Below, in pieces: positions 1-64,000 of a DNA stretch of 64,000 nt. The notes beneath the pieces were generated by a model. It was not told where the DNA came from, ran no database searches, and worked only from the letters and a program-made list of their open reading frames with translations. The stretch spans positions 3,390 through 67,389 of the IMG/VR virus record IMGVR_UViG_3300029568_000024. One strand, written 5' to 3'. The translations under genes and the position numbers were made by a program. This DNA is from a virus. Positions within the stretch are counted from its first letter, which is position 1. The number at the start of each line of letters is the position of its first letter.

Positions 1-3000
1 AAACTAGTCATATCAAACTTCCGCGTATCCATCCAATATCTTGGGTATGGAATGTTTACACGCTGCAGGTAATCATAAGTATATTGATCTGGCTGACCAT
101 TTAAGAAGTCAGCAAAGATTGGCATAATGGTTTTCTCAGTATACCTGTTGATATATACATCACCAGCAAATATGGGAGAGGAAGAAAATTTAGTTTGAGG
201 ATTATTAGCTGATACTAGTTCTACAGTACCCCGCATTTGAATCTGCTTAATACCATCAAGCTGACCATACTGATTTTCAGCATCAAACTTTAAAGCACCA
301 TAAACTGCTGATATATCTCTCTTTTGTTCTTGCTCAGGATTCCTTAAATATTTATTAGCTAAAAGCTCAAAAAATGGACCATCGCCATCTCCGCTAAGAA
401 CATATCTTGATTTATCTACAATACTAGGATCATCTATATTATCTGTAGTAGCAACTGCTACGGTGTCTGGTCTAAATAGATTATTAACCTTAAAACCGTT
501 AAAAGACTGATATGTGCTACCTATATAGTTTGAGTCTTCATTTCTAGTCCTATACACTTGACCATTTGGTCTAGTAGTAAATGTATCATAGAAGCCATGA
601 GAGTTATGCTTAAATGCAAAATCCTCTTCCTTAATGAGACCATAGATTAACTCTATAATTTCATTTCCACCATCTGCAATATTGAAACGAGCAATAAAAT
701 AACCAAAGGCTGCTTGTAGAAACTTTGGAAGATTGCCACTAGGATGTTCAACCTTATATCTTTCAATATTCTTACCAGAGTCTGTACCTGGTGTACGAGA
801 AGCTAAAGCAAGATTTTTAGTTTGCCCAACTTGCATCGTAATATTAGCAGCTCCTTGTCCCAGCCAAATAGTGCTTATATCGAGTACATCTTTTAGTAAT
901 AACTCTGCTAGCAAATCAAACAAACTACCTATCCCAAAGAGATTTGCAACTTGTTCAGCACTAATCAATTCAAATGTAGACCATGTATTTATTGGAAACG
1001 GTACATTAGGTGCATATGGTACCGATCCCCCAGTACCTGCAACTAGTGTCTGATCATTAGCAATAAGATTATTGTTTATACTTAAACCTTGTAGTTCAGA
1101 CTCCTGAGTTCCTCTTATTCTTGAAATTGCATAGCCAATACCAATAATACTAGCAATGATAGATGCAATATTTCTGATTAATTTATTCTGAGGATGATTC
1201 TCTGACTTAATAAAATGCCCTACAGATGTACCGGAAAGATCTCCATATAGTCTTGTTTCATAAGCATTCAAGAAAGGTCTTTTGAACATCAACTCTGGTG
1301 AGTGGAATGTAAAGAACTTCTTAGCTACACTTGTAAGTGGTTTAAAGTCTTTAATAGAATCAGCATACTTTTGAGTACCATCTGTTCTATGATCATCTCT
1401 TCTATTACCATCATGGAAATAAACATCAGGTCTTAGATCATTGTATGGATAGTTTGGATAAAGACCTACAGGATTACCCCCGGTCTGTCCACCCTCAGGA
1501 ATATTGTACTTACGCATATTCCTAAATATGCCCTTGGCTAGAATAGACTTCTGTCCTTCTCTTGAACCTCGTAAGATCTCATAACCAACTATATTTGGTA
1601 TGACAGTGCCATCATTAAAGACCGGAGGTTTGATATCACTAAACTGTACACCCAGCACTCTAATCCTACTATTAGAATCATTTGTCAAGTGTAACTCAGG
1701 CCCACGTTCTTCAGTTGGCATCTTATGGTGGCGAATGTACTTACCGCATAAGTCAAAACGAGAGTCTCCCGTACCACCAATGTTTACTCCTGTAGTTACA
1801 TCTGTGTAAGTAGCATTCCAGATTTCAGGTTGTGTTGCAGGATACTTCTCTGTAGACTGCCAGTAACTCATCTCACCCTTGGCAATAACCAAACCTCCAT
1901 CTCCTGTAGGATTATTTAATCCTGTCGCCTGAATAGTAGATGTATCGTATACCTGAAAGTTTTTCTCTCTAGAGCTTAAAACATTAAGACCTCCGCCACC
2001 TGCTAGACTATCTTCACTACTATTGATCTGCTCATTAAACTGATTCCTAAAGGAACTCTTTGGTGGTCTGCCTGGAATATGATAAGACTTAGATCTTTCA
2101 CCAGTATTATAAATCCATCTGATAAAAAAAGCATACTGCTCATCACGCATAAAGCCAGTGCTGTTACCTCCCTTGCGATAATACTCAGCAGGATATTCAG
2201 CAACTACCCATTCAGTTTTAATCTGATTAGCTCTGGGTTGATAGTTAAAATCAAATTGTTCTGTAGGACCTTTACGTATAAGCCAATCATTAACAACAAA
2301 CATTGCATCTGACTTCTCATACGCAGGGCTTCTAGCTGGTAACAATTCTAATGGGATACTGACTAATGACTGATCTATATAGTCAACAGAAATAGAACTA
2401 GTCTCAGTGCTATACAACCCAATCTTCTTGGCTACATAATTATTTGCGTTGTTGCTAAGAATAACTAATTCAAAAAACTCAAAGTCTTTATCCAGATTAG
2501 ACACCTTAATATCCAGAGACCCTGCAGTGCCGTCATGATCAAAAAGACTCTGTAGATTAGATACACCAATATAGTCTGTTACTCTCTGCTCATTTACAGT
2601 ATAGGCTATATAAGCTTGATACATACCATTCCTTAAAGATCCTCCATCGGGAGCTTTGGAAAGTTTCACAATAGGAGTATCAAGAAGAGGTGCTAGTCGA
2701 AGTGCCTCACAATCTAATATGGTTGTGTCTTCATAGATAACACAATCATCACCAGGTGTAGAGGTAACAGTCTGCTGATAGGGAATATTGTCTAAATTAA
2801 GAGTGCGAGATGGATTTCTCCCATCATCCCAGTATACTTGCCAACTACAGTCAAAGTTTTCTTTTGCGGCACCTTGAATTAAATTCTCTTTGTTGAAGTT
2901 AAGACACTTGGAATTGACCAAAGTTTTATACTCGCATTTACTATCATCAAAGAGACCTATCTCAGAGTTAGTGTTATCAGTGGTATACAGCACCCACTCA

Positions 3001-3245
3001 TCTGCATATAAGTGCACTGTTCCAATAACTGTATATGGAACTACACCACAGGCTAAGTTAGCTGGTTCATTACCCAGTACTCCTACATCACCGTCTGTAG
3101 AATTGTTTGCAGCGTTTCTTGCGTGAGTCCAAGATTGTTTGGGTTCGTAACTAGGATTGATATCCTTGTTCATACCCTTCACAAAAACATTAGTCTCTAC
3201 AGAGTCAGCACCTTTGTTCTGAATATTTTGTTTCTTCTTAGCCAT
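1..3245 (-). CDS. Tail stabilization protein (crAss-like, P22 gp10-like), 3'-partial; runs off window start
   Basis: Absent from the ORF track (no stop in window). Hand translation from ATG at 3245 gives MAKKKQNIQNKGADSVETNVFVKGMNKD...VYWDDGRNPSRTLNLDN; the same frame is open near position 1 (VNIPYPRYWMDTRKFD). The F.KGMN.D start and YW.DG.NP.R motif are typical of crAss-like stabilization proteins. The whole frame was not verified codon by codon. Confidence 0.7.
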   Translation of the reverse strand, partial: MAKKKQNIQNKGADSVETNVFVKGMNKDINPSYEPKQSWTHARNAANNSTDGDVGVLGNEPANLACGVVPYTVIGTVHLYADEWVLYTTDNTNSEIGLFDDSKCEYKTLVNSKCLNFNKENLIQGAAKENFDCSWQVYWDDGRNPSRTLNLDNIPYQQTVTSTPGDDCVIYEDTTILDCEALRLAPLLDTPIVKLSKAPDGGSLRNGMYQAYIAYTVNEQRVTDYIGVSNLQSLFDHDGTAGSLDIKVSNLDKDFEFFELVILSNNANNYVAKKIGLYSTETSSISVDYIDQSLVSIPLELLPARSPAYEKSDAMFVVNDWLIRKGPTEQFDFNYQPRANQIKTEWVVAEYPAEYYRKGGNSTGFMRDEQYAFFIRWIYNTGERSKSYHIPGRPPKSSFRNQFNEQINSSEDSLAGGGGLNVLSSREKNFQVYDTSTIQATGLNNPTGDGGLVIAKGEMSYWQSTEKYPATQPEIWNATYTDVTTGVNIGGTGDSRFDLCGKYIRHHKMPTEERGPELHLTNDSNSRIRVLGVQFSDIKPPVFNDGTVIPNIVGYEILRGSREGQKSILAKGIFRNMRKYNIPEGGQTGGNPVGLYPNYPYNDLRPDVYFHDGNRRDDHRTDGTQKYADSIKDFKPLTSVAKKFFTFHSPELMFKRPFLNAYETRLYGDLSGTSVGHFIKSENHPQNKLIRNIASIIASIIGIGYAISRIRGTQESELQGLSINNNLIANDQTLVAGTGGSVPYAPNVPFPINTWSTFELISAEQVANLFGIGSLFDLLAELLLKDVLDISTIWLGQGAANITMQVGQTKNLALASRTPGTDSGKNIERYKVEHPSGNLPKFLQAAFGYFIARFNIADGGNEIIELIYGLIKEEDFAFKHNSHGFYDTFTTRPNGQVYRTRNEDSNYIGSTYQSFNGFKVNNLFRPDTVAVATTDNIDDPSIVDKSRYVLSGDGDGPFFELLANKYLRNPEQEQKRDISAVYGALKFDAENQYGQLDGIKQIQMRGTVELVSANNPQTKFSSSPIFAGDVYINRYTEKTIMPIFADFLNGQPDQYTYDYLQRVNIPYPRYWMDTRKFDMTS

Positions 3246-3256
3246 AGTTCACCTTG

Positions 3257-4135
3257 TTATACAGGATAACTCTTGAACATATTATAGTAATTGTGATACT
3301 GCGCTCTTCTGTTTAACCACCAGATCTTCTGCATCTCTTTAAAGTCTGGAGTATTTACAAATCCAAGTGCGTTATTTCTTGCAGCTCTCAAACGTCCTTC
3401 TATTAGACCTAATTGATTAGCCACATTCTCTCCGGCAAAAACCATGTTCTCAAGAATCCTCTGCTTCAAGGCATACTCGTAGTATTCATTGCAATAAGGA
3501 TGATCCAGTACAAGCAATCTTCCTTGAGAGTCTTCCATGGCTCCTTGGAAACTGATATATACTTTACCTGTTGTAAAGTTTGTAAGAAGATAACCGTCTT
3601 TTATTTCAGCAATATCTGATGCTTGCTCTCCGACATTTGGACAATCACAAGTAGCATCATTTACATTCTGGATCCTCAAAGGATAGAATGCAGTGTAAGT
3701 TCTATACTCTCCACCGCCAATCTTCTGAACTAACTGATACTGATTCTTGTCTTCACAGGTCTTAATAACACATACCTCTTTACATTCCGGATCATCACAT
3801 GGTCCGGACTCATCTGGAGCTGGTACATAAGGCACAGGGTTATCTGTCTCTACATGTGTACCAGACGGCATCTGAGTAGAGATGCTATAGTCACCACACA
3901 TAAAAGCATAGTTCAAAGAAAAGAAATCACTTGGAAGCTTGGTCTTACCATGCTCTACATCCAGCACCACTTCTTTGGTTCTATTGATTCTTAAACCAAG
4001 ATCATAATTTACTCTCGTTGCAACTTTAATTAACTGCTGAGGTTCAATCATCCCCTCCATTGCATATGTAGAAAAATCTACTGTTACATCTTCAAGTAAC
4101 TGATCAAAAGTTCTATACTTATGTGATACGCTCAT
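3257..4135 (-). CDS. Putative tail ring/tubular protein with Cys-rich insertion
   Basis: 292 aa, directly upstream of the stabilization gene; helical N- and C-termini as in crAss-like ring proteins; internal PCDDPECKEVC segment. Confidence 0.5.
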   Translation of the reverse strand: MSVSHKYRTFDQLLEDVTVDFSTYAMEGMIEPQQLIKVATRVNYDLGLRINRTKEVVLDVEHGKTKLPSDFFSLNYAFMCGDYSISTQMPSGTHVETDNPVPYVPAPDESGPCDDPECKEVCVIKTCEDKNQYQLVQKIGGGEYRTYTAFYPLRIQNVNDATCDCPNVGEQASDIAEIKDGYLLTNFTTGKVYISFQGAMEDSQGRLLVLDHPYCNEYYEYALKQRILENMVFAGENVANQLGLIEGRLRAARNNALGFVNTPDFKEMQKIWWLNRRAQYHNYYNMFKSYPV

Positions 4136-4138
4136 GAT

Positions 4139-4426
4139 TTACCATTTTACTTTATGAGACCAGTAACGTGCTGAAAAAATATCCGGCTTAGAATCCTGGG
4201 CATTATGCCTAGCGTAGTAACTCTTCTTTCGTGCTTTATCTTTCGCACTCTTAGGATTCTTACCTGCACCCTTTACACCTTGCTGACCAAAGCGGATAAG
4301 CTTTGTCTTATCACCTTTCTTAGCTACAACAACGTGTGACTTTGTAGGATGGCTTGGTGTCCTCTTAGGTTTGTTATAACCTGATACACCAGCTCTAGTT
4401 AACTTTGGATCCTTCTTAGCTGCCAT
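4139..4426 (-). CDS. Small Lys/Arg-rich protein (RFGQQG...SARYWS family of aquatic phages)
   Basis: 95 aa, very basic; motifs KLIRFGQQG, ARKKSYYARH, SARYWSHKVKW. Confidence 0.65.
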   Translation of the reverse strand: MAAKKDPKLTRAGVSGYNKPKRTPSHPTKSHVVVAKKGDKTKLIRFGQQGVKGAGKNPKSAKDKARKKSYYARHNAQDSKPDIFSARYWSHKVKW

Positions 4427-4429
4427 GAT

Positions 4430-4963
4430 TTATGAATGTGCTTTAGCTTGAATAATAATCCATCTTGTTCCATCGGACCAAAGAGTAATACCTTCAAAAT
4501 GTTGATTAATCTGATAGTTGGTATTACTTTCATCTATAAACTGACCATTAAAGGTTACAAGCTCAGCATGATTGCTTCCCTGCATAGAGGCATCAGATAT
4601 AAAACGAATAACTCTATACTTGTAAGCTGCTGATGTTGCATCTGGTAAAAGCACTTGATAGGTAGCATTTCCAACTCCTGTGTGCTTTAGATACACCATC
4701 CAGTCATCAGAAGCTGTAAGATCAAATACATCTCCACCACTACCTTCAATCACCCTCGGTATAATAAACTTTGTACCTTCTAATACATAGGATTTTAAAT
4801 CCTTTGCCTTTATCAAATTAGAATCAGCCTCGGGTTCTGGTTTTAATTCTTTCTTTACAGTTTTAGTTCTTTTACTAATAAAAAAGAAATCTTCATCACT
4901 AGGAATAGATATAAACAACCTACGTTTAATCATCCCCATTATGTCTTGTAAAATATTACTCAT
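4430..4963 (-). CDS. Putative fibre/decoration protein; N-terminus paralogous to 5682..6350
   Basis: 177 aa; MSNILQDIMGMIKRR start; beta-rich C-terminus ending ITLWSDGTRWIIIQ. Confidence 0.45.
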   Translation of the reverse strand: MSNILQDIMGMIKRRLFISIPSDEDFFFISKRTKTVKKELKPEPEADSNLIKAKDLKSYVLEGTKFIIPRVIEGSGGDVFDLTASDDWMVYLKHTGVGNATYQVLLPDATSAAYKYRVIRFISDASMQGSNHAELVTFNGQFIDESNTNYQINQHFEGITLWSDGTRWIIIQAKAHS

Positions 4964-5202
4964 CTCTTTTTGCCTTTATGAAGTCCATGTTTTGCATGCT
5001 GCTTGCCTTTCTTAGTAGCGGCACGTTTCTTTTTATTAGCAGCAGCTAACTTCTTTCTACCAGCTGCAGTACTCTTAAGCTTTCTGATAGTAGCAGACGG
5101 CGCATACACTTCTCCTGTCTCAGAAGATTTCTTTCCTGATGGAGTTCTCCACTTCTGTTTAGTCCATCTATCTAAACTCTTTTGTCTTGCCGTCTTTGCC
5201 AT
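4960..5202 (-). CDS. Small basic protein (SLDRWTKQKWRT motif)
   Basis: 80 aa, K/R-rich, translationally coupled to neighbours. Confidence 0.6.
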   Translation of the reverse strand: MAKTARQKSLDRWTKQKWRTPSGKKSSETGEVYAPSATIRKLKSTAAGRKKLAAANKKKRAATKKGKQHAKHGLHKGKKR

Positions 5203-5468
5203 TACTTGCTATGTTTCTTTTGGATCTTAAACTTAGCTGTTAATGACGCACCAGGATGCTTTACAAATTTCCCAGAGTGTTTCATCAACTTATATCCAGA
5301 TCCGTCCTTCATCCAATGAAAACCCTCAGGAGCTTTTACAGACTTCATGCTAGTAGATCCACCTTTCTTATAAACACTCTTAGCCATAGGTTTTGCACCC
5401 TTAGGTTTCTTACCCTTCTGCTTCATGTTTACCGCTATTGCAGCTTGTTGTTTTCTAGAACTAGCCAT
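5202..5468 (-). CDS. Small basic protein
   Basis: 88 aa K-rich; APEGFHWMK motif; overlapping start/stop with both neighbours. Confidence 0.6.
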   Translation of the reverse strand: MASSRKQQAAIAVNMKQKGKKPKGAKPMAKSVYKKGGSTSMKSVKAPEGFHWMKDGSGYKLMKHSGKFVKHPGASLTAKFKIQKKHSK

Positions 5469-5677
5469 TACTTCTTAGTTTTATAACCGCCGCCCGCAGC
5501 CTTATATCGCTTGGCTAACATCTGTGCTTTACGTGCAGACCACTGTCCAGGCTTACCACCTTTACCACTAGCTTTGATTTCATTAAACAATCTCTTACGC
5601 AAACTGGGCTTAGTATAGTTACCAGAAGCGTTAACTGTGCTTTTCTTTTTTGCAGGTGCTTTTTTTCTTGGAGGCAT
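5468..5677 (-). CDS. Small basic protein (GQWSARKAQ motif, DUF5872-like)
   Basis: 69 aa; YTKPSLRKR...GGKPGQWSARKAQMLAKRYKAAGGGYK. Confidence 0.6.
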   Translation of the reverse strand: MPPRKKAPAKKKSTVNASGNYTKPSLRKRLFNEIKASGKGGKPGQWSARKAQMLAKRYKAAGGGYKTKK

Positions 5678-5681
5678 AATC

Positions 5682-6350
5682 TTATGTTAATTCAACTAAA
5701 AATGAAACTTCAACTTCATTAGTGTTAGCATTGACGCTTCCAGCATTAATTGTTGCTGCCAATGAAAACATTGTACCTGCTGGTATTTCTAGAGGAGCGC
5801 TAAGATTTTCAACAAAACCAGGATTACCATTATCAGCAACAGTCCAACGTTTAGCTAATGAACCAGCATATGTCCAAATACCTGAATCATTCGGCCTACC
5901 ATTTGCTAGTTGATCTGATGTCCAAATTTTAAATTCAAAATCAGCATCAGCAGAAAAAGTTACAGCATTTCCAGTCATCTTTGCTGTAGCAGCAATAATC
6001 TTTAAATTCCTTGGTGCTACAAGTACAGATGTGTGTGCATTCACTGCAGCACCTCGCACAGTCCATTCTGCAGGTTCTCCGCCAAAAGGTGTGTTGGGAG
6101 AATCTCCACTCCCAAAGTCTTCAATAACTCCATTATAAACTAAATAGCCTTTTGGAATAGAGTCTTGAACATACTTTACTAAGTCCTCTGCTTTAGTAAT
6201 TCTTGTAATAACCTTAGGTTCTTCAAGTACACCTTTATTCCTGCGTAGATTCTTTCTATATCTAGCAAATGGGATAAAATCTCCGTTCTCAACTTTAGAG
6301 ATCTCCCTTCTCTTCAACATCCCAAGTATGTCTGTGAGTATATTATTCAT
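5682..6350 (-). CDS. Putative fibre/decoration protein; N-terminus paralogous to 4430..4963
   Basis: 222 aa; MNNILTDILGMLKRR start; beta-sandwich-like C-terminus. Confidence 0.45.
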   Translation of the reverse strand: MNNILTDILGMLKRREISKVENGDFIPFARYRKNLRRNKGVLEEPKVITRITKAEDLVKYVQDSIPKGYLVYNGVIEDFGSGDSPNTPFGGEPAEWTVRGAAVNAHTSVLVAPRNLKIIAATAKMTGNAVTFSADADFEFKIWTSDQLANGRPNDSGIWTYAGSLAKRWTVADNGNPGFVENLSAPLEIPAGTMFSLAATINAGSVNANTNEVEVSFLVELT

Positions 6351-6369
6351 TGTATTCTACTTTAAATTA

Positions 6370-7041
6370 TTATCTATGAACACTCTGTTTATTATCTGCA
6401 TCTTCTGCAGGCACTTTTACTGTATTTAATATTACCGCAAGAACCTGCTGTTCAATCTCAGCAAATAAAAACTCCGGTACAAAAAACTGTTGTAAGTATC
6501 TAGGTACACAGTTATCATCTTCATCACATGTCCATCTAGATATATCGCCTTCAAATACACCCTCCAACTTTATAGCATCCCATTCAATGTTAGGCATATA
6601 CAGATAGCCATTTAAGTACCAGTAATACTTTGTTGTATTGTACTTAAAAGAGGTTGTTTTAGACATTGAGGTATAAGTCCCTGGGGTTGTAGGTTGTAAC
6701 TCTATAGAGCCGTCCAAAGAACTAACAGTCCTGATCAAAGGACCCCAGTATCCTTCCATAAATGTTGGCAGCTTTTCCTTAGTCCTCTTGATTGTACAAC
6801 CACTGGCTATACCAGAACAGCTAGCTTCAACCCGATCTACCTCAATCAAGTTTAAAAATGGAAGCGTCTGCCACACACTATTAAACTTCATCAGTTTATT
6901 AGCACTATCCTGCCTACGCATAAGCAGCTGAGCAAACTTTAAAATAAGACTATATATGTAGCGGTCAGTAACAAAAGCATCTTGCACCTCTGCTTTTACC
7001 TGTCCTCTGACTCTTGATACTACATCTCCTATTGTTGTCAT
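6370..7041 (-). CDS. Putative tail ring/adaptor protein
   Basis: Likely start MTTIGDVVSRVR at 7041 (track start 7065); position and helical N-terminus as in crAss-like ring proteins. Confidence 0.45.
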   Translation of the reverse strand: MTTIGDVVSRVRGQVKAEVQDAFVTDRYIYSLILKFAQLLMRRQDSANKLMKFNSVWQTLPFLNLIEVDRVEASCSGIASGCTIKRTKEKLPTFMEGYWGPLIRTVSSLDGSIELQPTTPGTYTSMSKTTSFKYNTTKYYWYLNGYLYMPNIEWDAIKLEGVFEGDISRWTCDEDDNCVPRYLQQFFVPEFLFAEIEQQVLAVILNTVKVPAEDADNKQSVHR

Positions 7042-7045
7042 TCTC

Positions 7046-7606
7046 TTAGCTTTCAAATTCATCATATCCCTTCAGATCACTCTCTGGAGGGGTAAAGTTG
7101 AAAAGATGTGCTATCCTATACTTGTTCTTCATAATCCTATACTTATTCCAGTTCTCTGGATAAGTCTTGGCTACAGATCTCTTAAACTTCCTACACGCTG
7201 TGAATCTCCAAAACTCCCTGTTGCGAAATCTATATTTAGTAGACCAGTTCGTATAAAATATCTTTCCTATGTTTCCGTCAGTTTCCCAATTCTTGTTTTG
7301 CAAAACCTTGCCATATTCCTTTGATAATGAGTAGTTTGTATTCACTGATTTAGCCGGAGCACAAGTACCTATAAAAAGATACCCTAATGAATCAGGTAAT
7401 TCAACACCATCTCTATTATCAATCACTCCATTCCACAACTTATTATTATATATCCTAATTATATCCTTCAACTTGTTGTTATCAATATTCTCATAATGAG
7501 GATACTTACTCTTAAACTTATTAATCACCTCAGCATTTAGAAGCCCAAGCCTTTTCTCTCTGTATCTCGGAGCATTTAGGTCGGGCTCTTTGAAATTATT
7601 AATCAT
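7046..7606 (-). CDS. HU/IHF-like DNA-binding protein (divergent)
   Basis: 186 aa basic; GVELPDSLGYLFI resembles the HU/IHF beta-arm entry; similar genes sit beside ring genes in crAss-like phages. Confidence 0.4.
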   Translation of the reverse strand: MINNFKEPDLNAPRYREKRLGLLNAEVINKFKSKYPHYENIDNNKLKDIIRIYNNKLWNGVIDNRDGVELPDSLGYLFIGTCAPAKSVNTNYSLSKEYGKVLQNKNWETDGNIGKIFYTNWSTKYRFRNREFWRFTACRKFKRSVAKTYPENWNKYRIMKNKYRIAHLFNFTPPESDLKGYDEFES

Positions 7607-7650
7607 AGTCTATAGTTATAATTTACAAAAAAAAGAGCACTTATAAAAGT

Positions 7651-8862
7651 TTAAAGTGCCTGATAAGTGAGCTCGCAGATGTTACCCATCTCAGGGTGTT
7701 GTAACTCAATCTTACCTGCTCTCTGGTTACCTACGTACTTATTGTGGTAATGGTAGTAATCAGTCTTGCATAGACTAGGGAGAGTCTTATGTATAAAGCC
7801 GGTATTCTCAGAAGTAGTTACATACTCCACCTTTCTGTTCTGATGATAGTGTCCTGCAAATAGGGTCCTATTCTTAGTACATCCCCACTCTTTAGCATAC
7901 TCTGTTGCATATACTAATGGTGTGTTCTTAGCTGGTACATCACCATGTTCAAAAGCGTTAAAGTTATCATGCCACACATGTACCTTTCTTTCTGCATATT
8001 CAATGTCCCAAGTAATATTAGGATCTGATATAGCTTTAGAAAGAGCATGAGCTAGGTGAAAGGATGATAACCTATCATGGTTACCCGGTATGTAAACTAC
8101 AACGAGCTCATCACAAAAAGCCTTTGCATAGTTTAGTCCCCAGTGCATAGCATCAAATGCTTGGATATATGCATCGGTTGCCATGCTACAATTATCTAAT
8201 GGTGTACCGCTAGTAGTAGTCCCAGAGAAAGAATCCATGTTAATCATGTCACCGCCTACTACAAAGAATAACTTCTCTATGTGGTGTGCTGCACTACCTC
8301 TAAGTAAAAGATCCTTGAGTGTGTCTTCAAAGTCTTTGTCAATGGTTTCATTTCCCTGCTTGCCAAAATGGATATCCTGTAAAGAAATAATGCCACAAAC
8401 TTTCGTGGCATTCTTATTCAAAAAGTGATCTGGTTTTGTAATATTGTAGTCTCTTGGCTGCCAGTTCTTAATTACATCTTCTATGTAATTCTTATCCTCT
8501 TGCTTGACTCTGGTTATAAAAGCAGACACCCTCCAATGATCCCCCATCTGCTTATTCCAGTATGAGGCTAAACGCCATTGTGTTGTATCAATCTTTAATA
8601 GCTTGACTATCTCTTCCGGAGACTTAGGTTCATGATCAAATGTACCTGCTATCTTACCCTCTCCTTTTTCTAGATTAATTTCCTCAGTAAACTGCTCATT
8701 CTTTGCAGATCCACTAAAGAACTTTTTCTTCTTTTTTCTTTCTGAAATAATCTCACGTTTAATCTTAGAATATGTTTTTTCAGAGATATCTAAACGTGCT
8801 GCACAATACGGAACACTCTTTTTCCATTTAAGAGATTCTTCCACTTTTGCTTTTAAGCTCAT
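7651..8862 (-). CDS. Calcineurin-like metallophosphoesterase with N-terminal HTH-like region
   Basis: Motifs LQDIHFG, GGDMIN, IPGNHD, FEHGD, FAGHYH. Confidence 0.8.
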   Translation of the reverse strand: MSLKAKVEESLKWKKSVPYCAARLDISEKTYSKIKREIISERKKKKKFFSGSAKNEQFTEEINLEKGEGKIAGTFDHEPKSPEEIVKLLKIDTTQWRLASYWNKQMGDHWRVSAFITRVKQEDKNYIEDVIKNWQPRDYNITKPDHFLNKNATKVCGIISLQDIHFGKQGNETIDKDFEDTLKDLLLRGSAAHHIEKLFFVVGGDMINMDSFSGTTTSGTPLDNCSMATDAYIQAFDAMHWGLNYAKAFCDELVVVYIPGNHDRLSSFHLAHALSKAISDPNITWDIEYAERKVHVWHDNFNAFEHGDVPAKNTPLVYATEYAKEWGCTKNRTLFAGHYHQNRKVEYVTTSENTGFIHKTLPSLCKTDYYHYHNKYVGNQRAGKIELQHPEMGNICELTYQAL

Positions 8863-8876
8863 ACTTAGAAGTTTAT

Positions 8877-8884
8877 CAAATTTA
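8877..8884 (-). promoter_or_regulatory. Bacteroidota sigma-type -7 box (TAAATTTG)
   Basis: Matches TAnnTTTG 15 nt upstream of the phosphoesterase ATG; the same box occurs at 29849..29856(-), 56540..56547(+) and 56999..57006(+). Confidence 0.55.
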
Positions 8885-8900
8885 AAGAAATTAAATTAAC

Positions 8901-8928
8901 AAAAAAGAAGGCCCCCGCAGGGACCTTC
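8901..8928 (-). terminator. Intrinsic terminator
   Basis: GAAGG-TCCC/GGGG-CCTTC stem followed by T6 on minus strand, downstream of 8971..9528. Confidence 0.75.
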
Positions 8929-8970
8929 TCCAACATCTGTGATAGAAAACCAACAAACTACCACTTCCGT

Positions 8971-9528
8971 TTACGCCGTCAACGTTGTAGCAAATACAAT
9001 AACGGATTCAGGTTGTGTAGCACCATTATCAGCTATGATTCTAAACTTGTATTTTGTTTCAGCAACTAGACTGCTAATAGTTGCTTTGAACACACCAGCA
9101 GTCAAAGTTGCTGCTGTAGTCCAAGAAGATCCAACTGCAGTGTCATATTGAACTTGCAAGCTGGTAGTTCCAGTAGCCTCTCCAGACCACAATAATTCAA
9201 TAGATGAACTTGTAATGGTGCCAATATATAAGTTCAAAGGAGCATGGAATGAATTGCTTGCGTTGCCTGGAACAAGACCGTCTGCTAGTACAAGCATCAT
9301 CCTTTGTAAGATCTGCTCTAATCTTTCACCCGGTTGAATAACAAAAGTGTCTGCGTCAACATTCTCAACTAAAGTCTCAGGACCCGTCCAAGTCACACAA
9401 GCAGGAGATACTGATTCATCACATCTCTCAGCTGTAGAAGGGCATTCTGTATATGAACATGGATTAGTCAATGCGCTGTCTTTACAGCTACACTTGTTAG
9501 GACTACATTTGGTACAGTTACAACTCAT
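8971..9528 (-). CDS. Cys-rich virion protein with fibronectin type III domain
   Basis: N-terminal CNCTKCSPNKCSC; C-terminal TITSSSIELLW...SSLVAETKYKFRIIA FN3 pattern. Confidence 0.6.
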   Translation of the reverse strand: MSCNCTKCSPNKCSCKDSALTNPCSYTECPSTAERCDESVSPACVTWTGPETLVENVDADTFVIQPGERLEQILQRMMLVLADGLVPGNASNSFHAPLNLYIGTITSSSIELLWSGEATGTTSLQVQYDTAVGSSWTTAATLTAGVFKATISSLVAETKYKFRIIADNGATQPESVIVFATTLTA

Positions 9529-9542
9529 ATCTCAATTATTTA

Positions 9543-12500
9543 TTATGATGGCCAGGCTGGACTTGCGGGAGAACTACTGTCCGGGCATAAATCATCATGT
9601 CCAACAAACATAATTTTCATCTTCTCTTGGAAGTCTCCGTCATCAGTACCATTATAAATCGCAGTTAAATACTCTGCAACAGTAAGAGATCCAACAGGTT
9701 GATTCAAGAACATAAGAACGCTCTTCTTATAAAGGCCCTCTAGTGTAATAGCTCCAGTACTAGCTCCTTCATATGGGTTGGTAGCAGATGGTGTTACACC
9801 TTGCATCAAGTATCCGGTAACATCAACAGCTGTTCTAACACCATACTCGCTCGGAGGAGTCATTTTAGCTGTATAAGATGCTAGACCTTGTAAGATTGCA
9901 GAAGCTGATTGACCTGCGGTATCTGCAGTAATCGGATAATATACCACCTGCATTCCATCTGCAAATGGAGATATGCTGTCAAAACTCTTTCCTGTTCCAT
10001 AAGCGCTATTAGCTGAGCCGGTTAGAATGTCTGTATGAATTTCATAGTCCTCAAGGTACTCTGCTGTAGGTTGTGTGGGTGAACCAAAACCACTGCTTAG
10101 AGTAGCACCATGATACTCAGGATTTGTATTATTAGAGAATACAAGAATGTTAGCTCTAGTAGGAGGAGCTACTAAAGGAGCGCTTCCCCAATCGGTAGGT
10201 AAGTCTCGAACAGCAACCCACTCTGCTGTACCATCAAGCGGAGCTCCAGGAGCATTTACATCGCTTACTCCATTTTCAACAACAGCACTTGAGTACTGCA
10301 ACCATCTTCGACTAGTGGTTGGAATTAAAAAGATCTCACCACTCCAAGCTGTACAAACTAATGCAAGCCAAGCCTCCAGCCTAGCCTTAAGAGATTCAAA
10401 CGTAACTGCATCTGTTACACTAAAGCTATTTGTATCAACAAACATATAAAAATCATCCGCTGTCTCTGAAACCTGAGCACCCAAAATCTCAGGTTGAATA
10501 ATCTGAACTTGAACAATTGCAGTGACAGAAGAACAATCTCCTGCTGTGTCTGAAGTTAATCTAACCTCAAATGTATCTCCATATGAAGAAGCTCCGTTAT
10601 GGGTATAAGTAAAGGTATTAGCATCAGTTGGGCTCTGAGTTACAGTTCCGTACTGAGGATTAGCTACAATACTTAAGGCTGGTTCACCGTCACCAATGAC
10701 ATATGGAATCTCAATAGTAGTGCTTGATCCACTATTACAGAAGTACCCGGATGTAGTACTTGTTAGTAAGAAAGCAGGACATTCACAACATGCCACAACT
10801 TTTGAAATTGTGTTTAAATCATTCCATCCAGCATAAATATATTGAGTAACGCTGTTAACTTCAATCTTTCCAACATAGTACCAAACACTCTCTGATAGAT
10901 TTCCACCAGGGATAGTCTCGGTAAGTGTGCCACATGTAAGTGTGCCGTATGATACAAAGAAACCAGAAGGTTGACTTGTTAAGAAACTTGGAGTATCGTT
11001 GGCAGGATCCTGAATAGTTGTAGTCTGATCTGTGTTAAAATCATAACGTACAATAGTGTATTCACTGTAATTAGAACCACCATCATTCTGACGAGCTCTA
11101 ATATAAATGGACTTATTTGTAATTCCAGTTGCAATGACTATCCCATTATCAGGACTAGTCGTAGTAGATCCTCCATTTGTCCACGTAATCATATCTGCAC
11201 TATAGTCATATATGATAGTAGTAGGTGTTCCTGTGCCCCCTGTATTTCGTGCTAAATCAATAGTCACATTACCAAGAGCAGTCACAGAAGTAACAGTTAA
11301 ATCAGGATTAAACAATGACACCTCACCAACCTGCCTAATAATGCTATTTCCAGGTCTATAATAAAATCTTTTAGTAGTAGGACCAGTTCCTGTCTGACCT
11401 ATGTAATAATCACCAGCGATAGCAGATTGGTCTAAAGCATCTGTGATTGCAATAGAAGTACAACTAACACCAAGTGTAGTTGTCGCACCTAAAGTACAAA
11501 CCCTCTGCTGTTGTGTGCTTAAATCTGTAATATTAACCTGGATAGTATACAGTGTTGCTGCAGATAATCCTGTAAATGTATAAGAAATGTTAGCACCAGG
11601 ATTTGCAATAGTTGTTGCAGCAACAACATTTGGTCCTTGATTACAAGTGATTCTATAAGTATAATTTGAACCAATTAAACTGTTAGGAAAAGCAACTACA
11701 ATCGAGTCTGTACTAGGTGTTAAAGTAGAACTAGTAGGACATGGAATGCCAAGTGGTATAGTAATATTCTTGATCTCTTGACATACATTGTTATTATCCG
11801 TAGCACAAAGCTGTGCAACAACAGATAATGAATATGTCAGTATAAGATTAGAGTTGGTTAGATCAATGTTTACACCTACTGAACTAGATGCCAAGTTTGC
11901 AGCATTAATAGATTGTGTAATCTTAGCCCCACTAGCATCAGTGATCTCAATAAATGAATTACCGCAATCTGTAAAGCCACTTGGAACAGTTGAACCATTT
12001 AAGTTAAAATTGATAGTTGTAGGTAATCCGCTTACAGGATCTGTGACTACATTATATGTCATAGCCCATGAAACAGCACTGCAATCCGATACACAACAGT
12101 TCTGTTGAATATTTGCAACAGCATCGTAGATGTCACAAATAGCTACCCACTGGTTAGCATTAATATCTGCTAATGTATTTGGATTCTGGATCCATCCTGA
12201 CTGGCTACCATAAGTACCGCCCTGACTTAACATGTTAGATGTCCCAGATAAACAACTTGCATTGATAGCAAAGTTGATAGCTTGAGCATCACCAACTGCC
12301 GTTCTCAGATTACAAAACTCTGTTTCAAGAGCTAATAATAATGTAGATACAGGAACACTTTGACCTTGTAAAATACAAGAAGATATTACCTCTGAAGTTG
12401 GAGAGGTAATTGGGAAAAAGCCTTCCAGAATAGTCAAACGATTAGCAATATCAAGAAGCTGGTTGTTAATGATATTGATAGCACTCTTTATAGTACAGAT

Positions 12501-12908
12501 TTCATTTGCCAAGTATTTAGCATACTCAGCAACAGGTAAAGATGTAACAGGATTTCCTTGAGCATCTGTATAGTGCAAGCAATCTGGTAGCTCTACATTA
12601 ATTGTACTTGCATTAGATGTAGGTAATGTGCAGACATAATCTACAATAGCCTGCATGTATTGGGTAAGATTAGGATCTTGCTGAGGAGGAGCAGGAATAC
12701 AATCTAAAGTAAGACCTGATAAATCTGGATTGCACTGACATGTTTGTGTTACCAAATCACACAGTTGTGTAGCCATCTTACTGACTACATCACTTATGGT
12801 ATCCCCATTACATAAGTTAATGCAAGAAATATCAGGACCTTGCCATACCACACAATTTGATGATAAAGGATCACAAGGGGATGTACTGCCGTTATTCGTA
12901 GGAATCAT
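9543..12908 (-). CDS. Large Cys-rich virion fibre/spike protein with FN3/Ig-like domains
   Basis: 1121 aa; SNCVVWQGPD module shared with 8971..9528; coiled-coil segment; FN3 pattern FTGLSAATLYTIQV. Confidence 0.6.
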   Translation of the reverse strand: MIPTNNGSTSPCDPLSSNCVVWQGPDISCINLCNGDTISDVVSKMATQLCDLVTQTCQCNPDLSGLTLDCIPAPPQQDPNLTQYMQAIVDYVCTLPTSNASTINVELPDCLHYTDAQGNPVTSLPVAEYAKYLANEICTIKSAINIINNQLLDIANRLTILEGFFPITSPTSEVISSCILQGQSVPVSTLLLALETEFCNLRTAVGDAQAINFAINASCLSGTSNMLSQGGTYGSQSGWIQNPNTLADINANQWVAICDIYDAVANIQQNCCVSDCSAVSWAMTYNVVTDPVSGLPTTINFNLNGSTVPSGFTDCGNSFIEITDASGAKITQSINAANLASSSVGVNIDLTNSNLILTYSLSVVAQLCATDNNNVCQEIKNITIPLGIPCPTSSTLTPSTDSIVVAFPNSLIGSNYTYRITCNQGPNVVAATTIANPGANISYTFTGLSAATLYTIQVNITDLSTQQQRVCTLGATTTLGVSCTSIAITDALDQSAIAGDYYIGQTGTGPTTKRFYYRPGNSIIRQVGEVSLFNPDLTVTSVTALGNVTIDLARNTGGTGTPTTIIYDYSADMITWTNGGSTTTSPDNGIVIATGITNKSIYIRARQNDGGSNYSEYTIVRYDFNTDQTTTIQDPANDTPSFLTSQPSGFFVSYGTLTCGTLTETIPGGNLSESVWYYVGKIEVNSVTQYIYAGWNDLNTISKVVACCECPAFLLTSTTSGYFCNSGSSTTIEIPYVIGDGEPALSIVANPQYGTVTQSPTDANTFTYTHNGASSYGDTFEVRLTSDTAGDCSSVTAIVQVQIIQPEILGAQVSETADDFYMFVDTNSFSVTDAVTFESLKARLEAWLALVCTAWSGEIFLIPTTSRRWLQYSSAVVENGVSDVNAPGAPLDGTAEWVAVRDLPTDWGSAPLVAPPTRANILVFSNNTNPEYHGATLSSGFGSPTQPTAEYLEDYEIHTDILTGSANSAYGTGKSFDSISPFADGMQVVYYPITADTAGQSASAILQGLASYTAKMTPPSEYGVRTAVDVTGYLMQGVTPSATNPYEGASTGAITLEGLYKKSVLMFLNQPVGSLTVAEYLTAIYNGTDDGDFQEKMKIMFVGHDDLCPDSSSPASPAWPS

Positions 12909-12950
12909 AAATATTTTTTTTGCAGCTGTTCAAACAAGTATGGTATATCT

Positions 12951-12961
12951 ATAATATACAA
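12951..12961 (-). promoter_or_regulatory. Putative late promoter motif TTGTATATTAT
   Basis: Exact 11-mer, intergenic, 43 nt upstream of the 12908 ATG; five exact copies seen, all upstream of genes. Confidence 0.65.
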
Positions 12962-13010
12962 AAGTTTTGAGGAACAACCAAGATTATAACCAACCTGCCC
13001 TTCTCATTAT

Positions 13011-13199
13011 CTAATCACAGTTTACTGTTTCTGGCTCCTCTATCTTGAGGTTCTGCCAATCGCATAAGTACTTCTTAATCTTAGCTGATTCAACGTCTGT
13101 ATAACAACATGGTGTGATACCAAATCTGTGTGAAATAAATTCTTGATACACAGTATTGGCAAACTTCCGTTGAGCTTCAACTATCTTAATCTCGTCCAT
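13011..13199 (-). CDS. Small Cys-containing hypothetical protein
   Basis: 62 aa, coupled to upstream ORF; RFGITPCC motif. Confidence 0.55.
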   Translation of the reverse strand: MDEIKIVEAQRKFANTVYQEFISHRFGITPCCYTDVESAKIKKYLCDWQNLKIEEPETVNCD

Positions 13200-13384
13200 T
13201 ATGTACGTAAATTCTGTTTAGCTCTATATACTTGCTGAGTGATTCCATCTGCAGGCATGGCTGGTGCTACTCCTGTAGCCTTTCCATAATCAGCTAGACA
13301 ACTCTTGTGTACCGTTTGACCATTGGCCGCTACAGTTTTTTGGCACCCGCAAGTAAAAGCTTTATTACAATGTGCACAGTTCAT
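13199..13384 (-). CDS. Small Zn-finger-like protein
   Basis: Likely start MNCAHC at 13384; CAHC..CGC..HKSC. Confidence 0.55.
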   Translation of the reverse strand: MNCAHCNKAFTCGCQKTVAANGQTVHKSCLADYGKATGVAPAMPADGITQQVYRAKQNLRT

Positions 13385-13401
13385 ATTATTGGTTTTTGGT
13401 T

Positions 13402-13953
13402 TTAACAACAGACAGCTGAACAATCTATCTTATCCAGCCTCTTTTTAGCATAGTTATATAACTCCATTCCCTTATTAGGGCTTTGGCAATATTCTACTTT
13501 AGCTACAGCAGCATCAATTAAAGTTCTGATATAACCTAATTCACTAATGATCTCAGATCTTTCACTGCTGGGTTCACAGGGTTGCATATCAAGATCACAA
13601 AGCACCTTATAATACTTTGTCATCAATGAGGTAACTCGTAAGTGATTGTACTCTACATAGACCTTATCTGTGGGTGCTACACTATATCTGATAATATAAA
13701 TACCATCAGCAATAACTGTAGTCTTATCACCACAATTCTCTGTCTGAACACCAATAGTGCAATTGGTTAATGACAGATCAAAACCATTAGTAACGTTGAT
13801 TAGATAAGGCTTATTGAAACCGGGAACTGTTATCAAGAGTTCTTCGCAATCAATCTGTAAATCAGTAGTATACTGACTAGTATCCTTGATATTAAGTATA
13901 TCACAATTGGCAACTGGAGAAACCTCTAGACTTAGTATATGCTTATTTGCCAT
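13402..13953 (-). CDS. Conserved virion-associated hypothetical protein
   Basis: 183 aa in structural block, DGIYIIRYSV motif, Cys-rich end. Confidence 0.5.
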   Translation of the reverse strand: MANKHILSLEVSPVANCDILNIKDTSQYTTDLQIDCEELLITVPGFNKPYLINVTNGFDLSLTNCTIGVQTENCGDKTTVIADGIYIIRYSVAPTDKVYVEYNHLRVTSLMTKYYKVLCDLDMQPCEPSSERSEIISELGYIRTLIDAAVAKVEYCQSPNKGMELYNYAKKRLDKIDCSAVCC

Positions 13954-13993
13954 TAAGGAATTATTTAGAAATAAAAACTACTGTAGTACAGTA

Positions 13994-14004
13994 ATAATAT
14001 ACAA
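13994..14004 (-). promoter_or_regulatory. Putative late promoter motif TTGTATATTAT
   Basis: Exact copy 41 nt upstream of the 13953 ATG, just after a terminator. Confidence 0.65.
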
Positions 14005-14020
14005 AAAATAAAATAGATTA

Positions 14021-14056
14021 AAAAGAAAAGGCCGGGTATAACCCAGCCTTTCTTTT
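14021..14056 (-). terminator. Intrinsic terminator
   Basis: AAAGGCCGGGT/ACCCAGCCTTT stem flanked by A/T tracts. Confidence 0.75.
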
Positions 14057-14072
14057 ATAACCACCTTAACTA

Positions 14073-15566
14073 TTAGGGTGTCTCAATACCACTAACAAAG
14101 GCAACGTTACCACCGCTGGCATTACACCATGTAGCAATTTCACCCATCAAGGTATCCATATCTGCAATCAGTGCTGCATCTGTGCTCTTAACATAGATCT
14201 TGTAGCAATACTGATCGTTATCAAATGTGGAAGTTGGGTTGTTGAATCTAGGCACACTGTGCTGGATAACATACACCTTGTAGAGTGCAGTTCTATCAAC
14301 ACTTCCTACGATATCATCAGATCCCTCAATCTCACGGATGCGAGCAGAATCAGGATTACCCTGGTTGTATGGAGACTGCATGTAGTTCTCAGTCATCAAG
14401 ATATCTCTCAGAACTGTCTCACCAACTGTAGAAGCCATAACTCCAGGAGTGTTAACAGTAACACCACAGTCGTTACAAGGATCACCAGTCTCATCTAAGA
14501 TAGCAAGGTTCAACTGAACAGGCTCCTTACCGTAGAAGTCGCGAGTGTCAAATGAACAAGCACCAAACTTAGTCTCTGCATAAGCACCTTCAATATGGAA
14601 AGAAGCAGAAACACCATCAGCAACAGGATCAGTAGATGCAGTATAAGTTGCATCAATAATTTGAGCCATTGAGAATGAAGCAGCATCTGCATCTTGAACA
14701 ACAGTTACAGTAAAGCCAGTGGCTGCAGCATTAGCAACAACAACATTTGTAGTATCCTTAGATCCTGCAGTATAACCAGAACCAGCAGCTAAAACTGTAA
14801 ATGCTGTAACAGCACCAGCAGTTGCGGTTACCTGTAAAACTGCAAGGCTAGAACCAGTATCAACAGATACAATATCACCAGTAGTATAGTCAGAACCGCC
14901 AGCATTAACTGTAGATGTAGAATCTACACCATTTAAACCACCGCCAGTCTTAGTTACAACAATACCAGCAACAACTGCACTAGCACCTGTTCCCCATTGA
15001 CGCTCTCTTACGAAAGGACTAACAATTGGATCAGCTACCAGACGAGTACCAGCTTGAGCAAGAGCAAGAGCAGGATCAACATAAGTTTGTCCAGGCTCGC
15101 TGCAGCAAGCACCATCAGAATCAGCAACAGCATAAGCGTTGTGGTTCAAGAAACGCAGAGCAGGAGAACCCTTAACATCTAATCTCAGATACAAAGGATC
15201 ATCACAAGGAGCGCAAGTAGAAGCAACTGAGATAACACTTGTAGACTGAGAAGCCTCAACAACGTCAGTAGAATATAATCTGCTAACATATCTTGGGTTG
15301 ATACCCTTAGACTTTACAGACTCGGTATATCCACCATGTCCAGGATTGTTTCCAATGCTGTCTTGAGTGTGATATGAACCTTGAACAATGTACCCAAGAT
15401 TACCTGCTGCAGGAAGGGGCGCATTGGTAGGAGAAACAGATTCCCAAGTAGAACCATCTACAAATACAATCTGTCCAGCTGTAAGAGCTGATGTTTTAGT
15501 TGCATCTGCAGGCATTGCTCCAGCTGGGTTAAAGCATTTTACAAATGCATGATTAAAATAAGCCAT
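14073..15566 (-). CDS. Putative auxiliary capsid/structural protein
   Basis: 497 aa, A/T/G-rich, own promoter and terminator near the MCP; internal GSDY/GSGY repeat insert. Confidence 0.5.
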   Translation of the reverse strand: MAYFNHAFVKCFNPAGAMPADATKTSALTAGQIVFVDGSTWESVSPTNAPLPAAGNLGYIVQGSYHTQDSIGNNPGHGGYTESVKSKGINPRYVSRLYSTDVVEASQSTSVISVASTCAPCDDPLYLRLDVKGSPALRFLNHNAYAVADSDGACCSEPGQTYVDPALALAQAGTRLVADPIVSPFVRERQWGTGASAVVAGIVVTKTGGGLNGVDSTSTVNAGGSDYTTGDIVSVDTGSSLAVLQVTATAGAVTAFTVLAAGSGYTAGSKDTTNVVVANAAATGFTVTVVQDADAASFSMAQIIDATYTASTDPVADGVSASFHIEGAYAETKFGACSFDTRDFYGKEPVQLNLAILDETGDPCNDCGVTVNTPGVMASTVGETVLRDILMTENYMQSPYNQGNPDSARIREIEGSDDIVGSVDRTALYKVYVIQHSVPRFNNPTSTFDNDQYCYKIYVKSTDAALIADMDTLMGEIATWCNASGGNVAFVSGIETP

Positions 15567-15626
15567 TTTCTTAAATTTAGAAAGTTACAAAAAAATAAAT
15601 GTGTACCTACTCAGGTAGATACATTA

Positions 15627-15637
15627 ATAATATACAA
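15627..15637 (-). promoter_or_regulatory. Putative late promoter motif TTGTATATTAT
   Basis: Exact copy 61 nt upstream of the 15566 ATG. Confidence 0.65.
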
Positions 15638-15660
15638 AAAAAGTTTTAGTATACAAAGGT

Positions 15661-16377
15661 TTAATTATTTCTTTCCGCCAGCTGCTGTTCTCTCTGCATC
15701 TGAGCAAAGTTGGCAATATCACCAGCAATAATGGCAGCAGTCTCATCAATAAATAATTCCACAAGATCATCTTTAAACTCTGGTTCTACATCTACAGAAG
15801 ATACAGTTCCAGTATATGGATTTAGAACACCAGCAATTTCAATATACTTAGGTACTCTATAGAATGTGAGGACAGGGTTAACTATCTCAAAATCAGCGTT
15901 CTTGTAGATCCTGACCTGCCCATCAATCAAAGTGCAAAATGTTTCACCCCAATCAAAATCTGGTCTCTTAAGTGGATCTCTCAGAATTAAATCTCTGTTA
16001 GCCTCTTCAGCTAAGTAAACTGTCATAGATCGAGGATCTGTGCAACACTCGCTTGTAGCATCTGCACTTACTCTCTTATACTCTAGGTAAAGATCAATCT
16101 CAGGAAAATTATCAGACTCAAAGTATTCATCTGTACTATTAGCTCCCTTAGTAAGAGGGCGTTCCATCAACAGAATCTGCAGATCGTCCACCCTCTTCTT
16201 AGAGACTTCATCACCTTCTTTGTAAAGGTTATTGCCATGTAGGTTTCTTCTACACCATTCCAATTGTGCTTTATTAAAAGCTTCAATAATCTGCCAGTCT
16301 TCTATATTGTCATAGTCCTGGCTATCTAGCTTATTGAGACGCTGTTTAAGCTTTAATTGTAATGTTGCAATATCCAT
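15661..16377 (-). CDS. Putative head-tail adaptor/ring protein
   Basis: 238 aa; FNKAQLEW motif; position downstream of the MCP as in crAss-like phages. Confidence 0.5.
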   Translation of the reverse strand: MDIATLQLKLKQRLNKLDSQDYDNIEDWQIIEAFNKAQLEWCRRNLHGNNLYKEGDEVSKKRVDDLQILLMERPLTKGANSTDEYFESDNFPEIDLYLEYKRVSADATSECCTDPRSMTVYLAEEANRDLILRDPLKRPDFDWGETFCTLIDGQVRIYKNADFEIVNPVLTFYRVPKYIEIAGVLNPYTGTVSSVDVEPEFKDDLVELFIDETAAIIAGDIANFAQMQREQQLAERNN

Positions 16378-16387
16378 GAGTTAGAGT

Positions 16388-17404
16388 TTAAGAATTCCAG
16401 TAAGGTTCTACCTTAGCTAATAAACTTGAAAGAACTTCTTCTTGATCTGGTTTCTTCAAAAAATCTACAACTTCCTCTTGCCTCTTACCAAGCTTTACTC
16501 CACTATCTAGAGTCTCAATCCACCCTCCGGCTTTCTTGGTAATAAACCTGTAATACATGCAGTCTTTCACTAGAGCTGTAATCTTAAGATCCTGCATTGA
16601 GTACTTAGAAACTTTAATAAAAATTTCCGCAGCTCTCTTCTTACTACTCTCAATACCCTCACCATTGATATAAGCATCCATGTTTTCATAGATGATATCT
16701 ACAGGAGTATTCTTGGTATACTGCACACTATCGATATCCACAGCCTTTGCCACATACATAAGCTTGGTATTGTTCTTTCCATACATGCCTTCCAGTGCAA
16801 CAAGTGCTTTGTTTCTAAGCTTGCTGTACTCTGTTCTTGTGGTTACAGTCTCCTCAATTGTATCTAAGTAAAACTTTGGTGTAGGATTCATCATCTTGGC
16901 ATCCTTCAAAGATTTAGCTACAATAGAAAAACCACCAGCCTTAATAGCATGAATCTTAATAAGATCATAAGGATCTGAATCTGGATCTAAGAATACAGGA
17001 TCATTTCCGCATCTAAGACTAATCTTAGACCAGAACTTATCATTATCTGGCTTAAGCAGATTAAGTTTATTCCAGAACTCTTTGTCTTCAGGGTCAACAA
17101 CATTTGCTGCTAAATCCTTTTCTAATTGAGAAACTGTTTCTCTAATCTCTTTTACCTTGAGTTCTCTTTCACCGGGAGCTAAGTTTTTAACCTCTGGGGC
17201 AAACTCATTCAAGCCTGTGACATATCTCTTAACACCATTAATCTCTAGACAAGCTAAAGTTTCTTCATGATACACTCCATCATGAAGTGACATTCCGTAA
17301 TTCTCTAAACCCATATTGGCTTTAGCACCATTAAAGAATGGTCTAATGGCAATAGCAGCACTTTTTCGCTGTTGATACTTCTCTACAATTGTGTAATCTT
17401 CCAT
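16388..17404 (-). CDS. Conserved crAss-like protein downstream of MCP
   Basis: 338 aa; synteny with capsid module. Confidence 0.5.
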   Translation of the reverse strand: MEDYTIVEKYQQRKSAAIAIRPFFNGAKANMGLENYGMSLHDGVYHEETLACLEINGVKRYVTGLNEFAPEVKNLAPGERELKVKEIRETVSQLEKDLAANVVDPEDKEFWNKLNLLKPDNDKFWSKISLRCGNDPVFLDPDSDPYDLIKIHAIKAGGFSIVAKSLKDAKMMNPTPKFYLDTIEETVTTRTEYSKLRNKALVALEGMYGKNNTKLMYVAKAVDIDSVQYTKNTPVDIIYENMDAYINGEGIESSKKRAAEIFIKVSKYSMQDLKITALVKDCMYYRFITKKAGGWIETLDSGVKLGKRQEEVVDFLKKPDQEEVLSSLLAKVEPYWNS

Positions 17405-17495
17405 GTTTGTTTGGTTTTAATTAAAGTTCTGAACTCAATAATACAAATGTATATATACAGTTCTAATGTCAGCCGTAGCTGACAAAAGTTTTGAG

Positions 17496-17702
17496 TTACG
17501 CGGTAACTACTTTTAATGCACCAGAGGTGTGATATAAATCACCAGCTTTTAATCCGGCTGCTACAGCAGCTGCATTATTAGCATGATCTCTAGCTAAGAT
17601 GTCTTTACCTACAGCGCCAGAAGCCAAAATTTTAGAAACACTTGAGTTTGTAAACTCAGTTGTCTTATTTGCCTTTTTGATTCTAAGTCCTAACATGATC
17701 AA
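17496..17702 (-). CDS. Small putative head decoration/fibre protein
   Basis: Immediately after the MCP terminator; AGLKAGDLYHTSGALKVV C-terminus. Confidence 0.4.
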   Translation of the reverse strand: MIMLGLRIKKANKTTEFTNSSVSKILASGAVGKDILARDHANNAAAVAAGLKAGDLYHTSGALKVVTA

Positions 17703-17708
17703 TAATTT

Positions 17709-17742
17709 AAAAAGAAAAGGGGAGGAGTGACCCTCCCCTTCT
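17709..17742 (-). terminator. Intrinsic terminator after MCP
   Basis: GAAGGGGAGG/CCTCCCCTTT stem then T-tract on minus strand. Confidence 0.8.
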
Positions 17743-17761
17743 CAGGTTAACAAACAAACTA

Positions 17762-19381
17762 TTAGAATGATCCGCCTGTAACAGGGTTTCTCATAACGAT
17801 CTTGAGAACCTTGGTTGGATCCTTCACCCAGATAGCTGGCATGGTTTGAGTCATCATAACTCTGTAGCCATTAAAGTTACCGGTAGAAGCAAATCCTTGG
17901 CTGCGACCCATGTAGTCCATAGTACCATTCTGGTAGAACCACTTCAGTTGATTATCCCAAGAAAGCTTCAAGAGATAGATGTTATCATTTCCTTCCTCAG
18001 TTACATCAAAGATAATGAAACTGTAAGAGCTCAATGGACGTCCATCAATCAAAGGATTCTCAACGTCATTAGTGTGCAGGTTGTCAAACGCTGGGTTCAA
18101 GACAAACTTAACGTTAGCCAAGAATGGAATGGTGAAGCTTGTGTAAGCAAAACCAAAGTCAAGATCCATTCCAGAACCTGAAACAGCACCAATGTCAGAA
18201 GCATTCTGTACGAGACCAGAACCATAAACCTCATCAGCGATAGCTTTGTTGATCAACTGCATACCACCAATACCTGTTTGAACAACAAGCTTTCTCTGGG
18301 GGTCTGGACCCTTGAATTCAACTTTACCCTGGTAGAAGTTGTAAAGCTCAGACTTGAACATATCCAATGTGAACTGAGACTTGTTATAAACTCTCTTGAA
18401 AGAGTTGTCTAACTGAGACCAAAGACCAACAGACAGTCTGATATCATCTGGACCATCTTGCTTGATTCTACCGCCTTTACCCCACATCAGGTAAGTTTCG
18501 ATGTCATTAGCAATCTTAGATAAGTGAGCTGCTTCGAGATTAGTGATAAACGTTCTTGTCAAAGTACCGTTTTCAAAGGCGTCTCTAGCACCTGCCTTAC
18601 CCATGTTTGCAACCAACTGCTCAATGCTTGAAACAGAAGGATTGTTAGGATCCTGGTTGAAGTTTCTCCAGATCTCAGTTACAGGTACAGTACCGTCAGC
18701 ATTCAAACCACCCTTGATCATAAGATCAGCACGGCTAGAAATAGAATAGTGTACATGTGCTTCAGCGCCTCCTACAAAGTTGTAGAATTCTCTGAATCCA
18801 GAACCGGTCTCAATGTCTGAGAACCTCTCACCATACTCACCACGTGCAGAACCTTTTCTGAAATACTTTGTGCCAGATACTAAGTACTTGCTAGCATCCA
18901 AAGTAGCAGAATTGTCATTGTTCACAAGCTGAACGGTATAGATAAACCCGTCACCAGCTGGAAGAATGTCATCCGCAGTGATGTAAAGTTCAAGACCATT
19001 ATACTTGTCATAAGTGATGATATCACCATGACCAAATGATCTCTTAGATAATTTGATCTTGAAAGTTGTACCGTCTCCGCCGAGGTTGGTTTCACTTTCA
19101 ATGTTTCCTACAGAGAAAGGAAGATCCTGTGCTACAGGAGTCTGCCACTTATACTCACCGCGAGCATTGTCTACAAGAATTGTATTCTTCCCACCAAAAG
19201 AAGCCATCTGATACAAAGGCATTTCTACCTTCTGGGTCATAGCCCAAAGATCAACTGGTCCCATATCCATAGGCTCAGCAGAACCGAGCATCTGGGTAAG
19301 GTGATAAGAATCAACATGAGAACTAGCCTTATAGCTTGTATCTCTGAGGAAGATTCCGTTGTTTAAAACTGGAGTTGCCAT
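17762..19381 (-). CDS. Major capsid protein (crAss-like)
   Basis: 539 aa; terL-portal-scaffold-MCP order; DIETYLMWGKGG and RLSVGLWSQL segments; strong terminator follows. Confidence 0.85.
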   Translation of the reverse strand: MATPVLNNGIFLRDTSYKASSHVDSYHLTQMLGSAEPMDMGPVDLWAMTQKVEMPLYQMASFGGKNTILVDNARGEYKWQTPVAQDLPFSVGNIESETNLGGDGTTFKIKLSKRSFGHGDIITYDKYNGLELYITADDILPAGDGFIYTVQLVNNDNSATLDASKYLVSGTKYFRKGSARGEYGERFSDIETGSGFREFYNFVGGAEAHVHYSISSRADLMIKGGLNADGTVPVTEIWRNFNQDPNNPSVSSIEQLVANMGKAGARDAFENGTLTRTFITNLEAAHLSKIANDIETYLMWGKGGRIKQDGPDDIRLSVGLWSQLDNSFKRVYNKSQFTLDMFKSELYNFYQGKVEFKGPDPQRKLVVQTGIGGMQLINKAIADEVYGSGLVQNASDIGAVSGSGMDLDFGFAYTSFTIPFLANVKFVLNPAFDNLHTNDVENPLIDGRPLSSYSFIIFDVTEEGNDNIYLLKLSWDNQLKWFYQNGTMDYMGRSQGFASTGNFNGYRVMMTQTMPAIWVKDPTKVLKIVMRNPVTGGSF

Positions 19382-19432
19382 AGTTTAATTAAAATTTAAG
19401 TTAACTGATTGATTGATTGATTAAATAAATTC

Positions 19433-20749
19433 TTACGCTCTTCTAAAAATGTTGTTAGGTCTTTTGATCTTTCTCTTAGATGTTCTTGCCCCTTCTTTGT
19501 CTCTCTGCTCTACACCTAAAGAACTACCCCCGCTATTACTCTGCTCAGTCTTAAGTTTCCTTACGGTCTTTTCAACTGCAATCTGAGATCCCTTTTCCAT
19601 AATCTTGCCCTTGTATCCATCTGGATCTGCCAATAACCACAGTGCTTCCGCAATTAACTCATGGTTAGGCTCAACAAATTGATACTTCTCAAGCAAGTGT
19701 CCAAGTAAGTTGGTATTCTTACCACTTACAGATGGATAGTTAGGTTGTACTAAACCATTATATAACATGGCCTGCACTTTCCTATCCATCTTAATATCGT
19801 TAATTGTACCCTCTTTAAGAGTATTGTACACATTCTCCATATACTGCTGAGATGCCTGCTCCTGTTGCTTTCTCTTAAGTTCCTGTTGCTGAAGCTTTTG
19901 TGCAACTACTTTCTCTTGCATCTTATCTAACTTAGGCTTAAACTTCATAGCCTGTTGTTCAAGCTTACCTAAGTCTTTCCAAACTTCAATCTCCTCTGCA
20001 ATCTCTTCGGATGTACCGTAACCAGTTGCACTGAGATAGTCTACAATAATTCTTTCTTGATCTCTCTCATTCTTAACATCAAGAGATTTAGCTTCTTCTG
20101 TAGAAGCAAGAGTCTGGAATAGACCTTTAAGATCATTACCACCTTCAGCTACATATCTTGCAGCAATCTGCAGTTCTTCGGGGAGACTTGCAAAAAACTG
20201 CTTGGGAGTCTCTTGTCTAACTTGATTAGCCCTCTCTTCAAGATTTGCCTCAATAAGCTCTTCCCAGTCTTTGGCTGAATACTCTTCTAAAGGCTTGTCA
20301 TCATCAAAAGGAACAATCTTATCATCCTTAATAAGCTTGCTAAATACATCACTAATCCCTTCAATCTTCTTTCTGCCTCTAGATTGCTTAGGTTCTTCAA
20401 CCTCTGTCTCCTCATCATTATCCTCTTCAACTAAAGCATCAAGAAGTTCACCACCGTCTTTTTTCTTTTCAGCCTCAGGCTCTTTGGTTTCTTCAACCTC
20501 AGGTTCTTTGGTTTTTTCAACCTCAGGAGTTTCTTCTGTTTCTTCATTTAGGTCAGTTGTATCATCAGCAGGTTCTGCAAATGACATATCTACCTTAGGA
20601 CCTCCAGCTGTAAAAATATTAGGCTTAGACCTAGAATCTTCATCAGGTACAGTCACAGCCTCTGCGGTAGCTGCACCATTAAAGATCTCGTCTAGATCTA
20701 CATTTACTGTTTCTACTGTACTGTCCATTGTCTTATTTGACTCACTCAT
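19433..20749 (-). CDS. Putative scaffolding protein
   Basis: 438 aa, highly acidic N-half, coiled coil, between portal and MCP. Confidence 0.65.
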   Translation of the reverse strand: MSESNKTMDSTVETVNVDLDEIFNGAATAEAVTVPDEDSRSKPNIFTAGGPKVDMSFAEPADDTTDLNEETEETPEVEKTKEPEVEETKEPEAEKKKDGGELLDALVEEDNDEETEVEEPKQSRGRKKIEGISDVFSKLIKDDKIVPFDDDKPLEEYSAKDWEELIEANLEERANQVRQETPKQFFASLPEELQIAARYVAEGGNDLKGLFQTLASTEEAKSLDVKNERDQERIIVDYLSATGYGTSEEIAEEIEVWKDLGKLEQQAMKFKPKLDKMQEKVVAQKLQQQELKRKQQEQASQQYMENVYNTLKEGTINDIKMDRKVQAMLYNGLVQPNYPSVSGKNTNLLGHLLEKYQFVEPNHELIAEALWLLADPDGYKGKIMEKGSQIAVEKTVRKLKTEQSNSGGSSLGVEQRDKEGARTSKRKIKRPNNIFRRA

Positions 20750-20786
20750 TTTTGTTGGTTTTATAGTTAATTACTTATCTATATAT

Positions 20787-20797
20787 ATAATATACAA
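20787..20797 (-). promoter_or_regulatory. Putative late promoter motif TTGTATATTAT (overlaps a TATATTTG box)
   Basis: Exact copy 38 nt upstream of the scaffold ATG. Confidence 0.65.
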
Positions 20798-20828
20798 ATA
20801 TATGTAGGAATAAACTTTAAATATTTTA

Positions 20829-20866
20829 CGGCTGTTGCTAATTTCTTGCAGTATATAGCTAACGCT
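20829..20866 (-). repeat. Dispersed non-coding element, copy A (AGCGTTAGCTATATA...AATTAGCAA)
   Basis: Aligns with copy B at 36721..36759 on the opposite strand. Confidence 0.6.
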
Positions 20867-20883
20867 AAGAACAATTTTTCTTA

Positions 20884-23646
20884 TTAGTCCTTTTGTCTCT
20901 TATCTCTGTCAGACTGGACATCATATTTATTCTTATTCTCTCTAGCTATCTGTAGATTTTTGTCAGCAATATCTCTCTGCGTTGCTAGCTTCTCACGCTC
21001 AATGTTCATCTTCTCAGAGTTTTGAGAGTTTCTGATTGCAGATTCCTGTCTCTTAAAGTCCATTTGCTCTCTATACTCAGCCCTCTGCCTCATGTTTTCC
21101 ATTTGATCCTGGAAGTCAGACTGTAAATTCTGATTAATATCTTGACTAGCTCCATAACCAGCAGATCTAATTTCAGCTACTGTAATATCTTTCTGCCTTT
21201 CCTTCTCATTTTCAGAAGCTTCAAATTCTAACTTCATCTGCTCTTCTTGCTGCCTAGCTGCAATCTGCTCTTGTTGCATCTGTTGTTGCTGCTGCATTTC
21301 CTGCTGCTTCATTGCAAGCTGCTTAGTCTCTGCATCTTTAAGAATGTCAGAAACTTCTGCAATACTATCTGCCTTGATAATGTTTCCAAGATCATAAATG
21401 CTAGCACCGCTAGTATTATTGGTAATAGCCAATTGCTTAAGTTGCTCTAAGATTGCTCTATGATTAGTCTTGGTAGTGCAGAAAATATTAAAATCTCTAA
21501 GCAGTAAATCTGTGCCGTTAATAACAAAGTTTACCTTCTCTGCCTCAGAGGAGATATAAGATAATCTGAGACTAGGGTTTGAGCTATGATAGAACTGCGC
21601 AAGATCGGTGCGCATCTGGTGCACTCTTGGCATTAAGTTATCAGAGTGCTGTGTAAAATATGTTTCAGTTTGAGCATAGGATTGATTCAATGCTTGTACC
21701 ACACCGGTAGCAGTTTCCTGTCCCATTGGCGCACCTAACCTCTGTGGATTAATACCAATGGCATCAAAACATTGTTGCTTAAAGTAGTTAGCCAACTGAA
21801 TCCTTGACATTAATCTACCACTCTGCTCCATGTTTAGAGTCTGGTAGTGATTAAAGTTTGTAGCATTTTCTGTATTGGTAATAGATGTATCTAGAGGTAG
21901 CATCTGGAAATCCTTCATTGCCACATATGCCTTCGCATAGTTGCCCTTACCCCAGTCTTCACCCATTGAATGTCTTGGTAAAGCATTCTGATCAAACATA
22001 ATAACAGTGCCAAGCTCATCTACCAAGATGTCAGCAATCTGGTTGTTTACCATATTGTATCCAACCTGATATGCTTTCATCAGATCTACTAAAGAAGTGG
22101 ATCTAGTATTACGGTCAGAGAATACCCTACCCTCTACGGGTAACTTACAACCATACAGAGTCTCATTGCCTTTAAACTGGAATGGTATTCTTCCAGGCTT
22201 GCTTCTATTAATCCCTAAATAAATAGGATTAATATTATCAGCTGTCATGCTAGATCTCCAGAATGCAGGTAAGTTTGGACCAAGTTTAACACCACCCCAA
22301 ACTTCATTGATCCAGAACCAATCTATATGCTCCCCTTCAAGCAGGTTCTCCTTAGTCTTATTCTTAAACAGAGTTGTATCATACACACCCTTCTCTGTAA
22401 TCTTGAAGGTCTCATCAACAATCTCTTGGATGATCTGCCCGTCTGACTCAATCTTAGTAAGATGCCCCACCTTTCTTTGAGTCTTCCAATAGCATGTAGT
22501 CACACGCATAAGCTCACCTTCACCCCAAGCATTCACATCATCACCTTCGTTCAAAATGGCTGTAACAACATCTCCACCTGAAGCAGGATCATTATACCAG
22601 TTACTTACAAACTGACGATATGCAAGACCTGGCATGTTAGTATTCCAAGCATGTGATTTAGATGGATCATAATAAGAACCGTCATTCTGATAACCATTGA
22701 CTTGATACAACTCTGATTTAGCTGGATAGATCCTCTGTAAGGACTCCAATTGATCTTTGGTCATCAGATATCCATACTTGTCAATAACGTCAGCAGGCGT
22801 CATTAAATCAATCTTACCAACAAAGTTTGAGTCAGAAATATATCTAACATCTGGAGACTTCTGATAGAAGGTCAGAACAGGATTCCACAACTCTACATCA
22901 TAGTCATCCTCTAACATTCTAAAATGCCAGAACTCTCTATCGGTAATAAGCATATCTCTAAATGCTCTCTCCTCTAGCTCTTGCATTTTAAATCTCTCCT
23001 CATCTACGTTAGTCTGATGAGAAGCCCACTCTTCAACTAAAGATCTATAGTCCTTAGAAAAGAAATCTTCAATCTCTGGTAATGACTTAACATTTTCAGG
23101 AGACATCATTTGTTGTGCCTCTTCAGACTGTGGATTCAAACCCATCTCCAACATTCTCCCAAGAAGCTTTGCCTCTGCATCTGCAAGCAAATTCTCTTCT
23201 ACTTGAGCTCTCTTTGCTTCCAGCATTTCATTATAAGACAAATCATCTACGGCCCTAAATTGGACCTTAGAGTATCTTTTAGAAAACTCACCAGATAGTA
23301 CATTGATTACGTTTGGAATGATTGGATAGAACTTGAGCTCCAATGCTGATTCATCCTCCTTGGTAAGGACATCCATTAAGTCCTTATACTCATTGTCTTC
23401 TTCTACAATGTAGTCGGTCTTATCAATAATACCTTTTGCAAGTTTGTAGTTTTTAAGTAACCGGCGGGCGTTTAATCTTAAAAATTCAAGACCTTGGAGT
23501 TCCAGCCAGTCCATATTCCAAGCTCTCCAATCATCATCTTTCTTTTTAGATGGCAGGAACTGAACCGGTTGAGTAAGACTAGAGGAGGTTGAGTAAGACT
23601 CACCTTTTGCTCCACTCTTAAGCTGCATTGCATTTAATACTCTCAT
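20884..23646 (-). CDS. Portal protein
   Basis: 920 aa directly after terL; YPIIPNVINVLSGE motif; Q-rich C-terminal coiled-coil barrel. Confidence 0.85.
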   Translation of the reverse strand: MRVLNAMQLKSGAKGESYSTSSSLTQPVQFLPSKKKDDDWRAWNMDWLELQGLEFLRLNARRLLKNYKLAKGIIDKTDYIVEEDNEYKDLMDVLTKEDESALELKFYPIIPNVINVLSGEFSKRYSKVQFRAVDDLSYNEMLEAKRAQVEENLLADAEAKLLGRMLEMGLNPQSEEAQQMMSPENVKSLPEIEDFFSKDYRSLVEEWASHQTNVDEERFKMQELEERAFRDMLITDREFWHFRMLEDDYDVELWNPVLTFYQKSPDVRYISDSNFVGKIDLMTPADVIDKYGYLMTKDQLESLQRIYPAKSELYQVNGYQNDGSYYDPSKSHAWNTNMPGLAYRQFVSNWYNDPASGGDVVTAILNEGDDVNAWGEGELMRVTTCYWKTQRKVGHLTKIESDGQIIQEIVDETFKITEKGVYDTTLFKNKTKENLLEGEHIDWFWINEVWGGVKLGPNLPAFWRSSMTADNINPIYLGINRSKPGRIPFQFKGNETLYGCKLPVEGRVFSDRNTRSTSLVDLMKAYQVGYNMVNNQIADILVDELGTVIMFDQNALPRHSMGEDWGKGNYAKAYVAMKDFQMLPLDTSITNTENATNFNHYQTLNMEQSGRLMSRIQLANYFKQQCFDAIGINPQRLGAPMGQETATGVVQALNQSYAQTETYFTQHSDNLMPRVHQMRTDLAQFYHSSNPSLRLSYISSEAEKVNFVINGTDLLLRDFNIFCTTKTNHRAILEQLKQLAITNNTSGASIYDLGNIIKADSIAEVSDILKDAETKQLAMKQQEMQQQQQMQQEQIAARQQEEQMKLEFEASENEKERQKDITVAEIRSAGYGASQDINQNLQSDFQDQMENMRQRAEYREQMDFKRQESAIRNSQNSEKMNIEREKLATQRDIADKNLQIARENKNKYDVQSDRDKRQKD

Positions 23647-23653
23647 ATGGCTG

Positions 23654-25840
23654 TTAGCTCAAATTTTTAAAACCGGATCTCTTTCTGGTTGACCCCATCA
23701 TGCCTTTCTTACGCCCAATGTTACTAAAGGGACTATACCTTAATTTAAACAAATTCTGTGAATTATCCAAAGATGAGGTGCCGTCTGACTCCCTTCTTTT
23801 ATTATATCCTCTGTTAGATTGTTGCACCTTTGCAAACGCTATTAAAGCGCCAAAAGAAACCAGTCTATCTACGTTAAGACCAGGGTAATAGGCAAGCATT
23901 TCTTTGATCAACATTGGGTCAGGTATTCTCTCAACACCTAACGTCTGAGACATCATCTCCCCATTCTCATCAAGCTCCTCATCAATCTGTTCTCTGAGGT
24001 ACTCAATTGCATAAGATATTAGGTGATTCTTAAATAATGTGCCTGTATTCTTCCAGCCGTATTCTTGATAAACAGTTCTATTAGAGCCAAGGTCTTTGAG
24101 AAACAAAATCTGTTGTTTAGGAACTAAATATTTCTGTTTCTTTTTGGCTATCATATGCTGGATAAATAGAGATATATTATTTTCCACCACAGTCCAGGCA
24201 TTATACCACTCAATTATTTTCTCTAGCTGCTCATGTGTTTTATTAATATCATCATATCTACCACACCAAGCTGCAACAATCTTATCTCTTTCAATAAAAT
24301 GCTCTAGTCCATCTGCTGTTTCACGGGTAACCTCTACAGGATTCTTGTACACAAATATGCTACACAATGAATCTGATGTAGTTGTTTTACCTTCAGATAC
24401 CGGGTCAATAGATGCATAGTATGCACCAAACTCTGGATTCTTAACAGGTCTTTCCCAGACAACTAAGACTCCTGACTTATCTGCCTGCTTCTTATCTACA
24501 GGAAACTGAGTAATGGGTAGCTTAGAAGATCTTTTTGCAGCTATACCTTTCTCATCTCTCTCCAGTTCAATGTGCTCAAAAGAATATTCTTTCTCTTCTA
24601 TTCTTTTAAGCTGCTTAGATAATATACCCTGAGGAAAGATAGACTCCTTCCTATAGGCAAATCCCTCTGCAATGTTAGTAGGCTTCTGAGAAATACGTAA
24701 CTGATATTGCTCTGGATTTAGTTCTGCCTTCCACTTTTCCCTTTCACGATGTATGGCTTGTAAAGCTTCTTCTATTTTAGAGTTACCATATTCATCAATA
24801 TATGGTGGCATAGACCACTGCTCTGGAATAAATAAACCAGACAAACCAATAGTCCCATCTTTATCTAAAAGATTACTCTCAACTGCATAGATGTCATTGA
24901 TTGTAGGATTCATGATCATCTCTTTCAGAGGCTCACACTGATCCAAGTCACCCACAGATCCTGCAGCTATAAACATACCTGTGGTCAGCATACCTGAAGA
25001 CATCGCAGGTCTAAGGTATTCATAGGTGTCCATCATCTTAGGCGCAATACCAGCCTCCTCATGGAAGAAGTAAGTAGTAGGTCCACCTACACCTGTTGTT
25101 GCATTCTTCTCAAAAGATGCACCCTGTATCTTAGACTTTAAACCTTTTGTAGTCTTTCTATTACCCACTCTAACCTCAATCTGCTGCTGCCATAGCAATA
25201 CCTTCTCGGGGTTACTAGGTCTATACCAAGCAGTATGCTCATTTAGAAAGTCTTTGTATTCATCTAAGAACTTCCATGAACCCTTGTCATTGATATAATC
25301 CTTCAGGCTAGCACCAATCTTACAAACCGTTCCTTCTTCAAACCAGTAGGTGTTAATGATCTTACCCATATGAAAGTAAGAGGATGCAATCTGACGTTTC
25401 TTAAATATTGCTGAGTGCTTATTATTTAGTTCTGCTAAAAGTTCATACAGAGCCATATGATACTGAGCATCTCGCACTTTGGCAAAACCATACTTCTTTT
25501 CCTCCTTATCAAAGATTGGTAAGAAGTTAAGCCACATGTAGTAGTCCCTAGTAAGATACCAAGTCTTGGTACCTGACTTATATATCACACCAGAACGACA
25601 CTTATTCTTTTGATCATTCCAGTAGTGTATAAAGTCTTTAGACCTTAAAGGTTTGTCGCAGTAGAATCCCTTCTCATTAAAGATTCTGGCCTGCTCATTG
25701 AATAAAAAAGATGTTTCATCAAACTCATACAGCCCGGGTTCTTTGAATATCCCTTTTATAAAATCAGCAAAGTCCTCATCAGTTGCAAATGAGGACTCTG
25801 ACCATACACCATTCTCATATGTAGGGACTAATCTACTCAT
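23654..25840 (-). CDS. terL: Terminase large subunit
   Basis: 728 aa; FKKRQIASSY Walker A variant, FFHEEAG Walker B, SIDPV nuclease motif. Confidence 0.9.
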   Translation of the reverse strand: MSRLVPTYENGVWSESSFATDEDFADFIKGIFKEPGLYEFDETSFLFNEQARIFNEKGFYCDKPLRSKDFIHYWNDQKNKCRSGVIYKSGTKTWYLTRDYYMWLNFLPIFDKEEKKYGFAKVRDAQYHMALYELLAELNNKHSAIFKKRQIASSYFHMGKIINTYWFEEGTVCKIGASLKDYINDKGSWKFLDEYKDFLNEHTAWYRPSNPEKVLLWQQQIEVRVGNRKTTKGLKSKIQGASFEKNATTGVGGPTTYFFHEEAGIAPKMMDTYEYLRPAMSSGMLTTGMFIAAGSVGDLDQCEPLKEMIMNPTINDIYAVESNLLDKDGTIGLSGLFIPEQWSMPPYIDEYGNSKIEEALQAIHREREKWKAELNPEQYQLRISQKPTNIAEGFAYRKESIFPQGILSKQLKRIEEKEYSFEHIELERDEKGIAAKRSSKLPITQFPVDKKQADKSGVLVVWERPVKNPEFGAYYASIDPVSEGKTTTSDSLCSIFVYKNPVEVTRETADGLEHFIERDKIVAAWCGRYDDINKTHEQLEKIIEWYNAWTVVENNISLFIQHMIAKKKQKYLVPKQQILFLKDLGSNRTVYQEYGWKNTGTLFKNHLISYAIEYLREQIDEELDENGEMMSQTLGVERIPDPMLIKEMLAYYPGLNVDRLVSFGALIAFAKVQQSNRGYNKRRESDGTSSLDNSQNLFKLRYSPFSNIGRKKGMMGSTRKRSGFKNLS

Positions 25841-26082
25841 TCAAATGGAGGGCCTTCAATTTCTTCTTGAAGATCAAAGTAATTGTCAATTGTTATCAAC
25901 CTCTCATTTGCTGAGATAAAAAGATCTAGAGCTTTCTCTGCATCTTCAAAGAAATCATCTGCTGTATGATCTCCAATTCCAGCAGCTTTATTCTCCAAGA
26001 GATCTAAAGCCATTAAAGCTTTTTCTTTATCTGCAAGAGCCTTAGCGTATAAGGCATTCATTACACGTGATTTACCATTCAT
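25837..26082 (-). CDS. Hypothetical protein
   Basis: 81 aa, stop overlaps terL start; GIGDH motif. Confidence 0.6.
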   Translation of the reverse strand: MNGKSRVMNALYAKALADKEKALMALDLLENKAAGIGDHTADDFFEDAEKALDLFISANERLITIDNYFDLQEEIEGPPFE

Positions 26083-26098
26083 GATTTAAAGTTTAAAA

Positions 26099-26617
26099 TT
26101 ACATTTGATCATATGCTAGTCCTTGACCTCCTCTTACAGAAGTCTGTTGTTCATCCTGCAAATCCTTATATGCACCCTTAAATGATTGACGAATAGAATC
26201 AAAATCCTTGGCAACCGCCCGGATCTGCCCAATATTACCGTCTCTCCCGTCCGTTATTGGAGTATTGGCCATGTATGTAGCCATATTGTCTAAAGCTTTC
26301 TTGATGCCCAGGTATGCTCTGTGTGTAGGTGTCTGATACATTTCCTCACAGCGCTTTAAAGCTGCTCTAATCTTCTCATCCTCTACAGATTCTTCTAGCC
26401 CCACCTCTTCAATTATAATTTCTTCTTTATCCTCCTCTGGTAAATGAAAGAACGGATTATAATCTGGGTTTGGGCAGGTCATGTAAAACAAATACTTGTA
26501 TATCTGCATGTATGATTCTGGATAAGCAGACATCAACACCTTTAGAAACTCCAAAGCATAGCAATGCTCCGATGGAATTATCTCATTATTCTGTATGTCA
26601 AAGAGTTTAATGATCAT
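26099..26617 (-). CDS. Conserved protein upstream of terL (possible small terminase)
   Basis: 172 aa helical; position only. Confidence 0.4.
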   Translation of the reverse strand: MIIKLFDIQNNEIIPSEHCYALEFLKVLMSAYPESYMQIYKYLFYMTCPNPDYNPFFHLPEEDKEEIIIEEVGLEESVEDEKIRAALKRCEEMYQTPTHRAYLGIKKALDNMATYMANTPITDGRDGNIGQIRAVAKDFDSIRQSFKGAYKDLQDEQQTSVRGGQGLAYDQM

Positions 26618-27425
26618 TTTTCTGGGCCCACCATTTAATTAAGGACTTAACTTCGCTCTTTAAGTAAGGTACATCGTACATAATTACTTCTTCTAATACA
26701 GGCTCCCCATTAATATGCTCATTGATGGGATATCCATTCTTATCTGTACCTAACTGCTTAAACTTTACATGTTGTAAGGTTAACTTTCCAGGTTTAAGTT
26801 TAGGGTTATGCTTCAATATAATATACATATAAATGGACATCTGTAAAGAATAGTGATTGAAATTGCAATCATCCAAATGATTTACAGGATTGTACATTTT
26901 TGCAGAAATCCCTTCCCAATTTTTAAAACCTTCCTTCTTGATTTCCTTATTAGTCTTGTAATCTGTAATATTTACCCTACCATTTACAACTTCTACAAGA
27001 TCCGCCTGCCCGCAAAGACTTGAAGACTTCAGATAAACAAAATGTTCTGGATAAACCCCAGCGTCAATCTTTTGAACCGGTGCAATCTTTGCTCCACTGC
27101 TTTCATCAAACAATGGTCTTACAATAGGAACCTCAACACCTTCTCTCTGAATGGTTTCAAAGTTTAGTAAGTCGCTCTCTCTTTGATTATGATAGAAGTT
27201 ACCAAGAGTTATAGCCCTTTTAGACTCATTATCCCAGGCAGTTAAGATTTCTTTCTCAGTCATCCCATACCACTTGGACTTTTTATTCTTTGCTGATTTT
27301 TTAGCTTGAGCCTTTGCATCAAACTTTGGCTTGAACATTCCAATAAATGAGGTAACACTAGTCCACTTAATGTCCTCTTCTATGCTTTCGTAAAGGTGCC
27401 CCTCTTCTTTAAAAATTAAACTCAT
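26607..27425 (-). CDS. PD-(D/E)XK nuclease (RecB/Cas4-like)
   Basis: GQADLVEV...ITDYKT and HYSLQMSIY motifs. Confidence 0.8.
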   Translation of the reverse strand: MSLIFKEEGHLYESIEEDIKWTSVTSFIGMFKPKFDAKAQAKKSAKNKKSKWYGMTEKEILTAWDNESKRAITLGNFYHNQRESDLLNFETIQREGVEVPIVRPLFDESSGAKIAPVQKIDAGVYPEHFVYLKSSSLCGQADLVEVVNGRVNITDYKTNKEIKKEGFKNWEGISAKMYNPVNHLDDCNFNHYSLQMSIYMYIILKHNPKLKPGKLTLQHVKFKQLGTDKNGYPINEHINGEPVLEEVIMYDVPYLKSEVKSLIKWWAQKNDH

Positions 27426-27427
27426 GT

Positions 27428-27586
27428 CTATAAATTTTTAACACCTGGAAAGTTATCTGACTGTTTATCAGACAAAAGGGCTCTAACTTTTTTACCTAAC
27501 TGCTGATCATTAGGTGTATCTTTTACTAACTTCAGAAGCTCCGGATAGGTGTAGTTCTCAAATCTTATGTAATCCATCTTACTCAT
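27428..27586 (-). CDS. Small hypothetical protein (52 aa, not in track)
   Basis: MSKMDYIRFENYTYPELLKLVKDTPNDQQLGKKVRALL...; fills the gap between two genes. Confidence 0.55.
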   Translation of the reverse strand: MSKMDYIRFENYTYPELLKLVKDTPNDQQLGKKVRALLSDKQSDNFPGVKNL

Positions 27587-27899
27587 TGTCTCTTAATTTA
27601 TCATTTAACATATCTTCTTGCTCTTCAGTCATCAATGCTTGCCACTTGCCCTTAGGACACTCGGATGATAAGGATCTAGTTTTAAATGCAAGACTACACC
27701 CACAGTCTGAGCAACAAGGTTGCGTACCTGGTGCAGCACAATTCTTACCAACTGTATCTAAAAACTCACACTGCTTGCATATAGCCCACCTCAAAGCGGC
27801 TTCAGCTTCAACATGCTCCTTCTTAAAAATACTATTCTTAATTCCTTCTGCAATCTGACTAGTATTCTTAAAAGCCCCTAAGAATTTTCTAAGATCCAT
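27579..27899 (-). CDS. Cys-rich Zn-binding protein
   Basis: CKQC..C..CCSDCGC..CPKGKW. Confidence 0.6.
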   Translation of the reverse strand: MDLRKFLGAFKNTSQIAEGIKNSIFKKEHVEAEAALRWAICKQCEFLDTVGKNCAAPGTQPCCSDCGCSLAFKTRSLSSECPKGKWQALMTEEQEDMLNDKLRDNE

Positions 27900-28254
27900 T
27901 TCTCTTTTCTTTAAACTTCTTCTTTTCTTCCATTGCCTGATTCAACATCCTAAGTGCTTCTTGCTGTTTCTCTAGTCTGTCGTTAACAGCATGAGTCTTT
28001 TCCATTCCCTTGTAATCTGTTTTCTTCAGATTTCCTAGTATGCTTTTATTTTTCTTGATTGCCTTTTCCAATTTATTCTTCTTCAAAGAAAATGTGCCAA
28101 GGTTCTCAACATAAACATTCACATGCGCCAGATTAGACAGAGCTTTTCTTACCTGCGCATAGTAATATGATATAAAGTCATCAACTACGTCAGGGTGCAC
28201 ACCTACTTGTTCTGCTATTCCATCTTTAAACTGTTTGTGTTTCTTCGGATTCAC
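27889..28254 (-). CDS. HU/IHF-like DNA-binding protein
   Basis: IAEQVGV..VVDDFI..VYVENLGTFSLK matches the HU/IHF pattern; GTG start. Confidence 0.65.
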   Translation of the reverse strand: MNPKKHKQFKDGIAEQVGVHPDVVDDFISYYYAQVRKALSNLAHVNVYVENLGTFSLKKNKLEKAIKKNKSILGNLKKTDYKGMEKTHAVNDRLEKQQEALRMLNQAMEEKKKFKEKRNGS

Positions 28255-28606
28255 TACCTAATACTTTTATATCTAACAACACAAGCCCCTTAGTCTGCAC
28301 ATTTATCTCTTTTAAGATGCTCACAGTCTTCTTATTCTTACCTTTCTTAATCAATAAGCCCTTCTTGTTGACCTTATTGATAGCATTCCTTGCTGACTGC
28401 TCACTACCAAAGATACCCAGAGTAGTGATGTCCTTACAAAACTGTGTAAGCTCAATATCTGGGTTCTTTGCTAGTTCACATAGCATGTTAAGATCAGTGT
28501 GACCTATGAGGATATCTTTAAAGAAACAATAGGTGAGTATCTGATACTTGATAGTATCATCAATATTCACCTTTAACCTCTGGTCTACTTTGTTAACAAT
28601 TGCCAT
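28226..28606 (-). CDS. Hypothetical protein, possible winged-helix
   Basis: 126 aa; SARNAINKVNKKGLL. Confidence 0.5.
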   Translation of the reverse strand: MAIVNKVDQRLKVNIDDTIKYQILTYCFFKDILIGHTDLNMLCELAKNPDIELTQFCKDITTLGIFGSEQSARNAINKVNKKGLLIKKGKNKKTVSILKEINVQTKGLVLLDIKVLGSESEETQTV

Positions 28607-28607
28607 T

Positions 28608-29540
28608 CTACAAACTCATTATCATATCTATAAGCCGTGGGTCTGGATAAACATCCATTTTGTCTTTCCTCACATTAGTGTGTGATAACAACCCTCTCAC
28701 CTTACCATAGTAAGCATCTTCTTGAAAGTGAAAAGCTTTCTCCTTACCCTGTTTATGGATAAACTTCTGCAAGCCCTCTTTGATATCAATGTTATCACGC
28801 TGGGCTATATATTGAATGAGCTTCTCTGTTTCTTCAATCTGCTTATCAGAATATTTATGCCAGTATATTCTACGCTTAAATCCATTATCAAGCTGGATCA
28901 CCTGTGATGGATGCGCCTTCTTACCAACATAACTGTTAAACTGATTATCTAGATAGCCAATAGAACAGATCTCCAGACCTACAGAGTATTTGTTCATATA
29001 CCCAGATCCAGTCTTACCTAAATGATAAGCATATCCAGTTTCAGGAAAGGCTTGCACCATAACCCCGTCATACTCATCATCACCAGTTCTATAGTTTTGT
29101 CCCCCCAGGACAAACTCTGTAGCAATACGCCCCCGGCTATCCCTGTTCCATTGATCAATAGTTCTGTAAGGATTGGGACCACCGGCAGTGTGGTGTAAAA
29201 AGAAATAATCATTATCTCTCTTTGCATTGGTTTCAATATACTCACCCTTGCCAAGGAAATATTTGTTTATCCTTTGGTTCCAATCCGTTACAAAGAACTG
29301 CTGTTCAAGATCTGTGTCTTCATCTATGTCTGGAACAACGTTCTTGCTATCAGTGATCAGTGCAGTCCACGTCTCACCTGCAACAATACCATCTGTCCTT
29401 AGATTCTTAGATAGCTGAAACTTGATAACCGCTGCCTGTGTGCCGGCCCCAAAGATTCCATCAGACTTTATCTTTAGGATAGACTGTAGCTTAGCAACCT
29501 CTGGGCCTCTGCTACCTTTCTTTAGTAGCTTATTGATCAC
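28608..29540 (-). CDS. Endolysin: peptidoglycan-binding domain plus N-acetylmuramoyl-L-alanine amidase
   Basis: LLKKGSRGPEVAKLQ..DGIFGAGT..DGIVAGETW; amidase_2 motifs FLHHTAG, SVGLEIC, LLSHTNVRKDKMD. Confidence 0.85.
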   Translation of the reverse strand: MINKLLKKGSRGPEVAKLQSILKIKSDGIFGAGTQAAVIKFQLSKNLRTDGIVAGETWTALITDSKNVVPDIDEDTDLEQQFFVTDWNQRINKYFLGKGEYIETNAKRDNDYFFLHHTAGGPNPYRTIDQWNRDSRGRIATEFVLGGQNYRTGDDEYDGVMVQAFPETGYAYHLGKTGSGYMNKYSVGLEICSIGYLDNQFNSYVGKKAHPSQVIQLDNGFKRRIYWHKYSDKQIEETEKLIQYIAQRDNIDIKEGLQKFIHKQGKEKAFHFQEDAYYGKVRGLLSHTNVRKDKMDVYPDPRLIDMIMSL

Positions 29541-29823
29541 GCTTCAGAGTCCTTTGGGCTTTCGCCATTTCCTGTTCAAACTCCATACGAGCCTCGTCAT
29601 TTGCTCCCTCCTCTTTTTCTTGAGCAGCATATGCCTGTGCCTGGAACATCTGAGCTTGGAGTCTTTCAGCTCTAGCCTTCTCGATCTTGGTAAGAAGCTC
29701 TTCGTATTCTAACTGTACCTTAGCGTGTTTAGCGCTTTCCTTGTACCACGCAGTGAGTTCTTCTCTACGCTTTTTCAGTTCTTCAGGAGACAGCTCCTTT
29801 TCGTTTTCAACGTCCTGTGACAT
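29530..29823 (-). CDS. Coiled-coil hypothetical protein
   Basis: 97 aa E/K/Q-rich; TATATTTG box upstream. Confidence 0.6.
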   Translation of the reverse strand: MSQDVENEKELSPEELKKRREELTAWYKESAKHAKVQLEYEELLTKIEKARAERLQAQMFQAQAYAAQEKEEGANDEARMEFEQEMAKAQRTLKRDQ

Positions 29824-29879
29824 TTGTTTTGGTTTTAAAGTTCACAAACAAATATACACATTTCAGGTTTACCAACGCC

Positions 29880-29987
29880 TCACTTCAAAGGTCTCTTTGT
29901 TATACAGTAGATACAGGTTCTCAACAACGACAACCCCAGTGGTAACGGTCTGCCACAATTATTACATGTGGGTTTGAATTCTTTCAT
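29880..29987 (-). CDS. 35-aa Zn-ribbon peptide (not in track)
   Basis: MKEFKPTCNNCGRPLPLGSSLLRTCIYCITKRPLK. Confidence 0.45.
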   Translation of the reverse strand: MKEFKPTCNNCGRPLPLGLSLLRTCIYCITKRPLK

Positions 29988-30017
29988 AAACCAAAGATAG
30001 GACTTCTGGGTAAAGGA

Positions 30018-30344
30018 TCATATTTCTTTACCAATAGTCTCAGGGTACATCTCATGTAGCACCTTACGCAGCTCGATACATTTATCATAATCCTCCCGGG
30101 GCTCCTCACTGTAATACTTAATAACCGCGATAATAACATCCTTATTAAATCCTTCATTAGGATCATGCGCCAATACGATAGGAGAGCTTTTCCCGTCTAC
30201 ATCCTTCAGCAAATCCTCAAAATCCAAATCCTGGGTTATAAAGAGATAAGAAGTATAAAAAGCCTCATCAATGATCTCATCCTCTATAAGAGACTTATCC
30301 CCCTCAGGCAAATTATCAAAATCATCCAACCAATCATCTCCCAT
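30018..30344 (-). CDS. Acidic hypothetical protein, first gene of the minus-strand block
   Basis: Likely ATG at 30344 (MGDDWL); the track's TTG start lies in the promoter-like TTGTATATTGT at 30349..30359. Confidence 0.55.
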   Translation of the reverse strand: MGDDWLDDFDNLPEGDKSLIEDEIIDEAFYTSYLFITQDLDFEDLLKDVDGKSSPIVLAHDPNEGFNKDVIIAVIKYYSEEPREDYDKCIELRKVLHEMYPETIGKEI

Positions 30345-30525
30345 ACATACAATATACAAAGACTCCCGCTCAATTTAGTTTGTGCAGATAATAAAAAAAA
30401 TTTTTGCCCAAAAAATTACTTGTGTGTTTGGCTTTGTGTGAGGGTCCTACTATTCTGCTCCCCGGCTATTTTCCGGGCCTTGTGGCCCCCGTAGGCAAAT
30501 GTTTAACTAAACCCAAATTAACTCC

Positions 30526-30870
30526 ATGACAAAGCCTGTCGTTTATTTCCGTAAAGTTCGCATCAATGAATCAGCTGGCACAGCCACTATCATTGTTGCC
30601 GACCAGCCCAGCAGTCTCACCAAGCAGAAGCTTGGCGGACTGGCTGTGGCCACCCAAGACAACGCTGGTGCAACCATCGGTGTCTTGTCATTACGCGACC
30701 CTGAAACGGGTAACGTAATGCGGGCTGACCACCCTGTCATTCAGCAGCTAAAAGCTAAGCTGAAGCCAGGGGACGCCATGCCCGGGTTTCGCATCACCGA
30801 TAATCCTATCACAGATAGGGATACCGGTGAGGAAACCGGCCTGTTCTGGGTGGAAGCTGTAGCTTCCTAA
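30526..30870 (+). CDS. First early-region protein, unknown function
   Basis: 114 aa, GC-rich coding, A/C-rich leader. Confidence 0.7.
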   Translation: MTKPVVYFRKVRINESAGTATIIVADQPSSLTKQKLGGLAVATQDNAGATIGVLSLRDPETGNVMRADHPVIQQLKAKLKPGDAMPGFRITDNPITDRDTGEETGLFWVEAVAS

Positions 30871-30884
30871 CCCAGACAGGGTCT

Positions 30885-30950
30885 ACCGCTACCGTGTGCA
30901 CCGCTCTCAAGGTGATAGTTGAGGAGCCGTGCACAGGTAGTCCGGTTTTT
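30885..30950 (+). other. Long irregular RNA hairpin followed by T5
   Basis: ACCG/CGGT, CTACC/GGTAG, TGTGCAC/GTGCACA, CTC-TCAA/TTGA-GGAG stacked helices. Confidence 0.7.
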
Positions 30951-31128
30951 GTGAGCCAAACCAAGTATAGCTACTTGAGCCTAACCACATATTGCTACGT
31001 CTTTGTAAGAAAACTATGCAATTTGTGTACGTAAGTGCTTGATTGTGAGGGTGTGACCAACACTACCCACATTCACCCACTTTTCACCACTGCAAATACT
31101 AACCCAAGCGTAAACAATATATATCGCT

Positions 31129-31437
31129 ATGCCTGAGATTACATCTTACATTGCTGATTACTTTGTCCATGAGGATGGTCTTATCTCTTATATCTCTGTT
31201 ATGGAGGAAGGAGGTGAGACAATTGATTGCCGGATAGAGTTCATTGATGGTTCTGCTCTTATGTTAGATCAGATCCAGGAATGTATGAAGACCGACGTTC
31301 CTGAAGCTGAGGCTTCCAAAACTTTCAAAGCTCTGGTTCAGACTTACAAATGCTATAACCGTTTGTTTGTTGACCCCAGAGTGTGTCCTCTTTGTAATGA
31401 GATGCTGGAAGATACGTGCAGCCTGATTAGCTGCTAG
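31129..31437 (+). CDS. Hypothetical early protein, C-terminal CxxC..C
   Basis: 102 aa; CPLCNEMLEDTC. Confidence 0.6.
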   Translation: MPEITSYIADYFVHEDGLISYISVMEEGGETIDCRIEFIDGSALMLDQIQECMKTDVPEAEASKTFKALVQTYKCYNRLFVDPRVCPLCNEMLEDTCSLISC

Positions 31438-31604
31438 TCCGTGGCCCACGTGGATGAAGGGAATGAGTGGTGATTCACTCTAACGGGGAAAAGCGTGGGA
31501 GAGAGACCCACGTGTAACTACTGACGAGTAGTTATCTATTAAGTTAGCTTTCAATCAAACTCCACCCGTGCGGGGAGTCTTATAGCCGTGGACGCACGGT
31601 TATG
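31438..31604 (+). ncRNA. Structured leader / riboswitch-like element
   Basis: CCCACG(31445-50) or CCCACG(31507-12) can pair with CGTGGG(31494-99); hairpins GAGTG/CACTC, AACTACT-GACG-AGTAGTT, ACTCC/GGAGT, ATAGCCGTG-GACG-CACGGTTAT. Confidence 0.55.
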
Positions 31605-31733
31605 AGCACCTCTACCGCTATGAAAAAGATTCGTGATACCCAGAAGCAACGTGCAGAGATGCAACAGCTTCGCAGACTGACACGCACTCGTGTCAAGCCT
31701 AATAAAAAGAAGGATTGGGCACCTTCAGAGTAA
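31602..31733 (+). CDS. 43-aa basic peptide (not in track)
   Basis: MSTSTAMKKIRDTQKQRAEMQQLRRLTRTRVKPNKKKDWAPSE. Confidence 0.5.
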   Translation: MSTSTAMKKIRDTQKQRAEMQQLRRLTRTRVKPNKKKDWAPSE

Positions 31734-31771
31734 TAACCTAAAGCTGGCGAGCAAGATGTACGCAAAAGAAA

Positions 31772-32032
31772 ATGACAGTAGAGTTTATTAAGACTGTTGA
31801 CATGCACAACGGAGCTAACCAGGCTTTGTACAAAACTGATGACAAGGAGCATCCTTTCATTATTGTCAGTGGTATTCTCAATGAACACGCTCATGAGGTA
31901 ATGGCATTTCCTGCTGATGCAGAAGGTGAGATTACAAATTGGGGTGAGATTGCTTGTGTCCGGTACACCACAAGTCATAAGGAGTTCTTTGGTGAGCTCG
32001 GTTGGAAACAAACTAAAACCGAAGACCAATGA
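31772..32032 (+). CDS. Hypothetical early protein
   Basis: 86 aa; EVMAFPADAEGEITNWGE motif. Confidence 0.65.
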   Translation: MTVEFIKTVDMHNGANQALYKTDDKEHPFIIVSGILNEHAHEVMAFPADAEGEITNWGEIACVRYTTSHKEFFGELGWKQTKTEDQ

Positions 32033-32259
32033 AAAATCCTGTGATTCAAAGACTTGTGCTTGGTATACTCAGGTGGTTTGCTGTAACAACGCTACCGCTT
32101 GTAACCATTAGCATGGTATGGTGTGCCACTCTTGGTGCATTTGACTTCTTTGCCTGCATGCATTCCGGTGCTGTGATGTTCTTCACTGCAATGTTTTCTG
32201 TTGCCGGAATACTTATTGCAATTGGTGTTGATGAAGAAGGTCAATCACTTTTGAACTGA
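32029..32259 (+). CDS. Two-TM membrane protein
   Basis: 76 aa, two hydrophobic segments, ATGA overlap. Confidence 0.6.
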   Translation: MKNPVIQRLVLGILRWFAVTTLPLVTISMVWCATLGAFDFFACMHSGAVMFFTAMFSVAGILIAIGVDEEGQSLLN

Positions 32260-32269
32260 CATGTGTTAT

Positions 32270-33170
32270 CATGTCTATAGGTTGTTTAACCCGCCAGATA
32301 TGGTGGGTTAGCAGCCTGAAGCATACGTTATTGTTACCCTCAGAGTTTAGATACTCATGGTGTATGCGTTAAGCCTGCTTGACAGGTTACTGAAACAATA
32401 GGTCAGCCTTCGTGACCATAGGATAATCCAGTGATGGAATAAAGTGTATCCCTTAAGAAAGGATACGCCATGCATTAGCATGCCACTGAAAGGTAGTTGC
32501 ATATCTATGTCTTGGAATGGCCCTACAGGGTATAAGAGATATAGACACCATTAGGAAGTGGTGTTGAGTGAGAAATCACAATAAGAATGTAGCTAGGTAA
32601 TGGTAGTACCAGTCGCCAACTGGGGATCCATTATCAATGTTTATGTTTGATGTTGCAAGAAATTGCATGTCATGATTAAACATAGTGATTAGACTTGGCA
32701 GTCGAAAGCAGGGTGGAGTTGATAGCTAAACTACTCAAAAGGTGGCATGCTATACAATCAACAACCGCTTCACTCATCGTTCCTTCTCTTATCTCCTAGC
32801 CTACAGGGCATATATGATCAAGAGCAAAAGTGTTGTTGAGTATTGAGTTTACAATGTTCTTATTGTGCTGTAATATGCACAGACTCTAAGGCCGCAAGCC
32901 ACAGAGTAAACGGAACGAAGTATCATTGCATTTGGTGTGAGGCATCACATTTATCCCGGCAGGGAGGTCAGTGAGAAAAGTGAAGTTATATGACTCAATA
33001 CAGGGATGGCGGACATCTAAATCCGTGAACATCTTATCTACCTTCAGTAATGGAGGTGTGTGTATGTGGGGAAACCTGCTAAAATGATATGCAACTTTAT
33101 GGGTCAACACTCAGCCCTGGTGTCATGCACAAGAAAAGCCTTCACGTGGCGCATGATGTAAGTAAGCTTA
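32270..33170 (+). ncRNA. Candidate large ornate structured RNA (~900 nt)
   Basis: No credible ORF; >15 local hairpins, several GNRA-capped, many G-U pairs; long-range helices 32476-87/32741-52, 32495-505/33086-96, 32577-90/32854-67, 32840-48/32993-33001, 32758-65/32832-39. Boundaries approximate. Confidence 0.75.
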
Positions 33171-33212
33171 TGCTGAAACTAATTTTCTTATTCACCATTC
33201 AAACCTAAACCT

Positions 33213-33521
33213 ATGCCTAGAAGAGAATTTCACCCAATCAACGGTGTATACCTTACACAAGAACTTGGATTTGAAGAAGACACTTGGGGTTATGGAGATG
33301 AACTAATTCCATGCTTTACCAAAGTCTATTTAGATACTGTAGTCTTTGTAGCATTACCTCAGCAGCATGTACGTAAAAGTGATCTATATGATGCACACCT
33401 TAGAGTGTTTGCATTCATGAGTAAAGAAGATTACGCTGCAGACAGAGCTGTTTGCTTTGAGAATCTATACAAGCTTATTGACGCAACTGCAATCTTGGAT
33501 GCAGAATGCGCACCGCTTTAG
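33213..33521 (+). CDS. Hypothetical early protein
   Basis: 102 aa, A/C-rich leader. Confidence 0.6.
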   Translation: MPRREFHPINGVYLTQELGFEEDTWGYGDELIPCFTKVYLDTVVFVALPQQHVRKSDLYDAHLRVFAFMSKEDYAADRAVCFENLYKLIDATAILDAECAPL

Positions 33522-33570
33522 GTGGTGAGGGGGTCAGCTGTAATGGCCGGCCCTTCACCATAATTTTTTC
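33522..33570 (+). terminator. Long hairpin/terminator
   Basis: GTGGTGAGGGG/CCCTTCACCAT stem extended to a GTAAT loop, T-rich tail. Confidence 0.6.
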
Positions 33571-33591
33571 ACTAACCTTAAACCCATATCT

Positions 33592-34026
33592 ATGGATCTA
33601 AAAGATAGAACACAGTATGAAATGCCTGTTGCCAGGTGGATTTATTATGCTAAGAGATTTAGTTGGGAATATATTGATCCAGATCTTGTGATAGAAGTAC
33701 TTGAAAGTTTTCTTACTACGCATGAGACAATCTGTGAGAATAACTTTCGCATGCCTATTTACAATGCTTGGAAAGCTGAGCAGCCTAAGTTCAAGCGTGA
33801 AGATTATGAGAGTGAGGGCAACTTAGAGTTGTTTGAGAAGCTCATCAAAGACCATCATGGTATTGATGTTAATATTGCTCTTCTCATAGATCATGAGAAT
33901 AGGAAGCAGATCTCGCGAGAAATCATGCGTTTTAGTAGGTGTGTCAGCATATTTGAGAAGGATCACCATGTAGTTGATGCCATTAGGAGTTTTTCAGAAA
34001 AGCCTAGATATGGGTATGAAGACTAA
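33592..34026 (+). CDS. Hypothetical protein
   Basis: 144 aa ORF in co-oriented series. Confidence 0.6.
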   Translation: MDLKDRTQYEMPVARWIYYAKRFSWEYIDPDLVIEVLESFLTTHETICENNFRMPIYNAWKAEQPKFKREDYESEGNLELFEKLIKDHHGIDVNIALLIDHENRKQISREIMRFSRCVSIFEKDHHVVDAIRSFSEKPRYGYED

Positions 34027-34213
34027 CCGCATGAAGGCTCTTGAAGAATGGGAGGAATTGAATGATGACCAGCGGTTAGCACTGCTGGTCAGATTTCCAC
34101 CTCAAAGACTTCAGAGTATTATCAAGGAGAAACTATTATCACACTGGCTCACTGGTCGTGAGATAGAAGATATAGTTACACAAGCACATCAATCTTTAAA
34201 GACTAAGTTATGA
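34010..34213 (+). CDS. Hypothetical protein
   Basis: Likely start 34010 or 34016. Confidence 0.5.
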   Translation: MGMKTNRMKALEEWEELNDDQRLALLVRFPPQRLQSIIKEKLLSHWLTGREIEDIVTQAHQSLKTKL

Positions 34214-34470
34214 CAAGCTTTAACAAGTTTAAGCAAGCCACTTCAAAGGAAGACTTCAAGCCTGGAGACCTTCCTTATAAAAGACAAATGATTAACATCC
34301 TTATAGATAGGGATGTTGTTAGGCGGAGTAACCGCCGTGGTAAGTATGTCCTCAAGAAAAAGCTGCATGCTAAGGACATATACAAGTTTATTGATGCAGC
34401 AAGAGTGAGAAGTCTTAGTTATAACTTCAACTTCTTATCCAATCAAGGTTATACTATTAATCGGCAATAG
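34210..34470 (+). CDS. Basic hypothetical protein
   Basis: 86 aa, ATGA-coupled. Confidence 0.55.
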   Translation: MTSFNKFKQATSKEDFKPGDLPYKRQMINILIDRDVVRRSNRRGKYVLKKKLHAKDIYKFIDAARVRSLSYNFNFLSNQGYTINRQ

Positions 34471-34496
34471 TTTTTTAGGTTTCTATTGCTGTAACT

Positions 34497-34530
34497 GGGG
34501 AGTTCTGGAAAAATGAGCTCCCCTTTTCTT
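34497..34530 (+). terminator. Intrinsic terminator
   Basis: GGGGAGTTC/GAGCTCCCC plus T-tract. Confidence 0.75.
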
Positions 34531-34553
34531 ATCTTAGTCCCAAAGATATTGAT

Positions 34554-34760
34554 ATGGAGATCGTTGCAAAACTTGAAACAGAGTATCTATATACTCTTCT
34601 GGTTAAGATAAATGGTAGGTATAGAGTGGTTAGTGCAAAGAATGCAGGAGGATTCCTTGAGTTCTTTAACGCTCTAGATTGCCTTGAACATAGAACGTTA
34701 GATGCTCTTCTTACGCATAAAGAAGAGTTAATTGAGCAACAAAAGAAAGATCTTGAATGA
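34554..34760 (+). CDS. Hypothetical protein
   Basis: 68 aa. Confidence 0.55.
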   Translation: MEIVAKLETEYLYTLLVKINGRYRVVSAKNAGGFLEFFNALDCLEHRTLDALLTHKEELIEQQKKDLE

Positions 34761-34855
34761 AGTTAACTCCAAGAGAAAGATTCGGAGACATGGTTGCAGT
34801 ATTCATTGGTGTTATGGCATTGATAGTACTGTACGTATTGAACAAACTTGACTAA
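34757..34855 (+). CDS. 32-aa single-TM peptide (not in track)
   Basis: MKLTPRERFGDMVAVFIGVMALIVLYVLNKLD; ATGA-coupled. Confidence 0.5.
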   Translation: MKLTPRERFGDMVAVFIGVMALIVLYVLNKLD

Positions 34856-34857
34856 TT

Positions 34858-35010
34858 ATGACTGAAGATATCCAAGTCACTTACGAGTATACTAGAGAAG
34901 GAAAACAATTTGTTACACCATCAATCAACTTTGCTGCCTGGAGAACAGATAGTACAGTTAAAGTTTTTGAGAATGGTGTTTATACCAAAACCCTTGAAGT
35001 ACAGAAATGA
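34858..35010 (+). CDS. 50-aa hypothetical protein (not in track)
   Basis: MTEDIQVTYEYTREGKQFVTPS...; coupled on both sides. Confidence 0.5.
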   Translation: MTEDIQVTYEYTREGKQFVTPSINFAAWRTDSTVKVFENGVYTKTLEVQK

Positions 35011-35165
35011 AACAGCTGATCCCCAAAGTAACACCAATTACATATGTCGGCGCCTTAATAGGTGCCGCATCGTTTAGAGACGGTAAGAGTTTTAAGATAA
35101 TTCTTACTATTCCATTCATCGCATTATCATTTACCTGGTTTGAGAGACGTCAAGAGAGTATTTAA
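35007..35165 (+). CDS. 52-aa hydrophobic peptide (not in track)
   Basis: MKQLIPKVTPITYVGALIGAASF...; ATGA-coupled. Confidence 0.45.
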   Translation: MKQLIPKVTPITYVGALIGAASFRDGKSFKIILTIPFIALSFTWFERRQESI

Positions 35166-35667
35166 GTTTAACCGTGATAGGTTATTTCGTGGTCATGAAG
35201 GTGACATTGCAGTAGAAAGTAAAGATGATAACAAGAATCTTGTAATCACTAATAGTTACTATGGTGGTTATTGTAAGCAGGTTATCAATCTTAATAATGC
35301 TACTGCAGAAATTACATACTGCACTCATCGACAACAACCTAAATGGTTTGGTCGTCTATTAGATGAACATCTTAAGATGTTTAAAGAACCTGCCCTTGGC
35401 TTTCTTGGTCCGGTTGGTATTACTGTAGGTAATGATCAGTATAGACTTGATAGTCATACTGCGTTCCTTACAACTACAGAAACTGTTGATGTTTGTAATC
35501 TTCAGGGTCATATGACTGCAATCAATAAGCTTAAGATTCTTTCTAAGAAACTTTCTTATTGTGTTAAGCAATTTAAGTCATTGAATGCTAAGCAGTTAGA
35601 GGACTTAATTATACCAAAGAACGATGGTCAAGCTGTACTATACCTTGATCCAGCCATTTTGCGTTAG
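35140..35667 (+). CDS. Hypothetical protein (TTG start uncertain)
   Basis: 175 aa open frame. Confidence 0.55.
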   Translation: MRDVKRVFKFNRDRLFRGHEGDIAVESKDDNKNLVITNSYYGGYCKQVINLNNATAEITYCTHRQQPKWFGRLLDEHLKMFKEPALGFLGPVGITVGNDQYRLDSHTAFLTTTETVDVCNLQGHMTAINKLKILSKKLSYCVKQFKSLNAKQLEDLIIPKNDGQAVLYLDPAILR

Positions 35668-35818
35668 GGGTCCCAAATTTGTCACCCCATAACAGTACCA
35701 GTATATTAATACTTATATACTGCTACACATTATGGCTAGGGAAATCATTTAAAACCGGTAGCGGTAGAACCCTAGAGGGAGTTTGCTTTACAGCGGCTCC
35801 CTCTTAAAATTTAAATCC

Positions 35819-36292
35819 ATGAGTGACTCTAAGTCTACATCTATAAGCAATCCTACGCTTATTAAGCTTATTAAGCAGCATATCAAGTGCAAGACAGCTT
35901 CTAATGCTGATATCATTGCAGAAACTATCATAGATGAGTTTAGCATGGCAACAACGAATTTTATTTTAGACATGTGTGTTCGTGAAAATACATTCACACC
36001 TGTTGAAGTTGGTTCTTATTGTATGTTTCCAGCACCTAGATTTATAGAATATGATGAAGATGTGCTGGGTGATCTTGGTTTACTTCCATCAAAGCCTGGG
36101 TATATCTATGGTATAGTTACAGGTGATTCAAGCTGGAAGTCTACTAATTTTAAATATGCTGCCGAGCTAAAAGTTGAGATGTTCTTACATGATGAGGACA
36201 AAAAGATGACCCGATCAGAAAAGACTATTCCTCATCTTGAGCTTATCCCCGTTAGTGAAAACCAAATAAAATATTTCCATGGCAAAAATTAG
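35819..36292 (+). CDS. Hypothetical protein, SH3-like C-terminus
   Basis: Likely ATG 35819 after a hairpin at 35774..35805. Confidence 0.55.
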   Translation: MSDSKSTSISNPTLIKLIKQHIKCKTASNADIIAETIIDEFSMATTNFILDMCVRENTFTPVEVGSYCMFPAPRFIEYDEDVLGDLGLLPSKPGYIYGIVTGDSSWKSTNFKYAAELKVEMFLHDEDKKMTRSEKTIPHLELIPVSENQIKYFHGKN

Positions 36293-36488
36293 TATTGCTT
36301 TATTTCTGGCAGATGCAAGTGACTATCGTCAATTACTACAGTTATGCAGTAAGTATGATCTTGTAAGGCCATTCGCATTTGGTTCATATATGAATAATAA
36401 GTATAAGTTTAATGATGAGGCTCTTAGTAAAGAGCAGGACTTTGAAAAAGCTTATACTATGATTCAGGAAAAGTATGTCCAAAAATAG
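36279..36488 (+). CDS. Hypothetical protein
   Basis: 69 aa, overlapping neighbours. Confidence 0.55.
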   Translation: MAKISIALFLADASDYRQLLQLCSKYDLVRPFAFGSYMNNKYKFNDEALSKEQDFEKAYTMIQEKYVQK

Positions 36489-36720
36489 ATTTGGTATAGT
36501 CTCACATGAGATTATATCAGATCCTGACTTATCTACACAAGCTAAAGCTTTGTATGCACTATTATGCTGTTATGCAGATAAAAATAGACAGTGTTATCCT
36601 ACAAAAAGTAGGTTAGCAGATGAGCTAAATGTATCTGTAAAAACAGTTAAACGTTATCTGAGTGAGTTATATAGTAAAAAATACATCAAGAGAAATGCCG
36701 TAGTAATCACAGTACAATAA
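36475..36720 (+). CDS. Helix-turn-helix protein (HTH_36-like)
   Basis: LSTQAKALYALL..CYPTKSRLADELNVSVKTVKRYLSEL. Confidence 0.8.
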   Translation: MSKNRFGIVSHEIISDPDLSTQAKALYALLCCYADKNRQCYPTKSRLADELNVSVKTVKRYLSELYSKKYIKRNAVVITVQ

Positions 36721-36759
36721 AGCGTAGCTATATATATGCTAATTAATTAGCAATCACGG
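36721..36759 (+). repeat. Dispersed non-coding element, copy B, containing perfect palindrome TGCTAATTAATTAGCA (36737..36752)
   Basis: Aligns with copy A at 20829..20866(-). Confidence 0.6.
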
Positions 36760-36815
36760 AGTTTAATCCTGTAATATTCTACTTACTTGGTTCCTTTTTG
36801 TCCTACTTTTATAGT

Positions 36816-37082
36816 ATGATAATCCAGTTACCAAGTGGTAGAATCATTGAGTGTTCAGTTGAACAGTACTTATCATTATCTGATGAGGAAGTTAAAGAAC
36901 TCTATGGATTAAACTCAGCATTTACAAAAGAGGTTAATAGTCCTTTCTATAATATGTTTTCAGAAGCACGAGAAGTTGCTGAACAAGATATGAATAGAAC
37001 AGATGACTATGAACCAGATCTAGACGAGATAGAGTCTGTTGAGAAGCTCAATGATCCTTATTGGCACTCAGACGATATCTAA
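36816..37082 (+). CDS. Conserved acidic hypothetical protein
   Basis: Likely start MIIQLPSGRIIECSVEQYL. Confidence 0.6.
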   Translation: MIIQLPSGRIIECSVEQYLSLSDEEVKELYGLNSAFTKEVNSPFYNMFSEAREVAEQDMNRTDDYEPDLDEIESVEKLNDPYWHSDDI

Positions 37083-37107
37083 ACAACAACCCTTAATTTT
37101 TATTGAG

Positions 37108-37644
37108 ATGAGTAAAGTTCAGATTATCCCTGATGAACTTGGCAATGTTGTACGCCAATCTAAGAACAACAAAGAGTATGGCCATGTACGGCTACAACAA
37201 GATAGAGTGAGCTACTCTCCTAGTGGCTGGCTTAAAAGGTCTGTTGTAAGCACCTTGCTTCATGGTAAGATGGAAGATTTTGATGCAGTTGGTATCAAGA
37301 ATCACACAGAGCTTAATGGTAAGATTATTATCAAAGAGCAGACAACACCATTCAGTGCTTCAGATCCAGATAGAGATCTAAAGTATGCCGGTGAGACAGG
37401 AATTGTATGCTGTGCTTATGGTGAACCTATTTATAGGAAAACATTCTTTGTGACTGATGTCAATGCAGAGGATGTACTTATTGCTCACACTAATGGTGAC
37501 GCTATCCGCGAAGCCTTAAATCCAGTTAGTGTAGTTACCGAAGAAACAACTGAGGAAACTACAACTAAGAATCATCAGGTAGATCTTGAAGAAGTAATTG
37601 AAGAAGAGACTGCTGATGAGATTGATGACTCATTTGAGCTGTAA
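37108..37644 (+). CDS. Hypothetical protein with acidic tail (possible OB-fold/SSB-like)
   Basis: Likely start MSKVQII; beta-rich body, acidic C-terminus ending DDSFEL; terminator follows. Confidence 0.45.
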   Translation: MSKVQIIPDELGNVVRQSKNNKEYGHVRLQQDRVSYSPSGWLKRSVVSTLLHGKMEDFDAVGIKNHTELNGKIIIKEQTTPFSASDPDRDLKYAGETGIVCCAYGEPIYRKTFFVTDVNAEDVLIAHTNGDAIREALNPVSVVTEETTEETTTKNHQVDLEEVIEEETADEIDDSFEL

Positions 37645-37651
37645 ATCTGAC

Positions 37652-37677
37652 GGGGGAGTGTAATGCTCCCCCTTTTC
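37652..37677 (+). terminator. Intrinsic terminator
   Basis: GGGGGAG/CTCCCCC plus TTTT. Confidence 0.8.
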
Positions 37678-37697
37678 TACCACTTAACAACACTATC

Positions 37698-38276
37698 ATG
37701 CTTACCCGCAAACAACAACAATTACTTGAGAAACAAAAGCGCATTGAAGAATTAAAGAATAGAGAAGAACGTTACACTTATTTGGGTTTGCTTTCTGATT
37801 ATCAGTTACATCCACCAAGTGTAATACAATCTCTTAGTTACACAAAGCTCAATCCTCATCAACATTTTTTGTTTAAGCGTGTACTACACGGTTTAAACAT
37901 GTACAAAAAAGATGAGATTGAAAGCATGCATTGGGATAAAAAACGCAGGATTAAAAAGGTCTGGCGTAAGGGGCAGGATACTATCAATGAGATGAAGCAA
38001 TATGTTGCTTATGTAAGATCTCAAAAGATATTCTGTCTATTTAAGCACTCTAATATGGGTGTAAATCTTCTCAATGAACCCTTTGAATACATACCTGATT
38101 ATCAGAATAAGCAGTCCTTAAAAGAACTAGGATTGACTTATGAAGATTTGATAATCAAGTTCATTGGCAATGGTCTTCTACCCAGGAATTATTTATCTTT
38201 AAAGTCCAATGGCCATAAGGAAAGTATCAAAGAAGATGGCTCAAATAAACAGAGAGTACTCAAAGCTAAGGCGTGA
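37698..38276 (+). CDS. Conserved hypothetical protein
   Basis: 192 aa basic. Confidence 0.6.
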   Translation: MLTRKQQQLLEKQKRIEELKNREERYTYLGLLSDYQLHPPSVIQSLSYTKLNPHQHFLFKRVLHGLNMYKKDEIESMHWDKKRRIKKVWRKGQDTINEMKQYVAYVRSQKIFCLFKHSNMGVNLLNEPFEYIPDYQNKQSLKELGLTYEDLIIKFIGNGLLPRNYLSLKSNGHKESIKEDGSNKQRVLKAKA

Positions 38277-38484
38277 GTTCTTACTAGATAGATCTGTTTG
38301 TAGAGCTAATATCTATAGGTGTAGTGTACAGGCAACCGATATACATCACATGAAAGGTAGAGGTAAGTATCATTTAGATACCTCTACCTGGTTGCCAGTA
38401 TGTAGATCATGTCATACCTACATAGAAGAGCATCCAGAAGAAGCTATTGAATTAGGTTTTTCACAAAAAAGAAATGATGTCTAA
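38209..38484 (+). CDS. HNH-family nuclease-like protein
   Basis: C..C..ATDIHHMKGRG..WLPVCRSCH. Confidence 0.75.
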   Translation: MAIRKVSKKMAQINREYSKLRREFLLDRSVCRANIYRCSVQATDIHHMKGRGKYHLDTSTWLPVCRSCHTYIEEHPEEAIELGFSQKRNDV

Positions 38485-38520
38485 CGCCATCATTAACGCT
38501 CAATACAAAGCTTAATGATG

Positions 38521-38697
38521 CACCTAAACACCAAAGAGAGATGAAAAATTCAGATTGGAGAAACCTTTAACACCGACAAAGAATAATAATTAACATCAAA
38601 GTCATACAACCCCAATAAATACAGGGCATAAGAGCGAACGTGCTTACTCAGTTTATTAGCAATGTATGCGAAACACTTTTAACACCAAAGAGAGATG
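38521..38697 (+). repeat. Three copies of a leader-like repeat (core AACACC-A-AAGA, two ending AGAGAGATG)
   Basis: 38521..38543, 38560..38586, 38670..38697; a fourth related copy at 45523..45552. Confidence 0.6.
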
Positions 38698-38793
38698 AAT
38701 GATGAAGAAAAAGGTAGGGCTGCGTTTGTTATCAGTATACTAATGATCATATCTTTTATCTTTGGCTTTCTGCTGGGTTCTTACTCAGCATAA
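38695..38793 (+). CDS. 32-aa single-TM peptide (not in track)
   Basis: MNDEEKGRAAFVISILMIISFIFGFLLGSYSA; ATG is the end of repeat copy 3. Confidence 0.5.
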   Translation: MNDEEKGRAAFVISILMIISFIFGFLLGSYSA

Positions 38794-38827
38794 GCACTCA
38801 TAGCTCAATTGGATAGAGCATCAGATT
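38794..38827 (+). tRNA. 5' half of an interrupted tRNA gene
   Basis: GCACTCA TA GCTC AATTGGATA GAGC A TCAGA TT: acceptor 5' strand, D arm, anticodon-stem 5' strand. Confidence 0.8.
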
Positions 38828-38829
38828 AC

Positions 38830-38840
38830 TTGTATATTAT
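38830..38840 (+). promoter_or_regulatory. Late promoter motif TTGTATATTAT in front of the homing endonuclease
   Basis: Exact match to the motif upstream of structural genes; 25 nt before ATG 38865. Confidence 0.65.
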
Positions 38841-38864
38841 TATAAGTCTTTCTATATTTACTGT

Positions 38865-39275
38865 ATGGAACATCATACAAAAACATTAGGAGATTTAGGT
38901 GTATTAAAAGCACAATTGGATTTATTTGAAAAAGGATTTATAGTATCAGTACCACTTACAGAGCATGCACCTTTTGATTTAGTCATTTATAAGGATGGTG
39001 TATGTAAAACCGTTCAGGTTAAATCAAGGAGTGTTACCTCAAGAGGTACTATTGAAATTCAATTCAGAAATGTTTGGAGTGACAGAAATGGTATTCATTC
39101 ATCAGAAGTAGATAAAAATGCAATAGATTTATATTGTGTATATTGTCCTGAAACTGATTTATGTTATTATTTTAATCCATCAAATTTTGATAAATCTATT
39201 ACGCTTAGGATAGAACCACCGAAAAATAATCAATTAACAGGAGTACATTTAGCTTCTGACTATACGGCCCTATAG
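38865..39275 (+). CDS. PD-(D/E)XK homing endonuclease, I-Ssp6803I-like (PF11645-type)
   Basis: LGDLGVLKA..VSVPL..APFDLVI..VQVKS..IDLYCVYCPETD..LRIEPPKNNQ; stop codon lies inside tRNA-Arg. Confidence 0.8.
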   Translation: MEHHTKTLGDLGVLKAQLDLFEKGFIVSVPLTEHAPFDLVIYKDGVCKTVQVKSRSVTSRGTIEIQFRNVWSDRNGIHSSEVDKNAIDLYCVYCPETDLCYYFNPSNFDKSITLRIEPPKNNQLTGVHLASDYTAL

Positions 39276-39339
39276 TTCAACTGAATAGAACAACTCACTT
39301 CTAATGAGTAGGTTCCAGGTTTGAATCCTGGTAGGGTCA
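39266..39339 (+). tRNA. tRNA-Arg(TCT)
   Basis: GGCCCTA/TAGGGTC acceptor, GTTC/GAAC D stem, ACTCA-CTTCTAA-TGAGT anticodon arm, CCAGG-TTTGAAT-CCTGG T arm. Confidence 0.9.
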
Positions 39340-39344
39340 CGATG

Positions 39345-39387
39345 TACAAGCTGAGGGTTCAAGGTTCGAGTCCTTGTGGGTGTACCA
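39345..39387 (+). tRNA. 3' half of the interrupted tRNA gene, with CCA
   Basis: TACAA GCTGA GGGTT CAAGG TTCGAGT CCTTG TGGGTGT A CCA; TGGGTGT pairs with GCACTCA at 38794. Confidence 0.8.
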
Positions 39388-39471
39388 GGCCGGGTGATGA
39401 AATGGTAGACATGAGGGACTTAAAATCCCTTGAGCATTGTGCTCGTGCGGGTTCAAGTCCCGCTCCGGCTA
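39388..39471 (+). tRNA. tRNA-Leu(TAA)
   Basis: GGCCGGG/TCCGGCT acceptor, AGGGA-CTTAAAA-TCCCT, long variable arm GAGCA/TGCTC, GCGGG-TTCAAGT-CCCGC. Confidence 0.92.
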
Positions 39472-39486
39472 CAACTAAATCTTAAT

Positions 39487-40587
39487 ATGGAAACATTATC
39501 ACGTGAAGACGTTCAGAAGCAAGCATTAGATCTGTTGAATCAGAATAAAAGATGCGGCTTAGGTATATCAATGGGTGTTGGTAAGACACGTATTGCTATA
39601 CAACATATACTAAAAAACTATAATCCTCTGCAAAGTTTACTGGTGGTTGTACCTAAGTTATCTATCAAGGAATCTTGGATAGATGAGCTTAATAAGTTAG
39701 AGGTTCATGATAGGTTGATCGAACACATTGAATTTACCACATATCTGTCCCTTAATAAGAAGAACCCTCATGACTATGACACAGTATATCTTGACGAGTG
39801 TCACAGCTTATTAGAATCACACAATACTTTTCTATCTGTATTCAACGGACCTATTATTGGTCTAACTGGTACACCTCCTCGCAGAAGAAGTTCTGAAAAG
39901 TATCGTATGGTAAACAAATATTGTCCCATCAAGTTTGAGTTCTCGGTAGATGAAGCTACAGATAGTAAAATCTTAAATGATTATCTAATCGTAGTGCACA
40001 ATCTTCGTCTGTCAAAACTCAAAACATTCAAGAAGAAGAATAAACAAGGTGGTTTCTGGTTTACGTCAGAACAAAAAGACTATGAGTATTGCACAGAGCG
40101 TGTTATTACAGCTAATACACCTAAGCAAACTCAGTTTGCATCTATCATGCGTATGAGAAGCATTATGTCATACCCTACTAAGGAAGAATATGTCAAGTCA
40201 TTCCTAAAGAGTGTAGACCATAAGTGTATTGTCTTTGCTAATACACAGGATCAAGCTGATAGAATGTGTAGTCATAGTTACCACTCTGGTAATCCTAACT
40301 CTGACCATAACTTAGAACTCTTTAGTGATGGTAGAATAGATAAGCTCTCTTGCGTTCTACAGTTATCTGAGGGTGTAAGTATACCTAATCTAAAAGAAGG
40401 CATTATAATGCATGCCTATGGCAATGAGAGAAAGACATCTCAAAGGATTGGTAGACTACTTAGATTAAATCCGGATGATAGGGCAACCTGTCATATCTTG
40501 TGTTATAAAGACACAATTGATGAGCACTGGGTCAATACAGCTCTCAAGAATTTTGATAGTAACAAAATCAAGTATGTAAATATCTAA
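39487..40587 (+). CDS. Superfamily 2 (DEAD/DEAH-like) helicase
   Basis: True start 39487 (track start overlaps tRNA-Leu); MGVGKT, LDECH, LTGTPP, QRIGRLLR. Confidence 0.85.
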   Translation: METLSREDVQKQALDLLNQNKRCGLGISMGVGKTRIAIQHILKNYNPLQSLLVVVPKLSIKESWIDELNKLEVHDRLIEHIEFTTYLSLNKKNPHDYDTVYLDECHSLLESHNTFLSVFNGPIIGLTGTPPRRRSSEKYRMVNKYCPIKFEFSVDEATDSKILNDYLIVVHNLRLSKLKTFKKKNKQGGFWFTSEQKDYEYCTERVITANTPKQTQFASIMRMRSIMSYPTKEEYVKSFLKSVDHKCIVFANTQDQADRMCSHSYHSGNPNSDHNLELFSDGRIDKLSCVLQLSEGVSIPNLKEGIIMHAYGNERKTSQRIGRLLRLNPDDRATCHILCYKDTIDEHWVNTALKNFDSNKIKYVNI

Positions 40588-40590
40588 ACT

Positions 40591-40767
40591 ATGATCTTAA
40601 AAGATTATGGAATATGGCTCGCTAGTCTTAGTCAAAGAGAACTTAGAGCTGAGAAAGATAATTTGCAATCTATGGTATCTAGCAACAGTGGAATGTCTAA
40701 GGATACTAAAGATGTTTCAAAAGAAAAGCTTAAGATCCTAATGGATTTTATTAGTGCTGAAGTTTAA
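40591..40767 (+). CDS. 58-aa hypothetical protein (not in track)
   Basis: MILKDYGIWLASLSQRELRAEKDNLQ...; fills the gap. Confidence 0.45.
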   Translation: MILKDYGIWLASLSQRELRAEKDNLQSMVSSNSGMSKDTKDVSKEKLKILMDFISAEV

Positions 40768-40784
40768 ACCTTAATTAAAACAAG

Positions 40785-41375
40785 ATGGATAACCTCTTAC
40801 TAAAAAACATAGTCAACAGACATTTTAAAGTAGATCTTGACAACAATAGTAAAGATCCTGTAATCTTTACTGCTCGTAGTGTATACTCTGGTATTGCTAA
40901 ATCTTATTCTTTAAGAGTAACAGAGATAGGTAGATCTATGAATAAGAGTCACTCTTGTGTTGCACGGTATCTTAAAAATGCAGACTATCGTTTGAACAAT
41001 GATCCAGAGTTTACTAAGAAATACAATGATTGTCTCAAGGAATATGAGAACGATATTCCTGCAGATTCTTCAGAGAGATCTTTAAACTCCGAGTTGGCTG
41101 AGCAAAATAATAAATTGCAGAACACCAATAGAGAGCTTAGGACTAAGGTTGCTTATCTAAATACAGTTGTAACTGATCTCGAGAAACATCTTAATTCTAT
41201 GAAACTCAAAGGAGTTTATGGAGACATTGATAGGTTCCGAGATATTATTGACCTGCTTAAAGAGAGAGTAGATAAAGGCCAAGAGAAGGATGCTTATAAC
41301 AGAATCTTGAGAACTCTGAATAGTAGAGGTCTTAAATTTTACAACACTCATACTGATACTTTTAAATCATGGTAG
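40785..41375 (+). CDS. DnaA domain-IV-like HTH plus coiled coil
   Basis: ARSVYSGIA..RVTEIGRSMNKSHSCVARYLK. Confidence 0.55.
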   Translation: MDNLLLKNIVNRHFKVDLDNNSKDPVIFTARSVYSGIAKSYSLRVTEIGRSMNKSHSCVARYLKNADYRLNNDPEFTKKYNDCLKEYENDIPADSSERSLNSELAEQNNKLQNTNRELRTKVAYLNTVVTDLEKHLNSMKLKGVYGDIDRFRDIIDLLKERVDKGQEKDAYNRILRTLNSRGLKFYNTHTDTFKSW

Positions 41376-41719
41376 ATCAAGACACTCGCACACCACTTGA
41401 GATAGTGGAAGAGAAATATCCGGTAACCCTGGAAGCCTTTAGAGATATACAAGCTGAGCAGCTCCAACTCTTTGCTAAAAAGATGTTGGACTATGGCCCC
41501 CGTAATATCACTCTTGGTAGAGATATGTCAGACGCGCATAACAAAACTATGAGCCTGCAGAATATATGGCTCCGTATGAGTGATAAGATGGAGAGGATGC
41601 TGAACTTACTATGGAAACATACAAAGCCTCAGAACGAGCCCATAACAGATAGCTGGCTTGACATCTCTAACTACTCTATCATCTCACTACTTATTCATCG
41701 TAATAAATGGGGAGAGTAA
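41369..41719 (+). CDS. DUF1599 / nucleotide-modification-associated domain protein
   Basis: KMLDYGPRNI..LRMSDKMER..EPITDSWLDISNYSII. Confidence 0.7.
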   Translation: MVDQDTRTPLEIVEEKYPVTLEAFRDIQAEQLQLFAKKMLDYGPRNITLGRDMSDAHNKTMSLQNIWLRMSDKMERMLNLLWKHTKPQNEPITDSWLDISNYSIISLLIHRNKWGE

Positions 41720-41916
41720 TGGGAATGATGAAAAGAGTTTACATGGAAACCTTACAGCAGGAACAAGATGATCCTGCTGTAGAACAGTTCTTTCCTGTAG
41801 AAGAAATATGTCCAAATTGTTTTAATAAACAGCTTCTCCGTACTAAGGATGAAGCATACTGTGAAAGATGTGGACACTCTTTTATTTATGTAAAGGATGA
41901 GATCCGTTATAAGTAG
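41707..41916 (+). CDS. Zn-ribbon protein
   Basis: CPNC...CERCG. Confidence 0.65.
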   Translation: MGRVMGMMKRVYMETLQQEQDDPAVEQFFPVEEICPNCFNKQLLRTKDEAYCERCGHSFIYVKDEIRYK

Positions 41917-41965
41917 ATTATCAGCTAAACTTTCTTATATTAATATATAAGATCTTTATAATCAA

Positions 41966-42109
41966 ATGGAGTCAGTGAAAACATTTTTAGTAGAAGCTCA
42001 GCCTATTCTTTTTACAATAGGCTTAAGCTTATTTATTGCCGCAGCAAGCCTGGTTATTACCGTGTTTGCTTTGCGCAGCATAGCCAAAGAGTCTATGAAT
42101 GAAAAGTGA
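41966..42109 (+). CDS. 47-aa single-TM peptide (not in track)
   Basis: MESVKTFLVEAQPILFTIGLSLFIAAASLVITVFALRSIAKESMNEK. Confidence 0.5.
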   Translation: MESVKTFLVEAQPILFTIGLSLFIAAASLVITVFALRSIAKESMNEK

Positions 42110-42482
42110 TTTCTTTGCTAATGCTATAATCAAGCAAGGTGAAGTTCACTTCCCCATAAAAGCCCAGGAAACAAGATATAAGAACTTTCTTAGTGAGTTC
42201 CCTGATGATACTCGAGTAGAAATATTTGTAAGTTTAAACACAGGTAAGGGTAGTACTGCTCAGCTTGCTAAGATTCATGCTATGTGCAGGGAGATAGCAA
42301 ATGAGATAGGTTACACCTTTGAAGAAACTAAACTACAAGTAAAAAGAAAGGCAGGGCTATGCATTACTAAGAATGGTACAGAGTACTGTAAATCCTTTAG
42401 TAAGTGTGATAGCTCAGAGCTTAGCCTTGTTATACAGGCTTGTATTGAGATTGGAGATTTTAACGGAATGCAATTAAGATAA
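42099..42482 (+). CDS. NinB-like protein
   Basis: STAQLAKIHAMCREIA..FEETK..SFSKCDSSELSLVI. Confidence 0.55.
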   Translation: MKSDFFANAIIKQGEVHFPIKAQETRYKNFLSEFPDDTRVEIFVSLNTGKGSTAQLAKIHAMCREIANEIGYTFEETKLQVKRKAGLCITKNGTEYCKSFSKCDSSELSLVIQACIEIGDFNGMQLR

Positions 42483-42878
42483 TGCGCTCCGCATAGCTTG
42501 GTCAATCTCAGCCATCTTTTTAAATGCTGACTCTTTATCTCCCTCCAGGATTAGCTTGAGTGATTCTTTAAGTTCTTCTTTAGAAACTTTCATCTCAACT
42601 TCCTTATGGAGCTTCTGATCAATAGCATTATACTTGAACATCTGATGCAAAGCGAAGATAGTATACATATGCACCTCAAGAGGAGAGAGTTCTGGTTCTT
42701 TACCACCAATGATCTCCTCAAATTTTCTAAAAGTATCTGGAATTGTCTTAGGGTCCTCAACAAGCTCAGTAATAAAATACATGAGCAGGTTTTCAAGTCC
42801 CATGATAAAGCTAGTATTGACTCTTAGATTCTCAATATCTTTTGAGAAGTCATATGTAATTGTCTTATTTTCTTCCGC
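42474..42878 (-). CDS. Hypothetical protein on the opposite strand of the replication block
   Basis: Likely start MAEENK at 42878; no competing long plus-strand ORF. Confidence 0.55.
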   Translation of the reverse strand, partial: AEENKTITYDFSKDIENLRVNTSFIMGLENLLMYFITELVEDPKTIPDTFRKFEEIIGGKEPELSPLEVHMYTIFALHQMFKYNAIDQKLHKEVEMKVSKEELKESLKLILEGDKESAFKKMAEIDQAMRSALS

Positions 42879-42911
42879 CATGACTAAGTATTTACTCAAA
42901 GATACCACTTT

Positions 42912-43595
42912 ATGATTAACATTCAAGAGAAGAAAGATCACTATGTGTCTTCATTTGGAGACACTGATTGGACTTTCATACATGAATACTTGCAGTCTTC
43001 TAAGTTTGATGATATCATTGTCAAGCTTGTAGAGCAAGTAGAGCAGGGTAATAGATTTACCCCTAAGTATAAGGATATGTTTAACTCATTCCTTGCCTGT
43101 CCTTATAAAGATGTAAATGTTATCTTTGTAGGACAGGATCCATACCCTCAGTTAGATGTAGCTGATGGTATTTCTTTCAGTTGTTCCAAGACTAACAAAG
43201 AACAACCCTCACTGAGATACATATTCAATGAGCTACAAAGACAGTATCCTAATGCTACACGAGATTGTGATTTAAGCAGATGGTCTAAGCAAGGAGTGCT
43301 GATGTTAAATACAGCTCTCACTGTCCAAGTAGGAAAGATTGGATCACACTATAGTATATGGCGGGACTTCAGTCATTATCTCTGCAAAGAGTTAAACAAA
43401 CGGAGTGATTTAATTACAGTTCTTCTTGGTAAGAAAGCTGAAGAGTTTGAAATTATCTTGAAGGACACACAGATTTTAAAAGTTCCACATCCTGCAGCAG
43501 CTGCATATAAAGGTGGTGTTTGGGACTCTAAGAATTTGTTTATAAAAATAAATGAAATGTTAGAAGCACAGAATAAACCTACTATCCAATGGTAA
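42912..43595 (+). CDS. ung: Uracil-DNA glycosylase, family 1
   Basis: VGQDPYP, GISFS, WSKQGVLMLNTALTV, VPHP. Confidence 0.92.
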   Translation: MINIQEKKDHYVSSFGDTDWTFIHEYLQSSKFDDIIVKLVEQVEQGNRFTPKYKDMFNSFLACPYKDVNVIFVGQDPYPQLDVADGISFSCSKTNKEQPSLRYIFNELQRQYPNATRDCDLSRWSKQGVLMLNTALTVQVGKIGSHYSIWRDFSHYLCKELNKRSDLITVLLGKKAEEFEIILKDTQILKVPHPAAAAYKGGVWDSKNLFIKINEMLEAQNKPTIQW

Positions 43596-44089
43596 AACAT
43601 GAAAAGTCTATTGACCTTGTGGATAAGTTCACAAAAGATCTACATGATTTTGTTAAACAGATTAATGATAAGTACGGGTATTCTATAACTTTATCTCTAA
43701 AGCATAAAGACATAGGACCAAAGGTTATTAGTCTTCAAGATCTTCATAGAATTGTCATTGAGGTAGCTGTAGAGCAACATCCTTATATATTAAAGGATAT
43801 GACTTTTAAGACTAGGAAAGAACCAGCTATAACATATCAGCATTACTTTACTCACATTGCATTCTATAAGCTAGGGTATAGTAAAACTGACATTGGTTTA
43901 TATCTTAGCAAGAAGACACACCATACTATCATTCATTCAATCCGAAGATGTGAACAATATCTGCAGGTTGACAAGAAGTTTGTTGGTATCTATAACTTAA
44001 TCCTAAGAAAAATAGAAAGCTATGTGGGAACTATTCCGGAAGATGGATCGCTTAAACCTGAGTCCAAATCAATGTCTTCTACTCTTTAG
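43589..44089 (+). CDS. DnaA domain-IV-like HTH protein
   Basis: TRKEPAITYQHY..GYSKTDIGLYLSKKTHHTIIHSIRR. Confidence 0.65.
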   Translation: MVKHEKSIDLVDKFTKDLHDFVKQINDKYGYSITLSLKHKDIGPKVISLQDLHRIVIEVAVEQHPYILKDMTFKTRKEPAITYQHYFTHIAFYKLGYSKTDIGLYLSKKTHHTIIHSIRRCEQYLQVDKKFVGIYNLILRKIESYVGTIPEDGSLKPESKSMSSTL

Positions 44090-44600
44090 CATACATAATA
44101 AGGTAACTCCTTCTGTCTATACTGAGTTTGATTTAGATGCCTTAAGAAAACAAGGATATCTAAAAGATAATAAGATCACAGCAGAGGGCTCAAAGGTTAT
44201 TAATCAGTTAGATAATTACTTTTCTATAAAGAAAAAGAAAACTACAAATGAGCTTATTGGTGTTGATGGGGTTGCAGCTATTAAGCAGTATCGTGAAATA
44301 TTTCCTACAGGTAAGTTACCTAGTGGAGTACCTGCCCGTAACAATGTAAAGATCTTAACTGAAAACTTTAGATGGTTCTTCAGTGAGTATGATTATACAT
44401 GGGTAGAGATCTTACAAGCTACTCGGATGTATGTAAATGAATATAGAAACAAAGAATATCTCTATATGCAGAATAGCCAATACTTCATATCCAAGCAGGA
44501 TAAGCATAAGGTCAAGACCTCTAAGCTAGCTGACTACTGCGATATGATTCGGGATGGTGTAACTACAGAGGAGGAACACTTTAAAGAGAAAGTAGTATGA
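44022..44600 (+). CDS. Replication-associated protein (possible helicase loader/initiator)
   Basis: Immediately upstream of and coupled to the DnaB-like helicase; N-terminal wHTH-like. Confidence 0.45.
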   Translation: MWELFRKMDRLNLSPNQCLLLFSIHNKVTPSVYTEFDLDALRKQGYLKDNKITAEGSKVINQLDNYFSIKKKKTTNELIGVDGVAAIKQYREIFPTGKLPSGVPARNNVKILTENFRWFFSEYDYTWVEILQATRMYVNEYRNKEYLYMQNSQYFISKQDKHKVKTSKLADYCDMIRDGVTTEEEHFKEKVV

Positions 44601-45553
44601 GTAACACTGAACAGGCTTGGAATGGGCAACATACCGCATTCCAGGATGCTCTTAAGTATATGCTTAATAGGCAAACCGGTAAAGAAAAATCAATCTATAC
44701 CCCATGGCCTAAGTTCAATGATGCTACTACTGATGGTTTAGAGTGGAATACACTTACTGTTATTGGCGGACGACCAGGTGCTGGCAAGACTCTAATGAAA
44801 GATCAGATGGTACGTGAGTCTTTTATTCTTAATCCTGAAGATAACTTTAGAGTATTAGAGTTTCAGTTTGAGATGGTTGGTAGAACTTCTGCTATCAGAG
44901 AGTTTAGTTCTATCACTGGTAAAACTTATAAAGAGTTATGTTCTGCTGGTAGTACGCTAAGCAGTGATGTACTTAATAAGTGTCATCAGTATGCTAAAGA
45001 TAGAGTTAAGTACCCTGTAGATGTCATATCAAAGCCTATGTCTGTTAACCAGATGCGGGATCAAATTGATATGTACATGAACTATCATAAGGGTAAAAAG
45101 ACAATCATCACCTTAGACCATACTATACTTGTTAAGAGAGCACCATATCAACATAGTACATTAGATATGCTCTTTGAGCTAGGTGAGTTCTTTACTCAGT
45201 GTAAGAGAGATTATCCGTGTTTGTTTATTGCTATGTCACAGCTTAATAGGAACATAGACAATCCAGATAGAGCTGTAGACGGCAAGTATGGAAACTATAT
45301 TCTTGAGTCTGACATCTTTGGTTCAGATGCTATGTTACAACATGCTGATACTCTGATTGGTATCAATAGACCGGCTAAGCAGAAGATTAGATTTTACGGC
45401 CCTGATAGATATATCATAGAAGATGACAGAACATTAGTCCTGCACTTCTTAAAAGCACGTAATGGAGATACCCGTATGAGTTTCTTCAAAGCTGCTTTTG
45501 AAAAAATGGAAATACATGAAATGGAAACACCTTTAACACAAGAAAGAAGATGA
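44597..45553 (+). CDS. dnaB: DnaB-like replicative helicase (C-terminal ATPase domain only)
   Basis: GGRPGAGKT, LEFQFEM, ITLDH, MSQLNR, LKARNG. Confidence 0.85.
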   Translation: MSNTEQAWNGQHTAFQDALKYMLNRQTGKEKSIYTPWPKFNDATTDGLEWNTLTVIGGRPGAGKTLMKDQMVRESFILNPEDNFRVLEFQFEMVGRTSAIREFSSITGKTYKELCSAGSTLSSDVLNKCHQYAKDRVKYPVDVISKPMSVNQMRDQIDMYMNYHKGKKTIITLDHTILVKRAPYQHSTLDMLFELGEFFTQCKRDYPCLFIAMSQLNRNIDNPDRAVDGKYGNYILESDIFGSDAMLQHADTLIGINRPAKQKIRFYGPDRYIIEDDRTLVLHFLKARNGDTRMSFFKAAFEKMEIHEMETPLTQERR

Positions 45554-46035
45554 GCCCAGTAGAAAGAAAACAAAAAGTAGCAGCTCTACGAGAGGAGCAT
45601 GAAGATTACTTCCAGACTATTGGTAATATCAATGCACTATTCATTCCTAAAATGGCTTACAGGCCAGCAGGTATGGATGACTTACATATTAGTTTCTTTC
45701 CTAGTGAATTACAGAAAGGAAGTGATATCTATACTGAATTTGTTAGTATAGATTATGATTCAGAGGATCCAAAAAGAACATTATATTTGCTTAAGCACAA
45801 CCCTAATTGGAGCAAATATAAGATTGTCACATCCAGTTCCGGATTTGAAAGACATCTTGTTCCAGTAAAGGATCTAATAGCAATCAATGATGTTGTTACC
45901 AGGAATAAAGAGACTAATGCTTTTAATACACAGACAGCTTTAGATCTTCCAAGTCCTGATGAGAGATCTATTGTAGATGTCTTGATTGGTATTGAGAAAG
46001 CACTGTTGAGTATAAACGAAAAACTAAATAAGTAA
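45550..46035 (+). CDS. Conserved hypothetical protein
   Basis: 161 aa in the replication operon. Confidence 0.55.
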   Translation: MSPVERKQKVAALREEHEDYFQTIGNINALFIPKMAYRPAGMDDLHISFFPSELQKGSDIYTEFVSIDYDSEDPKRTLYLLKHNPNWSKYKIVTSSSGFERHLVPVKDLIAINDVVTRNKETNAFNTQTALDLPSPDERSIVDVLIGIEKALLSINEKLNK

Positions 46036-46718
46036 TGGCGCAAAGCACATTAATTATAGCCGAATCAGGCTCTGGTAAATCAACTTCTATTAGGAATCTT
46101 GATCCTAAGGAGACTTTTATTATCAACATTGCTAACAAACCGTTACCCTTTAAGGGATGGAAGAGTAAGTACACTCAGATATCCAAAGAGAATCCCAAGG
46201 GTAACATGACTTCAGCTTCTAGTTCCGCAGGAATTATTAAAGCAATGAATCATGTCAATGATAACATGCCGCACATCAAGAACTTAGTTATTGATGACTG
46301 GCAGTATATGAGTTCATTTGAATACTTTGATAGGGCAAATGAAAAAGGCTATGATAAATTCACTCAGATAGCTTCTAACCTAGCTCAGGTTGCTAAAATG
46401 CCAAAAGATCTGAGAGATGATTTGTATGTGTTTTTCTTAACTCATTCAGAAGATTCAACTGATGTCAATGGCCATCGTAAGGTAAAAGCAAAGACAATCG
46501 GTAAGATGATTGACAATGCTTTGACTTTAGAAGGTCTGTTTTCTATAGTCTTGTTTGGTAAAGTTATCAAGCAAGAGGATGGTACTCTAGAATATGTCTT
46601 TGAGACAGTAAACAATGGAGAGAATACCTGTAAATCACCAATGGGAATGTTTGAAGAAGACAAGATCCCAAATGATCTTCAGTATGTAAGAGATTGCATA
46701 ACGAAGTTTGATGAATAA
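46035..46718 (+). CDS. AAA-family ATPase (AAA_24/Sak4-like recombination protein)
   Basis: IAESGSGKST, LVIDD, FFLTH, CKSPMGMF. Confidence 0.8.
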   Translation: MAQSTLIIAESGSGKSTSIRNLDPKETFIINIANKPLPFKGWKSKYTQISKENPKGNMTSASSSAGIIKAMNHVNDNMPHIKNLVIDDWQYMSSFEYFDRANEKGYDKFTQIASNLAQVAKMPKDLRDDLYVFFLTHSEDSTDVNGHRKVKAKTIGKMIDNALTLEGLFSIVLFGKVIKQEDGTLEYVFETVNNGENTCKSPMGMFEEDKIPNDLQYVRDCITKFDE

Positions 46719-46733
46719 TTCAATTAATTAATT

Positions 46734-47405
46734 ATGTTTAGTACAAAAGACATGTCTGCTGGGTCAGGCAAAGTAAAACCTGTAATCTCTACAGGTAACC
46801 AGGTTATCAGAATCAACTCTATAACCTTTGATCAAACTCCTTATGATAAGGATGCCTACAACATCACATTGCATGTTGAGAGTGAGCCTGTAAAGGGTGA
46901 GTTCCAAGGATTTCTTAAGGATGTGAATGACCCTAATGGCCCACGTTATGAAGGTCAAGTTGGTAGAGTAAGATTCTCTCCTTATCCCTACAAAGATGCA
47001 ACTCTGCCATCAGGTAGAGAGGTTAAACGGGATACTGAGGTTCTTAGAGCTATGGTATATCTAGGTGAAGTTCTTGGAAAGAGAGATGAACTGGATATGG
47101 TTGAAGCAGATACCATTGAAGAGTTCATGAATTCTTGTAACTCTTTGTTTAGCAACAGTGAGTTTATCAATGCATGTATTGGTGCTCGTGAATGGGAAAA
47201 CAAAGAAGGTTACATCAACAATGATTTCTTCTTACCTAGAATGTCTAAAGATGGTATTCCATTGGAAGCTCTCAATGTAGAGAACTCTAGACTTCTCAAG
47301 TTTGATAAAGCTAACCATGTTAGAGAAGCTCAAAAGAAGCAGTCTCCTGCTGCAAGTAACTTTGAGCCAGCTACATCTAACACTGGTGATGACTTTGATC
47401 TCTAA
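46734..47405 (+). CDS. Putative single-stranded DNA-binding protein
   Basis: Follows the AAA ATPase; acidic DDFDL tail; terminator follows. Confidence 0.55.
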   Translation: MFSTKDMSAGSGKVKPVISTGNQVIRINSITFDQTPYDKDAYNITLHVESEPVKGEFQGFLKDVNDPNGPRYEGQVGRVRFSPYPYKDATLPSGREVKRDTEVLRAMVYLGEVLGKRDELDMVEADTIEEFMNSCNSLFSNSEFINACIGAREWENKEGYINNDFFLPRMSKDGIPLEALNVENSRLLKFDKANHVREAQKKQSPAASNFEPATSNTGDDFDL

Positions 47406-47411
47406 TATAAT

Positions 47412-47432
47412 GGGGGCTTCGGCCCCCTTTTT
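47412..47432 (+). terminator. Intrinsic terminator
   Basis: GGGGGC-TTCG-GCCCCC-TTTTT. Confidence 0.9.
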
Positions 47433-47435
47433 ATT

Positions 47436-48434
47436 ATGCTCAATACAAAGAATCTTATTATAACCATAGAGAATGTTCCGAGCTATTGGGTATTCCAGTA
47501 TTATCTAAACCTAGATGAGGAATTAACTGGCCAGGATGTAAAGATTAAATCAATCTTCAATCCGTCAGAAAGAACACCAAGTATGTGTTTGTATGTAGAC
47601 AATGCTCTTAATCCAGATGGATCCAAGAGTAATCAGTATGTCTACAAAGATTTCTCTACAGGTAAGTTCGGCAACAAGATAAACTTAGTAATGCATCTAT
47701 TGAATATCAGCTTCCCAAATGCAGTTGATAAGATTATAGATGATTACAATAAAAGTGATGCAAAAGGGTCCAATAATAAAACATTTAAAGTTCAGAATAG
47801 ATGGAAGGTTGATTTTGTAAAGGAGAGATCCTGGAATCAGCAAGACGCTAGGTTCTGGCTACAGTTTAATATTGGTGCTACATTACTTGATAAGTATAAT
47901 GTTAGACCTCTCGAGTATTATAATCTAGTACTTGAGAATGATAGTAGTGTTGAGACTCAGAAGATTACTAATAACAACATCTACGGTTACTTCACTAAAG
48001 ATGGTGATGTATTCAAGATCTATAGACCCTTTAGTAGAAAACATAAGTTCTTTAAAGTAAGGTCTTATCTCCAAGGTTTAGATCAGCTTGAGTATAAAAA
48101 TCCTTATCTAGTAATATGTTCATCTTTAAAAGATGCAATGTGTTTAAAGAGTATGGGTTATAATGTAGATGTTATTAGTCCAGATAGTGAGAACACTGTA
48201 ATCAAGCCTTACATTATTGAGAATTTAAAACTGAAGTATCAAAAGGTTATCACTCTATTTGATAATGATACAGCAGGTGCTACAGCAATAGAAAAGTATC
48301 ACCAGCTTTATGGTATCAATGGCTTTGCTCTACCCTTATCTAAAGATATTTCAGATGCTATGAAAGAACATGGTTTTGATAAAGTTCATAGTGAACTAAA
48401 GCCTTTGTTAAAGAAAGCGATATATGGAAAATAA
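47436..48434 (+). CDS. DNA primase (TOPRIM)
   Basis: SERTPS..YKDFSTG; ICSSLKDAM; TLFDNDTAG; KDISD. Confidence 0.8.
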   Translation: MLNTKNLIITIENVPSYWVFQYYLNLDEELTGQDVKIKSIFNPSERTPSMCLYVDNALNPDGSKSNQYVYKDFSTGKFGNKINLVMHLLNISFPNAVDKIIDDYNKSDAKGSNNKTFKVQNRWKVDFVKERSWNQQDARFWLQFNIGATLLDKYNVRPLEYYNLVLENDSSVETQKITNNNIYGYFTKDGDVFKIYRPFSRKHKFFKVRSYLQGLDQLEYKNPYLVICSSLKDAMCLKSMGYNVDVISPDSENTVIKPYIIENLKLKYQKVITLFDNDTAGATAIEKYHQLYGINGFALPLSKDISDAMKEHGFDKVHSELKPLLKKAIYGK

Positions 48435-48816
48435 GAAATGGTTCATTCCCTTTAACGTACCAAGTAGTAAGAATGGTAGAAGATGGACAGGTAAGTATTT
48501 TATTTCTAGTAAGACAGTAATGAATTACAGAAAGAATACAAAACCTTTCTTTGAACAACATGCTTCTGCATTCCGAGAAGAGTATGATAAGTATGAAAAA
48601 CCAGTTAAGATAGGCTTCACCTTTATAAGAGGCAGTAGGCACAAGTTTGATTATATCAACCCTGCACAAACCGTACAAGATGATATGGTAAAGCATGGAT
48701 GGATAGAAGATGACAATGCAGACTGCATTATACCAGTATTTGAAAGGTATACTTATAATAAAGAAGAGCCTGGAGTATTCATAGAAATTCTAGAGAATGA
48801 CAACAACCGAGTTTGA
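48424..48816 (+). CDS. RusA-like Holliday junction resolvase
   Basis: VPSSKN, DYINPAQTVQDDM, IEDDN. Confidence 0.7.
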   Translation: MENKKWFIPFNVPSSKNGRRWTGKYFISSKTVMNYRKNTKPFFEQHASAFREEYDKYEKPVKIGFTFIRGSRHKFDYINPAQTVQDDMVKHGWIEDDNADCIIPVFERYTYNKEEPGVFIEILENDNNRV

Positions 48817-49156
48817 TAATCTTATCAATATGCTAAAATCATCTGATGATGATTCTAGTATTGCAAAAGAGAATATCAAGAATCTTAATTTAGATCTCAT
48901 AACTAATCTTTTAATTGCTAAAAGTTTAGCTCTAACTACCCGGTATGAGTTTTTTAATTATCTAGAGGAAGAGATGGAGATGAATATACGTCATAAGAGT
49001 CTACATTTCCGGGATCTACACACCATGATTAAAAAGAACAATACTAAAGAAGAGCATAAAATTTTATTTAAACATATTGTAGAGCGCCAAGTACTTAGAT
49101 ACTATGCAGATCTCTACAATTTCTGTGATAAAATTGATATTAGCATAAAATGGTGA
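48797..49156 (+). CDS. Hypothetical protein with the L..M.KS.D motif shared with 51575 and 52612 ORFs
   Basis: FDNLINMLKSSDDDSSIAKE. Confidence 0.55.
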   Translation: MTTTEFDNLINMLKSSDDDSSIAKENIKNLNLDLITNLLIAKSLALTTRYEFFNYLEEEMEMNIRHKSLHFRDLHTMIKKNNTKEEHKILFKHIVERQVLRYYADLYNFCDKIDISIKW

Positions 49157-50310
49157 ACATAGCTGAACAGCTTGCAAGGACAAGCAAAAGTTTAATTTTT
49201 ACTGAGCCCTTTTATGGGCTCTTTTTAGTTGGTCTCCAAAAAACTTTTAGTGATAAGATACCTACAGCAGGTGTATCTAAAAGTGGTATTGGTGTCAAGC
49301 TAACTATCAACAGTGAATTCTTTGGCAATCTATCCGAAAATCATAGAAGAGGTTTGCTAAAACATGAGCTGTTGCATATATCTTTTGGTCACTTAATCAC
49401 GCGTGATAAGTATCCAGATAAGAAGCTATTCAATATTGCTGCAGACCTAGAAATCAATCAATACATTGATGCTGGTGATCTGCCTGAAGGTGGTATAACA
49501 ATGAATAGTTTTCCAGAGCTTAAGCTTGATGCTAGAGCTGGTACAGATTACTATTATGAACAGCTTCAACAAGCTCAGAAAGATGGTAAGTCTCCAAGTT
49601 TAGATAATCTTCTAAATCAGATGGATGGTAGTAGTCAATATGACCATAGCACATGGGATGATTTTGATAATTTACCAGAAGCTGATAAGAAGCTTATAGA
49701 AAAGCAAGTAGAGCATCAGTTAAAAGAAATAGCTGAGCAAACAGAAAAGCGTTCAGGTAATATACCTGGAGAGCTTTCTGGCTTGATTGAAAGACTCCGC
49801 CATGTTGAACCACCTAAGTTTGACTGGCGAGGATATCTCAAGAGATTTGTTGGTAATTCTACAGTGAGCTACACAAAAAAGCTCAGAAGAAAATACAACA
49901 AGCGTTACACTGAGAATCCAGGTCTGAAGATTAAGTTCAAGAATCACATACTTGTTGGTGTAGACACATCAGGATCTGTTAATAATGATGAGCTTAAAGA
50001 GTTCATGAGTGAGCTTACTCATATGAATAAGACAGGTCATAAGATTACAGTTGCACAATGTGATACTCAGATTAACTCTATAGAAGAATTCAATCCTAAA
50101 AAGGATTGGGAGATAAAAGGTAGGGGTGGTACTTTCTTCCAACCCGTAATAGATCACTTTAATGATCATGGCAGATACACTGCGCTTATATATCTAACAG
50201 ATGGTGAAGCATCATCACCAGAGAACTGTCCTAAGAATACCCTATGGGTTCTTAGTAGTATCTCTGAAATGAATGATGAACTACCAGGAAGAGTAATTAA
50301 ACTTAATTAA
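49150..50310 (+). CDS. Metallopeptidase-like plus VWA domain protein (DUF2201-like)
   Basis: HELLH; NIAADLEINQ; VDTSGS MIDAS; GRGGT; YLTDG. Confidence 0.85.
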   Translation: MVNIAEQLARTSKSLIFTEPFYGLFLVGLQKTFSDKIPTAGVSKSGIGVKLTINSEFFGNLSENHRRGLLKHELLHISFGHLITRDKYPDKKLFNIAADLEINQYIDAGDLPEGGITMNSFPELKLDARAGTDYYYEQLQQAQKDGKSPSLDNLLNQMDGSSQYDHSTWDDFDNLPEADKKLIEKQVEHQLKEIAEQTEKRSGNIPGELSGLIERLRHVEPPKFDWRGYLKRFVGNSTVSYTKKLRRKYNKRYTENPGLKIKFKNHILVGVDTSGSVNNDELKEFMSELTHMNKTGHKITVAQCDTQINSIEEFNPKKDWEIKGRGGTFFQPVIDHFNDHGRYTALIYLTDGEASSPENCPKNTLWVLSSISEMNDELPGRVIKLN

Positions 50311-50316
50311 AAAAGA

Positions 50317-51573
50317 ATGGCACAAGTTAACTTGAACATTGATGAGGTAAAGGGTTTTGTAAACCATGTCATTAACAACAACCGCTATCTACAAGAGCAG
50401 GGTAAGCTCCCTGTATCTATAGAGATTGTAGGTGAATCCGGTATCGGTAAAACTTCAACTGTTGTAGAGCTTGCAAAGGAGAACAATCTCAACTTTGTAA
50501 AGCTGAATCTTGCACAGATCGAAGAACTAGGTGACCTCGTTGGGTTTCCTGTACGTCAGTTTCAGATGTACAAGGAGGTCAAGGTAGCACCTAAGACTAA
50601 AGACATCAACTTTACTTCTGCTGATGCTGAAGCAATGGTTTCTTCTAAGATGGCTACTACCAAGAAGGTAGGCCAGTGGGTTGATGAGCTTGCTGTTGCC
50701 GAATATCTGAAGAACGGATACAAGATGACAGGCAAGAACAGGATGTCCTACTGTGCGCCAGAATGGATTGCAGATAAGAAGGATGGTGGTATCCTACTTC
50801 TTGATGACTGGAATCGTGCGGATGTAAGATTCATCCAGGCTGTTATGGAATTGATTGACCGGCAGACATACATCTCATGGTCATTGCCAAAGGACTGGCA
50901 CATCATTCTAACCAGTAATCCAGACAACGGAGACTACATGGTTAACAGCATTGACAGTGCACAGAAGACGCGTTACATCACAGCTAATCTAAAGTTTGAT
51001 GTCAACGTGTGGGCTCGTTGGGCAGAAGAAGCTGGCATTGATACTCGTTGTATCAACTTCCTGCTCCTGCACCCAGAGCTTGTAACACAAGAGACAAATG
51101 CAAGATCTATCACTACATTCTTCAATGCTATCTCCAGCTTTGATTCATTTGAGGATAACCTCACTATGATTCAAATGATTGGTGAAGGCTCTGTTGGTGA
51201 TGCATTTGCTTCTATGTTCACAACCTTTATTAATAATAAGCTTGACAAGCTTGTCACTCCCACGGATCTGATGACTCATGATAATGAATCATATATCCTT
51301 GGTGAGCTTAGAGGTTGTATTGGTAAGGATGATACCTATCGTGCAGACATTGCATCTACACTAGCAACACGCCTGGCCAACTTTGCTGTTGTCTATTCTA
51401 AGGACAACACTATTACACCGAAGATTACAAATCGTTTGATTTCACTGTGTACAAAAGATTACTTCACAAATGACTTGAAGTATCTGATTGTACGCACAAT
51501 CTTCAATGGTAACAAGCAGAAGTTTAACAAGATGATGATGAATCCAGACATTATCAAAATGACCATGAAGTAA
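50317..51573 (+). CDS. MoxR-like AAA+ ATPase
   Basis: GESGIGKT, LLLDDWNRA, ILTSNP. Confidence 0.85.
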   Translation: MAQVNLNIDEVKGFVNHVINNNRYLQEQGKLPVSIEIVGESGIGKTSTVVELAKENNLNFVKLNLAQIEELGDLVGFPVRQFQMYKEVKVAPKTKDINFTSADAEAMVSSKMATTKKVGQWVDELAVAEYLKNGYKMTGKNRMSYCAPEWIADKKDGGILLLDDWNRADVRFIQAVMELIDRQTYISWSLPKDWHIILTSNPDNGDYMVNSIDSAQKTRYITANLKFDVNVWARWAEEAGIDTRCINFLLLHPELVTQETNARSITTFFNAISSFDSFEDNLTMIQMIGEGSVGDAFASMFTTFINNKLDKLVTPTDLMTHDNESYILGELRGCIGKDDTYRADIASTLATRLANFAVVYSKDNTITPKITNRLISLCTKDYFTNDLKYLIVRTIFNGNKQKFNKMMMNPDIIKMTMK

Positions 51574-51574
51574 A

Positions 51575-52615
51575 ATGGCAAGTAAATCTGTTTATCAGGA
51601 CTTTGATCCTGCAGGATTGAAGCACTTTGGATTGTCAACTGCCCCTGTATATGGGGTAGTTGATAACCAAAGAACTCAAGTACATGAGGTGATTGTATCC
51701 AATGATGAGGATACTTATAATAAAATAATAAAAACTCTTAGTAAGCCTAATAACACGGTATCTAATATTAAGAGTCTACCTAAGAAGCAGAAAGCTTTTA
51801 TGCTTCCTTTGTCTCCGGTATCATTGAGTCGTGCTAAAGCAGCATGTAAAGCTGCAAATATGACTCTCACTAATGATTATGAAGAAGCTGATGTCATCAT
51901 TACTCATGATAAGTTTTATGATAAAAATCTGCACGGTTCAAAAATAGCTAATACACTTCTGATGTCTAAGCTATGGAACTATGAGACCATAACTAGCTCA
52001 ACTGATCGGGTACCTATAGTTGAATCGTACTATGCAGATACAGGAAAATCGGTGATATGTGATATGCATGACATACAGGCGTGGAGAGTAAATCAAGGAC
52101 CTTCTATATATGAAGGTTACTTGCTTACTGGCATGGCTGTAAACATAGCCTTTCGTATTGCTACAATGAATGTAAGTTGTATCAAGGGTGATGACTTAGT
52201 TCGTGAGGCTATATTGACTCAACCTATTACGGAAGAACTTATCCAAGATCTAACAAATCAGATTACAAGCGGTGATCTGGATACTGTTAACCTTGCTGGT
52301 ATGATCTTACCTACTGTTGACTATACTTCAAATCTCCATCTACTATGGAAGTTTGCTCAAGATGTTGGAGATAAGACGTATTTGTACAATAGAAGTAAGG
52401 ATGTTAAAGCTTGGATCAACGCTTCAAAGTTTAATACATTCCGTCATTACTCAGCTGAGAGAATGATTCAGTATCTAGAAGAAGAAGGTAAGTTAGACAG
52501 TACATCCTTCAGATATCTGGAGCCTATAGTAAGAAAAGATATAAAGATCTACAACCGAGACCTTTATATATTCAAAGTAGAAGTTAAACCAAGATATAAA
52601 CAGTATCTCAAATGA
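51575..52615 (+). CDS. Hypothetical protein (BRCT-like N-terminal motif)
   Basis: LTNDYEEADVII; paralogous motifs with 52612..53790. Confidence 0.5.
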   Translation: MASKSVYQDFDPAGLKHFGLSTAPVYGVVDNQRTQVHEVIVSNDEDTYNKIIKTLSKPNNTVSNIKSLPKKQKAFMLPLSPVSLSRAKAACKAANMTLTNDYEEADVIITHDKFYDKNLHGSKIANTLLMSKLWNYETITSSTDRVPIVESYYADTGKSVICDMHDIQAWRVNQGPSIYEGYLLTGMAVNIAFRIATMNVSCIKGDDLVREAILTQPITEELIQDLTNQITSGDLDTVNLAGMILPTVDYTSNLHLLWKFAQDVGDKTYLYNRSKDVKAWINASKFNTFRHYSAERMIQYLEEEGKLDSTSFRYLEPIVRKDIKIYNRDLYIFKVEVKPRYKQYLK

Positions 52616-53790
52616 ATAAAGATATATATGAACTGAGGACTACATTTAAATATGGTCCTAAGTCAATAATTGAAGATTACACTCTTCGGAGAATAGGTAG
52701 AGTGCTTGATATAAATGGAAGAGGCTTTGATGATTTCTTTAATAGTCTGATTATTACAAAGCCAACAATAACTCAGCTTAAGGATAAAAAGATATACCGA
52801 TATCCTAAAATAAATCTACCTAGAAATAAAGTAGATATCTTAAAGACAGCTACAAATCTTGAGGTTACAAGAGATTCTGCTAAGGCTGACTTTCATGTTA
52901 TATCAACAAAGATTCTTCAGAGTTATATTGAGGATAGTTGGATGCCTATGCAGGTGTCAGTTAAATCTTTTCTAGAGCAGTTAAAATGCAAGTCTTTATC
53001 AGATAAAGATTTATCAGTTATGACTGTTGATATATATAATAAGATAATTAGTGATCTTAGTGCTTTAGATCCAAGCAGCATCTTGAGAATTAAGATGCCT
53101 ATGGGTTGGCATTTTAGACGTAATCACCAAGATGCGGCAGACTTTTGTGATTGGCTTGATACCGTTACAAGTGGTAACTTTATAAATTACATCAAAGAAG
53201 AAAATGAAAATAGATTTGATTCTATAGTCACAAGTAAGATTAATATCCAAGACACACATCTTGTTAGGCTGTCCAATGAAAAGTTAACCATTATTGATGA
53301 AACTCAATTTGATAGCTTAGAGAGCATGATCAAAAGTCATGATTCAGATAATGTAACTATGGCTCTTGAGATCATGGCAAATTGTAATGCAGAAGAGTCT
53401 CTAGACTATGTCGGTTATCTTTTCTACTTCTATTATAATCATTTAAAAGATGCAAGTAACTGGAATAGTTCTAATGTTAAAGCATTCAGAAAAAATCTAG
53501 ACTCTTTTAAACCTTTCTATAACAGAGGATCTCAGGCTCGTTACTTTGATCAGTATCTTAAGGTATTGACTAGGTATAATTATCTTACAGAGTGGGCTTT
53601 TAAAAAGTCAGCTAAGTCATTGCTTGAAGATAACTTAAAAAGTTTTGGCATCAATGAAGGTTTCTTCACTATTGATCTTGAAGATATTAAGATCAGCAGT
53701 AAGTATAAGGATAAACTTATAAAGCGGGAATCAGGTGAGGATATCATAAAAGAGTTAACTTCGGATCCTCTAGATAATTTACCTTTTTAG
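52612..53790 (+). CDS. Hypothetical protein (BRCT-like N-terminal motif)
   Basis: VTRDSAKADFHVI; SHDSDNVTMALEIMAN. Confidence 0.5.
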   Translation: MNKDIYELRTTFKYGPKSIIEDYTLRRIGRVLDINGRGFDDFFNSLIITKPTITQLKDKKIYRYPKINLPRNKVDILKTATNLEVTRDSAKADFHVISTKILQSYIEDSWMPMQVSVKSFLEQLKCKSLSDKDLSVMTVDIYNKIISDLSALDPSSILRIKMPMGWHFRRNHQDAADFCDWLDTVTSGNFINYIKEENENRFDSIVTSKINIQDTHLVRLSNEKLTIIDETQFDSLESMIKSHDSDNVTMALEIMANCNAEESLDYVGYLFYFYYNHLKDASNWNSSNVKAFRKNLDSFKPFYNRGSQARYFDQYLKVLTRYNYLTEWAFKKSAKSLLEDNLKSFGINEGFFTIDLEDIKISSKYKDKLIKRESGEDIIKELTSDPLDNLPF

Positions 53791-53791
53791 T

Positions 53792-53980
53792 ATGGCTTTT
53801 ATTATTCTTAAGTCTAATCCAATGGTAGAACATACAGTCATTGTTAATGACTCAGAAGGAATACCAATGGAATGGGATTCACGACAAGAGGCTGAAGCTG
53901 TAGCTAATTTATTTCAGGCAAACTCTAATCATAACTGTACCTATAAAGTAGTAGGTATAGCAGAGCCCTTGAATGATTAA
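53792..53980 (+). CDS. Hypothetical protein
   Basis: 62 aa, coupled. Confidence 0.55.
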   Translation: MAFIILKSNPMVEHTVIVNDSEGIPMEWDSRQEAEAVANLFQANSNHNCTYKVVGIAEPLND

Positions 53981-54806
53981 GCTCCAGAAGACAAAGACTC
54001 TTGTAACTAAGGACAATAATAATAGTGCTAACTGCATTGCTCCCAATCTCATCTACGGATGTTTTGGGGGTTGCGTTAGCACTTATTGTTATATGTCTAG
54101 ATATAATGAGGATCGTGTGTATGTCAATACCAACGTTGATGACATATTCAACTCTGTTGTAGAATGGGAAAAAAAGTATACTAAAGTACCTGATCAACAA
54201 GACCCACGATGGACTATGGTAGACATAGCTTGTAACACTGACCTAGTGTTGATGCAGAAGCATCTACCAGAGCATCTAATGGATTATCTCAAGCGTTATG
54301 ATGATCATCCTAGATTGAACTCAACAATGGCTACAAAGTATCCTGGTCTACTTAAGATTCAAGTAAATCATTTTAACAAGAAGCCTCGAGTAAGAGTTAG
54401 TTTGATGCCGCAGGTATACTCTGATATACTAGAACCTAAGATGCAGAAGATTGATTCTCGTATTAAAGACATCAATCGGCTCAAGCAGTTAGGTTGGGAA
54501 GTGCATTGTAACTACAGTCCTGTTGTTTTCTACCCAGGATGGGAGAAACATTATGATGATCTATTTGCACAAGTAAAAGAACACGCCGGGGTTAATAAGT
54601 GTGAAGTAATAGCACTTACTAATCATGCCAATCAGATGGCTCGTTCTTCTGCAGAAGCTCAGGAGTTAATGAAGTATAGTGATGAGATTAAGAATAAGCA
54701 GGGTATCATGAGATACCCGTTAAGTTACAAGTACAAGCTACTGGATAAGTTTAAAAAGATCTACAGTCAGTACTTTCCCTTAGACACTATACGGTATATA
54801 TTCTAG
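53973..54806 (+). CDS. splB: Spore photoproduct lyase-like radical SAM protein
   Basis: GCFGGCVSTYCYM cluster motif, DIACNTD, ATKY, RVRVSLMP, GWEVHCNYSPVV, MRY. Confidence 0.75.
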   Translation: MIKLQKTKTLVTKDNNNSANCIAPNLIYGCFGGCVSTYCYMSRYNEDRVYVNTNVDDIFNSVVEWEKKYTKVPDQQDPRWTMVDIACNTDLVLMQKHLPEHLMDYLKRYDDHPRLNSTMATKYPGLLKIQVNHFNKKPRVRVSLMPQVYSDILEPKMQKIDSRIKDINRLKQLGWEVHCNYSPVVFYPGWEKHYDDLFAQVKEHAGVNKCEVIALTNHANQMARSSAEAQELMKYSDEIKNKQGIMRYPLSYKYKLLDKFKKIYSQYFPLDTIRYIF

Positions 54807-54937
54807 TCCTGAATATACATATGATTATGAATTGCTAAGATGTTACATGCAGGTACTTCACATACAGTCTGATCAGCAACATAATCATTAGAGGCACAAC
54901 CTGTTAGGAAAAATGAGATAAAAATTAACTTCTTCAT
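54803..54937 (-). CDS. 44-aa lipoprotein (not in track)
   Basis: MKKLIFISFFLTGC-ASNDYVADQTVCEVPACNILAIHNHMYIQD; lipobox LTGC. Confidence 0.7.
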   Translation of the reverse strand: MKKLIFISFFLTGCASNDYVADQTVCEVPACNILAIHNHMYIQD

Positions 54938-54960
54938 AAGATATTAAATTTATTTTAGTC

Positions 54961-54982
54961 TAATGTAAAGTTAATGTAAAGT
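54961..54982. repeat. Tandem 11-bp direct repeat TAATGTAAAGT x2
   Basis: Between divergent lipoprotein and nuclease genes. Confidence 0.7.
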
Positions 54983-54998
54983 TTTAATAAATCCAAAC

Positions 54999-55976
54999 AT
55001 GAATAAAGAAGCAGAAGAGAAGTTCTACAGCAAGGACTTCAACTTTAGTTATTCTTCATTGAATAAACTTTTATTTTCCCCGTCTTTGTTTTACAAAGAT
55101 TATATACTAGAAGATCGTGAGATCAAAACAGATAAGCACCTAGTTGAAGGTAAGCTTGTGCACTGTCTTGTATTTGAGCCAGAGAATCTTTCTAAGAAGT
55201 TTAATGTAGTACCGGAGAAAACTCCTACAGATAGTACTAGGAAGATCCTCCACAAGATGTACAAGAAAGATAGTAAGGCAGACCTAATGACTGCAGATGA
55301 TCTTATTCTTGAGACACTAAGAGAAGAGAACTTACATCAGAAACTTAATGAAGATTCAGCTAGACTTAAGAAGATTCAAAGTGAAGAAGCTAATATCTAT
55401 TGGAAGTTCATAGCAAACCCTAATGTAGATGTTATAGATCAAGACACGCTAGCTAAGTGTACTAGATATGCTGACATCATCAAGAGTAATGAAGCTGTAT
55501 CAAAACTACTAGCTGTCACAGAAACAGACTTTGAGCTGGATCCAGTACAGACACATACGGAAAAATGGTTAAGTGCAGATCTTGAAGATCGTGATTTTGG
55601 TCTCCATGGTATTGTTGACTTCTATAAGATTGACTCTGAAACCAAGACTATTACTATCTGTGATTTAAAAACTACAGGTAAAACAATTGCTGACTTTGGT
55701 GAGACTGTTGAGTTTTATAACTATTGGTTACAAGCTGCTATCTATACATACCTGGTTATCAATAATGTAGATGTGGCTTTCAAGGACTTCCAAATTTTAT
55801 TTAAGTTTGTAGTTATAGATAAGTATGAGCAAGTCTATGTCTTTGATGTCCGTGACGAAACTTTAAGTAGCTGGGGAGTAAGGTTATTTGATAATATAGC
55901 CCGAGCTAATTACCATTATACCAAGAAAGATTATAGCTTGCCTTATGACTTTTTAAGTGGTCAGGTAGTATTGTAA
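54999..55976 (+). CDS. RecB-like PD-(D/E)XK exonuclease
   Basis: FSYSSL..EGKLVH; HGIVD..CDLKT; YWLQAAIY. Confidence 0.8.
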   Translation: MNKEAEEKFYSKDFNFSYSSLNKLLFSPSLFYKDYILEDREIKTDKHLVEGKLVHCLVFEPENLSKKFNVVPEKTPTDSTRKILHKMYKKDSKADLMTADDLILETLREENLHQKLNEDSARLKKIQSEEANIYWKFIANPNVDVIDQDTLAKCTRYADIIKSNEAVSKLLAVTETDFELDPVQTHTEKWLSADLEDRDFGLHGIVDFYKIDSETKTITICDLKTTGKTIADFGETVEFYNYWLQAAIYTYLVINNVDVAFKDFQILFKFVVIDKYEQVYVFDVRDETLSSWGVRLFDNIARANYHYTKKDYSLPYDFLSGQVVL

Positions 55977-55977
55977 C

Positions 55978-56559
55978 ATGAAGTTTGTATACACACAATA
56001 TTTTCAAAAGAGTAAGGTATTCTTATACCCTCTGCTTAAACTGAAGAAGGGTATACCTTTCGTCCCAGTAGAGACATACATCTGCTGGGATGGGGTGTAC
56101 GGTATAGATGACTTTAAATATCTATGTGTATATCATTCTGATAGAAATGACAAGTTCTTAGAGTTTGAAAGCTCTTACTTGCTAGATCATAAAATGCTGG
56201 ATAATAAATTTAGTATTGATAAAGACAGACAGTTATATGTGTTTAATCTGAAAGGATACAAGTATGACTTCCAAAGATTTCTCGAGGGTAAGTATTCTAA
56301 GTTCTCTATGGGTGCTCAGAGTCTGATCCTTAATTACTTTGGCAGTATTGGTAATATATCAGAGTATATTTTATCTGTATTTGACCCAGAAGATTATCAT
56401 GATAAGTATGCAGAAGCATTAGATGTACCTATCAAATCTATTCAGGATGTGTATGAGGTATGCAGTGTACCTGATCTAGAAAAAGAAACTCTATTTGCGA
56501 AGGTTCCAGAGCAGATAGAGCTATTTAAGAATAATTCTATACATTTGAATAAATTATAA
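55978..56559 (+). CDS. Hypothetical protein
   Basis: 193 aa. Confidence 0.6.
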   Translation: MKFVYTQYFQKSKVFLYPLLKLKKGIPFVPVETYICWDGVYGIDDFKYLCVYHSDRNDKFLEFESSYLLDHKMLDNKFSIDKDRQLYVFNLKGYKYDFQRFLEGKYSKFSMGAQSLILNYFGSIGNISEYILSVFDPEDYHDKYAEALDVPIKSIQDVYEVCSVPDLEKETLFAKVPEQIELFKNNSIHLNKL

Positions 56560-56563
56560 ACCA

Positions 56564-56986
56564 ATGCCCGCAACTAAAACACACGGTGGTAACATGATGT
56601 TGGTTAACTCTGCATTCAGGGGTGCCAAGTCTTTTAGTTTAATTCCTGTGAGTCTTACCTCACCATATGTAGAAGCAATGTTTGATCCATCATCCGGGAT
56701 CTTAGCTATCATCACTAAAGACAAGAAGCAATCATTTCATATGATGCCACGTCTAGATGACTTTGGTAGCCCTCAGCAGATTAAGTTCCCAAGAGAGGAT
56801 GGTAAGACTGTAAAGGAGCAAAGAGTGTCTGTTGAGACATTCAATGAGTTCTATCTCAGTGAGAAGTCTGATATTGAAGCTTTCATTAAACTCTTTGCAG
56901 TTAATGAGAAAGACTTTGATTATCAAGAGTTCTTGAATGTAGATCTCGAAGAGACAAAGACCTCTCCTATATTGACTGCAGAGTAA
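56564..56986 (+). CDS. Conserved hypothetical protein
   Basis: 140 aa; TACATTTG box upstream. Confidence 0.6.
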   Translation: MPATKTHGGNMMLVNSAFRGAKSFSLIPVSLTSPYVEAMFDPSSGILAIITKDKKQSFHMMPRLDDFGSPQQIKFPREDGKTVKEQRVSVETFNEFYLSEKSDIEAFIKLFAVNEKDFDYQEFLNVDLEETKTSPILTAE

Positions 56987-57007
56987 TATTATATACTCTA
57001 TATTTGA

Positions 57008-57042
57008 AGAGGGGTGTGCATATATTGCACATCCCTTTTTTT
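57008..57042 (+). terminator. Intrinsic terminator
   Basis: GGGTGTGCA/TGCACATCCC plus T7. Confidence 0.75.
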
Positions 57043-57060
57043 ATCTTATAAAGGTTAGAT

Positions 57061-59052
57061 ATGAATCACTGGGTAATGGACTATGAGACTTTGTCGAATT
57101 GCTTTACTGCAGTGTTTGAGCACTATAAGACTAATGAAACAAAAGTCTTTGTTGTTCATGAACTGCGTAATGACTTTGACAAGTTTATAGAATTTTTACA
57201 AGAGAATACAGACAACCGTGAGTGGCATATCTCCTACAATGGTTTGGCATTCGATGCACAGATCACTCATTATATCATAGAGAAACACCAGGAATGGGAT
57301 AGCTCTAATCCCACAGCCATTGCTGAATCTATCTACAGATATGCAGCTAAATGCATTAGTCGTAGTGATAGCAAACAGTTTCAAGATTACCCCGAGTGGC
57401 GGATGTGTATAGGTCAGATAGATCTATTTAAAATGCATCACTGGGATAATCCTGCTAAACGTTCAGGTCTAAAGTGGATACAGTATAGTATGGACTGGGA
57501 TAATATGCTTGATATGCCCATACATCATGCTACTCCTATCAAGACTCTTGAGCAGATTGATACTATCTTGGAATACAATCTTAATGATGTACGCTCAACA
57601 AAGGCAATCTTTGAAAGATCTAAATCTCAAATAGCTCTGCGTAAAGAGTTAACTAAGAAGTACGGGATCAATCTATTTAGTGCTTCAGAACCACGGATTA
57701 GTAAAGAACTATTTGCTTACTACCTGTCTAACAATCTTAAGATACCCAAGAAGGATATCAAGAACATGAGGACTGAGAGAGATGTAATCAAGGTGGGTGA
57801 TATACTGTTACCATACATTGATTTTGTATCTCCTGAGTTTAGAAATCTATTATCTCGCTTCAAGTCCCTTGAGTTAGATCCTATTAACCTGAAGGGTAGT
57901 TTTAAATACTCTGTAAATTACAGGGATGTAAAGACTCACTTTGGTCTAGGTGGTGTACATGGTGCAAATAAAAGCGGAGTATACAAGTCAGATGAAGATT
58001 ACATAATTATGTCTTCAGATGTAACCAGCTTCTATCCTAATCTTGTTATTAGAAACAAGTGGGCGCCGGGACACTTTCCTAAAGATGAGTTTTGTAAGCA
58101 GTATGAATGGTTCTTTGAGGAGAGGAAGAAGATTCCTAAGAGTAATCCTATGAACTATGTGTACAAGATTATTCTAAACTCAACCTTCGGTCTCAGTAAT
58201 GATGTCAATAGTTTCTTCTATGACCCGGAGCTATGTATGCGGATCACAGTAAATGGTCAGCTTACACTAATGATGCTGTATGAGATGATCATGGAAGAGA
58301 TACCAGATGCTGTAGGTCTTATGCAAAATACAGATGGTATAGAAACCAGGATACCTAGAGATCAGGTTGACAATTACATGAAGATCTGTGAGAAGTGGGA
58401 AAAAATCACTAAATTAAACTTAGAGCATGATAGTTATCAAAAGCTAATAGTTGGCGATGTTAATAACTATATTGGTGTCAATGATTTTAAGATAACTGAC
58501 TTAAGCAATTGGAGAAAGATTCGTCAAAAGAATCCACACTATCTGTTCAAAGTTGAGAATGATAAATTTTCCTACGCTCCTACAAAAATGAAAGGACGTT
58601 TTGATTTTCATGAGCTAGCATTACACAAGAATAAGTCTAAGCTAGTTGTACCTAAAGCTATCTTCTACTACTTCGTACATGATAAGCTTCCTGAGGATTA
58701 TCTGAATGAGAACAGAAATATCCTTGACTATTGTATTGGAAGTAAATCAAAAGGAGACTGGAAGCAATATGCTAGAGGTATCAAGGATGGAGAATATGTA
58801 TCAGAACAACTACAAAAAATCAACAGATATTACATTAGTAACAGCGGTGTTAAGATTATCAAAGTAAATTCTTCAGATGACCGTGAGATTCAGCTAGAGT
58901 CTGGAAGATGGTTACAACGAGTCTTTAATTCACTTGAGATCAAACCTAAATGGGAGGATTACAAGATTGATAAGACTTACTATTTAAGAGCCATTGAATC
59001 TGAGATTGATAATATTCTTGATGCCGGTAGAAATCAATTAAAACTATTCTAG
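57061..59052 (+). CDS. polB: DNA polymerase, family B
   Basis: MDYET and YNGLAFD exonuclease motifs; SDVTSFYP, YKIILNSTFG, QNTDGI polymerase motifs. Confidence 0.92.
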   Translation: MNHWVMDYETLSNCFTAVFEHYKTNETKVFVVHELRNDFDKFIEFLQENTDNREWHISYNGLAFDAQITHYIIEKHQEWDSSNPTAIAESIYRYAAKCISRSDSKQFQDYPEWRMCIGQIDLFKMHHWDNPAKRSGLKWIQYSMDWDNMLDMPIHHATPIKTLEQIDTILEYNLNDVRSTKAIFERSKSQIALRKELTKKYGINLFSASEPRISKELFAYYLSNNLKIPKKDIKNMRTERDVIKVGDILLPYIDFVSPEFRNLLSRFKSLELDPINLKGSFKYSVNYRDVKTHFGLGGVHGANKSGVYKSDEDYIIMSSDVTSFYPNLVIRNKWAPGHFPKDEFCKQYEWFFEERKKIPKSNPMNYVYKIILNSTFGLSNDVNSFFYDPELCMRITVNGQLTLMMLYEMIMEEIPDAVGLMQNTDGIETRIPRDQVDNYMKICEKWEKITKLNLEHDSYQKLIVGDVNNYIGVNDFKITDLSNWRKIRQKNPHYLFKVENDKFSYAPTKMKGRFDFHELALHKNKSKLVVPKAIFYYFVHDKLPEDYLNENRNILDYCIGSKSKGDWKQYARGIKDGEYVSEQLQKINRYYISNSGVKIIKVNSSDDREIQLESGRWLQRVFNSLEIKPKWEDYKIDKTYYLRAIESEIDNILDAGRNQLKLF

Positions 59053-59715
59053 ATGGCAAAGCAGAATATTGAGAAGACTCCCCCAAAAGGAAGCATTAGA
59101 TTCTCAATTGGTTTATCTGATGAACAAAAGAAAGCTAAGACTGAGGTTTTAAAACATCCTTTTAGTTTCTTAATGGGCAATGCAGGTAGTGGTAAAACAC
59201 TACTTGCTGTCCAGATTGCACTGGATCTATTCTTCAAACGTCAGTACAATAAGATAGTTATCACTAGACCCTCAGTTGGAACAGAAGATAATGGCTTCTT
59301 ACCTGGTACAGAGAAAGAGAAGATGGAACCATGGCTTGTACCTATCAAGTCTAATATGCGTAAAGTATATAACAAGCCTGACATCTTAGAGAAGTTAGAG
59401 TCAGAAGAAAAGATTGAGCTTGTCTCTCTTACACATTTCAGAGGACGCACGTTTGATAACTCTGTGTGTATTGTAGATGAGTTTCAAAATCTAACAAGAT
59501 CTCAGCTAGCAATGGCTTTAGGACGTCTTGGTAAAGACTCTATCATGATCTTCTGTGGAGACAATCAACAAATAGATTTACCGGATAAAAACTATTCTGC
59601 AATTCATGAGGTAGCTAAGATTGTTACTTCCAGCTATGTATTTAAAACTGTCCTCAAAGACAATCACAGACACGAAGCTATCTTTGATGTCTTAGAATTA
59701 CTCAATAATAATTAA
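59053..59715 (+). CDS. phoH: PhoH family ATPase
   Basis: GNAGSGKT, ITRP, GFLPG, RGRTF, DEFQN, GDNQQID. Confidence 0.92.
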   Translation: MAKQNIEKTPPKGSIRFSIGLSDEQKKAKTEVLKHPFSFLMGNAGSGKTLLAVQIALDLFFKRQYNKIVITRPSVGTEDNGFLPGTEKEKMEPWLVPIKSNMRKVYNKPDILEKLESEEKIELVSLTHFRGRTFDNSVCIVDEFQNLTRSQLAMALGRLGKDSIMIFCGDNQQIDLPDKNYSAIHEVAKIVTSSYVFKTVLKDNHRHEAIFDVLELLNNN

Positions 59716-59725
59716 ATCTCAAATC

Positions 59726-59923
59726 ATGAATACAATCAAACAACTCTTCAGATCAGCCATGAGATGGCTAAACACAAAAGAATTTACAGCTATTAGTGCT
59801 GCGGCTGTATGTCTACTGTGTTGGTTTATGGGAATGAAAGTAGCAGCAGGTATCGCACTTGGCGTATTCTGCACCCGGAATTGGGACATTCTCAAAGACC
59901 TTTTTAATTCTATTAAGGCTTAA
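59726..59923 (+). CDS. Small membrane protein
   Basis: 65 aa, two short hydrophobic segments. Confidence 0.55.
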   Translation: MNTIKQLFRSAMRWLNTKEFTAISAAAVCLLCWFMGMKVAAGIALGVFCTRNWDILKDLFNSIKA

Positions 59924-59961
59924 AGTCTTATCTTTACACTAAATAAGTTTATTGATTAACT

Positions 59962-60864
59962 ATGGGTTATAAAAGACCAACAGAAACAACCAGATCTTAT
60001 CTGGAGAATGCACCTTTGCCCAACCATGGCAAAAGTTATACAGTCATATCTCACAAGCAGGTGATTGACAACACACATAATCTCTTGAAAGCCAGCGGCT
60101 TTGAAATTGAAAGAGAGATTTATAGAGCTAATGGTAATGCCAATGTTGCTCAGGGCATCTACCATATCAAACCTACACGTACTACAGATGATAGGATTAT
60201 AAATGAGCATGAGTTAGGGATGATGTTTGCATGGACTAACTCATATGATAAGTCTGTTAGATTCCAATGCTCTATTGGCGGTTACGTTATGGTATGCTAC
60301 AATGGAATGGTCTGTGGAGATATGATGACGTTTGCTAGAAAGCATACCGGTAGCGCAGACTATGAGATTCGTATGCAGATCTCCAACCAAATCAAGAATG
60401 CTGAAGTTTATTTCAAAGAAATTCTTGATGCTCGAGATGCTCTTAGATCTACCCAACTATCTAAGAAAGATCAAGCAGAGATGCTTGGCAGACTATACTT
60501 TAATGAGGAGATCTTGGAGACTAGCCAGCTTAGCTGTATCAAAGCAGAGCTTGAAGAACCTTCTTATGATTATCAGTGTGATCAAGATAATGCTTGGGCC
60601 TTCTATAATCACGTAACACATGGTTTAAAGAAAGCTCATCCAAGAAACTGGCTCAGTGATACTCAGAAGTTTCATAAGTTTATTACTGCTGATTTACTGG
60701 GTAATATGGGTATTACACCTACAGATAGTGTAGACCTTAGCGGTCTTGAAACTATACAAGATTCAACAGTTATTGATAGTCAAGAGATTGTTTTAGAAGA
60801 ATCCCCTGAGGTAGATCGTATGCTTAACTATAACGTAGTAAGCCAAGATCTAAGACTATCATGA
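59962..60864 (+). CDS. DUF932-like protein
   Basis: YTVISHKQVI; TNSYDKS..GGYVMVCYNG..KH; WAFYNHVT. Confidence 0.7.
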   Translation: MGYKRPTETTRSYLENAPLPNHGKSYTVISHKQVIDNTHNLLKASGFEIEREIYRANGNANVAQGIYHIKPTRTTDDRIINEHELGMMFAWTNSYDKSVRFQCSIGGYVMVCYNGMVCGDMMTFARKHTGSADYEIRMQISNQIKNAEVYFKEILDARDALRSTQLSKKDQAEMLGRLYFNEEILETSQLSCIKAELEEPSYDYQCDQDNAWAFYNHVTHGLKKAHPRNWLSDTQKFHKFITADLLGNMGITPTDSVDLSGLETIQDSTVIDSQEIVLEESPEVDRMLNYNVVSQDLRLS

Positions 60865-60959
60865 ATACGGATCCCAATCTAGTAAGGACAACAGTTGTTG
60901 TACTAATAATAGCTGTTTGCATACTCTACTTTCTATTAACCAAAGTAGATGACATCTAA
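60861..60959 (+). CDS. 32-aa single-TM peptide (not in track)
   Basis: MNTDPNLVRTTVVVLIIAVCILYFLLTKVDDI; ATGA-coupled. Confidence 0.45.
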   Translation: MNTDPNLVRTTVVVLIIAVCILYFLLTKVDDI

Positions 60960-60998
60960 AAAAGTATCACATTAGGGTTTAGTTACAAGGAAACCAAC

Positions 60999-61032
60999 AA
61001 GCACCTGGGTTTTGATACTTTCCCGGGTGCTT
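60999..61032. terminator. Hairpin between convergent blocks (likely bidirectional terminator)
   Basis: AAGCACCTGGG/CCCGGGTGCTT. Confidence 0.7.
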
Positions 61033-61035
61033 TCC

Positions 61036-64000
61036 TTATGAGTAATAAGTCTCAAAAAGCTCTTGCAATGTTGTGAGTTCCTCATTTGTCATGGCCTCAG
61101 CAATGACAAACCCACCCATAGCAAAGTCATCAGCAATATCTTCATTGCTTTGAAATATCAATAGATCTGTCAAGTTTATAGCCAATGGATCTATTGGTGC
61201 ATCAATTGTTGTAGTTACACCATTTCTAAATAACTCGAGGTCTGTAATATTACCAGACTGTCTAGTAAGAGCCATAGACTGAGCTTTTGTTGTATCAAAG
61301 TATACAATCTCATCCTGATCATCCTTAATTCTATCATTGAATAAATTGATATCATTAGTCCTGGTATCAGCATAAAGCTTCAAATACTTTTGTTTAGTTC
61401 CTGTGATACCAAACTGCACTTGATTAGACCTTGGTTCTATTGTGCGCCAAGTAATTTCTCCTTCCGCTGGCACTGCTAATATGTCCTCTACTAAGATTTG
61501 TGTGCCGTTAGCATCCTTAGATAATACACTAGCCACTACACCAAACTTATCATTCTGAGTATTATCATTAAAGTATATAATACTACCTACGCCAAACCCG
61601 GAATTATCTATCTCACCATCTAATCCTTCTGGATCCAGGTATGTTACTATGCCTGTCTGTTCAAACTCATTTAAGTCTGCATACAGATCCACACCAGCTG
61701 CATTTTGAATTACAGCTGCTGCTCTCTCAGCAGGTAAAGATTGATAGGCAAAGATTGTAATGTTATCTGTAGATAATGAATCTGCATGTGTATTTATAGC
61801 ACCAGATTTATTAGCAGAGAAGCCGTACTCCTCAGTCCATGGATTATTCTGGTTAGTTGTCTGCAGTAATGGAACTATACTAAAATTTCTGAAGTATGCT
61901 TCTTCTGGTGGATTATTTGGATCCGTAATTGGATTACCATTATTACCTATGAATCTAATTTGAAAAGCATCACCTAAAGCTCCACCTGCCGAGTCCATTA
62001 CATATTCTATTTCCGTCCAAGTATCTAGAGTAATAGGGTGAAATGTAACTACCGGGTCTGCTCCATTTGTCAATAACCTTACACCATTTATACCACCACT
62101 AGCAACATCATTTGTGCTAGGAATATATATCTCCATTTGTACTTTATAGAGCTTGCCTACATCCAAATAATCTACAGTAAGTTCGGGAGCATTAGTAGAT
62201 AGTTGAATCCTTTGAGCTACACCAGTATAAGGAGCAGGAGGTGCCGTGTATTTCATCAGACCTGTAAAGCTTGTACTAGGGATTGTTTCATTGTATGAAA
62301 CAGTAGCACCTGTCCCTACATATTCAAAACCAAAGTCTTGCGTTGTATCAGCATTATAAACAGGAAGGCTATTATCCTGGACTACAGGAGATCCTTGTAA
62401 TGTAAATATCCCATTAATAGTCTGAGTTGAATCACCAGAGTTCTTCCAGTTAATTAAATTCATTTCTTTACCTGGGGTCACAGCTGCTGAAGGCATTCCA
62501 CCAAATATACCAAGCTTAATGATCTTATTCCAGATACCTGTTGCTTCAAGAGTCCGTATAAATATATCTTGCGCTATCTTCTGTTTATCAGTTAGATCAC
62601 CAGTAGTACCTGTATTAGTTAAAATTGTTTGATATGTTGCGCTTAATCCATCAGCAACATCAATTAGATCTCCTGATACACCATAATTATTGTCACCAAG
62701 ATTTGTAAATCTTGCAGATCCACCGGCAAGAATAAATTCATTTGTTGTTAATGGATTACCACTATCAATACCTCTAAATGTTACACCTGCTTCCGGTATT
62801 ATCTGAATAGTTCTATAATTAGAATTGAATACATCAACACTAAATGAAGTAGATGTAGCTGGTAATTTTACCTCAGAAGAATACTTAAGATTAAGAATCT
62901 GTCTATTATACCCCTCCTGAACAGTGCTTTCTTTTTCTTTAGGTGCAAATACTTTTTTGTTAATTGTAACCTTTGAGTTAGGACCATAGGTTACATCTGC
63001 ATAATCAATATCAATAGTACCGTTTGTTGTATCATAAACAGATTTTAGCAAAGTACTATCGGCTTCATTAAGATCTACCTGACGTAAGTCAAATGACTTT
63101 TTATTATTAGCATCAAATATTATAGAATCAGAAGGTTTTGGTAATAGCAGATCTCTTGTATCTGTATTTACAAGAGACTTCTCCATAAAGAATCCACTAT
63201 CGAATTGTATCTTACTACAACCATCTATATATAATGTATTCCTAAATTCTTTAGATGGCAATCTATTAAGAGCTACTTCTGCTCTAATATGAACAAATCT
63301 AGTATAACGAGCACCAATTAGATCATAGTGTTTATATCCTAGACCTGCATGCTCCTCAAAGATGCAGTTATAAAAACCATTTCCACTTGGAGATCCTAGT
63401 CCCACTTGCTGGGTACCATAAATACCTAACAACTGATAGTCTTTCCTAATGTAATCTGGAAGACTTGGATCTCTGTGAGTTGGATGTGAGCCTAATCTAG
63501 CATATCTAAGCTCTACATATAGATCAGGATTATTATTCTCAGGTGTCCAAGTGCTCTGAGATTTTCCTGCATTATCTCCATAAATGGGATCACCCTCACC
63601 ATAGTTTGTTATAATAACGTAATCACCGCTACCATCTTGAAGTGGTGTGATGTGGTCTACTCTAAACTCTGATATTCTATTTAAGGCATTCTGAACAAGA
63701 TTAAGATCCATATAATAGTTAGGCTTAGCTCTTTCTAGATCAAAGGTGCCATAGAAATAAAATTGAGCACCCGTCCCTAACTCTGAAATTCCGCCAGGAT
63801 CTCTATTTATATTTATTACAGTGTCTTCCCCATCATAGGTAAAGCTTGCAACCTGACCCCAAAGCCTTTCAGTATTTATACTATCCGTTACATAGATGTT
63901 GACTCCATTTACTAAACCTAGATTTGCTACCTCACCCCCAAGAGTTAATGTATTTGTACCAGTTGTAGAGAAAACAGCCTGTGTAGATAAGGAGTTGCCA
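61036..64000 (-). CDS. Large virion/receptor-binding protein with lectin-like domains, 5'-partial
   Basis: The frame is open upstream of the track's ATG (63711) to the window end (GNSLSTQAVF...PNYYMDLNL), so the true start is outside the window; FIRTLEATGIWNKI LamG-type lead-in, CBM-like insert. Confidence 0.65.
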   Translation of the reverse strand, partial: GNSLSTQAVFSTTGTNTLTLGGEVANLGLVNGVNIYVTDSINTERLWGQVASFTYDGEDTVININRDPGGISELGTGAQFYFYGTFDLERAKPNYYMDLNLVQNALNRISEFRVDHITPLQDGSGDYVIITNYGEGDPIYGDNAGKSQSTWTPENNNPDLYVELRYARLGSHPTHRDPSLPDYIRKDYQLLGIYGTQQVGLGSPSGNGFYNCIFEEHAGLGYKHYDLIGARYTRFVHIRAEVALNRLPSKEFRNTLYIDGCSKIQFDSGFFMEKSLVNTDTRDLLLPKPSDSIIFDANNKKSFDLRQVDLNEADSTLLKSVYDTTNGTIDIDYADVTYGPNSKVTINKKVFAPKEKESTVQEGYNRQILNLKYSSEVKLPATSTSFSVDVFNSNYRTIQIIPEAGVTFRGIDSGNPLTTNEFILAGGSARFTNLGDNNYGVSGDLIDVADGLSATYQTILTNTGTTGDLTDKQKIAQDIFIRTLEATGIWNKIIKLGIFGGMPSAAVTPGKEMNLINWKNSGDSTQTINGIFTLQGSPVVQDNSLPVYNADTTQDFGFEYVGTGATVSYNETIPSTSFTGLMKYTAPPAPYTGVAQRIQLSTNAPELTVDYLDVGKLYKVQMEIYIPSTNDVASGGINGVRLLTNGADPVVTFHPITLDTWTEIEYVMDSAGGALGDAFQIRFIGNNGNPITDPNNPPEEAYFRNFSIVPLLQTTNQNNPWTEEYGFSANKSGAINTHADSLSTDNITIFAYQSLPAERAAAVIQNAAGVDLYADLNEFEQTGIVTYLDPEGLDGEIDNSGFGVGSIIYFNDNTQNDKFGVVASVLSKDANGTQILVEDILAVPAEGEITWRTIEPRSNQVQFGITGTKQKYLKLYADTRTNDINLFNDRIKDDQDEIVYFDTTKAQSMALTRQSGNITDLELFRNGVTTTIDAPIDPLAINLTDLLIFQSNEDIADDFAMGGFVIAEAMTNEELTTLQELFETYYS

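Follow-up and report, generated by a model that had tools for sequence, protein, structure and literature searches.

Phage RNA operators can be read by a protein via a hairpin loop, as in the N-boxB system of lambda and P22 and at the MS2 operator bound by the coat protein, in which the replicase AUG lies. In T4-type phages, stem-loops designated promoter-early stem-loops (PeSLs) have been described (Arbiol et al. 2010, PMC2839356; Comeau et al. 2014, PMC4122927). The study of phage phi14:2 identified no common motif upstream of early transcripts (bioRxiv 10.1101/2020.03.07.982082), and the phi14:2 paper also reported abundant intergenic RNAs of unknown function at the g004-g005 and g005-g006 junctions. 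Little is understood of how crAss-like phages control their early genes, and the RNA element described here offers a handle for finding proteins that act on early messages; its reach is limited to the one narrow lineage of uncultured phages from which it is known so far.

The window, meaning the whole 64,000-nucleotide stretch of DNA that was analyzed, derives from a 73.5-kb IMG/VR virus record. An ORF on the minus strand (17762-19381) matched the Crassvirus major capsid family, and the top match of this capsid among isolates was that of a Leptolyngbya phage, at 27% identity, with Cellulophaga phages next. Because of the family match and the low identity to the nearest isolate capsid, we take the source to be an uncultured, distant crAss-like phage; the related contigs were all from marine or aquatic metagenomes. 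The Flavobacterium or Bacteroides host of the earlier note is a tentative suggestion. Large structural genes occupy the minus strand up to approximately 30 kb, and a block of small plus-strand genes, with products of unknown function, starts at approximately 30.5 kb. The element sits between a 102-aa early ORF (31129-31437, plus strand, from the ORF list), the last ~28 nt of which overlap it, and a 43-aa basic ORF (31602-31733). A GOLLD RNA lies 730 nt downstream of the element on the same strand and in the same early block, with three ORFs between the two.

An alignment of eight variants placed the whole conserved element, in its long form, between AGAUACGUG and GGUUAUGAGCA (31410-31610, plus strand, as are all parts described below). 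At approximately 200 bases it is larger than the span given in the earlier note (31438-31604). The element begins with a 5' hairpin (31413-31452) composed of an outer helix, P0, and an inner helix, H0. P0, which appeared in both the MFE and the centroid folds, consists of 6 bp formed by UACGUG (31413-31418) and CACGUG (31447-31452); in six variants it was 100% paired, one change producing a wobble, and it explains the 5' limit of the conserved block. H0 pairs CAGC (31419-31422) with GCUG (31430-31433) and contains one double change, from C-G to U-A, in L001. A purine-rich single strand, GAUGAAGGGAAU (31453-31464), follows; it showed no variation in six variants, and its GGGAAUG was retained in the short-form paralogue too. 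Hairpin H2 (31465-31480), formed by GAGUG and CACUC, was 100% paired in eight variants; one pair changes from U-A to U.G, and RNAalifold favored a different register, so the pairing given here is provisional. A second purine-rich single strand, UAACGGGGAAAA (31481-31492), of which the AACGGGGAAAA part was invariant in the alignment, leads to hairpin H3 (31493-31513), the local hairpin of the earlier note. Its 7 bp join GCGUGGG to CCCACGU across an AGAGAGA loop, and they carry a double change from G-C to A-U in L029 and a change from U-A to U.G in L025.

The 3' half of the element contains two hairpins with the same GACG tetraloop, as had been noticed earlier, and both are longer once G.U pairs are counted. 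The first, H4 (31514-31535), has 9 bp and an invariant GACG loop at 31523-31526; five of its nine pairs vary, each still pairing via wobble. It is followed by an unpaired linker, AUUAAGUUA (31538-31546), that was invariant in the eight long-form variants; elsewhere in the window this motif did not occur beyond chance. Next is the variable hairpin H5 (31559-31578), which was present as a hairpin in every variant and differs in sequence and length (ACUCC/GGAGU in the window, AAGACUAA/UUAGUCUU in the L004 type). The last hairpin, H6 (31579-31606), has 12 bp, an invariant GACG loop at 31591-31594 and a double change from A-U to U.G in L033, and was 99% paired. Its 3' strand, CACGGUUAUGAG, includes an ATG (31602-31604), and in the window H6 is followed by GAGCACCUCUACC. 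The two tetraloops lie ~65-75 nt apart, and H4 and H6 were the only GACG-loop hairpins on the plus strand of the 64-kb window. GACG hairpins were located by a direct descriptor scan, as MAFFT could not align the H4 of the paralogue. The fold was 3 sd more stable than dinucleotide shuffles on either strand, and on the plus strand none of 200 shuffles was as stable.

Rfam searches at the gathering score identified two tRNAs only in the whole window, and at E values up to 10 the region 31380-31680 produced only a chance snoRNA match on the minus strand. No family was matched by the element, in agreement with the earlier statement that it could be assigned to no known riboswitch class. The GOLLD model matched 32711-33117 and gave no match in the element. 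The CUGACGA of the H4 loop was rejected as a hammerhead motif, since no stem I could be drawn and no hammerhead was found even at E = 10. On the plus strand of 31400-31620 no terminator-like site was found, no U-tract follows any of the hairpins, and no sigma-70-like (-35/-10) promoter was called at 31400-31620; by eye, TATAAT is present in the H6 5' strand of some variants only, and the window has TATAGC. The motifs GTGGACGCAC, TATTAAGTTA and TAGTCCG occurred in the window at or below chance frequency and the combined pattern CGTGCA...TAGTCCG was in none of the loci, which argues that the element is not a recurring promoter or operator motif. One copy of the element was present in the 64-kb window and two in L025, so it is not a signal repeated across the genome. 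A blastn search with 1.4 kb around the element matched none of the phage records, and an IMG/VR scan with the upstream 102-aa protein gave no match. IMG/VR scans with element motifs returned a single close relative only, and a scan for the short-form H4 returned 19 matches, all by chance and apparently in coding sequence.

Nine copies were obtained in total, eight of them distinct long forms and one a short form. The copies were collected from the downstream 86-aa gene, together with one metagenome pattern scan in which five of 12 matches were by chance (L021, L022/L024, L026, L030/L031). The long-form set consists of the window, the L001 type, the L004 type, L023, L025, L029 and the partial copies L033 and L034. 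All nine belong to one narrow marine crAss-like lineage of low divergence, so covariation rests on few events. The copies were 91-96% identical when H5 was left out; the 250 nt upstream were ~50-58% identical. The conserved block begins at AGAUACGUG, ~28 nt before the stop codon in the window, and ends with GGUUAUGAGCA in all copies. Relatives of the upstream 102-aa ORF stop at -44, -26 or -15 nt from a common anchor, a 1-nt indel changes the reading frame across the block, and elsewhere the block lies beyond the stop codon. Since frames and stops differ across the block among the variants, conservation is at the level of nucleotides and not of protein.

Pairing was assessed in the eight-sequence alignment over the curated helices H0, H2, H3, H4 and H6, which together comprise 288 pair cells. 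On the plus strand 99.7% of these cells were paired, compared to 84% for the same helices on the minus strand and 26-43% for controls with slid partners. The plus-strand cells included 45 G.U pairs that would be A.C mismatches on the minus strand, three pairs had both partners changed, and 13 additional pair types were seen. The G.U cells and the difference in pairing between strands indicated that constraint acts on plus-strand RNA, and the cis-encoded structured RNA proposed earlier for this strand is borne out by the same statistics. Outside H5, variable columns made up five of 89 unpaired and 15 of 74 paired positions. This lower variation in unpaired columns indicates that loops and linkers, which are the most constrained parts of the element, are read by their sequence. 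The GACG loop was invariant in all 18 hairpins of the nine copies and AUGAGCA in nine of nine copies, and the H6 3' strand and the GAGCA tail were nearly invariant in all nine, this 3' strand being more conserved than the 5' strand. We therefore regard the element as a real conserved plus-strand structured RNA that falls outside any described family.

The second copy in L025, ~1 kb downstream of the first, is a short form in which a different 5' hairpin is followed by AGGGAAUG, H4, a different H5, AGUCUU, H6 and the GGUUAUGAGCA tail. Its H4 has an unrelated 8-bp stem with an identical GACG loop, and the inner stem of its H6 has two double changes, with the GACG loop and the GGUUAUGAGCA tail unchanged. 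AGUCUU is common to the short and long forms, and H2 and H3 are missing from the short form. A metatranscriptome contig tracks the window to 31465 and then diverges into the same short-form H4. Because the short form keeps the twin GACG hairpins and the tail and drops H2 and H3, the former are taken to be the core of the family and the segment with the proposed toggle to be optional. Upstream of the short-form copy, ~230 nt of L025 (~560-790, minus strand of the locus) contain no ATG ORF of at least 30 codons on that strand and several G+C-rich inverted repeats; this stretch may be a further structured RNA.

At least five different sequences follow H6 among the copies, and gene content switches between relatives exactly at the element tail. 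In the window and L001, H6 is followed by the small basic ORF; in L004, from which the small ORF is deleted, directly by the leader of a 91-aa gene; in L023, L025 copy 1 and L029 by a ~250-nt insert; in L033 by a 65-aa gene that appears truncated in L034; and in L025 copy 2 by a 143-aa gene. No constant downstream gene is linked to the element across the variants. The ~250-nt insert of L023 is flanked on both sides by the 10 bases TTATGAGCAC (2066-2075 and 2319-2328), a repeat that suggests recombination or duplication at the element tail. The small ORF of L023 gains a new in-frame start, with MST... replacing MKK.... Where relatives have no copy of the element at this position, an unrelated AT-rich stretch with three hairpins takes its place and is followed by TAATTAAGCTTA (L009 2266-2500; L032 1-250; L029, minus strand, ~270-470), and TAATTAAGCTTA resembles the invariant linker ATTAAGTTA of the element. 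In five of the eight copies with a distinct junction sequence, a gene start behind a C/A-rich leader is located 13-32 nt past H6. This C/A-rich, G-poor leader, (T)CACCTAAACC...CAC-ATG, precedes early genes of this phage group (window 30497-30525; L033 148-175; L032 ~225-255; L025, minus strand, ~400-430). It occurs with or without the element upstream (without it in L032 and at a second L029 site) and is probably a true translation-initiation region.

The small basic gene has a 37-aa conserved core (MKKIRDTQ...; 31620-31733, plus strand) and would encode 43 aa if the ATG at 31602 were used. The ORF was also found in L001, L023, L029, L032, L033 and L034. It occurs in six element-bearing variants, and none was present in the locus DNA examined for L004 and L025. 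In L029, L032, L033 and L034 its start is the equivalent of the ATG at 31620, just past an in-frame stop, and in L023, L029, L033 and L034 it lies 260-700 nt from the element. Nine distinct codon changes among seven variants, four synonymous and five non-synonymous, weakly support a coding function. A homologue search with the ORF returned only its own cluster, and comparison to PHROGs, Pfam and the protein atlas gave no usable family match. Within the ORF, a perfect 7-bp hairpin, UGACACG-CACU-CGUGUCA, is found at 31678-31695 (plus strand). Nucleotide conservation of the small ORF region nearly equals that of the element, and RNA-level constraint within this region is conceivable.

RNA-library contigs from four studies cover parts of the region, and one of them runs from the upstream ORF into the element, of which it includes the initial 90 nt. 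As assembled contigs, these give no ends or strand, and their depth is a poor measure of abundance; contigs over the element had a depth of 7-12x, similar to that of neighboring genes. No contig covers 31598-31704, and contigs break at 31497/31517, observations that at 7-12x are uninformative on processing or absence. Further downstream, a ~760-nt RNA (32332-33092, plus strand) formed a separate contig in each of four metatranscriptome runs, at depths of 614x, 346x, 71x and 8x, compared to 3-19x for its neighboring genes; one of the contigs carries adapter letters at both ends. This RNA matched GOLLD (RF02032) with 72.6 bits and E = 1e-18, below the gathering score of 150. Just 3' of it, at 33111-33186 (plus strand), two HDV-family ribozyme models were matched, CPEB3 at E = 0.002 and HDV-F-prausnitzii at E = 0.2. 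In Cellulophaga phage phi14:2 (L054, NC_021806), a gene-poor stretch before g006 (4031-4502, plus strand) lies inside the intergenic-RNA region of that phage and matched tmRNA (RF00023) with 46 bits (gathering score 47) and E = 2.6e-16. One of the abundant phi14:2 intergenic RNAs may be a phage tmRNA.

Our leading reading, which we hold tentatively, is that the element is an operator-type module in the early message that would be read by a putative trans-acting protein or nuclease and would also act as a recombination joint. The element is a modular multi-hairpin RNA of ~200 nt within the rightward early transcript. Its core consists of the hairpins H4 and H6 with their GACG tetraloops, with the variable hairpin between them and the GGUUAUGAGCA tail after them, to which the long form adds the 5' hairpin, two further hairpins and the invariant purine-rich single strands. 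Under this proposal, the recognizing factor would be an RNA-binding protein or a nuclease, of phage or host origin, that reads both GACG loops together with the conserved single strands. Its binding would decide what happens to the early message at the element, either by processing or stabilization or by controlling access to the next cistron; the C/A-rich leader of that cistron usually starts directly after H6. Candidate outcomes are processing, stabilization, translational control or antitermination. A trans-read site is suggested by the invariant loops on stems that are free to change, by the invariant single strands, by two identical tetraloops ~65-75 nt apart and by the position of the next leader, 13-32 nt downstream in five of eight copies. 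The conserved sequence would double as a recombination joint for the exchange of early gene cassettes, a role we infer because the sequence is so conserved. Set against the operator reading, the small basic ORF, the obvious candidate binder, is missing from the element-bearing locus DNA of L004 and L025; the nine copies represent one narrow lineage with few covariation events; and one or two copies per genome do not make a genome-wide repeated signal. The element also illustrates how conserved non-coding joints enable small early genes to be swapped among related marine phages.

The element could instead be a passive punctuation or recombination cassette, its hairpins terminating, attenuating or protecting mRNA ends with no specific trans-factor involved. 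Its intergenic location among small early genes, the exact coincidence of the element with differences in gene content between relatives, the duplicated TTATGAGCAC joints in L023 and the precedent of the PeSLs (PMC2839356, PMC4122927) are all consistent with such a role. However, the stems are less conserved than the loops and single strands, a pattern that simple terminators or stabilizers do not need; the element has no U-tract and no terminator-like or promoter-like site; and it occurs in one or two copies compared to ~50 PeSLs. We consider a purely passive cassette possible but unlikely.

A translational operator or thermometer is less likely again; here the next gene, whichever it is, would truly start at the AUG hidden in H6, and melting of the AU/GU-rich lower stem, or binding of a protein to it, would tune translation. 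AUGAGCA is found in every copy and the 3' strand of H6 is the more conserved one, as such a mechanism would have it. In four contexts (the window/L001 type, L033, L034 and L025 copy 2) this AUG shares the frame of the ORF that comes next, and a 3-nt length difference between L033 and L034 preserves the frame. In L004, L023, L025 copy 1 and L029, however, the AUG opens unconserved frames of 4, 20, 20 and 32 codons, respectively, and the division into four contexts in frame and four not in frame is not significant (p ~0.13, an estimate). Furthermore, the downstream genes have their own AUG behind a C/A-rich leader, and this leader is also found without the element in L032 and at the second L029 site.

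It is doubtful that the element is an independent, trans-acting small RNA of ~200 nt, transcribed from a promoter of its own. The sharp 5' and 3' boundaries of the conserved block, which are independent of the flanking genes, and the abundant non-coding GOLLD RNA in the same early block would fit such a molecule. Yet no promoter-like or terminator-like site was called at the element ends, and contigs join the element to the upstream ORF at 7-12x, compared to 346-614x for GOLLD in the same runs, with contig depth being a poor measure.

The earlier note had proposed a ligand-sensing, bistable riboswitch that controls the buried start of the 43-aa ORF, which now appears quite improbable. The parts from which it was built are present: the direct repeat CCCACGTG was found at 31445-31452 and 31507-31514, CGTGGG at 31494-31499 and GAGTG/CACTC at 31465-31469/31476-31480, and the ATG at 31602-31604 does open a 43-aa ORF from within the last stem, with all three bases inside the 3' strand. 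Alternative pairings do exist, the fold is more stable than shuffles, and the invariant purine-rich junction strands resemble those of aptamer cores. The pairing of GTCCGTGG with CCGTGGAC suggested to open the last hairpin can be drawn, but the two are not Watson-Crick complements and require two tandem G.U pairs. The toggle itself fared worse. In L029, CGUGGG is changed to CGUGAG and the second CCCACG to CUCACG, so that the local hairpin is compensated and the closed fold is broken by a C.A mismatch, and in the short form H4-H6 are retained although the toggle is missing altogether. For the first CCCACGUGG, pairing is possible with at least four segments (the P0 strand, ACGGGG, CGUGGG and the second CCACGUG). 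Covariation does not tell these apart, and as each is either invariant or compatible through wobble, they give no basis for inferring bistability. Occlusion of the start of the 43-aa ORF is likewise not supported as the conserved function, as neither H6 nor its AUG varies in copies that have no small ORF (L004, L025) or have it 260-700 nt off (L023, L029, L033, L034). The conserved start of that ORF is the equivalent of the ATG at 31620 and not the buried ATG at 31602, the downstream gene is inconstant, and no Rfam aptamer was found at E = 10. We give similarly little credence to a model in which the twin GACG hairpins are boxB-like sites for the 37-aa Arg/Lys-rich peptide, mediating N/nut-style read-through into later early genes, with a crAss-type virion RNA polymerase or the host polymerase as the target; if true, it would be the first transcription-control signal known for crAss-like early transcription, for which neither a promoter nor a control motif has been reported. 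Least probable is an element that acts at the DNA level only, through CACGTG-type operators, iterons or recombination linkers and with no RNA function, for although three ACGTG palindrome-like sites, many CGTG repeats and a position at mosaic boundaries are compatible with it, duplex DNA sites would not give the strand-specific substitutions observed, with 45 G.U pairs on the plus strand.

Several known systems share features with the element. Like riboswitches, it is a structured, leader-like RNA with invariant junctions, possible alternative pairings and a terminal hairpin that sequesters an AUG; unlike riboswitches, it matched no model, has a toggle without covariation support and is not tied to a single downstream gene. 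GOLLD (RF02032) is similarly a conserved non-coding RNA in the same early block and on the same strand, but it is a separate RNA, with three ORFs in between, no GOLLD match in the element and a far higher contig depth. The PeSLs differ in having a conserved sigma-70-like promoter, which the element does not, and in being single G/C-rich stem-loops present in ~50 copies, whereas the element occurs once or twice per genome, lacks a terminator U-tract and has, over ~200 nt, five to seven helices together with invariant loops. In both cases a conserved intergenic sequence with stem-loops separates small early genes of unknown function within a plastic region, extends from the stop codon of the preceding gene to the initiation region of the following one, and is positioned at the joints of insertions, deletions or replacements. 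With respect to the N-boxB and MS2 operators, the loop of the element is a GACG tetraloop and not a GNRA-like pentaloop or the MS2 loop, no boxA was found, and the candidate basic ORF is missing from the locus DNA of some element-bearing relatives. The element nevertheless shares with these operators short hairpins with conserved loops and stems free to change; one of its hairpins, H6, contains an AUG as does the MS2 operator, and in the window a small arginine/lysine-rich ORF lies just downstream.

Follow-up and report, generated by a model that had tools for sequence, protein, structure and literature searches.

The window, a 64,000-nt stretch of DNA from an IMG/VR virus record, contained its largest ORF-free gap at 32260-33212, whether ORFs were listed at cut-offs of 60, 80, or 100 aa, which agrees with the claim of the original prediction that this is the largest gene-free gap. 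The + strand of the gap contained no ORF longer than 51 aa, and the - strand contained a single ORF of 74 aa. The GC content was 0.42 in the gap and 0.377 across the window; the region is therefore GC-richer, as had been stated, just modestly so. The + strand folded with a minimum free energy (MFE) of -295.8 kcal/mol (z = -4.9), and none of 20 shuffled sequences was equally stable, which is in line with the dense base pairing described earlier. The - strand fold of the same gap gave z = -4.1.

The parent virus record is 73.5 kb long, was estimated to be ~62% complete, and encoded a phage portal, a large terminase, a major head protein, and a DNA polymerase. The closest relatives of the terminase were found in crAss-like phages of Bacteroides, Flavobacterium, and Cellulophaga. 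Because the identity was just 24-26%, "distant crAss-like phage" is the limit of placement for the host of the RNA; the earlier description of a crAss-like phage is thus loosely supported by the identity of these relatives, although their distance weakens it. PHROG searches with ten neighboring small ORFs gave zero matches. The ORF upstream of the gap showed 73-90% identity in near relatives. The nearest tRNA genes in the window were located at 39266-39472, 6.1 kb from the RNA gene, and none was adjacent to it. The features of the locus are as follows.

32029..32259, + strand: upstream ORF of 76 aa, hydrophobic, with its stop 19 nt before the hairpin; no family match
32278..32318, + strand: upstream 18-bp stem-loop (MFE -30.1 kcal/mol, z -4.9)
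32320..32710, + strand: 5' domain, clade-specific, a chain of covarying hairpins with nhmmer homology throughout (~45 loci)
32711..32775, + strand: first compound stem of the 3' domain (RF02032 model positions 1 to ~65)
32776..32822, + strand: variable linker, unalignable across the family
32823..33117, + strand: core of the 3' domain (Rfam alignment, RNAalifold), containing AGCAAAAGU, the 3' arm of long-range helix D, and long-range helix E
32854-59/33027-32, + strand: core pseudoknot (covariation)
32864-81, 32882-908 (CGCAAG loop), 32935-50 (GGCA loop), and 33009-26, + strand: core hairpins (covariation)
33033-38/33086-91, + strand: core stem enclosing 33039-58 and 33066-79 (covariation)
33101-04/33114-17, + strand: terminal helix GGGU/GCCC with CUCAGCC (covariation)
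33122..33189, + strand: candidate HDV-like ribozyme, predicted to cut between U33121 and G33122, 4 nt past the GOLLD end
33213..33521, + strand: first downstream ORF of 102 aa, with its start 24 nt past the candidate ribozyme; no PHROG match

The Rfam GOLLD model RF02032, which spans the conserved 3' half of GOLLD only, matched 32711-33117 on the + strand over its full length (model positions 1-416 of 416, 72.6 bits, E 1.4e-18), and the identical match was recovered when the whole virus record was searched. The curated gathering threshold of this model is 150 bits, and the score in the window, about half of that, did not reach it. Rfam at gathering thresholds thus gave no match in the region, and GOLLD surfaced in the E-value scan only, where the match lies well within the E 1e-5 cut-off applied in PMC12286853. 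In the same scan, which covered 32100-33350, the ROOL model had no match up to E 10, and the OLE, RNase P, tmRNA, and intron models were unmatched, which accords with the earlier reading that hallmarks of RNase P, tmRNA, and introns are missing.

To our knowledge, GOLLD is one of just two natural RNAs known to form protein-free cages, and it was reportedly described by Weinberg et al. in 2009. ROOL, the rumen-originating, ornate, large RNA, forms an 8-mer cage. The RNA in the window resembles ROOL in being a large ornate phage-associated RNA with a similar genomic context, but ROOL is ~580 nt long with intertwined 5' and 3' regions, whereas the RNA in the window has the separate domains of GOLLD. 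Its layout is of the GOLLD type, with a hypervariable linker between a 5' domain of ~390 nt and a 3' domain of ~400 nt. The invariant motifs of the 3' domain, namely the UCAAAAG loop, AGCAAAAGU, the CGCAAG loop, and the terminal CUCAGCC, were all found, in order, both in the window and in the family alignment. In GOLLD RNAs, the 3' region is universally conserved, the 5' region is less conserved, and the linker is variable and disordered (PMC12286853). The GOLLD env-38 RNA assembles into a 14-mer RNA-only cage, as determined by cryo-EM (PMC12286853), and the linker at 32776..32822 is the counterpart of its disordered internal linker.

The discrete RNA, ~790 nt long, extends on the + strand from ~32320/32332 to 33117-33121. 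It shares with GOLLD (RF02032) the architecture of the 3' domain, the invariant motifs, the two domains separated by a hypervariable internal linker, and a size of ~800 nt; both are phage-borne and abundant as RNA, and relatives of the present RNA sit beside tRNAs. The full-length Rfam match, together with covariation in every helix of the 3' domain, identifies the RNA as GOLLD. The segment from ~32320/32332 to 33117 on the + strand is thus very probably the gene for a GOLLD-class giant ornate RNA of a distant crAss-like aquatic phage, belonging to a divergent clade that has its own 5' domain. The original prediction had left a choice between a GOLLD/ROOL-like RNA and a new class; the Rfam match and the 3'-domain covariation settle on GOLLD, and both ROOL and a new class are set aside. 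With a GOLLD match at E 1.4e-18, albeit sub-threshold, the novelty of the class falls, whereas the call of an RNA stands. The RNA belongs to a known family, of which it is a divergent variant, and it represents no new kind of RNA.

Homologues were collected by GOLLD-motif pattern scans over viral and metagenome contigs, followed by nhmmer. Approximately 45 homologous loci were found over ~810 nt, including the 5' half. The nearest relatives (L122, L118, and L104) were 96% identical to the RNA in the window, members of a sister clade (L027, L039, L105, L126, and L130) were 62% identical, and other clade members were 45-53% identical. All clade members that were tested on RF02032 scored 75-123 bits, every one below 150, whereas 24 classical GOLLDs that were caught by a broad pattern scored 255-336 bits. 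Outside these contigs, the clade pattern was matched four times among 185,579 prokaryote species genomes, each time by chance, and BLASTN against 50,697 GenBank phages gave no match. Compared with L122 and L118, the 5' domain was 99.2-99.5% identical and the 3' domain 95-96%, the linker at 32776-32822 was 62-65% identical, and the flanking genes were 73-92% identical. Judged from these identities, an RNA of GOLLD architecture is under strong purifying selection at this locus.

To assess the helices, stacked pairs that covary were searched for de novo, and the helices were tabulated against controls with slid partners. From 28 non-identical sequences, RNAalifold predicted 91 pairs, 73 of which had both sides changed in at least one sequence, and a separate covariation run gave 141 pairs, of which 101 were compensatory. 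All helices of the RF02032 model, including two pseudoknots, were kept by compensatory changes in ~28 relatives. The helices of the 3' domain were 82-100% canonical with 1-7 compensatory pairs each, compared with 10-66% when the partners were slid by 1-2 columns. The stem 32711-19/32767-75 was 100% canonical with 6-7 covarying pairs, and the hairpin 32731-35/32741-45, which carries the invariant UCAAAAG loop, was 100% canonical with four covarying pairs. The first compound stem also includes the 5' arm (32758-65) of the pseudoknot helix D.

The original prediction had proposed five long-range helices (A to E), of which the homologues retained two. Helix D (32758-65/32832-39) was 98% canonical with compensatory changes in 7 of its 8 pairs, and the first 5 bp of helix E (32840-44/32997-33001) were 99% canonical and covaried in all five pairs. 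On the other hand, helices A, B, and C were only 55, 47, and 62% canonical, respectively, contained zero covarying pairs, and were rejected. The search for homologues thus revealed the compensatory changes that had been anticipated, though not in helices A-C. In the 5' domain, conserved local hairpins take up the 5' arms of these three helices, that of helix A being within the local hairpin CAUGC/GCAUG. The 3' arm of helix A is taken by a conserved local hairpin (32724-26/32749-51 and 32731-35/32741-45). The 3' arm of helix B has 33033-38 as its partner instead (98% canonical, 6/6 covarying), and that of helix C pairs with 33027-32 (100%, four covarying) and 32877-81. The RNA is nevertheless pseudoknotted, because helix D crosses the stem 32711-19/32767-75, and the pairing 32854-59/33027-32 crosses helix E; the pseudoknotting that had been predicted was therefore retained, but its crossings differ from those that were claimed via A, B, and C.

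In the homologues, G.U pairs alternate with U-A or G-C, which places the RNA on the + strand, as had been proposed. The majority of the predicted local hairpins also held up. The local hairpins GTGTATCC/GGATACGC, CCTTCA/TGGAGG, and GTGGG/CCTGC, which were likewise predicted from the window, are supported by covariation, and TCCA/TGGA and TGCAA/TTGCA are partially supported. For the predicted hairpins GACACCAT/GTGGTGTT and GGTAATGG/CCATTATC, covariation is visible by eye only, and both scored poorly in the MAFFT register. In the 5' domain, covarying hairpins were identified at 32401-17, 32427-38, 32444-68, 32470-83, 32505-45, 32610-22, 32654-67, and 32692-703, and the conserved junctions and loops included AGGAUAA, AUAAAGUG, GAAAG, a YGCCA loop, an AGAAAU loop, and a UUGGCAG loop. 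Several further hairpins of the 5' domain covary by eye only; their poor scores in the global MAFFT alignment are due to register shifts, and a sub-alignment rescued part of them.

The stretch occurs in 20 public runs from 17 studies of fresh water, sea, salt marsh, and sediment, and six of the 20 runs were RNA libraries. Contigs of four metatranscriptomes, which represent strains 95-99% identical to the window rather than the exact genome, were placed on 31300-34300. These contigs covered only the RNA, from 32332 to ~33106 (the contigs are unstranded and their ends approximate). Their first letters were located at 32332, 32333, 32333, and 32335, and the longest contig reached ~33106. The flanks had zero depth in three runs and a depth of ~6 compared with 88.8 in the fourth (~15-fold). 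In the RNA-library contigs, the substitutions and indels that distinguish the strains were concentrated at 32777-32819. Because the contigs cover the RNA only, uniform DNA contamination cannot explain the pattern. The RNA accumulates in nature as a discrete molecule, far above the neighboring messages, and at the level of contigs this confirms the expectation that the region is transcribed. The Rfam match, the covariation, and the RNA contigs together uphold the original prediction of a large, ornate, pseudoknotted non-coding RNA on the + strand of a phage.

The 5' end of the RNA is bracketed by the position at which family conservation begins (~32320) and that at which the RNA contigs begin (32332). 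The stem-loop immediately upstream, which had been counted among the hairpins of the RNA (32279-32317), is a real hairpin by its folding energy (z -4.9), but it is absent from the RNA contigs and lies outside the mature RNA that they show. It persists in L122, L118, and L104 with altered letters in the loop and the stem, and its identity in near relatives was 85-86% compared with 99% for the RNA. The upstream hairpin may serve as a site of 5' processing, of the RNase III type, or as an element in the leader of the primary transcript.

The 3' border of the RNA is followed by an element with the predicted fold of an HDV-like ribozyme, which consists of the following parts.

33122-28/33151-57, + strand: P1, GUCAUGC/GCAUGAU, with a G1.U wobble
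33131-37/33183-89, + strand: P2, AAGAAAA/UUUUCUU
33138-40/33148-50, + strand: P3, GCC/GGC
33163-67/33172-76, + strand: short P4
Joints and loop: J1/2, AC; L3, UUCACGU; J1/4, GU; J4/2, C33179-UAA

The order of these segments (P1, J1/2, P2, P3, L3, P3', P1', J1/4, P4, J4/2, and P2') fits a nested double pseudoknot, and the core letters were present, including the G1.U wobble, RCC-U-YC-NCGY-GGY, and the catalytic C that opens J4/2 (CUAA). The core also agrees, segment by segment, with the phage theta ribozymes tabulated in Supplementary Data 2 of PMC10879173. Overall, 33122-33189 is likely to be a ribozyme, which probably trims the 3' end of the RNA. In 1.69 Mb of fetched loci, a descriptor of the ribozyme recovered only the window, three near relatives, and one other family; the same descriptor with the catalytic C replaced gave 0 matches, as did 10 shuffles of the whole set (34 Mb shuffled).

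The theta ribozymes (PMC10879173) have the same G1.U wobble, 7-nt P1 and P2, GCC/GGC in P3, U-YC-NCGU in L3, and CUAA in J4/2, as far as the tabulated core is concerned, and in both cases the cleavage site (predicted in the window) lies where a phage gene for a non-coding RNA ends. In contrast, theta ribozymes have an L4 of 5-8 nt and no P4, and cut within 5 nt of the 3' end of a tRNA, whereas the element in the window has 20 nt with a short P4 at this position and a GOLLD RNA upstream. This 20-nt P4/L4 segment places the element outside the theta descriptor, and it was not among the theta entries listed in the tables of PMC10879173. The mammalian HDV-like ribozyme CPEB3 (RF00622) has an identical L3 (UUCACGU) and J1/4 (GU), and P1.1 is UC/GU in both. 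The likeness to CPEB3 is one of shared HDV fold and not of descent, as the lineages are unrelated.

It is rather unlikely, but still worth weighing, that 33122-33189 resembles an HDV-like ribozyme merely by chance, or that it is an ordinary structure in the 5' UTR of the gene at 33213. The sole Rfam ribozyme match, to the CPEB3_ribozyme model, was weak (20.6 bits, E 0.014) and did not reach the threshold of 35. The nested MFE of 33118-33192 was no better than that of shuffled sequences (z -0.26), P1.1 consisted of a single Watson-Crick pair, and P4 was poor. Covariation was also lacking, because the four copies of the element hardly differ (71 of 72 positions identical in L122 and L118). A search of viral contigs for diverged copies of the core returned 39 matches, nearly all from one unrelated coding sequence, and a single true theta ribozyme, at L171. 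The latter has the same P3, L3, and J4/2 core with a different P1 and P2, and abuts a tRNA-Cys (within 1-2 nt). As a control, it had no Rfam ribozyme match at all; the models are therefore insensitive to phage examples, and the weak Rfam score in the window is not evidence against a ribozyme. Against a chance arrangement or a UTR structure stand all conserved positions of the HDV-like/theta core in their proper order, the 7-bp P1 and P2, the absence of descriptor matches in the controls, the L171 core with its different stems, the start of the element only 4 nt past the GOLLD end, and a ribozyme of another class on the equivalent side in the sister clade.

All sister-clade loci with enough downstream sequence carried a same-strand pistol ribozyme above the Rfam threshold, 6 to ~280 nt past the GOLLD end. 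The pistol ribozyme (RF02679) has a different fold and is absent from the window; it cuts near its own 3' end and would therefore remain joined to the upstream RNA. A typical theta ribozyme was located immediately 5' of another clade member (L136/L140). In contrast, ribozymes at gathering scores were found at 0 of the 24 classical GOLLD loci. Tentatively, the GOLLDs of this clade might be cut from longer phage transcripts by interchangeable flanking ribozymes, HDV-like on the 3' side in the window, pistol downstream in the sister clade, and theta on the 5' side at L136/L140. In the open papers that were searched, neither GOLLD with flanking ribozymes nor GOLLD in crAss-like phages was found among titles and abstracts or in the text of PMC12286853. 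Kienbeck et al. (2024, PMC10879173) found isolated theta ribozymes that lie at a distance from tRNAs, within long non-coding regions. If the proposed excision is true, ribozyme-flanked GOLLDs would account for some of these isolated theta ribozymes of Kienbeck et al., and the cutting would give a cage RNA defined ends.

Since the flanking genes run on the strand of the RNA and no obvious terminator was found, the region could also be read as belonging to the early genes downstream, either as their long, structured 5' UTR or leader or as a patchwork of separate small elements. The ORF at 33213..33521 probably shares a primary transcript with the RNA and the ribozyme; an RNA-library contig that starts at 33135 spans this ORF at ~15-fold lower depth, and no RNA contig spans the gap between 33106 and 33135, which is consistent with the predicted self-cleavage 5' of G1. 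A leader is nevertheless improbable in view of the contigs that cover the RNA alone, at an excess of at least 15-fold over the downstream gene, and of the long-range covarying helices that tie its parts together. Furthermore, the ~810-nt unit was found intact in differing neighborhoods, with other gene sets or within tRNA arrays (L089, L116, L068, L098, and L111), which indicates that the whole moves as a unit. Classical GOLLDs are likewise located in tRNA arrays.

It is even less probable that the RNA represents a new giant phage RNA class that resembles GOLLD by convergence. The score lies below the gathering threshold of the GOLLD model, and the 5' domain of the clade was unalignable with the 5' regions of classical GOLLDs: an nhmmer search with its profile gave no match in these regions of 26 classical GOLLDs, and short 5'-domain motifs did occur in classical GOLLDs, but in the same arrangement in 0 of 26. 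The RNA in the window further differs from classical GOLLDs in its score (72.6 bits, with clade members at 75-123 and classical members at 255-336), in having no adjoining tRNA, in the candidate self-cleaving ribozyme at its border, and in its host, a distant crAss-like aquatic phage. However, a variable 5' half is already a known trait of GOLLD (PMC12286853), and convergence would have to produce an end-to-end model match at E 1e-18 as well as UCAAAAG, AGCAAAAGU, CGCAAG, and CUCAGCC in the GOLLD order with the same helices and pseudoknots. Classical GOLLD loci were also matched in their 3' domains by the HMM of the clade, with E-values of 1e-9 to 1e-19. That the DNA codes for protein, under a different genetic code or from the minus strand, is hardly conceivable, even though reading TAG as Gln opens a 144-aa frame on the minus strand (32676-33110) and amber-suppressor tRNAs occur in the phages of some relatives, given that code 11, code 4, and TAG=Q all fail to open a frame across the whole region, the substitutions in stems are paired and compensatory with indels of any length in loops and linker, the 74-aa frame has no family match, and a conserved frame with a synonymous-site pattern was not seen across the homologues.

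A divergent GOLLD RNA bordered by a ribozyme may be produced as follows. The RNA would be made within a longer + strand transcript, in which the HDV-like ribozyme would cut between 33121 and 33122, thereby setting the 3' end and leaving a 2',3'-cyclic phosphate on the RNA, and after the cut the ribozyme itself would remain attached to the downstream message as its 5' end. The 5' end would be set by processing just past the hairpin at 32278-32318. Copies of the RNA may then self-assemble into an RNA-only cage, by analogy with GOLLD env-38. The hairpin at 32935-50 has a GGCA loop in most members and a UCGC loop in one clade. A GC/CG switch has been reported for the symmetric kissing loop L21a by cryo-EM (PMC12286853), and the self-complementary GC/CG in the loop of 32935-50 matches the kissing dinucleotide of L21a, which is an indirect hint that may point toward such contacts.

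With these results, the GOLLD family reaches into distant crAss-like phages from both freshwater and saltwater habitats. The clade lies below the database threshold, and routine annotation therefore overlooks the clade as a whole. It provides a second, independent 5' domain for testing which contacts the cages need, and the RNA data from the field reveal a molecule in large excess over its neighbors. The ribozymes at the borders hint at how the ends of the RNA may arise and supply exact construct boundaries for structural work; the ribozyme-bounded arrangement is the part worth following.

Sister-clade relatives of the window's GOLLD RNA were accompanied by a second structured RNA: in every such locus with enough flank, a pistol ribozyme was identified on the same strand, 6 to ~280 nt 3' of GOLLD, with scores of 51.9-65.1 bits vs. 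a threshold of 34.5 bits.

Pistol ribozymes downstream of GOLLD (L numbers denote viral or metagenome loci)
L027, 4605-4666
L105, 1979-2040 (-)
L115, 603-664
L150, 930-998
L039, 3451-3512 (-)
L109, 2050-2111

The longer GOLLD-to-pistol stretches (170-280 nt) shared the motif GTCAGGCAGTTGTAG and may represent another small RNA. In one subclade (L089, L116, L111, and L068), the GOLLD end was immediately followed, in the first ~50 nt 3' of the terminal CUCAGCC motif, by a conserved hairpin that has two tiers and a GNRA-like loop (for example, CAAAUGCUUUUGAAGG-GUGAAAC-CUUC...); this hairpin matched no Rfam family.

Theta ribozymes were located near GOLLD or a tRNA.

Theta ribozymes
L140, 11779-11845 (the same as L136, 1012-1078), minimal HDV-like ribozyme of typical theta type, immediately upstream of a clade GOLLD
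L171, 12287-12420, theta ribozyme adjoining tRNA-Cys

The L140/L136 ribozyme lies immediately 3' of a TATAAT box, and its predicted cleavage would keep the ribozyme on the GOLLD 5' end. The L171 ribozyme region had no Rfam ribozyme match at E-values of up to 10, and its P3/L3 core was the same as that of the candidate HDV-like ribozyme following the window's GOLLD.

Upstream of the window RNA, an extended -10-like box (TGtTATCAT, 32264-32272) precedes the 32278 hairpin, with 7 nt between it and the hairpin base, and may act as a promoter for the RNA itself; it is not among the elements scored by a consensus scan. The sister clade contained a similar TTATCATTG upstream of the GOLLD region, just 3' of an intrinsic terminator. 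Within the window RNA, TACAGGGYATA occurs twice, as part of a 5'-domain hairpin (32524-32534) and in the hypervariable linker (32802-32812). Sequence comparison makes a common function of both copies unlikely, because the linker copy is already altered in 96%-identical relatives. A search of the whole virus record returned a second, weak GOLLD match (20 bits, E 1e-4) at window 8761-8928 (-); it overlaps a 403-aa ORF (7651-8862) and was taken as spurious.

Other RNA genes were also detected in GOLLD-carrying phages. Twelve of the 37 scanned loci harbored both GOLLD and a phage-borne tmRNA gene (L033, L041, L049, L086, L064, L020, L074, L075, L010, L058, L056, and L054; in the last two, GOLLD itself fell below the Rfam gathering score), mostly 0.1-1.5 kb apart. 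Where both genes were placed, they were more often on opposite strands than on the same one. Amber-suppressor tRNAs were present in clade-GOLLD phages.

Amber-suppressor tRNAs (anticodon CUA)
L108, 7932-8006
L114, 4990-5064
L127, 4109-4181
L143, 6447-6537

The presence of these tRNAs suggests TAG recoding in the clade-GOLLD phages that carry them.

What the first reader, a model, noticed from the sequence alone, without database searches (positions are those of the whole stretch)
38794..39387. tRNA split at the anticodon loop by a homing-endonuclease plus intact-tRNA cassette, with no ribozyme
SEEN: the 5' half (38794-38827) and 3' half (39345-39387, ends CCA) complement each other (acceptor GCACTCA/TGGGTGT; TCAG/CTGA). 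Removing 38828-39344 (517 nt, after a T and ending in G) gives a 77-nt cloverleaf with loop TT-TAC-AA and one A31/G39 mismatch. The D loop (AATTGGATA, A20) and variable loop look Arg-like, so the ancestral identity (Val vs Arg) is ambiguous. The insert holds only a 37-nt leader, a PD-(D/E)XK endonuclease ORF whose stop lies inside the next gene, and a complete tRNA-Arg(UCU). The insert ends can pair as a 9-bp helix, CTTGTATAT(38829-37)/ATGTACAAG(39342-50), stacked on the anticodon stem behind a 4-nt ATTA bulge. KNOWN: I-Ssp6803I, the prototype of this family, is encoded in a group I intron in the anticodon loop of cyanobacterial tRNA-fMet; free-standing homing endonucleases (e.g. T4 SegB) also act in phage tRNA regions. 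INFERENCE: either (a) an intron-less selfish cassette that disrupts a tRNA target and brings a cleavage-resistant replacement tRNA, or (b) a precursor processed by proteins (excision of the nested tRNA, then ligation) to give two tRNAs from nested genes.
Basis: partly seen in the sequence, partly recalled or inferred. Interest (0 to 1): 0.85.

Follow-up and report, generated by a model that had tools for sequence, protein, structure and literature searches.

The report
Endonuclease cassette with spare tRNA-Arg
A selfish 523-base DNA cassette has cut this phage's arginine-tRNA gene in two; instead of the self-splicing intron that its relatives use to hide the damage, it carries its own replacement arginine-tRNA gene, a way of invading an essential gene that I did not find described in the papers searched.

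Summary
One correction: the broken gene is tRNA-Arg(UCU), not tRNA-Val.

- **Uninterrupted allele.** Two close relatives (L002, L003) carry a 77-nt tRNA-Arg(UCU) at the same place. The window matches it exactly up to 38824 and again from 39348. So 523 nt (38825-39347) replace six native bases (CCTTCT), including the anticodon.
- **Real and polymorphic.** Public metagenome contigs from two studies hold the interrupted form. One of those samples also holds the intact form.
- **Cassette contents.** A 40-nt leader carries the phage's own recurrent promoter-like motif. An I-Ssp6803I-family PD-(D/E)XK endonuclease gene follows. Its stop codon lies inside a complete, diverged tRNA-Arg(UCU).
- **Relatives.** About 70 of 106 homologous endonuclease genes sit in a group I intron at position 34/35 of tRNA-Arg(UCU). 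That makes this anticodon loop the family's homing site.
- **No ribozyme.** The window has no room for one and no remnant.
- **A sister cassette.** It has the order tRNA then endonuclease and is exactly 568 nt. It is 92-99.5% identical inside split tRNA-Arg genes of unrelated phages, so such units move.

Best reading (0.8): a homing cassette that breaks its target gene and compensates with a spare copy. RNA-level rejoining is very unlikely. Earlier notes of this scan describe the same layout on other DNA; I found no published description.

The parts
38794..38824 (+). 5' remnant of the phage's native tRNA-Arg(UCU) gene (tRNA nt 1-30: acceptor strand, D arm, first four bases of the anticodon stem)
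   Evidence: 31/31 identical to the uninterrupted gene in L002:795-825 and L003. Metagenome contigs break exactly after 38824, and one continues with the native CCTTCTAAGCTGAGGGTTC.
38825..39347 (+). The inserted cassette (523 nt). It replaces native nt 31-36 (CCTTCT, including the anticodon TCT).
   Evidence: blastn boundaries against L002/L003. A 583-nt contig spanning 38795-39377 is present in runs X1 and X5 of two studies. No ribozyme remnant was found.
38825..38864 (+). 40-nt leader of the cassette. It holds TTGTATATTAT (38830-38840), a promoter-like motif that otherwise occurs only upstream of four minus-strand structural genes.
   Evidence: Five exact copies in the window: four lie 38-61 nt upstream of minus-strand ORF starts and one is here. 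The promoter function is inferred.
38865..39275 (+). Homing endonuclease gene (136 aa), PD-(D/E)XK, I-Ssp6803I family (PF11645)
   Evidence: Pfam 125 bits, full length. PDB 2OST hit at E 3.8e-5 with D38 and Q51-x-K53 aligned. These residues are invariant in 30 homologues. Three of four natural SNPs are synonymous.
39266..39340 (+). Nested, complete tRNA-Arg(UCU) (the spare copy). Its first 10 nt also encode the last three codons and the stop of the endonuclease.
   Evidence: ARAGORN and Rfam tRNA 65.7 bits. The tertiary pair 19:56 is A:U instead of G:C, changed on both sides (read). The same 10-nt overlap (CTA TAG) occurs in L032 and L140.
39341..39347 (+). 7-nt tail of the cassette (GATGTAC), part of the right arm of the 9-bp terminal inverted repeat
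39348..39387 (+). 3' remnant of the native tRNA-Arg(UCU) gene (tRNA nt 37-76 with encoded CCA)
   Evidence: 40/40 identical to L002:832-871. Contigs in X9 start exactly at 39348.
39388..39472 (+). tRNA-Leu(UAA), the unaffected downstream neighbour. It anchors the synteny with the uninterrupted relatives.
   Evidence: ARAGORN and Rfam. It directly follows the intact tRNA-Arg in L002 and L003.

Best explanation
This is a ribozyme-less homing cassette. A PD-(D/E)XK homing endonuclease of the I-Ssp6803I family recognises the DNA of the tRNA-Arg(UCU) anticodon arm, which is the site where its relatives' group I introns sit.

Proposed mechanism:
1. In a mixed infection the endonuclease cuts cassette-free tRNA-Arg(UCU) genes.
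2. The break is repaired from a cassette-bearing genome.
3. That copies leader, endonuclease gene and spare tRNA between the two halves of the target gene.
4. The insertion destroys the recognition site, which gives immunity, and it also destroys the resident tRNA.
5. The loss is made good not by RNA splicing but by the cassette's own diverged tRNA-Arg(UCU), which must escape cleavage.

In this cassette the tRNA occupies the place that the 3' part of the ribozyme holds in the intron-borne relatives, and the endonuclease's stop codon lies in it. The outer halves are dead remnants.

Shown here: the family assignment, the intact allele, the exact boundaries, presence/absence polymorphism, absence of a ribozyme, integrity of the nested tRNA, the tRNA-Arg(UCU) association of the whole endonuclease clade, and mobility of a sister cassette.

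Inferred: cleavage specificity, resistance of the nested tRNA, expression from the promoter-like leader, and how the six native bases were lost (imprecise repair, or co-conversion from a donor with diverged halves).
For: 1. L002 and L003 have helicase proteins 98-99% identical to the window's. They carry an intact 77-nt tRNA-Arg(tct) directly before tRNA-Leu(taa). The window's halves match it 31/31 and 40/40, while the flanks are 86-93% identical.
2. Contigs in X1 and X5 span the whole insert with 4 SNPs. In X5 a contig ending at 38824 continues with the native loop. Contig depths are 6.2 and 16.2 for the insert against 62.5 and 144.3 for the shared flank, a rough figure only.
3. Family assignment of the endonuclease.
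4. Of 106 homologous loci, about 70 lie in split tRNA-Arg(UCU) genes with exons ...CTT | ... G | CTAA... and 20-21 of 21 stem pairs kept. Their non-coding parts form a covarying group I core: P3, then P4-P6 with the ORF in the P6 loop, then P7-P3'-P8-P7'. 33 of 50 pairs covary, and P7 shows a UA-to-CG change in 12 of 62.
5. The native allele's anticodon arm differs from the commonest intron-bearing exon at one base pair only. The nested tRNA differs at many positions.
6. The nearest endonucleases (68% identity: L032, L033; also L140) sit directly before a tRNA-Arg(tct), with the same 10-nt stop-codon overlap in L032 and L140.
7. Sister cassette (tRNA then endonuclease): exactly 568 nt, 92-99.5% identical. 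It sits at one position of split tRNA-Arg genes whose flanks are unrelated (44% or less). L050 has a hybrid 5' half and L049 has two 3' halves, as exon co-conversion would leave.
8. No ribozyme: only 40 + 7 nt lie outside the ORF and the tRNA. nhmmer profiles of the cognate intron flanks hit the controls at E 1e-20 to 1e-42 and hit nothing in the window.
Against: - No donor of this particular cassette, and no second site carrying it, was found. Mobility of this exact unit rests on analogy with the sister cassette and on the polymorphism.
- The junctions are not clean. Six native bases are missing, which fits a single imprecise repair event as well as regular homing.
- Cleavage of the native allele and resistance of the nested tRNA are untested. 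The nested anticodon arm (CTCA CTTCTAA TGAG) even resembles exons occupied by introns of some relatives, for example L035.
- Expression of the endonuclease and of the nested tRNA is not shown.
Confidence: 0.8

Rival explanations
1. One-off capture. A free-standing endonuclease-plus-tRNA module from another phage's tRNA array was pasted once into a break in the anticodon loop by illegitimate repair. The nested arrangement is then an evolutionary accident that does not itself home; at most it drifts in the population.
For: Six native bases were lost and there are no clean intron-like junctions. The nearest relatives are free-standing, not nested. This cassette was found in one genomic context only. 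In two samples it appears to be the minority allele.
Against: The sister 568-nt cassette plainly moves as a nested unit between unrelated phages. Once nested between tRNA halves, any active endonuclease that cuts intact alleles would home by ordinary break repair. The ORF is intact, and 3 of 4 SNPs are synonymous. The interrupted allele occurs in several studies and habitats.
Confidence: 0.13
2. RNA-level rescue. The long precursor is processed by proteins: RNase P and a 3' nuclease release the nested tRNA, then a ligase acts, or the halves anneal in trans. The outer halves would thus also yield a working tRNA, guided by the 9-bp closing helix.
For: The outer halves are still perfectly complementary. 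The 9-bp helix plus the TCAG/CTGA stem appears in the minimum-free-energy fold. The joined sequence scores as a cloverleaf in ARAGORN.
Against: - The native anticodon and C31 are gone. Any join gives a UAC or odd loop on an Arg-type body with a mismatch in the stem.
- The halves are identical to the intact allele simply because the event is recent.
- In older sister loci the outer halves are mismatched, chimeric or non-complementary (L041, L049, L063).
- No Rnl2 or RtcB homologue in the 73-kb record; the Rnl1 search matched nothing either, but its controls also stayed silent, so it shows nothing. This is a weak negative, because the record is 62% complete.
- There is no bulge-helix-bulge motif.
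- Three of the nine helix pairs come from the native loop itself, and the left arm is a promoter-like motif.
Confidence: 0.03
3. Cryptic self-splicing intron: a ribozyme hidden inside the ORF or built around the tRNA-like domain.
Against: - The cognate ribozyme needs about 140-200 nt before and about 90-100 nt after the ORF. Here 40 nt and 7 nt are free.
- No profile match to either flank.
- Excision at any point cannot restore tRNA-Arg.
- The nested element is a bona fide tRNA with a compensated 19:56 pair.
Confidence: 0.01

Closest known systems
I-Ssp6803I and its group I intron in cyanobacterial tRNA-fMet (Bonocora and Shub 2001, cited in PMC3984707; structure PDB 2OST)
   Same: Same protein family (PF11645) and the same catalytic D...QxK motif. 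The same kind of target: the DNA of a tRNA anticodon loop. The window's nearer relatives are likewise intron-encoded, in tRNA-Arg(UCU) at position 34/35.
   Different: There is no intron here. The gene is broken for good, the anticodon is deleted, and function is supplied by a second tRNA gene carried in the insert. The target is tRNA-Arg(UCU), not tRNA-fMet.
Free-standing homing endonucleases with intronless homing, especially T4 SegB in the tRNA gene cluster (PMC2330249) and the seg/mob genes of T4 (PMC2988022)
   Same: The endonuclease gene lies outside any intron or intein in a phage tRNA region. It targets tRNA gene DNA. It spreads together with neighbouring tRNA genes. Related phages lack it.
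   Different: SegB is a GIY-YIG enzyme, lies between genes, and recognises the T-arm of many tRNAs. Here a PD-(D/E)XK enzyme sits inside its target gene, splits it, and is physically fused (overlapping stop codon) to a same-isoacceptor spare.
Endonuclease insertions that bring a replacement piece of the gene they interrupt. Examples, recalled from memory: the Allomyces mitochondrial atp6 insertion with a foreign C-terminus (Paquin, Laforest and Lang 1994), and the mobE-split nrdA of phage Aeh1 (Friedrich et al. 2007).
   Same: Same logic: the selfish insert avoids harming the host by carrying or preserving the function it disrupts, without splicing.
   Different: Those cases concern protein genes and partial duplications or split subunits. 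Here a whole RNA gene is replaced, and the same endonuclease clade also exists in the spliced (intron) form, so the switch from ribozyme to spare gene can be traced.
Split tRNA genes joined at the RNA level (Nanoarchaeum equitans and other archaea; from general knowledge)
   Same: Two complementary tRNA halves are separated in the DNA.
   Different: The archaeal halves carry complementary leaders and bulge-helix-bulge motifs cut by the splicing endonuclease, and they give a functional tRNA. None of that is present or possible here.

Membership tests
PF11645 / I-Ssp6803I-type PD-(D/E)XK homing endonuclease | Full-length match to the family profile above the curated cut-off | tested here: met
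   125 bits against a cut-off of 26.1; residues 3-135 on profile positions 1-137 of 138.
PF11645 / I-Ssp6803I-type PD-(D/E)XK homing endonuclease | Catalytic D ... Q-x-K motif of the restriction-endonuclease fold | tested here: met
   D38, Q51 and K53 are invariant in 30 homologues. They align with YD...QVK of chain 2OST_A.
PF11645 / I-Ssp6803I-type PD-(D/E)XK homing endonuclease | Site-specific cleavage of an uninterrupted tRNA gene at the anticodon loop | not testable with these tools
   Context evidence only. About 70 relatives interrupt tRNA-Arg(UCU) at 34/35, and the window's insert lies in the same loop.
Group I intron | Ribozyme core (P3-P9 with the P3/P7 pseudoknot) | tested here: not met
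   Only 40 + 7 nt lie outside the ORF and the tRNA. nhmmer profiles of the cognate intron flanks find nothing, while controls score E 1e-20 to 1e-42. Rfam finds nothing, but Rfam also misses the true introns.
Group I intron | Precise excision restores the host gene | tested here: not met
   Native nt 31-36, including the anticodon, are absent.
Free-standing homing endonuclease (intronless homing, Seg/Mob type) | Endonuclease ORF not embedded in an intron or intein | tested here: met
Free-standing homing endonuclease (intronless homing, Seg/Mob type) | Close relatives lack the gene and keep an intact putative target at the same locus | tested here: met
   L002 and L003. The intact allele is also present in run X5.
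Free-standing homing endonuclease (intronless homing, Seg/Mob type) | Located between genes, leaving the target gene of its own genome whole but cleavage-resistant | tested here: not met
   The ORF lies inside the target gene, which is split. The free-standing relatives L032, L033, L140, L043 and L045 do meet this.
Split tRNA gene joined at the RNA level (archaeal type) | Halves give a functional tRNA after joining; bulge-helix-bulge or complementary leaders present | tested here: not met
   The anticodon is deleted. The joined product is Val-like on an Arg body with a stem mismatch. No BHB motif is seen in the sequence.

The most novel reading that the evidence does not exclude
This may be one instance of a general, so far unnamed class of mobile element: 'replacement-homing' cassettes, in which a homing endonuclease invades an essential RNA gene and carries a spare copy of that gene in place of a self-splicing ribozyme.

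Within this single endonuclease family the switch from ribozyme to spare tRNA appears to have happened at least two to three times, in both gene orders. The tRNA sits where the 3' part of the ribozyme used to be.

In the window's type the stop codon lies inside the tRNA. RNase P processing of the tRNA would therefore sever the endonuclease mRNA before its stop, coupling and limiting the two products.

Unchecked notes of this scan report the same layout with LAGLIDADG, GIY-YIG and HNH enzymes in CPR bacteria, DPANN archaea and other phages.
Probability: 0.55. Interest if true: 0.85.

Novelty: new variant of a known kind. Interest (0 to 1): 0.74.

Why it matters
Homing endonucleases are thought to survive inside essential genes only by hiding in self-splicing introns or inteins, or else by staying between genes. 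This locus shows a third solution: break the gene and bring a spare.

The same endonuclease clade occurs in three states: inside group I introns of tRNA-Arg(UCU), free-standing beside tRNA-Arg(UCU), and nested with a spare tRNA inside a split tRNA-Arg(UCU). The evolutionary route between these life-styles can therefore be followed within one family.

Other consequences:
- It would explain some orphan tRNA halves and 'pseudo-tRNAs' in phage and bacterial genomes, and duplicated same-isoacceptor tRNAs in phage arrays.
- It warns annotators that joining such halves can yield a false tRNA. Here the result is a spurious tRNA-Val.
- The enzyme is a compact candidate nuclease with a defined natural target, and both the cut and uncut alleles are available for testing.

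Tried and rejected
- **Rfam, window.** The scan of 38600-39600 at E up to 10 gave no group I or other intron family.
- **Rfam, true introns.** Whole relatives and the two flanks of one intron scanned separately also gave no group I hit. Rfam silence is therefore uninformative. I replaced it with nhmmer profiles and a covariation analysis of my own.
- **ARAGORN with long introns allowed.** It does not find the split gene.
- **Endonuclease in relatives.** Search in the records of four relatives found none, but these are fragments.
- **Donor search.** The cassette leader matches nothing in about 140 fetched loci.
- **RNA ligase genes.** Searches for Rnl2 and RtcB in the phage record found none. 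The Rnl1 search matched nothing, and its controls did not ring either, so it shows nothing. The record is 62% complete.
- **RNA evidence.** Only one RNA run was offered, with 0.04 of the words.
- **Phage genome collection (INPHARED).** No close relative. The only hit to the endonuclease gene is a Synechococcus phage at 65% identity.
- **Assembly chimera.** Rejected, because independent 583-nt contigs span both junctions.
- **GACTATACG at the ORF end as a P7 remnant.** Rejected. Six of its nine bases are the conserved Asp-Tyr codons, and L032 and L140 lack it.
- **An alternative alignment.** It keeps native CTT (38829-31) and C35 (39347), which would place the insert exactly at the canonical 34/35 site with small scars. 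It is possible but less parsimonious, and it is not decidable from the sequence.
Full report
**1. What is in the sequence**

- A tRNA 5' half lies at 38794-38827 and a 3' half ending in CCA at 39345-39387.
- Between them are a short leader, an ORF at 38865-39275, and a complete tRNA-Arg(tct) at 39266-39340 that overlaps the ORF's last 10 nt.
- tRNA-Leu(taa) follows directly at 39388.
- Joining the halves as proposed gives a 77-nt cloverleaf that ARAGORN calls tRNA-Val(tac), with an A31/G39 mismatch.
- The ORF is a full-length PF11645 (PDDEXK_5) protein at 125 bits. It matches PDB chain 2OST_A with the PFD and QVK motifs aligned. From my own knowledge 2OST is I-Ssp6803I.
- The window is part of a 73.5-kb IMG/VR virus record rated 62% complete. 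Structural genes lie on the minus strand and replication genes on the plus strand.

**2. The intact allele, and what was really broken**

A search with the neighbouring helicase found 29 related viral loci. The two closest are L002 and L003, with helicase 98-99% identical.
- Both carry an uninterrupted 77-nt tRNA-Arg(tct) directly before the same tRNA-Leu(taa).
- The window's halves are identical to that gene over 31 and 40 nt. The flanks are 86-93% identical.
- Homology ends at 38824 and resumes at 39348. So 523 nt (38825-39347) replace native nt 31-36 (CCTTCT), that is C31, most of the loop and the whole anticodon.
- The broken gene is therefore tRNA-Arg(UCU), the same isoacceptor as the nested gene. 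The Val anticodon of the joined sequence is a by-product of the junction.

**3. The insertion is real and polymorphic in nature**

Twenty public runs from 12 studies (marine, estuary, freshwater) hold parts of the stretch. Contigs of four runs were laid on it.
- A 583-nt contig covers 38795-39377, spanning both junctions, in X1 and X5 from two different studies.
- It differs at four positions, all in the ORF. Three are synonymous and one gives D132N.
- In X5 another contig ends at 38824 and continues with CCTTCTAAGCTGAGGGTTC, which is the intact allele.
- In X9, contigs stop at 38824 and start at 39348.
- Contig depths are 6.2 and 16.2 for the insert path against 62.5 and 144.3 for the shared left flank. 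This suggests the interrupted allele is the minority, but such depths are only rough.

**4. Where this endonuclease normally lives**

The protein has 798 homologues at E up to 1e-3. The best are 60-68% identical, and several are named 'group I intron-associated PD-(D/E)XK endonuclease' by NCBI. I fetched about 110 loci. I scanned them with ARAGORN and with a detector for split tRNAs that I wrote and checked on the window.

About 70 of 106 loci with a near full-length gene lie inside a split tRNA-Arg(UCU).
- The exons read ...CTT | intron | CTAA..., which is position 34/35. The insert follows a U and ends in G.
- 20-21 of 21 stem pairs are kept although the exon sequences differ.
- About 140-200 nt of non-coding sequence precede the ORF and about 90-100 nt follow it.
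- The usual setting is a bacterial Pro(tgg)-[Arg]-His(gtg)-Lys(ctt) operon. One named example is Lewinella sp. LCG006 (L035).

Rfam does not recognise these as group I introns. An alignment of 62 of them with the ORF interior removed nevertheless gives a consensus fold with 50 pairs, 33 of which covary on both sides.
- P3 (CCGCAC/GUGCGG) encloses a P4-P6 domain.
- The ORF sits in the P6 loop, and its last codons GTT CCG TAG (Val-Pro-stop) form the 3' strand of P6.
- The order P7-P3'-P8-P7' follows. P7 (GACUAU/AUAGUC) shows a UA-to-CG compensatory change in 12 of 62 sequences.

That is the topology of a group I core. The motifs GAAACCUAA, AUGGCAA and GUAGAGACUA also recall the Azoarcus-type tRNA introns, but that comparison is from memory. 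The cognate homing site of this endonuclease clade is thus the anticodon loop of tRNA-Arg(UCU).

The native allele of the window's relatives (GCATCAGCCTT|CTAAGCTGAGGG) differs from the commonest intron-occupied exon at a single base pair. The nested tRNA differs at many positions: the base at the end of the D stem, four of five stem pairs, and the start of the variable loop.

**5. Ribozyme-less relatives linked to a whole tRNA-Arg(UCU)**

The remaining loci come mostly from phage-like tRNA arrays. They have no room for a ribozyme and always have a complete tRNA-Arg(tct) next to the endonuclease gene, in one of two orders.

Type A, endonuclease then tRNA:
- Members are the window, L032, L033, L140, L074 and L118/124/125.
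- In the window, L032 and L140 the ORF ends ...CTA TAG inside the acceptor stem, with the same 10-nt overlap.
- The intron-borne proteins end in Val-Pro, encoded by the ribozyme overlap. These end in Ala/Thr-Leu, encoded by the tRNA. In these cassettes the tRNA thus occupies the place that the 3' part of the ribozyme holds in the intron-borne relatives.

Type B, tRNA then a conserved spacer then the endonuclease:
- Members are L041-L056, L059, L063, L067 and L141.

Ribozyme remnants:
- nhmmer profiles of the intron's two non-coding parts hit intron controls at E 1e-20 to 1e-42. They hit nothing in the window or in any type A or B locus.

Phylogeny:
- On a maximum-likelihood tree of 85 endonucleases the intron state dominates.
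- The tRNA-linked states fall in at least two to three separate places.
- The window groups with L032 and L067 inside a supported clade that also holds the Lewinella intron (L035) and related metagenomic ones.
- The alignment has only 133 columns and the root is arbitrary, so this count is provisional.

**6. Nested cassettes do move**

In L041/42/44, L048/50 and L049/51/53 the type B module is itself nested in a split tRNA-Arg(TCT).
- It always sits at the same position and is always exactly 568 nt.
- The insert is 92-99.5% identical between loci whose flanks are unrelated (44% or less in forced alignment) and whose outer halves are 55-89% identical.
- L050's 5' half is a hybrid of the L048 and L049 types.
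- L041's anticodon stem has two mismatches because its 3' strand matches the type seen in L050.
- L049 has two 3' halves, and only the distal one fits its 5' half.
- In L063 the halves are decayed and no longer complementary.

These are the marks of homing with co-conversion of exon sequence. They also show that the outer halves are not kept functional. Only one context was found for the window's own type A cassette, and no donor.

**7. How it most likely works**

1. The endonuclease cuts intact tRNA-Arg(UCU) genes of co-infecting, cassette-free phages in the anticodon-loop DNA.
2. Repair from the cassette-bearing genome, using the tRNA halves and flanks as homology, copies the cassette in.
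3. The insert splits the recognition site and kills the resident tRNA.
4. The spare tRNA restores decoding of AGA/AGG.

The spare looks functional. It scores 65.7 bits against the Rfam tRNA model and has a perfect cloverleaf. It keeps A20, an Arg identity element in E. coli by general knowledge. Its tertiary 19:56 pair is changed on both sides, from G:C to A:U (read).

The spare must be refractory to the enzyme, or the element would destroy itself. This is inferred from its divergence only.

The leader carries TTGTATATTAT. Its four other exact copies in the window all lie 38-61 nt upstream of minus-strand structural genes. The endonuclease may therefore be transcribed with those genes. The generic sigma-70 scan is not above chance here.

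Because the stop codon lies inside the tRNA, RNase P maturation of the spare tRNA would cut the endonuclease mRNA before its stop. This possible brake on endonuclease synthesis is a hypothesis, not a result.

The loss of six native bases fits either imprecise repair at the first invasion or co-conversion from a donor whose halves had already diverged. The sequence cannot decide between them.

**8. Rivals**

The halves and the 9-bp closing helix do appear in the minimum-free-energy fold. However, the anticodon is gone. The halves match the intact allele only because the event is recent. Three helix pairs (CTT/AAG) can be read as retained native loop bases, and the left arm is the promoter-like motif. 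Sister loci let their halves decay. No RNA ligase gene is in the record, a weak negative (the Rnl1 search is uninformative because its controls did not ring). Probability about 0.03.
- **Hidden ribozyme.** Probability about 0.01.
- **One-off illegitimate capture without ongoing homing.** This remains possible, at about 0.13.
- **Assembly artefact.** Excluded.

**9. Comparison with what is known**

- The protein is a member of the I-Ssp6803I family.
- The element is not a group I intron: the core is absent and excision cannot restore the gene.
- It is not a typical free-standing Seg/Mob-type endonuclease either, because it lies inside and splits its target.
- It works like intronless homing, as with SegB in the T4 tRNA cluster (PMC2330249). 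It also resembles the rare endonuclease insertions that bring a replacement piece of the gene they interrupt (Allomyces atp6, Aeh1 nrdA; both from memory).
- Full-text searches found no description of an endonuclease plus a spare tRNA nested in a split tRNA.

This scan has noted the same layout before on other DNA. The examples include a phage with a 519-bp insert whose endonuclease stop codon lies in the acceptor stem (e1-3411873). There are also cassettes with LAGLIDADG or GIY-YIG enzymes in DPANN archaea and small-genome bacteria. Those notes are unchecked and were not used as evidence.

**10. Verdict**

- Observation: confirmed.
- First reading: supported, with corrected identity (Arg) and corrected boundaries.
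- Novelty: a new variant of a known kind of mobile element.
- Interest: 0.74.

Noticed in passing
window 12951-12961, 13994-14004, 15627-15637, 20787-20797 (minus strand) and 38830-38840 (plus strand): The 11-mer TTGTATATTAT, usually preceded by a run of T, occurs exactly five times. Four copies lie 38-61 nt upstream of minus-strand structural ORFs and one lies in the cassette leader. It looks like the phage's own (late?) promoter element.
   Followed up: partly
L049/L051/L053: 5' half 1305-1335; first 3' half right after the 568-nt insert (about 1909-1945); second 3' half 2055-2088: One 5' half faces two 3' halves. The proximal one does not match the 5' acceptor strand and the distal one does. 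The cassette seems to have arrived together with a foreign 3' half.
   Followed up: partly
L063:1290-2120 (metagenome contig JACCDR011110006.1): A type B cassette lies between a decayed 5' tRNA piece and a non-complementary 3' half. A roughly 60-nt promoter-like stretch plus the first bases of a tRNA are duplicated, once before the cassette and once before tRNA-Leu(taa).
   Followed up: no
L124/L125 and L118 (bacterial-type Pro-[endonuclease]-Arg-His operon): Here the endonuclease gene sits between tRNA-Pro and an uninterrupted tRNA-Arg(tct). On the tree it nests among intron-borne genes of similar operons. This looks like an escape from intron to intergenic spacer within bacteria.
   Followed up: partly
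L036/L037, L090, L110, L111, L113 (Bacillus-type contigs): These homologues (about 60% identity) have no tRNA or intron nearby and sit between ordinary genes. Two of them (L110, L111) have in-frame stops. They may be domesticated or decaying copies.
   Followed up: no
L041-L053: 12 nt before the nested tRNA and 12 nt after it: The inverted repeat CTTAGAACAACC / GGTTGTTCTAAG brackets the nested tRNA of the 568-nt cassette, extending its acceptor stem. The window has an analogous 9-bp repeat at its cassette ends. The role is unknown: a processing signal, or a trace of the insertion mechanism.
   Followed up: no
window 38209-38484 (+): A 91-aa ORF weakly matches HNH endonuclease families in PHROGs (E 1e-6). 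It lies 300 nt upstream of the split tRNA and may be a second small nuclease gene in the same region.
   Followed up: no
window 38695-38793 (+): A 32-aa ORF with a hydrophobic core ends one base before the tRNA 5' half. It is conserved in L002 and L003 at about 86-90% DNA identity.
   Followed up: no
L057:903-988 and L040/L070:1408-1481: ARAGORN calls a tRNA with anticodon tta (stop-codon reader) in one viral tRNA array. It also calls a 'tRNA-Pyl(cta)' whose loop in fact reads CTTCTAA, so it is probably a mis-registered tRNA-Arg(tct) next to an endonuclease gene.
   Followed up: no
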